NCBI GenBank assembly: GCA_043819795.1
Contig: JBDREN010000171.1
Location: forward strand, 1 to 45,991
Direction: 5' to 3'
DNA length: 45,991 nucleotides
DNA from: Elusimicrobiota bacterium
GTDB lineage: Bacteria; Elusimicrobiota; Elusimicrobia; UBA1565
This document shows positions 1-45,991 of the stretch, one piece after another; within the stretch, counting starts at the first letter, position 1, and each line of letters begins with the position of its first letter. The notes under the pieces were generated by a model. The model had not been told where the DNA came from. It saw only the letters and a program-made list of their open reading frames with translations, and did no database searches. A program made the position numbers and the translations under genes.

Positions 1-113
1 GGCGGGGGCTCTTCCTCGGGCGGAGGCTCTTCCTCGGGCGGGGGCTCTTCCTCGGGCGGGGGCTCTTCCTCGGGCGGAGGCTCTTCCTCGGGCGGAGGCT
101 CTTCCTCGGGCGG
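1..113. repeat. 18-bp tandem repeat GGCGG(A/G)GGCTCTTCCTCG, 6 full copies visible plus a partial copy
   Basis: Copies start at 1, 19, 37, 55, 73 and 91. The only variable position is a synonymous Pro wobble on the minus strand. The array probably continues left of the window. Confidence 0.95.
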
Positions 114-245
114 CAACTGCGCGTACAGCTGCCCGCTCAGAGAGTCACCGAACGATCCCGCGCTCAGCGCGAAGGCTGGAGTGACAACGGACCAAAACCA
201 AAGAGAAAATCCGACCACTCCAACGTTCCATTTGTTAATGGTCAT
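1..245 (-). CDS. Secreted protein, 5' part only (runs off the window edge), with a Pro/Glu tandem repeat
   Basis: Not in the ORF track; translated by hand. ATG at 245-243 follows the SD-like GGGAGGGG. Reads MTINKWNVGVVGFSLWFWSVVTPAFA|LSAGSFGDSLSGQLYAQL then (PPEEEP)n, open to position 1. The N-terminus looks like a signal peptide with an AFA cleavage site. Confidence 0.75.
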   Translation of the reverse strand, partial: MTINKWNVGVVGFSLWFWSVVTPAFALSAGSFGDSLSGQLYAQLPPEEEPPPEEEPPPEEEPPPEEEPPPEEEPPPEEEPP

Positions 246-370
246 AACCCCTCCCGCCGGCGCACGACGGACCATCACTCTCACTTTAACCCCGCCGCCG
301 CGGCAATTCAATATCCGAAGAGTAAATGTTTTGTAAAGATTTTCGACACAATCCGTCACCAGTCGCCCGG

Positions 371-399
371 TTGACGCCCTGTCGCAGCTCTGCCATAAT
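371..399 (+). promoter_or_regulatory. Sigma70-type promoter for the aldo/keto reductase fragment
   Basis: TTGACG (371-376), 17-nt spacer, CATAAT (394-399) with an extended-10 TG. SD AGGAGG at 423-428. Confidence 0.6.
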
Positions 400-432
400 C
401 AGGCGGGACACGCAAACGCCACAGGAGGACCG

Positions 433-687
433 ATGCAATACGCGAACCTGGGCAAGACCGGCCTCGTCGTCTCAAGGCTCTCGTTCGGCGCCATGACCTT
501 CGGACAAGGGGAGATGGTGCCCGGCGTCAAGAGCGACGTGGACCAGCAGCACGCGGACCGGATGGTGGGCACGGCCATCGACGGCGGCGTCAACCTCTTC
601 GACACCGCGGATTTATATCACCGGGGAGAGTCCGAGTCCATGCTCGGCAAGGCCCTGCGCGGCAAGCGCGAGAACGTCATCATCTAG
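433..687 (+). pseudogene. Truncated aldo/keto reductase (first 84 aa only)
   Basis: Typical AKR N-terminus MQYANLGKTGLVVSRLSFGAMTFG and the DTADLY motif. It stops just before the catalytic Lys of the usual VIIATK motif. Full-length AKRs are about 330 aa. Confidence 0.85.
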
Positions 688-693
688 CGGCCG

Positions 694-2805
694 CTACTCG
701 CGGTCGTCGTCCGTCCGGCCCTTGCGCCAGGGGAACCACTCGCGCGGCCAATCCTTCTTCTCGGCCCGCCGGACGACCGGGTGGTCGGTGCGGAGCTCGA
801 GGCGCAGCAGGACCTCTTTTACGCCGCCGGGGCGGAAGCGCACCAGCGCCCGCGTATGGAAGTCGTGGAAGTCGCGGGTCATGGAAAGCTCCTTCTCGAA
901 TACCTGGAACCCCCGCAGATCGAAGCCTCCGGGCGTGCGCGCGAGCTGCCGCAGCGCGCCGGCGACCCCCCAGGCGGAGCCCCGCGGAGCCCACCCGAGC
1001 TCGAGGGCGGACAGGTATTGGCCGGCCCGGTCGAGCGTGTGCGTCACACCGAAGCCCGCGAACGTCCCCCCGCGCTCGCCCCAATCGGTCTGAAACAGGA
1101 ACGCGCGGTTCCCCTCCTCGAGCTGATACTCGTCGCGCAGCGAGATCTGGAGCTCCCGCCTCGGGATGAACATCAGGTCCGCCGTGACCGGCCGCACCCG
1201 GCGGCGAAAGCCGACCGTGCGGGTGCGGAACGTCCGGAAGTCGTATCCCGTGCCGACGCGGAAGAGCACGCGGCGGCTGGGCCTGAGCGTGTTCTGGAGA
1301 GAGACCAGGTTGCTCTCGATCCCGTAGTCGGGCGCTCCGACGTCCTCCCGGACCGTCCCCGGCTTGAACCGCCTTTCGAAGGCGTAGCCGACGTCCCAGT
1401 CCCCGAGCGGCGTGTCGACGCGCAGGTTCGTCCCGAGATCGTAGAACCCGGTGAACGCGTCGCGGAGCGTGTCCGTGGACCCGGAGCTGGTCATGGCCTC
1501 GCGCTTGTCCTCGTACACCTCGCGGAAGCCGGCGCGCGGCGTCAGGCTCAGGCCGGGCTTGAGGTTCAGGGTCTGGGTGGCCTGGAACCCCGTGCCGACC
1601 GAGCGCTGCTGGAAGCCCCGGTCCCGCTCGAAGCTGTTGTCGGCGAAGGCGTTGAGGGTCACCAGGGCCGGAAGGCGCCGCCAGGCCAGCGGCGCGGTCC
1701 GGAAGTCCACGCGCGGAAGGCTCTCCTTGGTCCGGATGAAGCGGTTCCCGGACGGGTCGCGCGCGTCGAGACGCGAATAGGCGATCCGCGTCATCGTCTG
1801 AGCCGTCCGCCGCACCAGGGCCGCCCCGTTGACGAGCTCCGCGGTCACGCGGAACGCGTTGGAACGTATATAGTGGTTGTTGACCTCCGGGTCGCTCTGG
1901 GCCTGCAGCCTCCCCTGCACGGCGAAGCTCGACCCGATCGCCTGGTAATGGCTCCCGAGCACGGTCCACCGGTCCAGGCCCGATCGCTTCTCGCGTATCC
2001 GGTACCCGTAGAGCGCCCCGCGCTCGTCCTCGGAGGGCCGATAGCCGAGCTCCGAGCCGACGGCCGGGCCCTGGGCCCCGTAGTAGTCCAGGAAGAGCTT
2101 GCCGAACAGCGACCGGGTGAGGTTGAACTGCGTGTTCGTCCGCACCGAGGCGCCGTTGCGCCGGTCATAGCCGGGGGTCATGCGCGTCCGGATGAGCTTG
2201 CGGGCCCTCAAGGATTTCCACAAAAACGGCGTGTAGAAGAGGGGCGCCTTGCCCACGTGGAAGCGGACGTTGGTCGCGTAGATCCACTTATGCGGCTTGA
2301 CGTGCACGCCGCTGGCCCGGAAATAATAATGGGGCGGCGAGGCGTCGCAGCTGGTGAATACGGCCTTGCGGAAGTGGCCCTTCCGCTGGGCGTCGAGGGA
2401 GCCCTCGCGTCCCCAGATCCTCCACGGAGGATACTCCGCCCGGACGTCCTCCACGCTCCCGCTGTGGTCGCCGAGATCGAAGGTGCCGCTCTCCCCGCGC
2501 AGGACGGTCAGCCCGTCGTCGAGCTCGAAGCCGCCCTTGGCGCGGCCGCGCCGCGTCGTCATGTCGAGGCGGAGCTCGCCGGCCCTCAGGGTCCAGGTGG
2601 ACTCCTTGAGCTCCACGTCGCCGCGCAGAAGGATCCGCGCGTCGGCCCCCGTGGTGCTGCCTTCGTACTCGAAATAGTCCGCCGTGTAGACGGCGGGCGA
2701 CGAGACGGGGGCATCGGGCAGGGCGAACGGAAGCTGCTCCTGCGCCGCGGCGGAGAGGGGCAGAAGCCAGAGCAGCAGGCGGAGGATCAGTCGGTTACTG
2801 GCCAC
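694..2805 (-). CDS. lptD: LPS-assembly protein LptD-like outer membrane protein
   Basis: Signal peptide, an OstA-like N-terminal region (YTADYFEY...LRGDVEL), FTSCD..PPHY and PLFYTPF motifs, then alternating beta-strand-like segments. Confidence 0.75.
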   Translation of the reverse strand: MASNRLILRLLLWLLPLSAAAQEQLPFALPDAPVSSPAVYTADYFEYEGSTTGADARILLRGDVELKESTWTLRAGELRLDMTTRRGRAKGGFELDDGLTVLRGESGTFDLGDHSGSVEDVRAEYPPWRIWGREGSLDAQRKGHFRKAVFTSCDASPPHYYFRASGVHVKPHKWIYATNVRFHVGKAPLFYTPFLWKSLRARKLIRTRMTPGYDRRNGASVRTNTQFNLTRSLFGKLFLDYYGAQGPAVGSELGYRPSEDERGALYGYRIREKRSGLDRWTVLGSHYQAIGSSFAVQGRLQAQSDPEVNNHYIRSNAFRVTAELVNGAALVRRTAQTMTRIAYSRLDARDPSGNRFIRTKESLPRVDFRTAPLAWRRLPALVTLNAFADNSFERDRGFQQRSVGTGFQATQTLNLKPGLSLTPRAGFREVYEDKREAMTSSGSTDTLRDAFTGFYDLGTNLRVDTPLGDWDVGYAFERRFKPGTVREDVGAPDYGIESNLVSLQNTLRPSRRVLFRVGTGYDFRTFRTRTVGFRRRVRPVTADLMFIPRRELQISLRDEYQLEEGNRAFLFQTDWGERGGTFAGFGVTHTLDRAGQYLSALELGWAPRGSAWGVAGALRQLARTPGGFDLRGFQVFEKELSMTRDFHDFHTRALVRFRPGGVKEVLLRLELRTDHPVVRRAEKKDWPREWFPWRKGRTDDDRE

Positions 2806-3748
2806 CTTCTTCGAGCGAGTAAAGCGCCGCGCCGAGCGACCCCAACCGCCGGCGCCGCGCCGAACGGAGGCGCACGTGCCCGAACGGAGCCCTGAAGCTC
2901 TCGGCGCGCAGCGCCTGCCTCACGGGATCCAGGAAGAGGTCCCCGGCGCGGGAGACGCCGCCGGTGAAGACGACCGCGTCCGGATTGAACAGGTAGACGA
3001 GATTGACCACCCCCACGCCGAGCGCCCGGCCCACGCGGCGCCAGACCTCGCGGGCGAGCGGGTCCCCGCGGCGGGCAGCCTCGGACGCGCGCTCGGGAAA
3101 GCGCCCCGCGCCCGGCTCGCGCAGCGGACTCCGGGCATGCGGCCGCTCCCGGAGCAGCTGTTTCACGGTGCGGCGGATGCCGTAGCTTCCGGCGTGGGCC
3201 TCGAGGCAGCCGCGCGCGCCGCAGGCGCACGGAAATCCGTCGCCGGTCACCCGCATGTGGCCGATCTCTCCGGCCGAGCCCGTGGGCCCCGCGTAGAGCC
3301 TTCCGTCGAGGACCAGCCCGCCCCCGATGCCCGTCCCCATCGTGATCGCCACGACGTTCGGACACCGGCGCTTGAGCTCGAGGGCGTAGCAGCCCCACGC
3401 GGCCATGTTCGCGTCGTTGTGCATCGTGACCGGCCGCTCCAGCGCGGCGGCCATGGCCTTGCGCAGCGTATACCCCTCGAACGGCGCGAGGTTGGGGGAG
3501 CGCCGCAGGACCCCGCGCTCGGAGTCCACGTCCCCCGCGACCGCCAAGCCGGCCGCGCCCCCTCGCCCGGTATCCCGCTCGAGCGCATGGACGGCGGCCG
3601 CCACCCGGCGGATGAAGGGTCGCGGGCCGCGCTCCCGCTCGGTGGGCACGCTGTCCTCTCCCAGTACCTTTCCCGACTCCGAGACGGCGATCAGCTTCGT
3701 GAACGTGCCGCCGGCGTCGATCCCGATCCCGATACGCTCGCGCTTCAT
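2795..3748 (-). CDS. ROK family sugar kinase (glucokinase-like)
   Basis: Motifs GIDAGGT, NDAN, GTGIGGG, GEIGH and CACGARGCLE. Start placed at the ATG (3748) overlapping the folC TGA. Confidence 0.9.
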   Translation of the reverse strand: MKRERIGIGIDAGGTFTKLIAVSESGKVLGEDSVPTERERGPRPFIRRVAAAVHALERDTGRGGAAGLAVAGDVDSERGVLRRSPNLAPFEGYTLRKAMAAALERPVTMHNDANMAAWGCYALELKRRCPNVVAITMGTGIGGGLVLDGRLYAGPTGSAGEIGHMRVTGDGFPCACGARGCLEAHAGSYGIRRTVKQLLRERPHARSPLREPGAGRFPERASEAARRGDPLAREVWRRVGRALGVGVVNLVYLFNPDAVVFTGGVSRAGDLFLDPVRQALRAESFRAPFGHVRLRSARRRRLGSLGAALYSLEEGGQ

Positions 3749-5037
3749 GCCGGCACGCACCGCATAGAGCCCAATATCCCGCCCAGCAGATAGAAGGACC
3801 CGCAGACGACGCCCGCGGAGGCGGCCGAACGCTCCCAAGCCCGCCACGCGGCCTCCGGGTCCGGCTCCACCGCGACATCCTGGCAGCCCGCCGCCCTCAA
3901 AGCGCGCGCGAGATCATCCGCCTTCAGGGCGCGGGGCGACGGCGGCTGAGTAGCCACCACGTGACGGGCGAAAGGAGCCAGCATCCTCGCGATCTCCGCG
4001 TACCCCTTGTCGCGCAGCAGCCCGACGATGAATACCGTCTCTTGCCGGCTCCACGGAGAGCCGCTCCAGGTGGAAAGGAAAGCCTCCATCGCCGCCGGGT
4101 TGTGCGCGCCGTCGAGCACCACCGCACGCCCGGGATATCCCTCCTTTGGGGCGGGGATCCTCACGACCTCGAAGCGGCAAGGCCAGCGCACTTCGGAAAA
4201 ACCGCGGGCCACGGCCTCCTCGGGGATACGCAATCCCTGCGCGCGCAGCTCCGCGACGGCCGCAAGCGCCAGCGAGGCGTTGCGGGCCGCCGCCTCTCCC
4301 AGAAGCCGCAGGGATAAGCGCCGCCCCTCCGGGGTCTCGAGCTCCTGGACGCCCTCCTCCCAACGCGCCGCGACCGTCCTCAGCCCCGGCCGGGGTTCGA
4401 TCATCCGAGCGCCCGACGCGCGGACCCGCTCGCGGATCACGGCCAGCGCCTCGGGAGCGATCCCGCCGCAGAGGCAGGGGACGCCCCGCTTCACGATTCC
4501 CGCCTTCTCCCCGGCTATCGCCGCCAGCGTGTGTCCCAGATGGCTGGCATGATCGATCGCGATGGAGGTGATCACGCTCAGAAGCGGCCTTTTCAGCACG
4601 TTCGTGGCGTCGAGCCGCCCCCCGAGCCCGACCTCGATGACCGCGACGTCCACCTTCCTCTCGCGGAAGCAAAGGAAGGCCGCCGCTGTGACCAGCTCGA
4701 AATAGCTCGCGCGCTCGGGCTCGGCCGCGCGCGCTCGGGCGATCAGGCGGCCGAATTCGCCGGGAGGGACCGCCTCCCCGTCCACGCGGATCCGCTCGAG
4801 CGGCTCGCGGAGGTGCGGCGAGGTGAACAGCCCGACGCGCAGGCCGGCCGCGCGCAGGACCTCGGCAAGAAGCGCCGCGAAGGTCCCCTTCCCGTTCGTC
4901 CCGGCGACATGCACGCAGGCCAGGCCGTCCTGGGGGTCCCCGAGAGCGGCGAGCAGCCCCTGGATGCGGCTCAGGCCCAGCTTCCAGCGGGTCTCCTGGC
5001 GCTCTTCGAGAAAGCGGAGGGCCTCCCGATATGTCAT
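3745..5037 (-). CDS. folC: Bifunctional folylpolyglutamate synthase/dihydrofolate synthase
   Basis: Motifs HVAGTNGKG, FTSPHL, EVGLGGRLDATN, LDGAHNP and CGSFYL. Real start is MTYREAL at 5037; the longer ORF-track N-terminus is translated repeat DNA. Confidence 0.95.
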   Translation of the reverse strand: MTYREALRFLEERQETRWKLGLSRIQGLLAALGDPQDGLACVHVAGTNGKGTFAALLAEVLRAAGLRVGLFTSPHLREPLERIRVDGEAVPPGEFGRLIARARAAEPERASYFELVTAAAFLCFRERKVDVAVIEVGLGGRLDATNVLKRPLLSVITSIAIDHASHLGHTLAAIAGEKAGIVKRGVPCLCGGIAPEALAVIRERVRASGARMIEPRPGLRTVAARWEEGVQELETPEGRRLSLRLLGEAAARNASLALAAVAELRAQGLRIPEEAVARGFSEVRWPCRFEVVRIPAPKEGYPGRAVVLDGAHNPAAMEAFLSTWSGSPWSRQETVFIVGLLRDKGYAEIARMLAPFARHVVATQPPSPRALKADDLARALRAAGCQDVAVEPDPEAAWRAWERSAASAGVVCGSFYLLGGILGSMRCVPA

Positions 5038-5308
5038 GGTCGCTCCCCAACGGACTCGGCCGCCCTCACGACCTCGGAGGCGGCACTTCCTCGGGATAAC
5101 CCTCGGTCGGCCGCCCTCACGACCTCGGAGGCGGCACTTCCTCGGGATAACCCTCGGTCGGATGCGACCATTCCTGTGACCGAAGCGTTTGCGGCCAAAC
5201 GCGAGGGAATGGTTGAGGCACACAGCCGAAACCACGCAAGATGCTCGGTCATGGTCGCTCCCCAACGGACTCGGATGCGACCATTCCCTGCGCAAGATGC
5301 TCGGTCAT
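5034..5308 (-). repeat. Composite repeat region: two related cassettes (56 bp and 215 bp) bounded by ATGAC, each a mini-ORF (19 aa at 5249-5308; 72 aa at 5034-5252)
   Basis: Both share ATGACCGAGCATCTTGCG, GGAATGGTCGCATCCGA and GTCCGTTGGGGAGCGACC. The longer one also carries a 58-nt hairpin segment (5177-5234) and two identical 51-bp tandem units (5056-5106, 5107-5157). Confidence 0.9.
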
Positions 5309-6558
5309 GCTTTGGCGCGGCGGACGCGGGCGCCGAGCCGGCGCAGCGTCCGCTCCAGCCGCTCGTAGCCCCGGTCGATGTGGTAGACGCGCTGGACCTC
5401 GGTCGCCCCGCGGGCGGCCAGCCCGGCGACGACGAGCGCCGCGCCCCCCCGGATATCGGACGCCATGATCTCGGCTGCCTCGATCGACGGGACGCCGGCC
5501 ACGACCGCCGTGTCGCCGTGGACCGAGATGCGCGCCCCCATGCGGCACAGCTCGGCCGCGTGCAGGAAACGCCTCTCGAACACCGCCTCATGGATCCGGC
5601 ATCTGCCGCGACAGCGCGTCATGTAGGCCATCCACGGGGCCTGAAGATCGGTGGGAAAAGCGGGATGCGGACCGGTCCGGATCGAGACCGCCCGGGGTCG
5701 CCGCGCCGAGACGACGCGCAGCCCGCTGGGCCCGCTCGCGACCCGCGCGCCGCTTTTTCTCAAGGCGGCGATCAGGGCCTTGAGGTGGGACGGATCCGCC
5801 CCCTTCAGCAGGACGTCTCCTCCCGCCGCCGCGCAGGCCAGAAGCAGGGTCCCGGTCTCGATGCGGTCGGACATCACGCGGTGGCTCGCCCCCCCGAGGA
5901 TCGCTGCGCCATGGACCGCGATACGGGAGGAGCCCGCTCCGGAGATCCGGGCGCCCATCTTGCCGAGAAAAGCGGCCAAGTCCCCGATCTCCGGCTCGCG
6001 GGCGGCGTTCTCGATCACCGTGGCCCCGGGCACGCCCGCGGCGGCCATCATGATGTTCTCGGTCGCCCCTACGCTCGGAAAAGTGAGCCGGACGCGGGCG
6101 GGACGGAGCTCGCCGGCCGAAAAGACGACGTTCCCCTCCTCGGTCCGGACCGCCGCGCCCATCGCCTCGAGGCCCTTCACGTGCAGGTCGATCGGCCGGA
6201 GGCCTATGGCGCAGCCTCCCGGAAGAGGGGTCCGGACCTTGCCGAAGCGCGTCAGCAACGGGCCGGCCACGAGCACCGAAGCCCGCATCTGCTTGACGAT
6301 CTCGTAAGGGGCCTGCGTCTTGAGGCGCCGGCCCGCCTCCACGCGGAGACGCTTGCCGCGCACCGTGACCCTCTTGCCGAGGATCTCCAGTAGGCGGATT
6401 GTCGTCCGGATGTCCCGCAGGCGCGGGACATTGTCGATCTCGCAGGGCTCGTCCGTGAGCAATGTGGCGACGAGGATCGGGAGAGCGGCGTTCTTGGCGC
6501 CGTTGACCGTCACGGCGCCGCGCAAGGGCCTGCCCCCCTCGATGACGAACTTATCCAC
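5305..6558 (-). CDS. murA: UDP-N-acetylglucosamine 1-carboxyvinyltransferase
   Basis: Motifs GAKNAALP, LPGGCAIGLRPIDLH (catalytic Cys), SVGATEN, FPTDLQ and HIDRGYE. GTG start, with an extended -10 TGATAGAAT upstream. Confidence 0.98.
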   Translation of the reverse strand: MDKFVIEGGRPLRGAVTVNGAKNAALPILVATLLTDEPCEIDNVPRLRDIRTTIRLLEILGKRVTVRGKRLRVEAGRRLKTQAPYEIVKQMRASVLVAGPLLTRFGKVRTPLPGGCAIGLRPIDLHVKGLEAMGAAVRTEEGNVVFSAGELRPARVRLTFPSVGATENIMMAAAGVPGATVIENAAREPEIGDLAAFLGKMGARISGAGSSRIAVHGAAILGGASHRVMSDRIETGTLLLACAAAGGDVLLKGADPSHLKALIAALRKSGARVASGPSGLRVVSARRPRAVSIRTGPHPAFPTDLQAPWMAYMTRCRGRCRIHEAVFERRFLHAAELCRMGARISVHGDTAVVAGVPSIEAAEIMASDIRGGAALVVAGLAARGATEVQRVYHIDRGYERLERTLRRLGARVRRAKA

Positions 6559-6621
6559 TCACCCCCCCGGAAAATCCCGAGAATTCTATCATTTTCCCCG
6601 AACAGGCCGGCCGAGACCGGG

Positions 6622-7527
6622 TTATGAGATATGCTTCGGCGCGGTGGCGCGGAGAGATCCTGCCGCGATCCTTTCGCGCCCGTTGAGATCCCGATGGATC
6701 TCGACGCCCGTGAAGCCCGCCCCCTCCAGGGTCTCGCGGACCCGCTCGGCCTGGCCGTCGCCGAACTCGAGCAGCAGCCAGCCGCCGGGCTTCAGTATCC
6801 GCGGCGCGTCGGCGACGATGGCCCGGATCGCGTCCAGGCCGTCCTCCCCCCCGTCGCGCGCCAGGGCCGGCTCCTTCTGGACCTCGGGATCGAGCCGTGC
6901 TATCTCATCGGAAGGGATGTAGGGCGGGTTCGAGACGACGATATCGGCCCAGGGGGCCGCGGCGGCCTTCGGCTTGAAGAAGTCCTCCCGGAGCAGACGG
7001 ATGCGCCCCTCGACGGAATGCCTGCGGACGTTCTCCTCGGCGAGCCGCATGGCCGGAGCGCTGATCTCGGTCGCGTACAGCACGGCCTCCGCGAGCCTTC
7101 TCGCCAGGGCGATGGCGATGCAGCCCGTGCCCGTGCCGACATCGACGATATGCAGCGGCGCGCCCGCCGGAAAGCGCTCGCGCGCCACGGCCGCCGCGCA
7201 TTCGACCAGCCGTTCCGTCTCGGGCCGCGGGATGAGGACGGAAGGGGAGACCTTGATATCGAGATCGAGGAACGGCTGCGAACCTAGGACGTAGGCGAGA
7301 GGGATGCGGGCCCCCCGCCGCTTGACGAGCTGCCAGAAGTGGTTGTCCTGCTTCCACGTCAGCCTGCGGATCCCCGAGGCCCGGGTCTCGAGCCGCCCGC
7401 AGCCAAGGACCTCCGCCATGATGAACTCGACGTTGGCGGCCGCCTCGGGCACCCCGCGCTGGGAGAGAAGGGCTTCGGCCTTCTCGAGCGACGCGTGGAC
7501 CGTCGGCGCGGGCGGCCGGGACGTCAT
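6622..7527 (-). CDS. prmC: Release factor glutamine methyltransferase
   Basis: Motifs [26 protein letters not shown] and [10 protein letters not shown] 7527 overlaps the prfA TGA. Confidence 0.95.
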
Positions 7528-8561
7528 GCGCCGGCCGCGCGGCGCAGGGCCTCGAGCACCGGCGCCAACTCCCCGTCCAGGATGAGCGGCAGGTTGTGCC
7601 AGGTCTGCTCCAGGCGGTGGTCGGTGATGCGGTTCTGCGGAAAGTTGTAGGTCCGGATCTTCTCGGAGCGGTCGCCGGTCCCCACCTGTCGGCGGCGGTC
7701 GGCCGACTGCGCGCGCGCGGCCTCTTCCTTGGCCATCTGGCCCAGCTTCGCCCGCAGGACGGACATCGCGCGGGCTCGGTTCTGCCCCTGGGAGCGCTCC
7801 TCCTGGCACGCGACGACGAGGCCGGTGGGGGCGTGCGTGATCCGAACGGCGGTCTCCACCTTGTTGACGTTCTGCCCCCCGGCGCCGCCGGCCCGGTAGG
7901 TGTCGATGCGCAGATCGACCACGTTGATATCGATCTCCCGCTCCTCGACCTCGGCCATCACGGCGACGGTGACGGTCGAGGTGTGGATGCGTCCCGAAGA
8001 CTCGGTCTGGGGCACCCGCTGGACGCGATGCACCCCCCCCTCGTACCTCAACCAGGAGAACACCTCTTTGCCGCGGAGGTGGAGGGTGGCCTGCTTGGCG
8101 CCTTTGAGCCCCGTACGCGAGAACTCGACGAGGTCCGTCTTCCAGCCGCGTCTTTCCGCGAAGCGGGTGTACATTCGCACGAGCTCCGCCGCGAAGAGCG
8201 CCGCCTCTTCCCCTCCGGCGCCGGCGCGGACCTCGAGGTACGCGTCCTTGCCCGCGTCCGGGTCCTTGGGCGTCAGCGCCCGGCGCAACTCTTCCTTGAG
8301 CTCCGCCTTGCGCTCGGAGAGCTCCGCGATCTCCGCGCGGGCCAGCTCGTGGAACTCCTTCTCCGGACCGGCCGAAAGGGCCTCGGCGTCCGCGAGGTCA
8401 CCCTCGACCCGGCGCAGCTCGCGCACGAGGCGCACCAGCGGCGCGAGCTCGGCGTGGCGGCGCGCAAGGTTCTTGATCTCCTCGGAGGAAGGCGGCGTCC
8501 CGGCGCTCAGCACCGCCTCGATCTCGACGAATTCCTTCTCGAGCTTGTCGTGTCGACTCAT
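7524..8561 (-). CDS. prfA: Peptide chain release factor 1
   Basis: Motifs [21 protein letters not shown] (the RF1-type PxT motif), GGQ and [15 protein letters not shown]. Confidence 0.98.
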
Positions 8562-8563
8562 GC

Positions 8564-8598
8564 AATAGAAAGGCCCCGGGCGTGCGCGCGCCGGGGCC
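8564..8598 (-). terminator. Probable intrinsic terminator after rpmE
   Basis: Minus strand reads GGCCCCGG-11 nt-CCGGGGCC followed by TTTCTATT. Confidence 0.55.
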
Positions 8599-8612
8599 CC
8601 TCCGGGAAGCCG

Positions 8613-8972
8613 CTAATCCTCTTTCGCCGGCTTCTTCTTGGCCGGCTTCTTCTCCTTGCTCTCCTGCTTCATGGGCGAGGTGGAAAGCACCTTCTGCTTT
8701 TTCTGCACCGACGCGCCGACGACCTCGACCTTCTTGACCCTCGTCTTCGGCTTGCGGCGGACGGTCTGGCCCGAGGTCTTCGCGAAGCGCTTCTGGAAAC
8801 GCTCGACCCGGCCGGCCGTGTCCACGAGCCTCTGCTTGCCCGTGAAGAACGGGTGGCAGGCGGAGCAGATCTCGAGCCTGATCTCCTTGATTGTCGACCG
8901 CGTATTGAAGGTATTGCCGCAGGCGCAGGTGACCTTCGCGACAAAGTAGTTCGGATGAATGCCTGTTTTCAT
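8613..8972 (-). CDS. rpmE: 50S ribosomal protein L31 (zinc-binding type) with a Lys-rich C-terminal extension
   Basis: Motifs [25 protein letters not shown] and DTAGRVERF. Confidence 0.97.
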
Positions 8973-9062
8973 AATGATACTTCCAGTAAGCCTGAGATTC
9001 GAAACCTCATTATATATAAATCCGGGACTCCTAGGGGAACATCACCCCCGTGCCCGCGTTCA

Positions 9063-9240
9063 TGTCCGCGTTCCTCCCCCGCGGGGAGGAATGCGCCTGT
9101 GGAGGGGGCCAGCCCCATCCCCACTCCCCGGCCCTCTCCCGTGGGGAGGTGTCCGCGTTCCTCCCCCGCGGGGAGGAATGCGCCTATGGAGGGGGCCAGC
9201 ATCATCCCCACTCCCCGGCCCTCTCCCGCGGGGAGAGGGA
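9063..9240. repeat. Two tandem ~87-bp REP-like palindromic units
   Basis: Units start at 9063 and 9150 and are nearly identical. Each has the hairpin GCGTTCCTCCCC-CGC-GGGGAGGAATGC and a CCCTCTCCC..GGGAG(AGGG) hairpin. Confidence 0.9.
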
Positions 9241-9259
9241 GAACGCGCCCCCCTACTTG

Positions 9260-9284
9260 AGCAGCCCCCCGTGGGGGGGCTGCT
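9260..9284. terminator. GC hairpin directly downstream of rho
   Basis: AGCAGCCCCCC-GTG-GGGGGGCTGCT, an 11-bp stem. There is no clear U-tract, so it may be a stabilising hairpin rather than a terminator. Confidence 0.4.
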
Positions 9285-9288
9285 ATCA

Positions 9289-10653
9289 TCACATACTCGA
9301 CAGCTCCATGGACTTCAAAAAGTCCTTGTTGGACTTCGTCGCTAGGAGTTTGTCGTAGAGCAGCTGCATCGCGTCCACCGAGGTCAGCGGCGCCAGGACC
9401 TTGCGCAGGATCCAGACCTTGTTGAGCTCGTCCTCGTTGAGCAGGAGCTCCTCCTTCCGGGTCCCCGAACGGTTGATCTCGATGGCCGGGAACAGCCGGC
9501 GATCGGACAGCTTGCGGTCGAGCACGAGCTCCGAGTTGCCGGTGCCCTTGAACTCCTCGAAGATGACCTCGTCCATGCGGCTTCCGGTCTCGACGAGCGC
9601 CGTGGCGACGATCGTGAGGCTGCCGCCCTCCTCGATCTTGCGCGCCGCGCCGAGAAACCGCTTCGGCCGCTGCAGGGAGGTGGCCTCGAGCCCGCCCGAG
9701 AGCACCCGCCCGGAGGACGGGGCGATCGTGTTGTAGGCGCGCGCCAGGCGGGTGATCGAGTCGAGCAGGATGACGACGTCCTTGCCCATCTCGACCTGCC
9801 GCTTGGCCTTCTCGAGGACCATCTCGGAGACCTGCACGTGGCGGTCGGCCGGCTCGTCGAAGGTGGAGGCGATGACCTCTCCCTTGACCGAACGCTGCAT
9901 GTCGGTGACCTCTTCGGGGCGCTCGTCGATGAGCAGGACCAGAAGGACGATATCGGGATGGTTCTCCGTCAGGGCGTTGGCGATCTTTTGGAGCATGATC
10001 GTCTTGCCGGTCTTCGGCGCCGCCACGATCAAGGCCCGCTGGCCCATTCCGATGGGGGAGATCAGGTCTATCGTCCGCGTCGTAAGCTCCTGGCGCGCCG
10101 TCTCGAGCTTGAAGCGCTGGTTCGGGTGCAGCGGCGTCAGGTTGTCGAATACGGTCCCGGCCTTGAGGTTCTCGCTCGGGACCCCGTTCACGCTGACGAC
10201 CTGGAGCAGGGCGAAAAAGCGCTCGCCGTCCTTCGGCGGGCGGACGAAGCCGGAGACCGTATCGCCCTTGCGCAGGCCGAACTTCTTGATCTGCGAGGGC
10301 GATACGTAGATATCGTCGGGGCCAGCCAGGTAGTTGTAGTCCGGAGAGCGCAGGAACCCGAAGCCGTCGGGCAGGATCTCGAGGACGCCCTCGTCGTAGA
10401 TCGTCCCGTGGCGCTTCGCCTGGCCCTCCAGGATCTTGACGATCAGCTCCTGCTTGCGCAGCCCCGCGATGCTCTCCAGCTTCATTTCCTCGGCCATCTT
10501 GATCAGCTCGGAGATCTTCTTCTTGCTGAGCTCAGTTACGTCCAACTGCATGCCTGCGGGTCCCTGCGGCCTGCCGCCGGGCCCGGACTCTCTCCTGCTC
10601 CTCTGATCGGAGGCGTACTTCGACGACTCCGCGGGACGTGTGGCTTGGCTCAT
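9289..10653 (-). CDS. rho: Transcription termination factor Rho
   Basis: Motifs [24 protein letters not shown], Walker [33 protein letters not shown] and EEFKGTGN. Confidence 0.99.
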
Positions 10654-10655
10654 GA

Positions 10656-11273
10656 CTACCTCCAGGTGCTCCTCGCGATTAGGTTGAAAGCGTTCTGGTA
10701 CTCCCCGACCGCGCGGCGCAGCTCGCGCAGCCCCCCATGGTTGCGGATCACGACGTCCGCCTTGCGCTCCTTGTGCGTCATCGGCAGCTGGGCCCGCAAG
10801 CGGCTCAGGACCTCGGCCCGGCCCACGCCGTCGCGCCTCATCACGCGCCCGAGCTGAGCGCGCCGGGGCGCGGTCACGACCACGCTCACGTCGAACTCCC
10901 GCTGGAGGCCGCGCTCGTAAAGGAGCGGGACATCCACCACGACGACCGGCCGCGCGACCCGCTTCAGACGCCGACGCATCTCCCTGAGGATCGGCGGATG
11001 GGAGGCCGCCTCCAGGCGTCGGCGCAGGCGCGGCCGCGCGAACACGATCTTCCCCAGGGCCTTCCGGTCGATCTCCCCGGCCCGGCCCAAGAAACCCCGG
11101 CCGAAAGCCTTTAGGATCGCCCGGTAGACCGGCTTCCCCTTCCGGGAGAGCTCGTGGGCCACCGCGTCCAAGGAGATCGTCGCGGCCCCGGCCCGGCCGA
11201 AGGCCTTCAACGCCTCGCTCTTGCCCGTCCCGATCCCGCCGGTCAAGGCGACCCGGAGCGCTCGCTCAGGCAT
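10656..11273 (-). CDS. coaE: Dephospho-CoA kinase
   Basis: Motifs [29 protein letters not shown] and KADVVIRN. Confidence 0.95.
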
Positions 11274-12108
11274 GGCCCCCGGGCCTCTTTCCGGCTTGGC
11301 GGCGCAGGATATCGCGTTCCCGCTCAGTGAGCGCCGCCTCGCCCTTGTCGAGGATCTTGTCGAGGATCCGATCGACCTCGGCCATCTCGTCGGCGGGCCT
11401 GCTCAGCTCGACGGTCCTCTTCCCCGCCTGCCGGCGCCGGCGGGGAACGGCGGCCGGGCGCTCCCTGCCCCGTGTCCAGCCATGCAGCGCGCCCTTCGTG
11501 CGGATCTTGACGATCCACCACCACCGGATATAAAGGTAGCCGATGATCATCCCGCCTAGATGGGCGAAACGCGCGACCATGGGGCTGCCGGAGCCCGTGG
11601 CGGCCAGGAACTCGAGTACGCCCACCAGGATGGCCATGTGCTTGGCCTTGATGGGGAAGACGAAATAGAGATAGACGACCGCGTTCGGATAGAGCATCGC
11701 GAACGCCACCAACAACCCGTAGATGGCCCCCGAGGCGCCGACGATCGGCACGGGCGAATGGGGCGTCACCGCCACATTGAACAGGCCCGCTCCGACCCCG
11801 CAGATCAGGTAGTACTTCAGGAACTCGCGGGGCCCCCACTGGGCCTCGACGGCCATGCCGAACATCCACAGCACGAAGAGGTTGATCAGGAGATGGAACG
11901 GCCCGGCATGGATGAACAGGTAGGTGAAGGGCTGCCAGATCCAGCGCTCGTGCACGACCTTCGCCGGGACCAGGCCGAAGAGCCCGACGAACTGCCCTCC
12001 CACGAGCAGCGAGAGGACGAATACGCCGACATTCGCGATGATGAGGGCCTTGATGATGGGCGACATCATCCGGAAGTTCAGGGGGCTGTGCTCGGCGCCG
12101 CGCGTCAT
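11266..12108 (-). CDS. Rhomboid family intramembrane serine protease with a C-terminal helical tail
   Basis: Motifs WQPFTYLFIH, HLLINL, GASG (Ser) and AHLGG (His); the tail contains VDRILDKI. Start at ATG 12108, overlapping the polA TGA. Confidence 0.92.
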   Translation of the reverse strand: MTRGAEHSPLNFRMMSPIIKALIIANVGVFVLSLLVGGQFVGLFGLVPAKVVHERWIWQPFTYLFIHAGPFHLLINLFVLWMFGMAVEAQWGPREFLKYYLICGVGAGLFNVAVTPHSPVPIVGASGAIYGLLVAFAMLYPNAVVYLYFVFPIKAKHMAILVGVLEFLAATGSGSPMVARFAHLGGMIIGYLYIRWWWIVKIRTKGALHGWTRGRERPAAVPRRRRQAGKRTVELSRPADEMAEVDRILDKILDKGEAALTERERDILRRQAGKRPGGHA

Positions 12109-14744
12109 TGGTCGAGAGCCTCCATCTCCTGCCAGTTCGCCCCCGTCTTGACGTCCACGACGACCGGGACGCTCAAACGCAGGGCGGTCTCCATCTCCCT
12201 CTTCACCCACTTCCCGAAAGGCCCGGCCTCTTCGCGGGACAGCTCGAAGATCAGCTCGTCGTGCACCTGCAGGACCAGCAGGGCATTCCACTCGGAGCCG
12301 GCGCGCAGCTTGCGATGGATGTTGACCATGGCCGCCTTGATGATATCGGCCGATGTCCCCTGGATCGGCGTGTTGACGGCCACGCGCTCGTTGAAGCTCC
12401 TGACCTGGAAGTTCCTGGCTCCGATATCGGGTAGGTAGCGCACGCGCCCCAGCAGGGTCCTCACGAGACCGTCGCGCCTCGCGGCCTCCAGGGTCCTCTT
12501 GATCCACGCGTCCACGCCCCGGTAGCGCTCGAAGTAGCGCTTGATGTAGCGCTGCGCCTCGCCGCGGGGGATGCCGAGCTCCACGGAAAGCCCGTGGGCG
12601 CTCTGCCCGTAGACGATGCCGAAGTTCACGGCCTTCGCCCGGCGGCGCATCTCCCGGTCGATCCGGTCGGGCGGCGTCTCGAAGACCTCGCTCGCGGTCT
12701 TGAGGTGGATGTCGTCGCCCCTCTCGAACGCCCCGCGCAGGACCGGGTCCTCCGAGAGATGAGCCAGCGCGCGCAGGTCGATCTGGGAGTAGTCGGCCGA
12801 CAGCAGCACGTTCCCCTTCCCGGCCGTGAACGCGCGACGGATCTTTCGCCCGAGCGGCGTCCGGACCGGGATGTTCTGAAGGTTGGGGTCCAGGCTCGAA
12901 AGCCGGCCGGTGGCCGTCCCCGCCTGGTTGAAATGGGAATGGATCCGCCCCGTCCGGGCGTCCACCCTCTCCAGTAGACCCTCGACGTAGGTGGATTGGA
13001 GCTTCGTAAGCTCCCGGTAGTCTATGATCCTGGCGGGTACGGCGTGCAGCGGCGCCAGGGCGCGCAGGGCCTCCTCGTCGGTGGAGCGGCCGCCCTTCTT
13101 CGTCTTGTGGACGATCGGGAGCCCGAGCTTGTCGTAGAACAGCTCCGCGAGCTGCTTCGGCGACCTCGGGTTGATCTCGACGCCGGCCAGATCGTCGATC
13201 TCCCTCTTGATCTCCAGGATCTTGGCCTCGAACTCCGCCCGCAGACCGCGCAGGTAGTCGGCGTCGAGCGCTATCCCGGCATCCTCCATATCGGCGAGGA
13301 CATCGAGCATCGGAAGCTCGATGTCCCTGTAGAGCGTATCGAGGCCCTTGCCCGGAAGCTCGGCCTCCAGCCTCTCGCGCAGCGCCCAGAGGGCCGCCGC
13401 CCGCCGCGCGAGGGCTTTCGCCGGCTCCTCGGCCGGGAGATCCGCCCCGCTGTGAGCGCGCAGGACGGAGCCCAGGTCGTACCGGGAGCGGGCGGGGTCG
13501 AGACAATAAGCGGCGAGCATCGTATCCGACACCACGCCCGAGATCTCGAGCCCGGCCTCCCGCAAGAGACGCTTGCAGGCCTTGAGGTCGTGTCCGATCT
13601 TGGCGGGCTTATCCCCTCCCAGCAGCTTGGCGAGCGCCTCGCGATGGCGCTCGAAATCGGCGTCCGCGAAACAGGCCGCGCGGCCGTCCGGCAGGCCGAG
13701 CGCCGCCATGGGCCGGGCCCCGTGCAGAAGGTCGGGCTGGTCCGCCTTGTCCGCGGCGACCGAGACGGCGCCGGCGCGCTGGGCCGCCTTGAGGAACGCA
13801 TTCGGGCTTACGTGCTGGAAAGGCGTTTCCACCGCGCGCCCGGATCCGGCAGGAGGCGCGGGAGAGCGCCCGGGCAGCCCCATCTCGCCGAGCAGGCTGT
13901 CGAATTCAAAGCGGCTCAATGTCTCCGCGAGGCGCCGGGGCTCGGGAGCCGACACCCGGCAGCCGCGCGCGCCGATCGCGACGGGAACGGAGGCGTGCAG
14001 CCGAATGAGCTCCCGTGTTTTCAACACTTTTTCTTCGCTCTCCACGAGGGCCCGGCGCGCCGAATCCGAAATATCCGCATGCCCCTTATGGGCGGCCTTG
14101 AGCAGGGCCTCGAGCGAACCGAAGCGCCCCAGAAGCTTCGCCGCCCCGACGGGACCGATGCCGGGGACGCCCGGGACGTTGTCGGAGGCGTCGCCGACGA
14201 TGGCTAGGTAGTCCACCATCTGCCGGGGCCGGACCTTGAACTTCTCCGCGACCCTGTCCGCGTCGAAACGGACCCCTTTGGCCTCGTCCAGGACGCTCAC
14301 GTCGCCGCCCACCAGTTGGAGCGCGTCCTTATCCCCGCTTACCAAGACGACCTTCAGTCCCTCGCTCGCGCCTTCACGCGCCAGCGTGGCCAGCAGGTCG
14401 TCGGCCTCGTAGCCGGGCACGGCGACCGCCGCGAAGCCCATGCCGGCGACCAGCTCCTGCGCGTGGGCGAGCTGCCACTTGAGGTCCTCGTCGGCCTCCG
14501 CCCGGTTCGCCTTGTACTCCTTGTACGCCTTGTGCCGAAAAGTCGGCTCCGGGGTATCGAAGCAGACGGCCAGGTAGTCGGGCTTCTCGTCCTTGATGAG
14601 CTTGAGCAGCATGCGAGCGAAACCGTAAAGAGCCCACGTGGGCTCGCCGGACCGTGTCTTCATCTGGGTCCGGGACAGCGCGTGGTACGCCCGATGCAGA
14701 TAGGCATGGGCGTCCACAAGGAAGAGGCGCTGCTCTGCGGTCAT
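12105..14744 (-). CDS. polA: DNA polymerase I
   Basis: 5'-3' exonuclease motifs (YKANR, YEADD, GDASDNVPGVPGIG) and polymerase motifs (TGRLSS.DPNLQNIP, ADYSQID, AKAVNFGIVYG, QVHDEL). Start is either ATG 14744 or GTG 14756. Confidence 0.98.
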   Translation of the reverse strand: MTAEQRLFLVDAHAYLHRAYHALSRTQMKTRSGEPTWALYGFARMLLKLIKDEKPDYLAVCFDTPEPTFRHKAYKEYKANRAEADEDLKWQLAHAQELVAGMGFAAVAVPGYEADDLLATLAREGASEGLKVVLVSGDKDALQLVGGDVSVLDEAKGVRFDADRVAEKFKVRPRQMVDYLAIVGDASDNVPGVPGIGPVGAAKLLGRFGSLEALLKAAHKGHADISDSARRALVESEEKVLKTRELIRLHASVPVAIGARGCRVSAPEPRRLAETLSRFEFDSLLGEMGLPGRSPAPPAGSGRAVETPFQHVSPNAFLKAAQRAGAVSVAADKADQPDLLHGARPMAALGLPDGRAACFADADFERHREALAKLLGGDKPAKIGHDLKACKRLLREAGLEISGVVSDTMLAAYCLDPARSRYDLGSVLRAHSGADLPAEEPAKALARRAAALWALRERLEAELPGKGLDTLYRDIELPMLDVLADMEDAGIALDADYLRGLRAEFEAKILEIKREIDDLAGVEINPRSPKQLAELFYDKLGLPIVHKTKKGGRSTDEEALRALAPLHAVPARIIDYRELTKLQSTYVEGLLERVDARTGRIHSHFNQAGTATGRLSSLDPNLQNIPVRTPLGRKIRRAFTAGKGNVLLSADYSQIDLRALAHLSEDPVLRGAFERGDDIHLKTASEVFETPPDRIDREMRRRAKAVNFGIVYGQSAHGLSVELGIPRGEAQRYIKRYFERYRGVDAWIKRTLEAARRDGLVRTLLGRVRYLPDIGARNFQVRSFNERVAVNTPIQGTSADIIKAAMVNIHRKLRAGSEWNALLVLQVHDELIFELSREEAGPFGKWVKREMETALRLSVPVVVDVKTGANWQEMEALDQ

Positions 14745-14819
14745 CGTCGGAGCCACTGGCTCGCTCGTCGTTCGGTGATTACTGAGACTCGTGAAAATAT
14801 CAGCGGTGCGGCGGTCCCG

Positions 14820-15374
14820 TCAGGAGGCGTCCTTCCCTCGGAGCGACGCGCGTACGGCGGCGCGGATTTCCTCCTCCAGCTGCCCGTCAAAACCGACCCA
14901 GTGATCGCGAAGGCGGCCGTCGCGATCGATCAAGAACGTCTCGGGCAGCCCGCGGATCCCGTAGGCCTCCATCGCCGTCTCATCGGAGTCGAGGAGAACC
15001 GTGTAGGCCATCCCGCGCTCCTTGACGAACTCCGGAACGTGCTCGGCGTAGGCGTCAACGCTGATCCCGACCACCTCCAGGCCATCCGCGCGATACCGCT
15101 CGTACATCCGCTGGAAAGCGGGGATCGACTCATGGCACGGAAGACAGTAGGTCGCCCAGAAGTCGAGGAGCGTGACCTTCCCCTGGAAATCGCTCAACCG
15201 TACGGTCTTCCCGGAAAGATCCTTCAGCTCGAAGTTCGGCGCCCGCTCCGGGAGCCGGCCAGTCTTCGCCTCCGACCCTTCGGGACGACCGCACCCCGCC
15301 GACGCGACAAACACCGCCAAGAAAAAGGGGGCGGCAGCGGCCAGCCGTTCAGTTGCTGGCGACCAGATCGTCAA
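14820..15374 (-). CDS. TlpA/ResA family thiol-disulfide oxidoreductase, probable lipoprotein
   Basis: Lipobox-like ASAGC, APNFEL, DFWATYCLPC and GLPETFLID. Start uncertain; TTG 15374 chosen. Confidence 0.85.
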   Translation of the reverse strand: MTIWSPATERLAAAAPFFLAVFVASAGCGRPEGSEAKTGRLPERAPNFELKDLSGKTVRLSDFQGKVTLLDFWATYCLPCHESIPAFQRMYERYRADGLEVVGISVDAYAEHVPEFVKERGMAYTVLLDSDETAMEAYGIRGLPETFLIDRDGRLRDHWVGFDGQLEEEIRAAVRASLRGKDAS

Positions 15375-15678
15375 GCGTCTTCTTGATGTCCGCCTTGGAG
15401 TGGACGCCCACGAGCTGGTTTTCGACCTTCCCCCCCTTGAAGAACAGGATCGTGGGGATGGCCGAGATATTGAAGCGTGTGGCCGCGTTGGGATTGTCAT
15501 CGGTGTTGAGCTTGGCCACCTTCACTTTCCCGGAGTACTCCTTCGCGAGCTCCTCAACGATAGGAGTCAGCATCCGGCAAGGGCCGCACCAAGGGGCCCA
15601 AAAATCCACCAGAACGGGGTCCGGGCATCGGAGGACTTCCTTCTCGAAAGACTCGTCTGTAAGCTGGATTTCAGACAT
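15349..15678 (-). CDS. trxA: Thioredoxin
   Basis: VDFWAPWCGPC and IPT motifs, 109 aa, SD AGGAGG. Confidence 0.97.
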   Translation of the reverse strand: MSEIQLTDESFEKEVLRCPDPVLVDFWAPWCGPCRMLTPIVEELAKEYSGKVKVAKLNTDDNPNAATRFNISAIPTILFFKGGKVENQLVGVHSKADIKKTLDDLVASN

Positions 15679-15792
15679 CGGGCGCCTCCTGGGGAGGGAT
15701 GGGTTCTGTGGAAATCCTTAACGGAACGGGTTGCGGGATCTTAGCGGATGACTGCCGTCCGTACGACGCCTACATGATAGCAGGGCTGCGTC

Positions 15793-16176
15793 TCACCTGT
15801 CAAGAAGATAACGGACCTCTTCGCACAGGGACTCGGGGTTGATCGGCTTGGAAAGGTACGCGTCGGCGCCCGTGAGCAGGCCCTCCGCCCGATCCGCCGG
15901 CTCGGTGTATTTCGCCGAGCAGAGCACGATCGGGACGTCCCGGTAGCGGTCGTCCCTTTTCAAGGCCCGGCACAGCTGGAAGCCGTTGACGTCGGGCAGC
16001 TGCACGTCGAGGAGGATCACCGAAGGCCGCCGGCTCCCGAGGTGCTCGAGAGCCTGGGAGCCCGAGACCGCCCCCTCCACATGCATGTCCTTGAGCGCCA
16101 TGGCGTCGGACAGGGTTTCGCGGAAGTTGTCGTCGTCGTCGACGACGAGGATGCACGTCTGTGTTGCGGTTGCCAT
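15793..16176 (-). CDS. Single-domain (CheY-like) response regulator
   Basis: Motifs ILVVDDD, LLDVQLPDVNG (phospho-Asp) and GADAYLSKP. No output domain. Confidence 0.92.
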   Translation of the reverse strand: MATATQTCILVVDDDDNFRETLSDAMALKDMHVEGAVSGSQALEHLGSRRPSVILLDVQLPDVNGFQLCRALKRDDRYRDVPIVLCSAKYTEPADRAEGLLTGADAYLSKPINPESLCEEVRYLLDR

Positions 16177-16267
16177 AGTTACTTTGTCCTGGATCTATTC
16201 CAAGTATAGGGCACGGTTCCCGCCGCGCCAAGGGTCTCGTGGCCCATGCCGTATAGGGCTTTAGGCC

Positions 16268-19200
16268 TCACTTCTTCGCCCCCCCGGAAGCGGCGCGAGC
16301 GGGCGCCGCCCGGCCCGCCAGCCAAAGCGCGAACCGCGCGAGCGCCCCGCTCCTCGCCGGCGTGAGGCCCTCCGCGACGAGCTTCTTGTAGGCGGCGTGC
16401 ACGGCGCTGAAGCCGTCGCCGATGGCGTAGTCCGGCTGATCATGCTCGTTGCTCAGCGTGTCCATGGACGCCTTCACGATCTTATTGAGAGCCGGCCCCA
16501 CCTTGGTGACGCCGAAAAGCATGGCCAGCATCACGAGCGTTCCCGCGAATTTGGGCGTCGACATGGAGGTCCCCGAGATGGCCTTGACCGGGCCCAGTTT
16601 CGGGTCCACCCGGCCCGGCCTGCGGTCGGCCGGCCACGGGCCCTCCGTATCCTCGCCCTGCTCCGCGACGTCGGGCTTGCGCGGATAGTCCTTCCATTTG
16701 CCGCCGCGCTCCGTCACCTGGCTGCCCGGCCCCTGGGAGGAGAAGGCCGCCCGCTTCTTGTTTCGCTTCGTTGCCGCCACGGCGATCACGCCGGGCGCGC
16801 CGGTCACCGCATCCCGGTGATGGATGATCGCCGGCGAGCCGATGGTGTTCTTCCCGTAATAGCCGTTGTTGCCCGCGGCGAAGACCATTATATGGCCTTC
16901 CTCGGCGAGCTTCTTGACCAGGATGGAATCGGGGCTCTCGGGGTTCCCGTCGCCGGAGCCCCACGAGTTGGAGATCACGATGTTGCCGTCGTTGCCGGCC
17001 ATCGTCAGGGCCTTGAGCACGTCGTCGAGGGTCGCGCCGCCGTTCGAGAACGCCTTGTAATGGGTGAGGCTTCCCCTGAGCCAGGGCGCGAACCACAGGA
17101 CCATCCCCGTCACCCAGGAGCCGTGCCCGTTGTCGTCCGCTCCGTCGCCTCCCGGCCTCACGTCCTTCGCGGCCTTGAGGCCGGGCTTGATGAGCTTATG
17201 CCCGGCGTCGACGCCGGTGTCGATGACCCCGACCGGGGGCTGGGGGATGGCGGTGCCCGCCAGCCGCAGCGCGGCCCTGGCCAGCCGGGCTCCGAAGCTC
17301 TCGCCCGGCGGGCCCCATTGCTTCCGGGCGATCTCGTGCACCTTGTCCATCGTGGAGATCTTCAGGGTCTCGGGCATCGTCACGGCGCCGCCCCGCTGGG
17401 GCCGGGCCAACGGCTTCTTCGCGCTCGGATCGTCCTCGATGGGCCGGACGATCTCGCGCCGCTCGTTGTCGTATACCTTGAAGCCCCTGGCCGTCATCGC
17501 GGCCTTGAACTCGGCGGCCCGAGGAGCGGGGACGCGGATCGTGGCCGTGTTTATCCTCTTATAGGTAGCCACGGGAGCGGCGTTGAAGGCGCTGAGGGAC
17601 TGCGATTCGAGGCCGGCCAAAGCGAGCTGGGCCGCCATCGCCTGCTGCATCGCCCCGTAGCGGCGCATGCCGCCGAGCAGCCCCACGTCGGCGAGGCTGA
17701 GCATGATGTCGTGGGAAAGCGGGCGCTTGCTGCCGGTGAAGCGCACGATGACGTCCACCGCCGCGGGTGTCTCCTGGGCCGCCTCCGCCGCCTGGACCGG
17801 CGCATCCGACGAGCCGGGCATGAACCGCCCGGCCAACAGCCCCACCGCCATCAACGCCGGCAGCGCGGCCGAGGCCATCTGCGTGGGAGTCCGCAGCAGC
17901 CACGCGCTCGCCTTGGAGATGGTGTAGACGAGCCCGCCGGACAAGAACGCAAGCGCCGCCAGACCGACGCCGATCTGGGTCATGCGATGCGAATCGAGCC
18001 ACTTCGCCACGCGGGGCGCCTTGAACCAGTCCGAGACGACGTGCCGGACGACGTGGCTCCCGTCGAGCGGCGCGAAGGGCAGGAGGTTGAACACGCCGAG
18101 CAGCACGTTGAAGAATACCGCCAACGCCGCCACCGTGGGCGCGATCCCCGTCACGCCGAGCGCCAGCAGGGCCGCATGGACGGCCCCGGCCCCGACGGCG
18201 ACGCCGAAGTTCACGGCCGGCCCGGCCAGCGCCACCTTGGCCATGTCCGCGCTCGGCCGCTTGAAGCTGGCCGGATCCACCCGGACGGGCTTGGCCCCGC
18301 CCAGGGCGATCGGGACGCCGAAGGACGCCATCGAAGCCGCGAGCATCCCGATGGGGAGCAGGAGCGTCGCGAAAGGATCTATATGGGAAAGGAGGCTCTT
18401 CGGCGTGAAGCTCATGCGGCCCGCCAGCTTCGGAGCGGAATCGCCCAGCTTGTCGGCGGCCCAGGCATGGCCCATCTCATGAAGGATAAGGGATGGGACC
18501 ACGATCCCCAGATACGCCGCGATCGCCACCGGCAGCGTCAGCGACGCCATAGCGGCGGCCATGACGCCGGTGCCCGCCACGATGCCCGGAAGCGCCGAGA
18601 AGAGGACGTCGTTGCCGCCCCCGCCGCCGCCTCCGAAATCGCCGGGGTAATCCGTCGAGTCCGGGCCCGGGTCGGTCTGCCGCCGCGGGTTGCCCAGGTC
18701 GTCGACGTCGGGGTTGATGTCGTTGCCGCCGTCCTCGTCCCGCGTCCGGGGATAGTCCGGCATGTTGGACCGGCCCCTCCGAGCGGCCTGCAGCCGGACG
18801 GACGAGCGAGAGAACGAAGCCAGCGTCCCGTCCCGCGAAGCGGCCGCGGCCACGGAGCGGCCGGAGAAGGCGCTGCCGGGGCCGATCCGGGCGATGAAAT
18901 CGGTATGGGCCGCGTCCTTGGCGGCGGCCGACGACATGCTCCCGAACCTCGGGATATTCAGGCTCAGACCCTTGATCGCGCTCCGGGCCCTATTCTCGCC
19001 TTCGCGCTTCGCGACGGCGGACCGCGCGCCGGGAGGTCCGCGGGTATCGGAGAGAGAGAGCTGCGGGGCGGCGGAAGCCCGCGGGGATTCGGCGATCGAA
19101 GCGGCCGCGGACGGAATCGCGCTCGGGAGGACGGACGCGGCCGCCGGAAGAGCCTGGCTGGCCGATCTTGCGTCGACCTTGGGCGCGGGAGCCAGAGTGG

Positions 19201-19435
19201 GCAGCGCGCTCCTTCCGAGATTCAACTGGATCGGATGGACCGAAGAGCCCGGGGCGCTCAGGCGCACGGCGCCCGCGACGCCCACGGCGCCGAGGGATCC
19301 CACCCCGATGGCCTTCGAGGCGGAGGCCGCGCCGGCGGCCATCCCCGCCGCGGCCGCGTAGCAGCCGAAGCCCGGGGACATCGCGATGAGATTGACGGAG
19401 ATCACTGCGGCGATAGCGGAACGCATTAGTTTCAT
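16268..19435 (-). CDS. Fusion protein: signal peptide, Ala/Ser-rich region, M50 site-2 protease domain, propeptide-like region, S8 subtilase domain
   Basis: M50 motifs HEMGH, VALAGPAVN and FNLLPFAPLDG. S8 motifs VIDTG, NGHGS, AAGN and SGTSMS. ATG 19435 follows SD GGGAGGA; TATAAT at 19502-19497. Confidence 0.88.
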   Translation of the reverse strand: MKLMRSAIAAVISVNLIAMSPGFGCYAAAAGMAAGAASASKAIGVGSLGAVGVAGAVRLSAPGSSVHPIQLNLGRSALPTLAPAPKVDARSASQALPAAASVLPSAIPSAAASIAESPRASAAPQLSLSDTRGPPGARSAVAKREGENRARSAIKGLSLNIPRFGSMSSAAAKDAAHTDFIARIGPGSAFSGRSVAAAASRDGTLASFSRSSVRLQAARRGRSNMPDYPRTRDEDGGNDINPDVDDLGNPRRQTDPGPDSTDYPGDFGGGGGGGNDVLFSALPGIVAGTGVMAAAMASLTLPVAIAAYLGIVVPSLILHEMGHAWAADKLGDSAPKLAGRMSFTPKSLLSHIDPFATLLLPIGMLAASMASFGVPIALGGAKPVRVDPASFKRPSADMAKVALAGPAVNFGVAVGAGAVHAALLALGVTGIAPTVAALAVFFNVLLGVFNLLPFAPLDGSHVVRHVVSDWFKAPRVAKWLDSHRMTQIGVGLAALAFLSGGLVYTISKASAWLLRTPTQMASAALPALMAVGLLAGRFMPGSSDAPVQAAEAAQETPAAVDVIVRFTGSKRPLSHDIMLSLADVGLLGGMRRYGAMQQAMAAQLALAGLESQSLSAFNAAPVATYKRINTATIRVPAPRAAEFKAAMTARGFKVYDNERREIVRPIEDDPSAKKPLARPQRGGAVTMPETLKISTMDKVHEIARKQWGPPGESFGARLARAALRLAGTAIPQPPVGVIDTGVDAGHKLIKPGLKAAKDVRPGGDGADDNGHGSWVTGMVLWFAPWLRGSLTHYKAFSNGGATLDDVLKALTMAGNDGNIVISNSWGSGDGNPESPDSILVKKLAEEGHIMVFAAGNNGYYGKNTIGSPAIIHHRDAVTGAPGVIAVAATKRNKKRAAFSSQGPGSQVTERGGKWKDYPRKPDVAEQGEDTEGPWPADRRPGRVDPKLGPVKAISGTSMSTPKFAGTLVMLAMLFGVTKVGPALNKIVKASMDTLSNEHDQPDYAIGDGFSAVHAAYKKLVAEGLTPARSGALARFALWLAGRAAPARAASGGAKK

Positions 19436-19619
19436 CCGAATCCTCCCGAATAGGTTCGCGCCGTCTTCGATCTTCTTCCCCTGACCTCTGATAGGCATTA
19501 TAGCCGGACCTCGCCGAAACCGCTTGAGCCGTAGGTCCCACGGGGGGCGAAGCAATCGGCCCACCGCCCGGTAGGCCGGGGGACCCGGAGCGCACGGCCG
19601 AGGCCAATATGTTTAGGTC

Positions 19620-19648
19620 TTGACAGTTAAGACATTAAGCATTACATT
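19620..19648 (+). promoter_or_regulatory. Sigma70-type promoter of the MarR-TolC/RND operon, probably giving a leaderless mRNA
   Basis: TTGACA (19620-19625), 17-nt spacer, TACATT (19643-19648), then ATG 7 nt later with no SD. TTAA-N4-TTAA in the spacer is a candidate operator. Confidence 0.7.
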
Positions 19649-19655
19649 CCCTGGC

Positions 19656-21743
19656 ATGCCCCCCCCACAACCCCGTCCCGGCAAACCCGCCGGGACCCGC
19701 GAACAGCTGGGCCGCTACTACGGGGAGCGGTTCCGCTACATGAAGAGCCGCTACCCCGCGTTCGACCCCGTGCTCGCCGAGACCCACCTAAGCCTCATCC
19801 GCACGAGCGACATGCTCTGGCGGATGCTGGGGCGCTATCTCCGCCCCTACGACCTCACCCCCCCGGCGATGGGGATCCTCATCCTGCTCGAAAGCGGCCG
19901 GAGCGCGCTGCCGATGCGCCGGCTGAGCCGGCAGATGGTCGTGACCCAGGCCAACGTCACCGGCCTCGTCGACACCCTCGAGAAGCGGGGCTTGGTGCGC
20001 CGCCGCGCCGATCCCGGGGACCGGCGCGTGACCTTGATCGAGATCACCGAGACCGGGCGCGGGAGATTGAACAAACTGCTTCCCGGATACTTCCGCCTGC
20101 TCCATTCGGTCTACGGCGGCCTCGGCCGGAAGAAGACCGCGACCCTGAGCCGCGCCCTCGAGACCATCCGCGCGCGGCTTCTTCCCTTCATGGGCCTGGC
20201 CCTGCTGCTGGCCGCCCCGGCCGCGCGCGCAACGGCGGCCCCTTCCCCGGAGGACGCGCCGGTCTCCGCCTCCAGCGGACCGGCCGCCGGGACGCTGCGT
20301 CTGCGCGCCGCGGTCGAGACCGCCCTGCGGGGGCATCCTGCTTTGCAGGAGCCGCGATCGGCCCTGGACCGGGCTCTGGCCGCGCAGATGCGCCTCCTCG
20401 GAGACTACGACACATCCCTCACGGCGAGCCTGCGGCGCCTCGACAGCAAGACGCCGCCGCACCTGTTCTTCGGGGCCCCCCGGACGACCACCGACAGCTT
20501 CGCCGCGGCCGCCCGGCGCCGCTTCGCCACCGGGACGCGGGCCGAGGTCGGGACCTCCTATGCGCGCGAGCAAGACGACGCCAGCTCGACCTTCGTCGTC
20601 AATCCCCGCGCCCGCTCCCGCCTGGACCTCAGCCTCGCCCAATCTTTGCTCAAGGGCATGGTGGGACGCCCCGAACGCGCGGCGCTGCGCGCCTCGGCCC
20701 TCGCGGTACGCTCCGCGCGCGCCTCCCTGGGGCGCGCGGCCGAGAGGCTGGCCCGCGACGTCAGCGCGGCCTATTGGGAGCTCTGGCGCAGCCGCCGCGA
20801 CGTGGAGGTGCTCCGCGCCTCCGTGGAGGAGGCCCGCGAGTTCCTCGAGACCACGCGCAAGCTATTCAAGCGCTATGAGGCCGAGAAAGACGACCTGCTC
20901 CGCGCCGAGGCGGACCTTCTCGCCAAGGAGCTCGAGGTGCTCGCGTCCCAAGAGCGGGTCCGGGAGAGGACCGAGGACCTGCGCGTGGCCGCGGCGCTGT
21001 CCTCCGAGGAGATCGAAGCCGGCATATTGGAAGAGCCCGCCGAGCCGGAGGAGGTCCCTTCCGCTGAGACCGCCCTTGCGCGCGCTCTGGAGCTCCGGAA
21101 GGACCTGCGGGCCCTCAGACTCCATGCCGAGATCGATCGCATCAACCTCGACGCGGCGGCCGGGCTGGGACTGCCGACCCTCGACCTGACCGGCGCCTGG
21201 GGCTGGTCGGGGCTCAAGACCGGCATCTCGGACAGCCTGGCCCAGCTCGGGCGCATGGGCTTTCGCACATGGAGCGTCGGGCTGGACCTCTCATACGCCT
21301 TTGGAACGCGCAAAGACAGGGGCCAGCGCCTGGACGCCGAGACGGCCCGGGCCCTTTCGTCCGCTCGCGTGGATCAGCTCCGGCGCGAGATCGAGCGAGA
21401 GATAACGGTCGCCGTCAGCCGGCTTCGCCTCGCGGGAGAGCGGGTGAGGATCACGCGCCGCCTGGAGACCATGCAGGAGGAGGTCCTCAAGATCTCCCGG
21501 CAGAAATACGGCCAGGGCCGCATCACGAGCCGCGAGCGGCTCGAGAGCGCGAACGCCGCCCTGCTGGCCCGCAGCGCCCGGCTCGCCGCGGTCGCCCAGC
21601 ACGCGGCCGCGCTCTCGGCCCAGAAGGCGGGCGAGGGAGCCCTGCTTGAGTGGCTCGGGGTGCCCCTCTCGGCGACGCTCACTCCGGCCCCGGGACCGGT
21701 CCTCACCCGCGCTCTTCCGGCGACGCGGCGGGAGCGCCCATGA
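19656..21743 (+). CDS. MarR-family regulator fused in frame to a signal-peptide-like segment and a TolC-family outer membrane efflux protein
   Basis: MarR part: YDLTPP..IL, NVTGLVDTLEKRGLVRR..DPGDRRVTLIEITETG. Then RARLLPFMGLALLLAAPAARA. TolC-like repeats: AVETALRGHP, DVSAAYWEL, ALELRKDL, LPTLDLTG, KYGQG. No stop codon between the parts. Confidence 0.85.
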   Translation: MPPPQPRPGKPAGTREQLGRYYGERFRYMKSRYPAFDPVLAETHLSLIRTSDMLWRMLGRYLRPYDLTPPAMGILILLESGRSALPMRRLSRQMVVTQANVTGLVDTLEKRGLVRRRADPGDRRVTLIEITETGRGRLNKLLPGYFRLLHSVYGGLGRKKTATLSRALETIRARLLPFMGLALLLAAPAARATAAPSPEDAPVSASSGPAAGTLRLRAAVETALRGHPALQEPRSALDRALAAQMRLLGDYDTSLTASLRRLDSKTPPHLFFGAPRTTTDSFAAAARRRFATGTRAEVGTSYAREQDDASSTFVVNPRARSRLDLSLAQSLLKGMVGRPERAALRASALAVRSARASLGRAAERLARDVSAAYWELWRSRRDVEVLRASVEEAREFLETTRKLFKRYEAEKDDLLRAEADLLAKELEVLASQERVRERTEDLRVAAALSSEEIEAGILEEPAEPEEVPSAETALARALELRKDLRALRLHAEIDRINLDAAAGLGLPTLDLTGAWGWSGLKTGISDSLAQLGRMGFRTWSVGLDLSYAFGTRKDRGQRLDAETARALSSARVDQLRREIEREITVAVSRLRLAGERVRITRRLETMQEEVLKISRQKYGQGRITSRERLESANAALLARSARLAAVAQHAAALSAQKAGEGALLEWLGVPLSATLTPAPGPVLTRALPATRRERP

Positions 21744-24700
21744 CGCCCGATCCTCCCCGCGACCCGCGCGAGCTGGGGCTCTTCCGCTTCTTCGCCCGCC
21801 AGCACGTTTTCACGAACCTCGTCGTGCTCTTCGTGCTGGTCGTCGGAGGCTGGCTCGCCGTCACGATCACGAAGGAAGCCTTCCCCCAGATCGACTTCGA
21901 CATCGTCCTCATCCAGACGCCCTTCCGGGGGGCGGTGCCCGAGGAAGTGGAGCGGCTCGTAACGGTGCCGATCGAGCGCGCCATCAAAGGCATCGACGGG
22001 ATCGAGGACATGGACTCCTGGTCGGTCGAGGGCTTCTCCGTCATCGTGCTGCGCCTGGACCCCGACCACCCGGACAAGAAGAAGACCGTCAAGGACGTCG
22101 AGCGAGAGGTCGACCGGGTGCGCAACTCCGAGCTTCCGGAGGACGGCGACGAGCCCTTCGTCGACGAGCTGAGCTCGATCCATCCGGTGCTGAGCGTGGA
22201 CCTCTCGAGCGCGCCCGAACGCGAGCTGCGCCTCATCGCGCGCCTGCTCGAGGACGACATCCTGGAGATCCCGGGAGTAAACAAGGTGACGAAAGGCGGC
22301 TACCGCCGCGAGCAGATCTGGGTCGAGGCCGACCAGTCCGAGCTCGGGAAGCTGCACCTCTCGCTGCTGGACCTCATCAACGCCGTCGCGCGCTCGAACC
22401 ACACCTCCCCCGGCGGCCGGATGGTCATCGACGGCAAGGAGGTCCTGGTGCGCACGATGGGCCGTCTGCAGACGGCCAAGGACGTGCGGGACGTGGTGGT
22501 CCGCTCCAACGTCGAGGGGCAGAACGTGCACCTGCGCGACGTCGCGCGCGTCTTCGACGGCTTCGAACGCGAGGAGACGTTCACCCGGGTGAACGGGACG
22601 AAGGCCCTGCACCTGACGATCTTCAAAAAACCGAGCGGCGACGCGCTCGACATCGCCAAGGAGGTCCGAAAGACGGTCGACCGCTATCGCAAGCTCCATC
22701 CCCGCGCGAGCTTCACCTACTCCGACGACATCTCCTTCTACATCAAGCGCCGCCTCGACGTGCTGGTGCGCAACGGCAGCCAGGGCATCGTGCTCGTGCT
22801 GCTCTGCCTGTTCTTCTTCCTGTCGCCGGGAAGCGCCATCTTCACCACGATCGCGATCCCCTTCGCCTTCCTGGGCGGGCTCATCGTGATACACCTGATG
22901 GGCTACACCGTGAACCTCCTCACCATGTTCGCCTTCATCCTGGTCTCGGGCATGCTGGTGGACGACGGGGTGGTCGTCTCGGAGTTCTACGAAAAGAAGC
23001 GCGAGGAGGGGCTTCCCCCCTTCCAGGCGTCCGTGGTCGGGACCTCACAGATGGCTCTGCCGATCACGACCGCGGTCCTCACCACGATCGTGGCTTTCAT
23101 GCCTCTCGCCTACGTCTCCGGCATCATGGGGAAGTTCCTCCGGCAGTTCCCGGTCGTGGTCGTGGCCACGCTCATCGTGGATCTCCTGGAATGCCTGTTC
23201 ATCCTGCCGAGCCACCTGGCGCTGTTCTCGGCGCGGCTGCGCTTTCCGGAGCGCGTCGAGCGCCTGCGCAGCTGGGGGCCCCGGATGTTCAAGGCTGTCG
23301 AAAGGCTCTATACGCCCTGGCTGAGCCGCTTCGTGCGCCATCCCATCCTGGGGACGTCTTTCTTCATGGTCCTTCTCATCGTCTCGCTCGGACTCTCGAT
23401 CGTCCTTCTTCGGTTCCACATGTTCCCCGTGGCCGTTGACGAGTTCTTCGTCTCCATCGAGATGCCCATAGGCACCAGCCTCCAGAAGACGAGCGAAACG
23501 TCGGCCGAGATCGAGCGCATCCTGCAGGGGCTGCCGGCCCACGAGGTCGAGTCCATCATCAGCGAGATGGGGATCATGGGCGACGAGCACCAGCGTCAGC
23601 GCGGCACCCACTACGCCCAGTCCCGCATCATCCTCGATCGCACGGGAGCTCGCACGCGCGACGGCAGAGAGATCCTAGGTGAGATCCGTCCCCGGCTGGA
23701 AGCGACCGCCGAACGGCTCGGCGTGGTGAATCTGGAGATCCAGCAGCGCCGCGCCGGCCCCCCTTCGGGCAAGCCCGTCGAGGTAAGGCTGGCCGGCGAC
23801 GACTTCGAGGTCCTTTCGGGACTGTCCCACAAGGCCCGGGGCTGGCTCACGGAGCAGGACGGCGTCTTCGGCGTGAAGGACGATTTCACGCCGGGCAAAG
23901 AGGAACTGCTCCTGGAGGTGGACGTGGACGCCGTCGCCCGCGCGGGCCTCGAGCCCCGCCTGGTCGCGCGGGTCGTCCGCTCCGCGTTCGACGGGGAGAT
24001 CGCGACCGAGATCCAAAGGGTGGACGCCGACGAGGACATCGAGGTTCTCGTCAAGCTGCCGGAGTCCGCCCGCGGCTCCCGAGACACTCTCGAGCGGATC
24101 CGCGTCACGAACCCGCGCGGACGCCTCGTCCCCCTCTCTCAGCTCATACGCTCGCGCAAGGGCTCGGGCTATCTCATGATCCCGCACGCCGAGGGGAAGA
24201 GGACCATCACGGTCACCGCGGACGTGGACCAGGACGTCACCACATCGCGGCGGGCCACGGCCGACCTCGACTCCTTCCTCCGGGGACTCATGGCAGACTA
24301 CCCATCGGTCCGCTACGAGTTCGTAGGGGAGGAGAAGGACCGGATCGAATCGATCGCGTCCCTGCGCCGGGCGATGGCCATCGCCTGCATCGTGATCTAC
24401 ACGCTGATGGCGACGCTCCTGCGCTCATTCACGCTGCCTTTGATCGTCATGTCCATCATCCCCTTCGCCTTCATCGGCGTGTTCCTCACGCTGCTGCTGC
24501 ACGGCCTGCCCCTCTCGATGCTGGTGCTCATCGGCCTGGCCGGCCTCATGGGAGTGGTCGTCAACAACTCGATCCTCCTGGTCGAGGCGGTCGGCCGCCT
24601 GGCCGTGGAAAGGCCGGACCTCGACCTGCCCGGCCGCCTCGTAGAGGCCGGCCGCCAGCGACTGAGGCCGATCCTACTGACCAGCATCACGACCTTCTTC

Positions 24701-24919
24701 GGCGTCGCCCCGCTGGGCTACGGCATCGGGGGCCGGGAGCCCTTCCTCGAGCACGTGGCCCTCACCTTCGGCTGGGGGCTCCTCTTCACCGCCTTCGTCA
24801 CGCTCTTCCTGGTGCCGACCCTCTACGCCCTCCTCCACCGGTTTCTTCCCTCCGCCCTGGCGCGGGACCTGCCGGCCGGCGCCGGCAACGGCGCGGTCGG
24901 CGAGGCTCGCCAACCTTGA
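21740..24919 (+). CDS. RND (AcrB/AcrD/AcrF family) efflux permease
   Basis: Motifs EAFPQID, GAVPEEVERLVT.PIE, GMLVDDGVVV (TM4), GVVVNNSILLV and RLRPILLTS; about 1059 aa. ATG 21740 overlaps the upstream TGA. Confidence 0.95.
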   Translation: MTPDPPRDPRELGLFRFFARQHVFTNLVVLFVLVVGGWLAVTITKEAFPQIDFDIVLIQTPFRGAVPEEVERLVTVPIERAIKGIDGIEDMDSWSVEGFSVIVLRLDPDHPDKKKTVKDVEREVDRVRNSELPEDGDEPFVDELSSIHPVLSVDLSSAPERELRLIARLLEDDILEIPGVNKVTKGGYRREQIWVEADQSELGKLHLSLLDLINAVARSNHTSPGGRMVIDGKEVLVRTMGRLQTAKDVRDVVVRSNVEGQNVHLRDVARVFDGFEREETFTRVNGTKALHLTIFKKPSGDALDIAKEVRKTVDRYRKLHPRASFTYSDDISFYIKRRLDVLVRNGSQGIVLVLLCLFFFLSPGSAIFTTIAIPFAFLGGLIVIHLMGYTVNLLTMFAFILVSGMLVDDGVVVSEFYEKKREEGLPPFQASVVGTSQMALPITTAVLTTIVAFMPLAYVSGIMGKFLRQFPVVVVATLIVDLLECLFILPSHLALFSARLRFPERVERLRSWGPRMFKAVERLYTPWLSRFVRHPILGTSFFMVLLIVSLGLSIVLLRFHMFPVAVDEFFVSIEMPIGTSLQKTSETSAEIERILQGLPAHEVESIISEMGIMGDEHQRQRGTHYAQSRIILDRTGARTRDGREILGEIRPRLEATAERLGVVNLEIQQRRAGPPSGKPVEVRLAGDDFEVLSGLSHKARGWLTEQDGVFGVKDDFTPGKEELLLEVDVDAVARAGLEPRLVARVVRSAFDGEIATEIQRVDADEDIEVLVKLPESARGSRDTLERIRVTNPRGRLVPLSQLIRSRKGSGYLMIPHAEGKRTITVTADVDQDVTTSRRATADLDSFLRGLMADYPSVRYEFVGEEKDRIESIASLRRAMAIACIVIYTLMATLLRSFTLPLIVMSIIPFAFIGVFLTLLLHGLPLSMLVLIGLAGLMGVVVNNSILLVEAVGRLAVERPDLDLPGRLVEAGRQRLRPILLTSITTFFGVAPLGYGIGGREPFLEHVALTFGWGLLFTAFVTLFLVPTLYALLHRFLPSALARDLPAGAGNGAVGEARQP

Positions 24920-24944
24920 CGAAGCGTCGGACTTCCGTTAAGCT
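24916..24944 (+). promoter_or_regulatory. Putative promoter for the TldD/TldE pair
   Basis: TTGACG, 17-nt spacer, TAAGCT. SD GGAGGT before ATG 24964. Confidence 0.5.
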
Positions 24945-24963
24945 ACCGGGGACCGGAGGTAAC

Positions 24964-26688
24964 ATGAATCGTCACGCCCGATCCCTCATCGCAGCGCTCC
25001 TGGCCGCCGTCCTGGCCCATCTCCCCGCCCGGCTACTCGCCGCCGAGACGCCGGACGACGACCCGGTGCTCTCGGCCATGCGCAAGGAGCTCGAGCGCTC
25101 GTTCTCGGCTCTCCAGAACGCCGAGAAGACCCCGCTCTACTTCCTCGGCTACCAGATCCGCGACACCCGCAGCTACCATCTCGACGCGCTCCTGGGCGCC
25201 ATCCGTTCGGAGAACGACCGCCGCCACCGCTTCCTAGACGTGGACGTCCGCGTTGGCAGCCGCAAGCTCGACAATACCCACCAGATCAAGGGCGCCGGGA
25301 GCTGGCTCGAGCGAAGCGGAGAGCGGCACACCGAGGTGACGGTAGATGACGACGGAGACGCCCTGCGCGCCGATATCTGGCGCCGCACGGACAAGGCCTT
25401 CAAGGAGGCATTCCGCCGCTACACGAAAGTCGTCACGAACAAGGCCGTGACGGCGGAGGAAGAGGACAAGTCGTGGGACTTCTCCGAGGAGAAGCCGGCC
25501 CGCTTCTACGAGAAGATCCCGCATCCGGAGGTGGACAAGAATGCATGGCGCGAACGCCTGCGCCGCATTTCGGCCACCTTCAAGAAGTACCCATTCATCA
25601 TAGACACCGGGGTCTCGCTCAGCGTCGACACCCTCCACCGCTACATGGTCAACTCCGAGGGCGCCGAGATCGTCACCGGCGACCGCTATATCCGCCTCAG
25701 CTACCGCATCTCCGCGCGCACGGACGACGGCATGGACCTCGACCGCTTCCGGAGCTACGACGCGGACCGCCTCGAAGACCTGCCCGGCGAAGCGGCGATC
25801 ATCGCCGACATGGAACGCTCGGCCGCCGAGCTCCAGGCGCTGCACAAGGCGCCGCTCGTGGAGCCCTTCAACGGCCCGGCGATCTTCCGCAACAGGGCCA
25901 CGGGCGTATACTTCCACGAGATACTGGGCCACCGGCTCGAGGGCCACCGCCAGAAGCTCGAGGAGGAGGGGCAGACCTTCACGAAGAAGCTCGACAAGCT
26001 GATCACCGCGCCGTTCATCACCGTCTACGACGACCCGAAGCTCGATCGCTTCCGAGGACAGTTCCTCCGGGGCGCCTACCGATACGATGACGAAGGCGTC
26101 GCGTCCAGACGCGTCGACCTGATCCTGAGAGGAAAGCTCAAGGCTTTCCTGATGTCGCGCTCGCCGATCGAGCGCTTCGGCAACTCCAACGGCCACGGCC
26201 GCAGGAGCGCGGGCCACGAGGTCGTGGCCCGGATGGGGAACCTCATCGTCAAGTCCCGACAGAGGGTCTCGAGCCAGAGGCTGCGAGAGATGCTCATCGA
26301 GGAGATACGCAAGCAAGGAAAGCCCTACGGCCTCATCTTCGAGGACATCGCCGGGGGCTTCACGAGCACGTCGCGCCACGGCACGCAGTCGTTCAAGGTG
26401 ATCCCCAAGCTCGTCTACCGCGTCTATCCCGACGGCCGGCCCGATGAGGCCGTCCGCGGGGTGGACATCGTCGGGACGCCGCTCACGGCCTTCACGAAGA
26501 TCATCGGCGCGGGAGACGATCCCGGCGTCTTCAACGGGACCTGCGGCGCGGAATCCGGCTGGGTCCCGGTCTCCGCGGTGGCGCCGAGCATCCTCGTCTC
26601 CGAGATCGAGGTGGAGAAGAAGTTCAAATCCTCCGATAAGCCGCCGGTCCTGTCGCCGCCCCATCACGAGAAGGAGGACCGGCCATGA
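24964..26688 (+). CDS. TldD-like metalloprotease with an N-terminal signal peptide
   Basis: Motifs HEILGHRLEG (HExxxH), YDDEGV, SNGHGR, ARMGNL and C-terminal CGAESG.VPVS. Leader MNRHARSLIAALLAAVLAHLPARLLA. Confidence 0.9.
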   Translation: MNRHARSLIAALLAAVLAHLPARLLAAETPDDDPVLSAMRKELERSFSALQNAEKTPLYFLGYQIRDTRSYHLDALLGAIRSENDRRHRFLDVDVRVGSRKLDNTHQIKGAGSWLERSGERHTEVTVDDDGDALRADIWRRTDKAFKEAFRRYTKVVTNKAVTAEEEDKSWDFSEEKPARFYEKIPHPEVDKNAWRERLRRISATFKKYPFIIDTGVSLSVDTLHRYMVNSEGAEIVTGDRYIRLSYRISARTDDGMDLDRFRSYDADRLEDLPGEAAIIADMERSAAELQALHKAPLVEPFNGPAIFRNRATGVYFHEILGHRLEGHRQKLEEEGQTFTKKLDKLITAPFITVYDDPKLDRFRGQFLRGAYRYDDEGVASRRVDLILRGKLKAFLMSRSPIERFGNSNGHGRRSAGHEVVARMGNLIVKSRQRVSSQRLREMLIEEIRKQGKPYGLIFEDIAGGFTSTSRHGTQSFKVIPKLVYRVYPDGRPDEAVRGVDIVGTPLTAFTKIIGAGDDPGVFNGTCGAESGWVPVSAVAPSILVSEIEVEKKFKSSDKPPVLSPPHHEKEDRP

Positions 26689-28385
26689 GCCGCGCGTTTC
26701 TGCCGCTTTTGTTGTCGCCGCTGCTCCTCACCGCGCCCGCCGCCGACGCCGCATCGGGTGAGCTCCTCCGGGCCCTGAGCGACGAGATGAAACGGACCGT
26801 CGAGCGACTCGAGATGAAGAAGCTGGACAAGCCGTACTTCGTGAGCTATTCGGTGCGCGACGTCCGAAGGATCAGCATCGAGAGCTCCTTCGGCGCGATC
26901 AAGGACCCCCACGAGTACCGCTCGCGACAGCTCAAGGTGGACCTGCGCGTCGGCGGCCGGACGCTCGACAACGCCCATTACGTCGGCAAGGACCACTGGA
27001 GCTACCGCCCGCTCACGGGCCCCCTAGCCCTCGACGACGACTACGACGCGCTCCGCTACGGGACCTGGTCCCTGACCGACAAGGCCTACAAGCAGGCGCT
27101 GCAGAGGCTCGCGCAGAAGAAGGCATACAAGCAGGACAAGCTCATCACGGAGGAAATCCCGGACCTATCCGAGGAGCAGGCTCAGTCTTTTGAGGAGCCG
27201 GCGGCCGACCTCGCCTTCGACCACGCGCTGTGGGAGAGCCGGATGCGCAAGCTGTCGTCGATCTTCAAGAAATATCCGGCCATCCAGAGCTCGGAGGTCG
27301 ACCTGTACTGGACCCAGCGCTATACGTACTTCGTGGACAGCGAGGGCCGCCGGGTCATCAAGCCGGACCATGATTTCGAAATCTACATGAGCGCCTCGAC
27401 GCAGGCGGAGGACGGCATGCGCCTGGGCGACCGCCGCCGCTTCATCAGCAAAACCCGCGCGGGGATACCGCTCTTCTCCGAGCTCGAGACGGGGGCCCTC
27501 CGCTTGGCGAAGGACCTCACGGCCCTCGCGAAGGCCCCGGCCCTCGATAAGCCCTACATCGGCCCGGTGATGATCGAGGGCCAGGCCGCCGGAGAGTTCT
27601 TCGACCAGCTTCTAGCGCACAACATCTCGTTCCCCCGGGAGCTCTGGGTCGAGCAGGACTCCGTCAAGGAGCAATTCCACTCGGGAAGCCTCGCCGGGCG
27701 CCTGGGCCTGCGCGTGCTCAGCCCCCTTCTGAACGTCGTCGATGATCCCTCGCTCGAAGATGCCGAGGGCAAGCCGCTCATCGGCCACTACAGCGTCGAT
27801 GACGAGGGGATCCCGGCCCAGAAAGTCACGCTGATCGAGCGGGGGATTCTCAAGGACCTCCTGATGAGCCGCTCGCCCACGAAGGAGCGCGAGCGCTCCA
27901 ACGGCCACGGCCGCGCCGCCTTCTGGGAGCATACCACGGCCCGCATCAGCAACCTCGTGATCGACGCCGACAAGACCGTCCCCGAGGACGAGCTGAAGCA
28001 GGCCTTTCTGAGGGAAGCGAAGGAGTTCGGGCTGGACTTCGGCCTCATCGTGCGGAGGATCGCCGAGGAGGACCGGCAGGAGAAAGACGAGGTCCTCGCC
28101 GCTCCGGTCATGCTCTACAAGGTCGACGTCTCCAACGGACGCGAGGAGCTGGTCCGCGGCGCCCGATTCACCGGGGTAAGCATGCGCGCATTACGCGACG
28201 TTCTGGCGGCGGGCGACCGGCGCCACGTCTACAACTACTACCAGCTCGGCCCCTACAAGAGCAGCCGCGGGCAGGTCCAGGCGAGCATCGTGCATCCCTC
28301 CGTCCTCCTCGGGGAGATGGAGCTCAAGAAGACGGACAAGAAGCCGGACAAGCTCCCCTACCTTAAGCATCCCCACTTCGACTGA
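26685..28385 (+). CDS. TldE/PmbA-like partner subunit with a signal peptide
   Basis: Paralogue of the upstream gene (KPYFVSY, VDLRVG..TLDN, VDDEGIP, SNGHGR) that lacks HExxxH and the Cys motif. Joined by an ATGA overlap. Confidence 0.85.
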   Translation: MSRAFLPLLLSPLLLTAPAADAASGELLRALSDEMKRTVERLEMKKLDKPYFVSYSVRDVRRISIESSFGAIKDPHEYRSRQLKVDLRVGGRTLDNAHYVGKDHWSYRPLTGPLALDDDYDALRYGTWSLTDKAYKQALQRLAQKKAYKQDKLITEEIPDLSEEQAQSFEEPAADLAFDHALWESRMRKLSSIFKKYPAIQSSEVDLYWTQRYTYFVDSEGRRVIKPDHDFEIYMSASTQAEDGMRLGDRRRFISKTRAGIPLFSELETGALRLAKDLTALAKAPALDKPYIGPVMIEGQAAGEFFDQLLAHNISFPRELWVEQDSVKEQFHSGSLAGRLGLRVLSPLLNVVDDPSLEDAEGKPLIGHYSVDDEGIPAQKVTLIERGILKDLLMSRSPTKERERSNGHGRAAFWEHTTARISNLVIDADKTVPEDELKQAFLREAKEFGLDFGLIVRRIAEEDRQEKDEVLAAPVMLYKVDVSNGREELVRGARFTGVSMRALRDVLAAGDRRHVYNYYQLGPYKSSRGQVQASIVHPSVLLGEMELKKTDKKPDKLPYLKHPHFD

Positions 28386-28392
28386 ACACGCG

Positions 28393-28755
28393 ATGGCCGA
28401 CCGCATCCGAATCAACGGCATCGCCTGCCGGTGCCGGATCGGCGTTCCGGCCCGGGAACGCCGCGCGCGCCAAAGGATCCTCGTGGACGCCGCCCTCGAG
28501 GCCGACCTGCGGGCCGCGGGCCGGACCGATTCTTTGAGACGCTCGGTCGACTATCACGCCCTGGAGAAGCTCCTGTGCGAGGAGGCGGAGGCCGGCGTCT
28601 TCAGTATTCTGGAACGCCTCGCGGAGGTGCTCGCGCGCGCGGCCCTCGCTTTCGACAAGCGCGTGCGCTCGGTGACGATCGTCGTCCGCAAGTCCCCGGC
28701 CGCCATGCCCAAGACCCGCGAAGTCGCGGTCGAAATCACCCGCGGTCGGCATTGA
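28393..28755 (+). CDS. folB: Dihydroneopterin aldolase
   Basis: DRIRI.GI....RIGV...ER...Q, SVDY, LERLAE and the catalytic Lys in VRKSPA; 120 aa. Confidence 0.9.
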   Translation: MADRIRINGIACRCRIGVPARERRARQRILVDAALEADLRAAGRTDSLRRSVDYHALEKLLCEEAEAGVFSILERLAEVLARAALAFDKRVRSVTIVVRKSPAAMPKTREVAVEITRGRH

Positions 28756-28756
28756 G

Positions 28757-28786
28757 TTGCCGCCCTCCGGCCCAAATTCGTAGAAT
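28757..28786 (+). promoter_or_regulatory. Putative promoter of the xanthine dehydrogenase operon, leaderless geometry
   Basis: TTGCCG, 18-nt spacer, TAGAAT (28781-28786); ATG 6 nt later with no SD. Confidence 0.55.
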
Positions 28787-28792
28787 CCGGCC

Positions 28793-31001
28793 ATGCCCGC
28801 GGTCGGCGCCAACGCACGCCGCAAGGAAGGCCCCGCGAAGCTCTGCGGCGCCGCCAAGTACATAGACGACTACGACTTCCCCGGCTGCCTGCACGGAGCC
28901 ACGTTCCGCTCCTCCATCCCTTACGGGAAGATCAAGAGCGTCCGGTTCGATCCCAAGTTCCCCTGGCGCGAGTTCGTCACCGTCACAGCGAAGGATATCC
29001 CCGGCAAAAACAGCATCCTGCTGCTGGAGGCCGACCAGCCGCTTCTGGCCCACAAGCGGGTCACTCACGCGATGGAGCCCATCGCGCTCGTCGCCCATCC
29101 GGTCCGTCAGAAGGCCTACGAGGCCCTGGAGCACATCCAGGTAGACTACGAGGAGATGGACCCGGTGCTCTCAATCGAGGAGTCCCTCGCCAAGAAGCAG
29201 GTCCTCTACGGCGCCGACAACGTCTTCAAACGCTACGAGATCAAGCGGGGCGACGCCCGCAAGGCGCTCAAGGCCGCGAACGTCGTGGTCGAGGGGACCT
29301 ACCGCGTCCCCCACCAGGAGCAGGCCTACATCGAGAACAACGGGATGGCCGCCTATGTCGAGGAGGACGGCACCCTCGTCATCATGGGCTCCATGCAGTG
29401 TCCCTATTTCGTCCTCAAGGCCATGAAGCCCGTCTTCCGCCTCCCGGAGGGGAAGATCCGCATCGTCCAGACCACGACCGGCGGGGCCTTCGGCGGCAAG
29501 GAAGACTACCCCGACATGCTCGCCGGCCACGCGGGGCTTTTGGCGATGAAGGCCAAGCGCCCGGTCAAGATCATCTATGACCGGCGCGAGGACATGTTGG
29601 CCACCACCAAGCGCCATCCGGCGGTGATCCGGCACCGCACCGGCCTCACCCGGGACGGCAGGCTCGTCGCGCAGGATATCGACATCGTGATGGACGGCGG
29701 CGCGTACGTCACGCTGTCTCCGGTCGTCCTCTCTCGCTGCATCCTGCATGCCACCGGCCCCTACGAATGCCCGAACGCGCGGATCGTCGCCCGCGCGGTG
29801 GCCACCAACACCCCGCCCAACGGCGCCTTCCGCGGCTTCGGCGTGCCGCAGTCCGTGTACGCGGCGGATCTCCACTGGGAGAAGATCGCCAAGGCCCTTC
29901 ATATCGACTCGCTGACTCTGAGGCGGCGCAACATCATCCGGGTGGGCTCCGTCATGGCCACGGGGCAGGTCCTGCGCGAGAGCGTGAGCGCCTCCGACGT
30001 CTTGGATAAGACCGTCCGGAGCAGCGGATACGTCCGGAAGCGCAAGGCCTACGCCCGCTGGAACCGCAAGAGATCCAACCCGACCTGGAAGGGGATCGGT
30101 TTGGCCGTGGTCCATCACGGCGCCGGCTTCACCGGCAACGGCGAGGTCTATCTGGCCAGCCGGGCCGGGGTCACGCTCACGCGCGACGGGCAGGTCCGGA
30201 TCGACGTGGCCTCCACGGAGATGGGCCAAGGCAGCCGCACCTCCTTGCCGCAGATCGTGGCGGACACGCTGGGGCTCCCGTACGAATGGATCACGCAGGA
30301 GGAGGCGGACACCAGCAAGGTGCCCGACAGCGGCCCCACCGTGGCCAGCCGCACCTGCATGATCGTCGGCGGCCTCCTGCGCAAGGCGTCCCTGCGGCTC
30401 AAGGACGCGGTCGTCGACGCGGCCGGGAGCTTCCCGAAGACCCGGCCGGGCCTGCGCAAGGCCGCCCGGCGGCTCCTGGGCGACGAGCCGGAGAGGCGGT
30501 TCCTCGCGGCCTACGAGAAGCCCGCGGAGATAAACTTCGACGACAAGACCTATAAGGGCGATGCCTACGGGGTCTACAGCTACGCCTGCGCCGTGGTGGA
30601 CCTGGAGATCGACAAGCTCACCTACGAGGTGAACGTGCGCAAGCTCTACACGGCCCACGACATCGGCAAGGCGCTCAACCCCCTGATGGCCGAGGGGCAG
30701 ATCATAGGCGGCGTCACCCAGGGCCTCGGCTACGCCCTTTTGGAGAACGCCCAGTACAAGGGCGGAGTGATGCAGAACCCGCAGCTCACGGACTATGTCA
30801 TCCCCACCTTCATGGACACGCCCCCCATGGAGGTGGACATCATCGAGAACCCGTATTCCCGGGGCCCCTTCGGCGCGAAGGGCCTCGGCGAGCTGCCGAT
30901 GGACGTCCCGGCGCCGGCCGCGGCGGCGGCCGTCCACCACGCCACGGGACTATGGCTCCCGGATCTCCCCATCCTGCCGGAAAAGATCGCGAAGGCCTTT
31001 C

Positions 31002-31024
<23 letters not shown>
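28793..31024 (+). CDS. Xanthine dehydrogenase family molybdopterin-binding subunit
   Basis: Motifs QEQAYIE, GGAFGGKE, AFRGFG, EMGQG, SGPTVASR, GQIIGG..QG.G and KGLGE. The Glu after GGK and the Arg in VLSRCILH match the positions of the purine-binding residues of true XDHs. Confidence 0.93.
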
Positions 31025-31492
<468 letters not shown>

Positions 31493-31496
<4 letters not shown>

Positions 31497-31524
31497 GACG
31501 GCGGCATGGCGGCGACAGATGAGA
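31493..31524 (+). other. 26-bp spacer cassette bounded by ATGAGA direct repeats, encoding a coupled 9-aa mini-ORF (MRRRHGGDR, 31493-31522)
   Basis: ATGAGA occurs at 31493-31498 and 31519-31524. The first contains the 2Fe-2S gene stop; the second contains the mini-ORF stop and the FAD-subunit start. Confidence 0.65.
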
Positions 31525-32376
31525 GGCAATCCCCGCACGATGAGGCTTCTCCGGCCGCGCACGCCTCAAGAGGCGGTGTGCGCCTTCGCCCGCCACCCCA
31601 AGGCGATCCCGCTGGCCGGCGGCACCGATTTCATGGTCGCATGGAACGCGGGCCTGCTGGACGACAACTTAGTGCTGGACCTGACGGGGCTCAAGGCCTG
31701 GAGCCGCATACGCGCGCGCAAGAACGGATTGCTCGCGGGCGCGCTGGCCACGCATACGATGCTCCGGGAGCACCCGGAGGTCCGGAGCCGCTCCCCTTTG
31801 CTCGCGCAGGCCTGCGCGACGGTCGGCGGCGCCCAGATCCAGAACCGCGGCACGCTGGGCGGCAACATCGCCAACGCCTCGCCGGCCGGCGACACCTTCC
31901 CGCCGCTCGCCGTATACGAAGCCGTCATCCATGCGGTCTCCCCGAGAGGCCGGAGGAAGATCCCGTTCTCCAAGATCTTCGCCGGCGTCAAGAAGACCAC
32001 GCTGGACCCCGCCGAGCTCATCGAGGCGGTGGAGGTTCCCCGCCTCGCCGGACGGCCTTCCCGCCAGATCTTCCGCAAAGTGGGGACCCGGGCCGCGCAG
32101 GCGATCTCGAAGACCGTGGCCGCGGGGCTGCTCTGGCTCCGCCGGGACGGGACGGTCCGGGAGCTCCGCTTCGCTTTAGGGAGCGTGGCGCCCACCGTGC
32201 GCCGCCTCAAGTCGGTGGAGGCGTTCGTGAACGGCAAGCGGCTCACCCCCGCGGTGGCGCGGGAAGCCTGCTCCCTGCTGAGCCGGGACATATCCCCGAT
32301 CGACGACGTCCGCTCGACGCGCGCATACCGGCTGCGCGTGTCGGGCAACATCCTCCGCTCGTTCCTGCTTGGGTAG
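31519..32376 (+). CDS. Xanthine dehydrogenase family FAD-binding subunit
   Basis: Motifs LAGGTD, QIQNRGTLGGNIANASPAGD and ISPIDDVRST..YR. Confidence 0.95.
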   Translation: MRGNPRTMRLLRPRTPQEAVCAFARHPKAIPLAGGTDFMVAWNAGLLDDNLVLDLTGLKAWSRIRARKNGLLAGALATHTMLREHPEVRSRSPLLAQACATVGGAQIQNRGTLGGNIANASPAGDTFPPLAVYEAVIHAVSPRGRRKIPFSKIFAGVKKTTLDPAELIEAVEVPRLAGRPSRQIFRKVGTRAAQAISKTVAAGLLWLRRDGTVRELRFALGSVAPTVRRLKSVEAFVNGKRLTPAVAREACSLLSRDISPIDDVRSTRAYRLRVSGNILRSFLLG

Positions 32377-32378
32377 CC

Positions 32379-32406
32379 AGCGTCGCAAGCTCGCCTTGCG
32401 ACGCTT
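32379..32406 (+). terminator. Hairpin after the xdh operon
   Basis: AGCGTCGCAAG-CTCGC-CTTGCGACGCT, an 11-bp stem followed by TACACCTTTT. Confidence 0.55.
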
Positions 32407-32613
32407 ACACCTTTTGGTCATCGGGAACTCCATCTCAAGTGCCTGCCGTTCTCCTTGAGCCGTTGACCCCGGACCGTTGGGCCTAAGACGGTATAAGCCC
32501 ATTTCCCGCCCTCTTCAGGCCTCTTAGACCCATAGGGGAAATCCCGCCCTTTGATATAAGTTAACCAAGGGGTCCGACGCCGACGTCAACTTACTTGACC
32601 CCAGAGTCAACTT

Positions 32614-35127
32614 ATGAAAGGTTTTGCATCACGGATAACAGTCTATCTCGCAGCGGGCGCGCTGACGCTCGCCGCGCCGGGCCCGGCCGCTTGCTCGGCC
32701 TTCGCGCAGTCCGTCTCCGCCGTGCCGGCGAACGTCGGAACCGCCAACGTCGGCGTCGGAGGAGCGCTCGCGCTCGGCGCCGGGGCGCAGGGGACGTCGG
32801 GACTGTCGCCGCGGGCGCTCTCCTCTCCCGGGAGTCTGCGCTCGGCGCTTGCGTCCATCGGCCGCGTCTCGTTGCGGTCTCCCGCGCCCGGCGCCCGGAT
32901 CCCCGCGGCAAGTCCACGGTCCGCAAGTCCCCACGTCCGGGCCGCATCCCCCGCCGCGACGCCCGCGAGCGCTCTTGATATTTCGCGCAAGCCCGACCCC
33001 GCGGCGCCGGCAAAAGCGAGAATGGGCCGGCTCGTCTCGATGGTCTCCGGCATACCCGCCCTCCTGCGCCACCGCGACCGGGCCGCGCTCAAGACCGGAG
33101 CCGCGGAGGCCTTCGAGGCGGCGGCGCGACGCGGCACGCCCACCGGCGAGGCCGTGCCCGCCCGGGTCTCGCGCGCCCGGTCCCGGAGCCTCCTGGGCCG
33201 CACCACCAAAGACTTCCGCACGCGGAACGTGAAGTTCCTCGAGTACCTGGGCTTCGAACGCTACTCGGAGGATATCGGGCGGAACCTGGAGAAGCCGGGC
33301 CTGAGCAAGCTGCAGAGCCAAGTCCTGAGCTTCAACCAGCGACGCTACAAGGTCTTCGACGCCTCGCGGGACCTCGCCGTGGAGGTGATGGCGGGCTTGC
33401 GCAGGCGCCGGTTCTCGGAGCAGGCCCTCGATCAGACCGTGGAGCTGGCAGCCAGGCTCTTGGCCCTGCAGCCGTTGGAGCCCCCTTCGAGCCTTCCCCC
33501 CGACATCGCCAGGCTTCCCGCCGACGGCATCCGGCAGTGGCTCATCGACGTCACGGCCAAGAAGCTGGGCCAGCAGCTGGCGGCCGTCACGTCCGACGTC
33601 GTGGGCGCCATCGAGTCCCCCCGCTCCATCAAACGCCACGCGGCGGAGCTCCGCAGCGGCGGGACGCTCTCGCCCGGCGCCCGCCAGTTCACCATACGCG
33701 TCCGGACGATCAAGGGGATGCTCGAGGAGATCCTCCTCACGATGTACACCGACGCCGAGATCGGGCAGACCCGCTACGCGGGCCGCGCCTTGGCGGCCTC
33801 CCTCGTGCGCTACGCGCGCCTGACCGGCAGGCGGGACATCGAGCACAGGCTGCGCGAGCGCGTGGCGGCCCACGGCCTCTCGCTTGACAACTTCCTCGGT
33901 GACACCATCGAAGTGACCGACAAACGCGGCGCCAAGCGCCGCATCCGGGTCCGCTCGGGCGACTTCGTCTCCGAGAGGGGCAAGGGCCGGGTGGCAGCCG
34001 AGATCACATTCGGCGTACGCCCCAACTGGAGGGCCTGGAACCGCGCGCGCAAGGACGGCCTGCTGGGCAGCTACTTCGCCCTATGGGCCAACCCCAAGAA
34101 GGGGCCCAAGCTCGTCGCGGGGCAGCCGGTCCGCAACGCCATGAAGCGCGTCATGAGCGCCCTCAAGCGCTGGGTGGCCGGATGGCCGGCCATGAGGCGA
34201 GGCTACTCCCATGTGGGCATGGCCCGCTTGCAGGCGGATCCGGCCAGCGGCGTCGGGATGCTGTGGATACTGGACAACTACCCGAACGCCGAGGAGGGCG
34301 GGATCCGCAAGATCGGCTTCGTGGAGCAGTTCGCGATGAACGGGCCCCACATGCGCCTGGGCCTGAGCCGATTCGACGCGAAGCGAGTGTTCGACGCCTT
34401 CCATAGCCAAGCGGAGAAGCGGGGCTATGAGGACTCGTATCCGGCGGAGGACGGGGCCTGGCGGGCGGACGTCACGCCGCAGGAGTACGACCGCCTGCTC
34501 CGGATCCCCAAGAGCCGCGCCGCCGAGCTCCTCCGCGAGCTCAACGAGCGGGCGGTCCGTCAGATCGAGGCCATGATGACGCGACTTGGGGTCGGCTTCG
34601 CCTACGGCTTCTCGAACGAACTCTGGCGCGCCTACTGCAGCGCCACCATGATGCTGGCGCACCGCCTGGCCTCGGCGTTCGAGATCCAGAGCTATTTCGA
34701 CGGCTGGCATCCCATCGTACGGGTGATGAAGGCCTTCGGCTCCGACACGGCCAAGGACCAGGAGATGGACGGGAGGATCATCTGGCCGGGCAGCCTTTTC
34801 GTGGACCCCAAGATCGCCAAGCACGAGCAGGTGACGTTCCCTGCGTTCAAGAAGATCGGCAAGATCTCCGACCCGTTCACGATGCCCGCCTACCTGGAGA
34901 TGGACCCCGCCCTCACCCAGGCCCTCGGCGCGCTCCTCGAGCGCAGCGGGGAGGGCTCGATCGAGCCGGACGCCGACATCCTGGCCCGCCGGGTCCGCGC
35001 CCATCTGGCCGGGGCTCGCGAGAAGAGCAAGCGCCGCGACGAAGCGGGGCCGCGCAGCGGCTCCCAGGAGAGCGCCGGCTACTCGCGGGGATTGGAAGAC
35101 CTCATCGCGGAATTCGAAGAGGAATAG
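32614..35127 (+). CDS. Large secreted hypothetical protein with a probable C-terminal permuted papain-like (YiiX/YaeF-type NlpC/P60) domain
   Basis: Signal peptide plus an Ala/Ser/Pro-rich leader. GYSHVGM (34201-34221) precedes GFAYGFSNELWRAYCS (YCS at 34633-34641), giving the His-before-Cys order. Confidence 0.7.
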   Translation: MKGFASRITVYLAAGALTLAAPGPAACSAFAQSVSAVPANVGTANVGVGGALALGAGAQGTSGLSPRALSSPGSLRSALASIGRVSLRSPAPGARIPAASPRSASPHVRAASPAATPASALDISRKPDPAAPAKARMGRLVSMVSGIPALLRHRDRAALKTGAAEAFEAAARRGTPTGEAVPARVSRARSRSLLGRTTKDFRTRNVKFLEYLGFERYSEDIGRNLEKPGLSKLQSQVLSFNQRRYKVFDASRDLAVEVMAGLRRRRFSEQALDQTVELAARLLALQPLEPPSSLPPDIARLPADGIRQWLIDVTAKKLGQQLAAVTSDVVGAIESPRSIKRHAAELRSGGTLSPGARQFTIRVRTIKGMLEEILLTMYTDAEIGQTRYAGRALAASLVRYARLTGRRDIEHRLRERVAAHGLSLDNFLGDTIEVTDKRGAKRRIRVRSGDFVSERGKGRVAAEITFGVRPNWRAWNRARKDGLLGSYFALWANPKKGPKLVAGQPVRNAMKRVMSALKRWVAGWPAMRRGYSHVGMARLQADPASGVGMLWILDNYPNAEEGGIRKIGFVEQFAMNGPHMRLGLSRFDAKRVFDAFHSQAEKRGYEDSYPAEDGAWRADVTPQEYDRLLRIPKSRAAELLRELNERAVRQIEAMMTRLGVGFAYGFSNELWRAYCSATMMLAHRLASAFEIQSYFDGWHPIVRVMKAFGSDTAKDQEMDGRIIWPGSLFVDPKIAKHEQVTFPAFKKIGKISDPFTMPAYLEMDPALTQALGALLERSGEGSIEPDADILARRVRAHLAGAREKSKRRDEAGPRSGSQESAGYSRGLEDLIAEFEEE

Positions 35128-35189
35128 GGCCGGCTCCCTCCGTCGCCTCGCGAGACCGTCGCCCCCGCGATGGGAGCCTCGTCGGCCGG

Positions 35190-35363
35190 GGCCGCCACGT
35201 GCTCGCCACCGTGATGAGTACCGTGGCCGTCAGCACGCCGCTAAACGGCATGCCCGTCCCTTCGGTCGCCAGGATGATCGGGTTGACCACGACGATATAG
35301 GCCATCGTGAAAAACGTGGTAACGCCCCGCGATGGCCTCGGTCTTGAGGTCGGTCTTTTTCAT
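35190..35363 (-). pseudogene. Remnant of an NCS2 (AzgA/PbuG-type) guanine/hypoxanthine permease
   Basis: ATG 35363 gives MKKTDLKTEAIAG. One extra G in GCGGGGCGTT then shifts the frame; the other frame reads VTTFFTMAYIVVVNPIILATEGTGMPFSGVLTATVL. Similarity is lost after about 55 codons. Confidence 0.85.
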
Positions 35364-35367
35364 TCCA

Positions 35368-35450
35368 CACCCTCACCCCGACCCTCTCCCACGGGGAGAG
35401 GGCGCCTTCGCCCCCACCACAACCGCATCCCTCCCCGTGGGGGAGGGACG
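35368..35450. repeat. REP-like palindromic element related to 9063-9240
   Basis: CCCTCACCCCGACCCTCTCCCCACGGGGAGAGGG and TCCCTCCCCGTGGGGGAGGGA hairpins. Confidence 0.8.
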
Positions 35451-35489
35451 CGAGCTTGAGGGACGCGTGCTAGGATACCAATTTGCTAA

Positions 35490-36509
<1,020 letters not shown>

Positions 36510-36515
36510 CGCCGC

Positions 36516-37973
36516 CTACTTGAGCAACTCGCCGGCGGCCTTCAGGATGATGGGCGTGGCCCGCTGACCGACCGAGTTCGTCTCCTCGTAGTGCGTCCCG
36601 GGCGGACGCGGGCTCATGGCGCGGTTCGCGGTCGCCTGAAAATCGTACTCCGGGACGATGTAGCCGATCTCGTCGTTGGCCAGCCCGACGATCAGGCCGT
36701 GCTCGGCCTTGAGCATCTCTCTTAGGTACGGACCGGGCGGGGCCGCCGAGAGGTCCGGGGGATTGGGATTGGCCGGGCCCACGAGCGGATGCCCGTACCG
36801 GTGCCTGCCGTCGTAGCCCCCGATCGCCAGCTCCGGGAAGATCTCGCCGGGCACGCCGAGGATGCGGACCTTCCCGAGCCGCACGTGCGACACCTCGGTC
36901 TCCACCCAGGGGCGCAGGCGCTCCGGCAGCGGGAAGAGGGTCAGGTGCCGGAGCGGGAACCAGTAGGTGTCCAGAGGGCTCAGAGGCTCGCCGCCGGAGC
37001 CGTAGATCGTGTGCCCGAAGACGAGGCTGCGCAGAAACAGGATATAGCGCGAGTTCTCCACGGGAACGCGGACGACCCGCGTGCTGAAGGAGACCTCGGC
37101 GCGCGGATACCGGACGGAGCCCTTGTCCAATGCGTCCAGAGCCAGGTCGGCGACCTTGACCCCGAGTTCGCCCATCGCCTCGAACCGCTGCTCGAGGCCC
37201 TCCCGGTCCACGTCCGGGCTGAGCAGGCCGCCGACGACGCCGGGGAAGAACACGCAGCCGCCGCCCGTCTTCTCCTCGACGCGGGCGCAGAGCGCGCCCG
37301 GGAAGTCGGCGGTCACCTGCCGGTTATCGGAGCCCATGACCTCGGGATGGCAGGACCAGCGCACCAAGGTCCCGATGGCCTTGCCCTCCTTCGTCTCGAA
37401 GGAAAGGGCGTTGAGCTCCGGATCGATGACGATGGGGTCCCGGTAGTCCCGGCAAAGGCCGCGAGGGTCCAGCATCCGGCGCGCGGCCGCCATCCTCGCC
37501 TCCTGGAGCCGGGAGGCCGCGTCCTTCACGAGGTTTACGATGGCGCGCTTCAGCCGATTGTGATAGCGTTTGTCCACGCCCGAGACGCCGGGGAAGCGCC
37601 CCCAGAGCCCGAGCGTGTCGGGCGCCGAGTGGTCGTGAGTGGCGGCCAGGAAAAGATACCGGCCGCCCCCTTCCCATCCCAGGGTCCGGCGGATGGCGAG
37701 CACGTCGTTGCGGAAAAGGCCGATGCTGTCCACGGCGACGAGCGCGACCGTCTTCTCGCCGTCGGAGACGACCAGGGCGCGCGCGTAGAGCGGGTCATGG
37801 ATCCCCTGCGCCCGCCGGCCCTTGGCCCCGTAGCCCGCCAGCCAGATCGTCTCCTTCTTCAGGTCGGGCGTGATGTCGGCCTTGCCCGCGGCCGCGTACA
37901 GCGTCCGCCGCCCGGCGCCCTCGACCGGCCAGGCCGCAAGAAGAAGCAAGAAAAGCGGGACGATTTTGAGCAT
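36516..37973 (-). CDS. Secreted neutral/alkaline ceramidase-like hydrolase
   Basis: Signal peptide MLKIVPLFLLLLAAWPVEG. Motifs KADITP, GIHDPLYARALV, ATHDHSAPD, SCHPE, PGEIF, GLANDEIGY and HYEET. Confidence 0.75.
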   Translation of the reverse strand: MLKIVPLFLLLLAAWPVEGAGRRTLYAAAGKADITPDLKKETIWLAGYGAKGRRAQGIHDPLYARALVVSDGEKTVALVAVDSIGLFRNDVLAIRRTLGWEGGGRYLFLAATHDHSAPDTLGLWGRFPGVSGVDKRYHNRLKRAIVNLVKDAASRLQEARMAAARRMLDPRGLCRDYRDPIVIDPELNALSFETKEGKAIGTLVRWSCHPEVMGSDNRQVTADFPGALCARVEEKTGGGCVFFPGVVGGLLSPDVDREGLEQRFEAMGELGVKVADLALDALDKGSVRYPRAEVSFSTRVVRVPVENSRYILFLRSLVFGHTIYGSGGEPLSPLDTYWFPLRHLTLFPLPERLRPWVETEVSHVRLGKVRILGVPGEIFPELAIGGYDGRHRYGHPLVGPANPNPPDLSAAPPGPYLREMLKAEHGLIVGLANDEIGYIVPEYDFQATANRAMSPRPPGTHYEETNSVGQRATPIILKAAGELLK

Positions 37974-38087
37974 CAATAGACCTTCCTTTCCGAAATCTTC
38001 CCTAGAGTAGCAAGCCGGTGCGCCGCCGCGCAACCGCCGGTGCCGGCGCGGCGGGTGGCTAAGATCCGACATATGGGACGCCGGCAT

Positions 38088-38265
38088 GGCCCGGCGACCT
38101 TAGTCGGGGTGACCCGCAAGGCCCACTACGGCGATGTGGGTCTTGCGGGCCCGAGGGGGCGGCAGCCCCCAGGGCGAACACCCGCGCGAGCGCGAAACCT
38201 CTCTCGCGCGGGCCTTCAGGCCCCGAGCGAAGCGAGGGGTGCGAAAGAGGGGCGGGGCCCCGCGG
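38088..38265. repeat. Multi-hairpin intergenic element (REP/MITE-like or structured RNA)
   Basis: Stems at 38113-38126/38136-38149, 38155-38160/38165-38170, 38181-38190/38203-38212 and 38221-38224/38236-38239. Confidence 0.5.
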
Positions 38266-38271
38266 ACGGTA

Positions 38272-38928
38272 CTATCGGCTGCGCCCGACCCCGACCCTGG
38301 CGCAATAGCTCCGCACGCCGCACCGGCTGCACCAGGGAGACACCGGCGTGCAGAGGTTCTGGCCGTAGATCACCAGAAGATCGTTATAGGTGATCCAGTG
38401 GCGCCTGGGCAGCTTCTCTCTGAGGGCCGTCTCGGTCCGCTCGGGCGTCTTAGTGCGCACGTAGCCCCACCGATTCGAGATGCGGTGCACGTGAGTGTCC
38501 ACGCAGATGCCGGGCTTGTGGAAACCCAAAGTGAGCACCAGGTTCGCCGTCTTGCGGCCCACGCCCTTGAGCGCCAGGAGCTCCTCCATCGAGCCGGGCA
38601 CCCGGCCCGCGTGGCGCGCGAGCAGGTCCCGGCAGATCCCGCGCAGCGTCCGCGCCTTGACCCGGTAGAAGCTCACCGGGTAGATCGCACCCTCGATCGT
38701 GCGCGCGGGCAAGGCCCCCAGCCGCCGGGGCGTGCGCGCCAGCCGGAACAAGCGCGCCGAGGCCGCCTCCGTCACCGCGTCCTTCGTCCGAAGACTGAGG
38801 ATGCACGAGATCAGCAGGCGGAACGGCTCCGCAGGATCGGCCTCCACGACGCCCAGGGCCGGCACCTTCCAGCGCCGCACCTCGCGCTTCAGGGCCGAAA
38901 GGGCCTTCCCGATGTCGCGATCTCGCAT
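38272..38928 (-). CDS. nth: Endonuclease III family DNA glycosylase
   Basis: Motifs PFRLLISCILS, HhH LKGVGRKTANLVL, VDTHVHRISNRWG and the 4Fe-4S CX6CX2CX5C cluster. Confidence 0.93.
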   Translation of the reverse strand: MRDRDIGKALSALKREVRRWKVPALGVVEADPAEPFRLLISCILSLRTKDAVTEAASARLFRLARTPRRLGALPARTIEGAIYPVSFYRVKARTLRGICRDLLARHAGRVPGSMEELLALKGVGRKTANLVLTLGFHKPGICVDTHVHRISNRWGYVRTKTPERTETALREKLPRRHWITYNDLLVIYGQNLCTPVSPWCSRCGVRSYCARVGVGRSR

Positions 38929-40569
38929 CTAGTCGGCCAGGAGCCTGCGCGCCGTGGCCTCCCAGCTGAACTCGGCCGCCGCCAGCCGGTGGGCGCGCTC
39001 GCGGAGGGAATCCCGTTCGGCGCCGGAGAGCTTGGCGAGATGGCCGAGCTGGCGGACGAGGGACCCGGCCAGCCGGGAGGTGAGGCCCTCCTCAAGGCGG
39101 AGCCCGTCGAGCAGCCCGTCCCCGAAATCCTTACCGAACCCCGCGGACAGGACCTCGACCACGTCGGCGAAGCCGCTGTGGCAGGCGACCAAAGGGACGG
39201 TCCCCGCGGCCAGGGCCTCGACCCCGACCAGCCCGAAGGCCTCTGGGAAAACGGAAGGCGCGGCCACCGCATCCACGCACGCCAGCAGGCGCGCGAGTTG
39301 CCTGTGGTGCATGATCCCCGTGAACAGGAACCGCTCATCGAGCCCGCAGCCGGCCGCCAGGTACGCGTTGAGCCGATCCTCCCGTTTGAGTCCCTCGAAA
39401 AAGGCGCCCAAGTAGCGCGGCGCCGAAGGGCCTCCCCCGGCGTCCGCCAGCCCGACCAGCCGCAGCAGCAGATCCTTGTCCCCGGAGGATATCGCGTGCA
39501 CGAGCGGCTCGAGCATCTCCCGGAAGTCGCCGCAGCCTACGGCGAGGAACCGCGTTTCGGGATGCTCCTCAAGAATCAGCGGCGCCGCCGCGGCCAGAAA
39601 ATGCGCGCCCTTCGTCCACCGGTACTTGCCGAAGAACAGGACCACGGGCGCGGACCAGTCCATCCCCTGGAGCTTGTCGCCCGCGTCCGCGTCCGTGGAC
39701 CAGGTCTCGTAGCGCGCCCGCACCTCGGCCGCGGCCCGCTCGAAGTCTCCCTCCAAAGCCGCCTTCGCCAGAAGAGGCAGATAGCCCCGAGTCTCCTCCA
39801 GGCTCCGGGCCTTCTTCTGGGCCGGGAGCGCATTGAGATCGGCGGCCACGCCCGCGATCACGTCCTTTTTCGAGCGACCCGCCTCCAGGACTTGGAATCG
39901 GGATACGTCCACCCCCAGGGGGATGACGACCGTTTTATCGGCCAAGCCCGCCTCCTGCGCGAAGTAGCCCAGCAGCTCGGCGCGGCCGTGCCGGCTGTTG
40001 CATACGCACCGTCCGCAGCTCGCCAGCCCTTCCAGCGCCAGCTTCTTCAGGTAGGGATTGCGGCGGACCGAGAAGTTCAAGGCGGAGCCGTGGACCGTGA
40101 CGACGTGCCGAACGCCGCGGGCCGCCTTCGCGCGAGCCACCGCGGCCGGCTGCAAAACGAGATGGTTCGACTGCACGAGGTCGAAGTGCTCCCCGGAAAG
40201 GACGCGGTCCAGCGCGCCCGAGACCCGGGCGAGCGACGCGTCGATCTCCGCGTCCGTCATGGAGTGGACTTCCCTGACCTCGAAGCCCGGATACCGGTCC
40301 AAGACGTAGACGGGCAGGACCCCCCCGAGGTCGGGCCGGACCACCGTGCAGCGCCCCGGATAAGGCGTCGGACGCTCGAACGCGGTCCGCGCACGCTCGC
40401 CCTCGAACCGGACGAACCTGGAGACGAAGTCGATCTTCTCGGGCTCGTACTCCTGGCAGAGGACCGTCACCGAGTGGCCCTGCCGGACCAGCTCCTTGGC
40501 CAGGTTGCGGACGTAGATGTTGCTCCCGGTCCCGGTGAGCAGATAGCCGTGGACGATGCAGATGTTCAT
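38929..40569 (-). CDS. GT4 family glycosyltransferase
   Basis: Motifs GTGSNIYVRNLA, VVTVHGS, VIPLGVD, FFGKY...KG and PS..PEAFGLVGVEALAAG. Upstream TTGACG-17-TAACCT. Confidence 0.9.
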   Translation of the reverse strand: MNICIVHGYLLTGTGSNIYVRNLAKELVRQGHSVTVLCQEYEPEKIDFVSRFVRFEGERARTAFERPTPYPGRCTVVRPDLGGVLPVYVLDRYPGFEVREVHSMTDAEIDASLARVSGALDRVLSGEHFDLVQSNHLVLQPAAVARAKAARGVRHVVTVHGSALNFSVRRNPYLKKLALEGLASCGRCVCNSRHGRAELLGYFAQEAGLADKTVVIPLGVDVSRFQVLEAGRSKKDVIAGVAADLNALPAQKKARSLEETRGYLPLLAKAALEGDFERAAAEVRARYETWSTDADAGDKLQGMDWSAPVVLFFGKYRWTKGAHFLAAAAPLILEEHPETRFLAVGCGDFREMLEPLVHAISSGDKDLLLRLVGLADAGGGPSAPRYLGAFFEGLKREDRLNAYLAAGCGLDERFLFTGIMHHRQLARLLACVDAVAAPSVFPEAFGLVGVEALAAGTVPLVACHSGFADVVEVLSAGFGKDFGDGLLDGLRLEEGLTSRLAGSLVRQLGHLAKLSGAERDSLRERAHRLAAAEFSWEATARRLLAD

Positions 40570-40879
40570 CCAGCCTATAGGTTAGGCCGGCCGGAGCCGT
40601 CCGTCAAGGCTTTGACAGGCTTTGACAGCCTCGAGGTGAATCAGGGCAGCGAGGCCGGGGCGGCGGGAAAGCCCGTGCGGACAGCCGGCACTTGACCTTC
40701 GGGCGGGATGAATGGATAACGTCTCCTGCTCTCCTATGATATTATGCTGGGAGCCGGCTCAAGATCGGGCTGAAAGGCGCTTATGACCGCGCGCAGCATC
40801 GTTCTCACTGTCTTTCTATCGGACCTCAACCCCTCGGCACGAGATGAGGAACGCTTCTCGGCGGCCGAAGACCGACCTC

Positions 40880-41896
40880 ATGCCTGAGGCCCTTTCCAAA
40901 CGCCTGGCCGACGCCCTGGACCGGCGCGCCGCGCTGTGCCGCGGCCTCCACGCCGAAGAGACCGACGCCTACCGGCTGTTCCACGGCAGCGCGGAGGGCC
41001 ACGCGGGACTGACGGTCGATCGTTATGGCGACTTGCTGCTCGCGCAGAGCTTCCACAGCCCGCTGCCCCCGCCTCAACTGGCGGCTCTGGAAGACTTCTA
41101 CACCCGGGCCATCCCCGGCCTGACCCTGGTCTACAACGACCGCAGCCGGCCGAATTCGCGCGTCGGCAACGAGCTTTCGCCCGAGTCCCTGGCCGCCGCC
41201 CTGAAGCCGCGCCAAGCGCGGGAGCTGGGCGTCATCTACCGCATCCAGGGACGGCACGCCGGCCAGGACCCGTGGCTATTCCTCGATCTGCGCGCCGCCC
41301 GCCGGCGCGTGATGCGGGACGCGGCGGGCAAGTCGCTGCTCAACGTGTTCGCCTATACCTGCGGCGTGGGCGTCGCCGCGGCCAAGGCCGGCGCCAGCTC
41401 CGTTTTGAACGTGGACTTCTCGCGATCCTGTCTCGCCGTCGGCGAGGAAAACGCCCGGCTCAACGAGTTGCCCGGCCAGGTGGGCTTCGTGCGGAGCGAC
41501 GCCTTCGCCGCCCTGCGGCAGCTCTCCGGGTTGGGCCAGCCCCGGGTCGTGCGCGGCAGACGCCTGCCGCCCTTCCCGCGGCTGGACCGGAGGCGATTCG
41601 AGATAGTGTTCCTCGACCCGCCTCGCTACGCCCGGAGCCCGTTCGGCGTGGTCGATATCATCAACGACTATCCGGCGATCTTCAAGCCAGCCCTGCTCTG
41701 CGCCGCCGAGGGCGGCACGCTGATCTGCTGCAACAATGAGGCGCAGGTCGAGCGGGAGACGTGGCTGGGGCAGCTGGAGCGCAGCGCCCGCAAAGCCGGC
41801 CGCCCGATCCGCGACCTGGAGCTGATCGCGCCGGAAAGCGACTTCCCCAGCCATGACGGCCGGCCGCCCCTGAAGATCGCGCTTCTGAAGGTTTAA
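40880..41896 (+). CDS. RlmI/RlmK-like class I SAM-dependent methyltransferase
   Basis: Motifs AYRLFHG..EG..GLTVDRYG, LFLDLRAARR, LLNVFAYTCG and VFLDPP. Start is ATG 40880 or 40844. Confidence 0.85.
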   Translation: MPEALSKRLADALDRRAALCRGLHAEETDAYRLFHGSAEGHAGLTVDRYGDLLLAQSFHSPLPPPQLAALEDFYTRAIPGLTLVYNDRSRPNSRVGNELSPESLAAALKPRQARELGVIYRIQGRHAGQDPWLFLDLRAARRRVMRDAAGKSLLNVFAYTCGVGVAAAKAGASSVLNVDFSRSCLAVGEENARLNELPGQVGFVRSDAFAALRQLSGLGQPRVVRGRRLPPFPRLDRRRFEIVFLDPPRYARSPFGVVDIINDYPAIFKPALLCAAEGGTLICCNNEAQVERETWLGQLERSARKAGRPIRDLELIAPESDFPSHDGRPPLKIALLKV

Positions 41897-41985
41897 GGAA
41901 GGTTTAGGCAGGCGGACGGTCGCCGGCTCGCGAGACGAGTCCGCTGGATTCGCGGGCCCTCACATGCCCGCAGTGAGGCCGTCTT

Positions 41986-42816
41986 TCACATGGCGCTCCC
42001 ATCGCTCATCGAATCGTTGACCGAGCGCTTGACCCAACCCGCGATACTGCGCACGTGATAGATCGTGAAGCCCGCGATAAGGATAGCGATGAGGATGGAC
42101 ACCACGCCCTGGTACTCATTCTGGAGAGCGATCACGCGCGTCAGCACGCTCTGCCCCAACAGGACATAGGCGCTCAACGCACAAAAGGTCCCGGAGAAGA
42201 CGATTGAGAATGTGACCCAAGGCTTCAGGTTCAACAAATAGCCCGCGAAGGCGCCCGTGACCGGACCGGTCATCGCAAAGGGCGCCATCACGAAGAAGAA
42301 AAGGCCGACGCGCTCATAACGCTTGAGTCTGCCGCAGTGTTTTTGGGCGGTCGCCTCCGCTCGTTTGGCCGCGAGCTTTAGGAATCTTGTTTCGATGCCC
42401 TCTCGGATCGCCAACACGAAGACGTAGTAGCACAAGACGACGATGATGATCTCGACGCAGAAATTGAACAACAGGGTGGCAATCGGCGGAAGACCGCGGG
42501 CCAGGCAAAAGAGCACCGCCGGCGCTCGGGCGCCGGCGGCATGCAAGCCGATGGACGACAATAGCGTCGTCGCGACATGCGCGTTGTACCGGAACAGGAT
42601 TCCGACGCCGAACAGCGTGAGCGTGGCCAGGGTCAGCGCGGCGACGATCTGTCGCCACTCCGCTGTTTCGAGCAGAGGTCCTGCCGTCGGTTTTCCGGTC
42701 GCTCCCGCCCGGGGCGTATCGAGGAGCGGTTGCGCCGGGGGAACGGAAACGCTCGACCAGTCGCCGGCCGGAATGCGGGGTTGCGGGCGCTTGAGATGCG
42801 TGGATTCAGGACACAT
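41986..42816 (-). CDS. Membrane protein, putative small multi-drug export family
   Basis: Several TM segments and GLFFFVMAPFAMTGPVTGAFAGYLLNL. Start uncertain; ATG 42816 follows GGGAGA. Confidence 0.7.
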   Translation of the reverse strand: MCPESTHLKRPQPRIPAGDWSSVSVPPAQPLLDTPRAGATGKPTAGPLLETAEWRQIVAALTLATLTLFGVGILFRYNAHVATTLLSSIGLHAAGARAPAVLFCLARGLPPIATLLFNFCVEIIIVVLCYYVFVLAIREGIETRFLKLAAKRAEATAQKHCGRLKRYERVGLFFFVMAPFAMTGPVTGAFAGYLLNLKPWVTFSIVFSGTFCALSAYVLLGQSVLTRVIALQNEYQGVVSILIAILIAGFTIYHVRSIAGWVKRSVNDSMSDGSAM

Positions 42817-43184
42817 TCGATCTCCCTGCAGGGGTTCGGAGCGCTTTCTCACGCACGCACAACCGGGAGCGATCGCACAAGCCGGATCGACGCCGCCGGC
42901 GGGGCGATCCCGGGAGGCTTCTTCGCTCGCCTCCGCTGGCAACGGCCCGGGCGCGCATACGGTCTTTGTTTCATGATAAGGATCAAAAGCGACTTTAATA
43001 CCGTAGCGCGCGGCGAATACATCAACATCATAGATAATATCTCTCGCCGACATCCATGAATTCTAAGGACGATCGGTCTGAGAGCGATGCGCATACATGC
43101 CGCCCATCGAGCGGCAGATTACGCCGGCAATGACGCGCTCGTCCGTCAAGTGGACGCCTAGGAATATGTATCATTACCCCGAAT

Positions 43185-44180
43185 ATGCCAGAGGCCGATC
43201 GGGAAGGGGCGGGACCCGGATCTTGCCCCCTCTGCGCCGGGAAGGATCCTGTTTTCTCCTGCGGAGCCTTGCTCTATCCGGGCTGCGAGCGGGAGGTCTT
43301 CTCCTGCGGGGAGTGCGGGGCTTCCTACTTCTGGCCGGTCCCTTCGCCCGAGGACATCGCACGCTGCTATCCGCCCGTCTATTTCCGTGATTTTCTCAAG
43401 CAATACTGGAAGGACTACTATAAAGGGCGCCTCCTGGCCGAAGGGCTCTCCGCCTGGAAGAGCCGCGGCGTTTTCGTGGATGTCGGGTGCGCGCTCGGCA
43501 CCATGCTGGCCGGGGTGCGGGACCATTCCGGCTGGAAGGTCCTGGGCCTGGAGTTCGCTCGGGCGGCGGCGGAGACCGGCAAGAGACTCAACGGCGTGGA
43601 GATCGCCCAAGGAGGGCTCTCCGACGCGCCCTGGCCCGATGAAAGCGTCGACTGCGTGCACATGAACAACGTCCTCGAGCACGAGGCGAAGCCCGCCGAG
43701 GCCCTGGCCGCGGCCTCTCGCCTGCTCAAGCCGGGAGGGCGCCTGCGCTTGAGCTTGCCGAACGGGCCTCTCGACATCCTTCCGACCAAGACCCTGTACC
43801 GCCGCTGGGGCCGGGCCGTGACCACGCGGCATGGGGGACACCTCTTCTTCTTCTCCCGCAAGGCGCTGTTTCTTCTGCTGGAGCGGGCGGGCCTGAGGCC
43901 CCTGTCGGTCCGGAACTTCCACCTCAAGACCGCCCTCAAGGCGCGCGGCTGGACTCCCCGGGCGTACCGCCTTTTCAAGAGGGCCCCGCGACCCCGGACC
44001 GCGGCCCCGCAAGGCGACGAGAAGAGCCTCTCCGCGGAAGAGTGCCGCCGCCTCATCCCCCCGCGTCCCAGCTGGCGGCTCTATGGGCTTCGGGCGCGTC
44101 TGCGCCGGCTTTGGCGGTGGCCCTTCGATTGGGGCTGCGACTTCGAGGTCCTGGCAGAAAAGTCCGGCCGAAGGCCATGA
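43185..44180 (+). CDS. Class I SAM-dependent methyltransferase with an N-terminal zinc ribbon
   Basis: CPLC...CGEC, VDVGCALG, NNVLEH, LLKPGG and HLFFFS. Confidence 0.88.
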   Translation: MPEADREGAGPGSCPLCAGKDPVFSCGALLYPGCEREVFSCGECGASYFWPVPSPEDIARCYPPVYFRDFLKQYWKDYYKGRLLAEGLSAWKSRGVFVDVGCALGTMLAGVRDHSGWKVLGLEFARAAAETGKRLNGVEIAQGGLSDAPWPDESVDCVHMNNVLEHEAKPAEALAAASRLLKPGGRLRLSLPNGPLDILPTKTLYRRWGRAVTTRHGGHLFFFSRKALFLLLERAGLRPLSVRNFHLKTALKARGWTPRAYRLFKRAPRPRTAAPQGDEKSLSAEECRRLIPPRPSWRLYGLRARLRRLWRWPFDWGCDFEVLAEKSGRRP

Positions 44181-45112
44181 GCCCGCCGTTTCGCTCGCGG
44201 TCCGCCGGCATCGGTATTGGAGCGCTCACGGTACTCTTGCTGCCGGCACTCCAGCCGGCCGGAGCGGCTTCCCCTTCGGGGAATACGTCGGCCCGCCCCC
44301 CCTCCCCCTGGATCTGGCTCGTGCCCGGCGGCGGCCAGTTCGCCCTAGGCCGGCCGCGCGCCGGCTGGGGCTACGCGGCCGGGACCATGGGACTTGTCGG
44401 GTGGGGCGCCCACGCGGAGACCCGCCGCGGAGGCGGCGAGCTCAACGCTCCCTTCGTGTACGCGCAGCAGCTCTACGTCGCGTCCTTCTGCGCCGCCTAC
44501 CGCGAGCTCCGGCTCAGGGCCGGGGACCCGGGCGGCGGCCCGCCCACGGACCGCTCATCGGCCGGGGAGCTCGCCGCCGCCCCCTTCCGCTGGAGGCAGC
44601 TCAAGAACCCCTGGGTCATCGGCAGCGCCCTGGTCGGGGCCGGGCTCAACCTGGCCCTGCCGCGAAGCGACTCCCGCAAGCCCGCCTTCCGGCAGATACG
44701 CCGTATCCGCTACTTGGGCGACTCCTTCAACAGGGAATGGGGGACCGCCGCCTACACGGCCTATTGGATACCGATCAGCCTGGGCGCGGGCGTGGCCGAG
44801 GAGTCCCTGTTCCGGGGATTGTTCCAGAACGAATGGGAGCGCAGCTGGGGCGCCCGCAACGGCTGGGCCGCGGCCTCCGGCCTCTTCGGCCTCGCGCACT
44901 TGAGCCAGCCCGGGGACCTCGAGTCCTGGGGCGACGTGGCCTTCGCCACCGCCGCCGGCCTCTATCTGGGCTGGCGCTACCAGCGCACCGGCTACCGTCT
45001 CGAGGAGCCGGTCGCCTCGCACGTCTGGTTCGACATCGCCGCCGGCCTGGCGCTCATGCTCGTCCGCCCCGAGGACAACCCGCTCGGCGCGCGGGTCCAG
45101 TTCGCGTTCTAA
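44177..45112 (+). CDS. CPBP (Abi/CAAX protease) family intramembrane glutamic protease
   Basis: Motifs GVAEESLFRG, FGLAH and ASHVWFD. ATG 44177 overlaps the upstream TGA. Confidence 0.8.
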   Translation: MSPPFRSRSAGIGIGALTVLLLPALQPAGAASPSGNTSARPPSPWIWLVPGGGQFALGRPRAGWGYAAGTMGLVGWGAHAETRRGGGELNAPFVYAQQLYVASFCAAYRELRLRAGDPGGGPPTDRSSAGELAAAPFRWRQLKNPWVIGSALVGAGLNLALPRSDSRKPAFRQIRRIRYLGDSFNREWGTAAYTAYWIPISLGAGVAEESLFRGLFQNEWERSWGARNGWAAASGLFGLAHLSQPGDLESWGDVAFATAAGLYLGWRYQRTGYRLEEPVASHVWFDIAAGLALMLVRPEDNPLGARVQFAF

Positions 45113-45149
45113 GCCTTGCGAAAATCGGTGAAATTGCGAATAATGACCC

Positions 45150-45827
45150 ATGCCTTTCAGTAAGAAGCATCGACCTAAGTGGGTCGTCCTCGGGATCTGG
45201 CTGCTCCTCACGGGCGCGGCCGGCTACGCGTTCCTCCGGAGCGGCATCCCCGTCACCAAGGCGCCCGAGGCCATCCGTGACGGGATCCTGCATCTCGGGC
45301 CCTGGGGCCCCCTGGCGTTCATCGTCGCCTACTCGGTCCGCGCGCTCTTCTTCATCCCGGCATCCATCCTGACCGCCGCCGCGGGCCTGGTCTGGGGACC
45401 GGCGGGCGGCATCATCTATACGATCGTCGGGGAGAACCTGAGCTCGACCTTCGCCTTCTATCTCGCCCGTCTCCTCGGCCGGCAGTGGTTCAAGTCCCAT
45501 GACAACCGCTTCCTGCATGGGGTGAACAAACACCTGAAGAAGCACGGCTTCATGACGGTCCTCGTCCTGCGCCTGGTCTACGCCCCCTTCGACGTCGTCA
45601 ACTACGGCTGCGGCCTGACCTCGATGCGCTTCCTGCCGTTCGCCGCGGCGACCTTCCTGGGCGTCCTGCCGGGAGTCGTCACCTTCGTGTACTTCGGCAG
45701 CGGCCTGCTGGACCCCAGGAACCTGGTCATCTCAGCCGTCCTGTTCGTCCTTACCCTGATCCTCGCCCGCGTCGTGCAGCGCCGCCAAGGCGCCCAAGAG
45801 ATCCTGAAAGCGGCGAAGACAGATTAA
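45150..45827 (+). CDS. TVP38/TMEM64 (DedA/VTT) family membrane protein
   Basis: Motifs FIPASILTAAAGLVWG, FYLARLLGR, LRLVYAPFDVVNYGCG and ATFLGVLPG. Confidence 0.9.
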   Translation: MPFSKKHRPKWVVLGIWLLLTGAAGYAFLRSGIPVTKAPEAIRDGILHLGPWGPLAFIVAYSVRALFFIPASILTAAAGLVWGPAGGIIYTIVGENLSSTFAFYLARLLGRQWFKSHDNRFLHGVNKHLKKHGFMTVLVLRLVYAPFDVVNYGCGLTSMRFLPFAAATFLGVLPGVVTFVYFGSGLLDPRNLVISAVLFVLTLILARVVQRRQGAQEILKAAKTD

Positions 45828-45854
45828 CCCCGCAGGGCTCCGCCCTGCGGGGTT
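45826..45854. terminator. Hairpin between convergent genes
   Basis: AACCCCGCAGGGC-TCC-GCCCTGCGGGGTT, a 13-bp perfect stem. Confidence 0.65.
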
Positions 45855-45907
45855 GATATCGCCGTCTTATTAGGCTTCCTTTGGTTCGGTGCCGTTCTTG
45901 TTAGGCC

Positions 45908-45991
45908 CTACTCCTTCGACACTAGGCTCGCCCGCAGGAACTCGCGGTTGAGCCGGGCGATGTTGCTGATCTTGATCTCTTTCGGGCAGGC
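45908..45991 (-). CDS. sdhB: 3' end of a succinate dehydrogenase/fumarate reductase iron-sulfur subunit (partial)
   Basis: Translated by hand: ACPKEIKISNIARLNREFLRASLVSKE*, matching the CPKEI..IARLNRE C-terminus of SdhB/FrdB. Only 27 codons are visible. Confidence 0.7.
   Translation of the reverse strand, partial: ACPKEIKISNIARLNREFLRASLVSKE

Follow-up and report, generated by a model that had tools for sequence, protein, structure and literature searches.

A single gene of an Elusimicrobiota bacterium encodes both a MarR-type repressor and a TolC-type outer-membrane channel, joined in one uninterrupted reading frame through a segment with the features of a signal peptide; the fusion is real and conserved, and is not a one-off assembly error. 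The gene is located at positions 19656-21743 of the window, i.e. the whole stretch of 45,991 nucleotides that we have analysed. In the reading that we favour, with a probability of roughly 70%, the chain is exported from its internal signal and cut by signal peptidase I after A192, and the MarR half represses its own operon, either tethered to the membrane or freed by RseP.

The fused gene and its domains

The features of the fused gene and of the gene that follows it are:

19656-21743, plus strand: fused ORF marR-signal-tolC (695 aa, uninterrupted frame, no internal stop)
19695-20177 (aa 14-174), plus strand: MarR winged-helix repressor domain with extra N-terminal helices (Pfam, alignment, AlphaFold model, Foldseek, PDB sequences)
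20130-20177 (aa 159-174), plus strand: last MarR helix, its basic end being the predicted n-region (alignment, model, charge profile)
20178-20219 (aa 175-188), plus strand: hydrophobic h-region, including the non-conserved M179, ATG 20190 (alignment, hydropathy)
20220-20231, plus strand: c-region ending in A-x-A, with the predicted signal peptidase I cut at A192/T193, 20231/20232 (motif only)
20232-20294, plus strand: Pro/Ala linker, exceeding that of most relatives by 16 aa (alignment)
20295-21665 (aa 214-670), plus strand: TolC-family outer-membrane factor with two OEP repeats and four predicted barrel strands (Pfam, model, fold matches)
21740-24919, plus strand: RND permease of the AcrB/AcrD/AcrF family (E 1.5e-174), its start overlapping the stop of the fused gene; same order in loci L031-L036

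The first-pass annotation had described one 695-aa ORF composed of MarR, a signal segment and TolC, and Pfam, the structural model and the fold matches agree on this composition. Pfam locates MarR (PF01047) at aa 67-125, with an E-value of 2e-11, above the cut-off, and matches OEP twice in the 695-aa chain (E 3e-30). The MarR half has the winged helix that defines the MarR family, and its comparison with PDB sequences has returned 62 matches, mostly MarR-named. The dimer of MarR proteins is formed by their end helices; in the AlphaFold model of the fused chain, built from a 16-row alignment (mean pLDDT 74, pTM 0.55), the final MarR helix runs continuously from aa 158 to aa 186, into the hydrophobic segment, and behind the MarR helices come a linker of low confidence and a TolC body, which has four barrel strands. 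When this model was searched with Foldseek, TolC/OprM-type PDB chains ranked first (best E 3e-16), and MarR chains (HpaR, MftR, MexR) ranked below them. Judging from Pfam and the model, the TolC half has the composition of the TolC/OEP family: each chain has two OEP repeats, four barrel strands and a helical barrel. The signal peptide that this family carries at the N-terminus is not found there, the signal-like segment being internal (aa 159-192). The TolC half scores under the NCBIfam cut-offs for the named TolC subfamilies, and the ESM Atlas returns nothing more specific than generic OEP clusters. The two halves are similarly conserved, at 0.69 (MarR core columns) vs 0.69/0.64 (TolC columns).

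Conservation of the fusion

A protein search restricted to lengths of 382-1217 aa, with 8000 candidates scored, has returned 19 matches: the query, 13 full-length relatives, two partial relatives and three TolC-only proteins. The full-length relatives (636-666 aa, 49-56% identity to the query) all combine MarR with OEP, and the two partial ones include the seam, in frame, while the TolC-only matches are just 22-29% identical to the query; a free orthologue of this TolC, which at ~470 aa would lie inside the searched range, was not found. The source names and record titles of the relatives are Elusimicrobiota, and the database labels of the fused ones are plain TolC or hypothetical. At the level of whole genomes, the close match is a single frame in G000, G072, G182 and G406, and in G382 it is interrupted by contig ends, which leave the seam whole; overall, the fusion is present in 5 of the 17 genomes and 3 of the 10 genera of the taxonomic family. 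The orthologues in these genomes are fused and do not occur as two genes, in keeping with the architecture reported for the window.

Neither a stop nor an indel occurs at the seam in the 13 full-length and two partial relatives, nor in a contig of sequencing run X2 (151 nt, depth 2.9) that spans 20062-20212 with no difference and no gap, and is perhaps not independent of the assembly; runs X1, X3 and X4 have yielded only short or divergent pieces. That the fusion is an artefact of assembly, or that two adjacent genes have merged into a dead one, has a practically negligible probability: one distant fused protein (P0047, described below) is a single record, but the 16 proteins of the family of the window gene (family 1) come from several sources, the X2 contig agrees with the assembly, and both halves and the operator are conserved intact.

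A region search for other long MarR proteins has found only family 1 and unrelated fusions, S8 or response-regulator ones, without a signal, a weak result in that it recovered just 5 of the 16 family-1 proteins. Several candidates were set aside: the long frames over MarR genes in G462 and G298 are overlaps with other frames and not fusions, the long OEP frames on contigs C139 and C114 of the source genome are no fusions either, and the flags of a TGA inside the match in G182 and G382 are ordinary stop codons. At locus L035 (1294-1370), an ATG just past the promoter and the fused ORF are in different frames, close to an A run; this frame break is likely a homopolymer error, so that the protein P0014 has been called short.

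The predicted internal signal

The positions given earlier for the seam hold: the internal ATG at 20190 encodes M179, and the A-x-A that ends at 20231 corresponds to aa 192, with alternative candidate signal peptidase I sites nearby, after A189 or A194. In all 22 fused proteins that we have compared, the eight residues that precede the h-region carry a net charge of +1 to +4, and all 22 have an uncharged run of 14-28 residues with a best 10-residue hydropathy of 2.3-3.6, next to 12-23 residues and 2.1-3.2 in the signals of 17 free TolCs used as controls. A strict A-x-A follows the h-region in 18 of the 22, and the other four have a small-x-small variant, assigned by eye; the rule is crude, as the strict form is met by 4/17 control signals and a looser one by 12/17. 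This scoring of charge, hydropathy and A-x-A is a description and not a predictor, and Ala-rich proteins yield A-x-A easily. As far as such patterns can tell, the fused chains fit the Sec/signal peptidase I layout of a basic n-region, an h-region and a small-x-small c-region.

The free MarR proteins of related clades terminate a few residues past the same helix position, which suggests that the n-region is the last helix of MarR itself, and that the original start of TolC has been lost into the MarR helix; every row of the alignment is free of gaps from the MarR wing to the h-region. On the other side of the seam, the TolC core begins 2-5 residues past the A-x-A in several relatives. As the N-terminus of TolC is located at mid-height of the periplasmic barrel, a chain that is still held in the inner membrane could not be expected to reach the position of TolC over so short a distance.

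This geometry bears on the alternative of an uncut chain, a one-pass inner-membrane regulator of the ToxR/CadC type, with the TolC-like part serving as a periplasmic sensor or being degraded. Transcription factors such as TcpP and ToxR are active in the membrane (PMC10202637), and the adaptor (MFP) gene that a tripartite RND efflux operon would have does not adjoin the fused gene and the RND gene; the genome has five HlyD_D23 matches elsewhere, four of them above the cut-off. However, ordinary free TolCs are likewise found in TolC-RND operons that have no neighbouring adaptor (L011, L027, L047-L053), the uncharged run is often just 14-16 residues long and ends in A-x-A, and both TolC repeats and the four barrel strands have been retained; we consider an uncut chain very unlikely. 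The proposal of a polyprotein split by signal peptidase I, which was made from the window sequence, stands as the best reading, with the seam conserved in frame and the cleavage itself being a prediction.

Internal starts and alternative frames

A separate start for TolC had been judged unlikely, as the internal ATG at 20190 has no Shine-Dalgarno sequence and a start there would lose the basic n-region. This ATG is not conserved: of the 16 rows, 11 have Leu in the M179 column, two have Met, two Ile and one Val. The missing Shine-Dalgarno sequence weighs little, and the absence of start codons weighs more, since Shine-Dalgarno energies do not discriminate between the 384 likely starts (median -4.15) and 5182 internal codons (median -3.9); a generic anti-Shine-Dalgarno was used in this comparison, as the 16S 3' end was not found in the source genome.

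Start codons upstream of the h-region were counted directly. Met occurs within the 22 residues before it in 7/22 fused proteins, and ATG, GTG or TTG occurs in the corresponding 22 codons in five of seven DNA sequences, several of them at one helix position, next to an expectation of 4.0/7 from other windows of the same genes; the window gene and L035 have none. The shared position is located in MarR helix 6, 11 codons (14 in the second fusion family) before the h-region: it is ATG in L034 and L046, where a purine-rich run precedes it, TTG in L032 and L033, CTG in the window gene and CTA in L035, and L031 has a GTG one codon upstream.

Hidden in-frame starts are thus plausible in some relatives, and the strict 1:1 synthesis of the two products that had been proposed may fail in L034 and L046. 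Extended to the family, the argument would be that most TolC is made from a hidden start in helix 6, the full-length chain being mainly the source of MarR and still being cut or trimmed. The shared position and the upstream purine-rich runs speak for such a start, but the observed count is near the expected one, the position is mostly Leu, a normal hydrophobic helix site, the purine runs stem from Lys/Glu codons, and neither the window gene nor L035 has a usable codon; we regard this alternative as unlikely. It would also leave a puzzle, because MarR can be obtained only from the full-length chain.

Programmed frameshifting at the seam, which would release free MarR and produce TolC by read-through, has in its favour a CTT-CCC-like run, which occurs at the seam in four of the seven loci. 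However, no stop separates MarR from TolC in frame, and in the window the next stop comes after 340 codons in the +1 frame and after 237 in the -1 frame, vs 6 to 142 in the relatives, with no conserved stop in either frame, which makes frameshifting extremely improbable.

Promoter and predicted operator

Two features are located immediately upstream of the fused gene:

19620-19648, plus strand: sigma-70-type promoter (-35 at 19620-19625, 17-nt spacer, -10 at 19643-19648; ATG 7 nt past the -10)
19623-19642, no strand: 20-bp palindrome, predicted MarR operator, between the -35 and the -10

The promoter search has found one site, vs 0.1 expected in shuffles, and the layout is repeated in five further loci. 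The distance from the -10 to the ATG is 5-7 nt in five family-1 loci, the window included, and 11 nt at the locus of the second family; this short, conserved spacing points to leaderless translation, and the mRNA of the fused gene likely starts at the ATG.

The palindrome has 82 matching positions out of 120 across six loci, vs 39.9 +/- 6.9 in shuffles, none of 20,000 reaching 82, although the loci are related and this overstates their independence. With a model from which the window site had been excluded, the window site ranks first in the 5.0-Mb genome (23.9 bits, the next site scoring 21.4); the held-out fused locus L042 scores 27.4, and the held-out free MarR loci L021, L018, L025 and L024 score 22-27. 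The palindrome is kept in both fusion families. Its conservation, together with its top rank in the genome, suggests that the MarR half likely acts on DNA, in local autorepression, and the arrangement corresponds to the palindromic operator over the own promoter that is typical of the MarR family.

Proposed mechanism

In the mechanism that we propose, MarR would fold in the cytoplasm, and its basic last helix, together with the h-region, would serve SecA/SecYEG as an internal signal. RodZ offers a parallel: there, SecA targets a hydrophobic segment located behind a 111-residue cytoplasmic domain, and the preceding basic residues matter more than tenfold (PMC5674894). LepB would cut at the A-x-A after A192, as in RsiV, where the A-x-A that signal peptidase cuts is located at residue 66 and follows a regulatory N-terminus (PMC4183432). 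The released TolC would go to BAM and pair with the co-encoded RND pump, and the cut MarR would retain an 18-residue hydrophobic tail.

We consider it somewhat more probable than not that RseP trims this tail and sets MarR free; otherwise, MarR would bind DNA from the membrane, like ToxR and TcpP. RasP is described as acting on RsiV after signal peptidase (PMC10202637), and RseP as one that degrades leftover signal peptides, that of TolC among them (review, PMC9360617). The MarR dimer would sit on the palindrome between the -35 and the -10 until a ligand releases it. A further possibility, which we hold to be doubtful, is that MarR is free and active only after the export of TolC and the cuts by LepB and RseP, in which case the operon would be off only once channels have been exported, and on if export stalls. 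Genes for SecA, Omp85/BamA, SppA, RseP (TIGR00054, 260 bits vs a cut-off of 148) and two signal peptidases of family S26 are present in the genome.

Comparison with known systems

Autoregulated operons of marR and efflux genes, such as mexR-mexAB-oprM and emrRAB, combine a MarR fold with a palindrome over the promoter, in separate genes. The window operon shares with them the fold, the palindrome and the TolC and RND genes, but differs in its fused gene, its lack of an adaptor gene and its probably leaderless start. In Bradyrhizobium japonicum, the gene fbcH, the nearest precedent among polyproteins, reportedly yields two proteins that are split at an internal signal sequence, as we predict here; the products of fbcH are said to be both subunits of an inner-membrane complex, the first being a membrane protein, whereas the present ones would be a soluble transcription factor and an outer-membrane protein.

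A close parallel in the order of steps is with RsiV and RsiP, where, as reported (PMC4183432, PMC10202637, PMC8844934), a cytoplasmic regulatory N-terminus is followed by a membrane segment, an A-x-A cut by signal peptidase I and then an M50 site-2 protease, the cuts being predicted in our case. Their processing is ligand-gated, destroys the inhibitor and has the outer part as sensor, unlike here, where the N-terminal part is a DNA-binding repressor, the outer part is a complete channel, both products would function, and the leader has about 190 aa, vs 66 in RsiV. With MarR as its N-terminal domain, the fused protein resembles the RsiV-type anti-sigma factors without being a member. With RodZ and ToxR/TcpP (PMC5674894, PMC10202637), it shares a folded cytoplasmic domain that is followed by basic residues and an internal hydrophobic segment, and, by prediction, SecA targeting; the anchor of RodZ is uncleaved and 21 residues long (112-132), whereas the h-region here is shorter, is located 175 residues from the start and ends in A-x-A.

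Our literature search on MarR-TolC and TetR-TolC fusions and on bacterial polyproteins split by signal peptidase, in which few subscription papers were covered, has found no report of this arrangement; some of its matches deal, by their abstracts, with AcrAB-TolC of enterobacteria. Each step has a precedent; for a DNA-binding repressor as the leader of an outer-membrane channel, we have found none in the literature searched. If the proposed mechanism is true, a soluble DNA-binding protein of ~175 residues can serve as the n-region of the cleavable signal peptide of an outer-membrane protein, the concept of a signal peptide widens, and the splitting of bacterial polyproteins by signal peptidase is a recurrent event. 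The repressor would likely be among the rare regulators that mature through the secretion machinery, and the system would allow one to ask, in a compact way, if transcription can be set by what becomes of a leftover signal peptide; annotation pipelines that seek signals at the N-terminus only would mislabel such genes.

A second fusion family and the proposed origin of the fusion

Five further MarR-TolC fusions form a second family: a 608-aa protein of genome G373, from another taxonomic family (loci L005/L046, 1489-3315), and P0025, P0026, P0028 and P0029. The MarR of the G373 fusion belongs to the MarR clade of the window gene and is 39-40% identical to its MarR, whereas the TolC and RND are of subfamilies other than those of the window. 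If MarR is indeed active only after export, which we hold to be doubtful, the two families together would represent a recurring class of polyproteins in which a regulator serves as signal peptide. The search with the G373 protein has returned 52 matches, i.e. the five fusions, P0047 and free TolCs, some of which are closer than the fused ones; of the 12 genomes searched, one has the fusion, and a congener has a free TolC at the same place. The rarity of the fusion and the closer free TolCs suggest that it is dispensable in the second family. As a separate observation, P0047, a single record labelled Candidatus Eisenbacteria, joins a distant MarR via a signal-like segment to TolC; it may represent a third origin, or else an error.

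A quick tree was built from 69 TolC parts, among them the nine of 18 locus TolCs that passed the extraction cut-off. Family 1 forms a single clade in it (SH-aLRT 100), at a large distance from family 2, the fused members of which are scattered among free TolCs. In the tree of 31 MarR sequences, family 2 is a clade (97/95), and families 1 and 2 group together weakly (74/61); a single grouping of the three fused MarR groups is not rejected (p-AU 0.475), which leaves the number of origins unfixed. These trees suggest either two or more separate joinings of the module to TolC or one exchange of partners, with repeated gains or losses of the module in family 2.

Unfused, overlapping or near-touching marR-tolC pairs of the same MarR clade occur at G000:C224, L021, L024, L025 and L068, and the gaps in such free pairs are -4, -11, -23 and +12 nt. 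At G000:C224:3940-4970 (L045), a paralogous free marR overlaps the start of a tolC by 4 nt, the tolC being frameshifted and truncated. An overlapping free pair was likely the starting state: in the origin that we propose, overlapping marR and tolC would have fused, and the cell would have tolerated this, since the product is split by the signal. It may be that the fusion is no more than tolerated, which its loss in family 2 would fit.

Neighbouring genes

TolC-RND pairs without an adjoining adaptor seem common in the source genome (window 21740-24919; G000 contigs C52 and C114) and its relatives. On the minus strand, divergent from the fused gene, a large gene at 16268-19435 combines, behind an N-terminus that resembles a signal, an S8 subtilase and an M50 site-2 protease domain, the HExxH and LDG motifs of which are intact, i.e. 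a site-1 and a site-2 protease in one chain; it is kept beside the fusion in L032-L036 and L042. We have set aside this gene as a dedicated second protease, as it belongs, together with polA, to a gene order shared more widely in the family, and it is not located beside the family-2 fusion in L046. Directly after the RND gene, a TldD/PmbA-like protease pair (24916-28385) follows with overlapping ends; this adjacency is lost in L033 and interrupted in L034.
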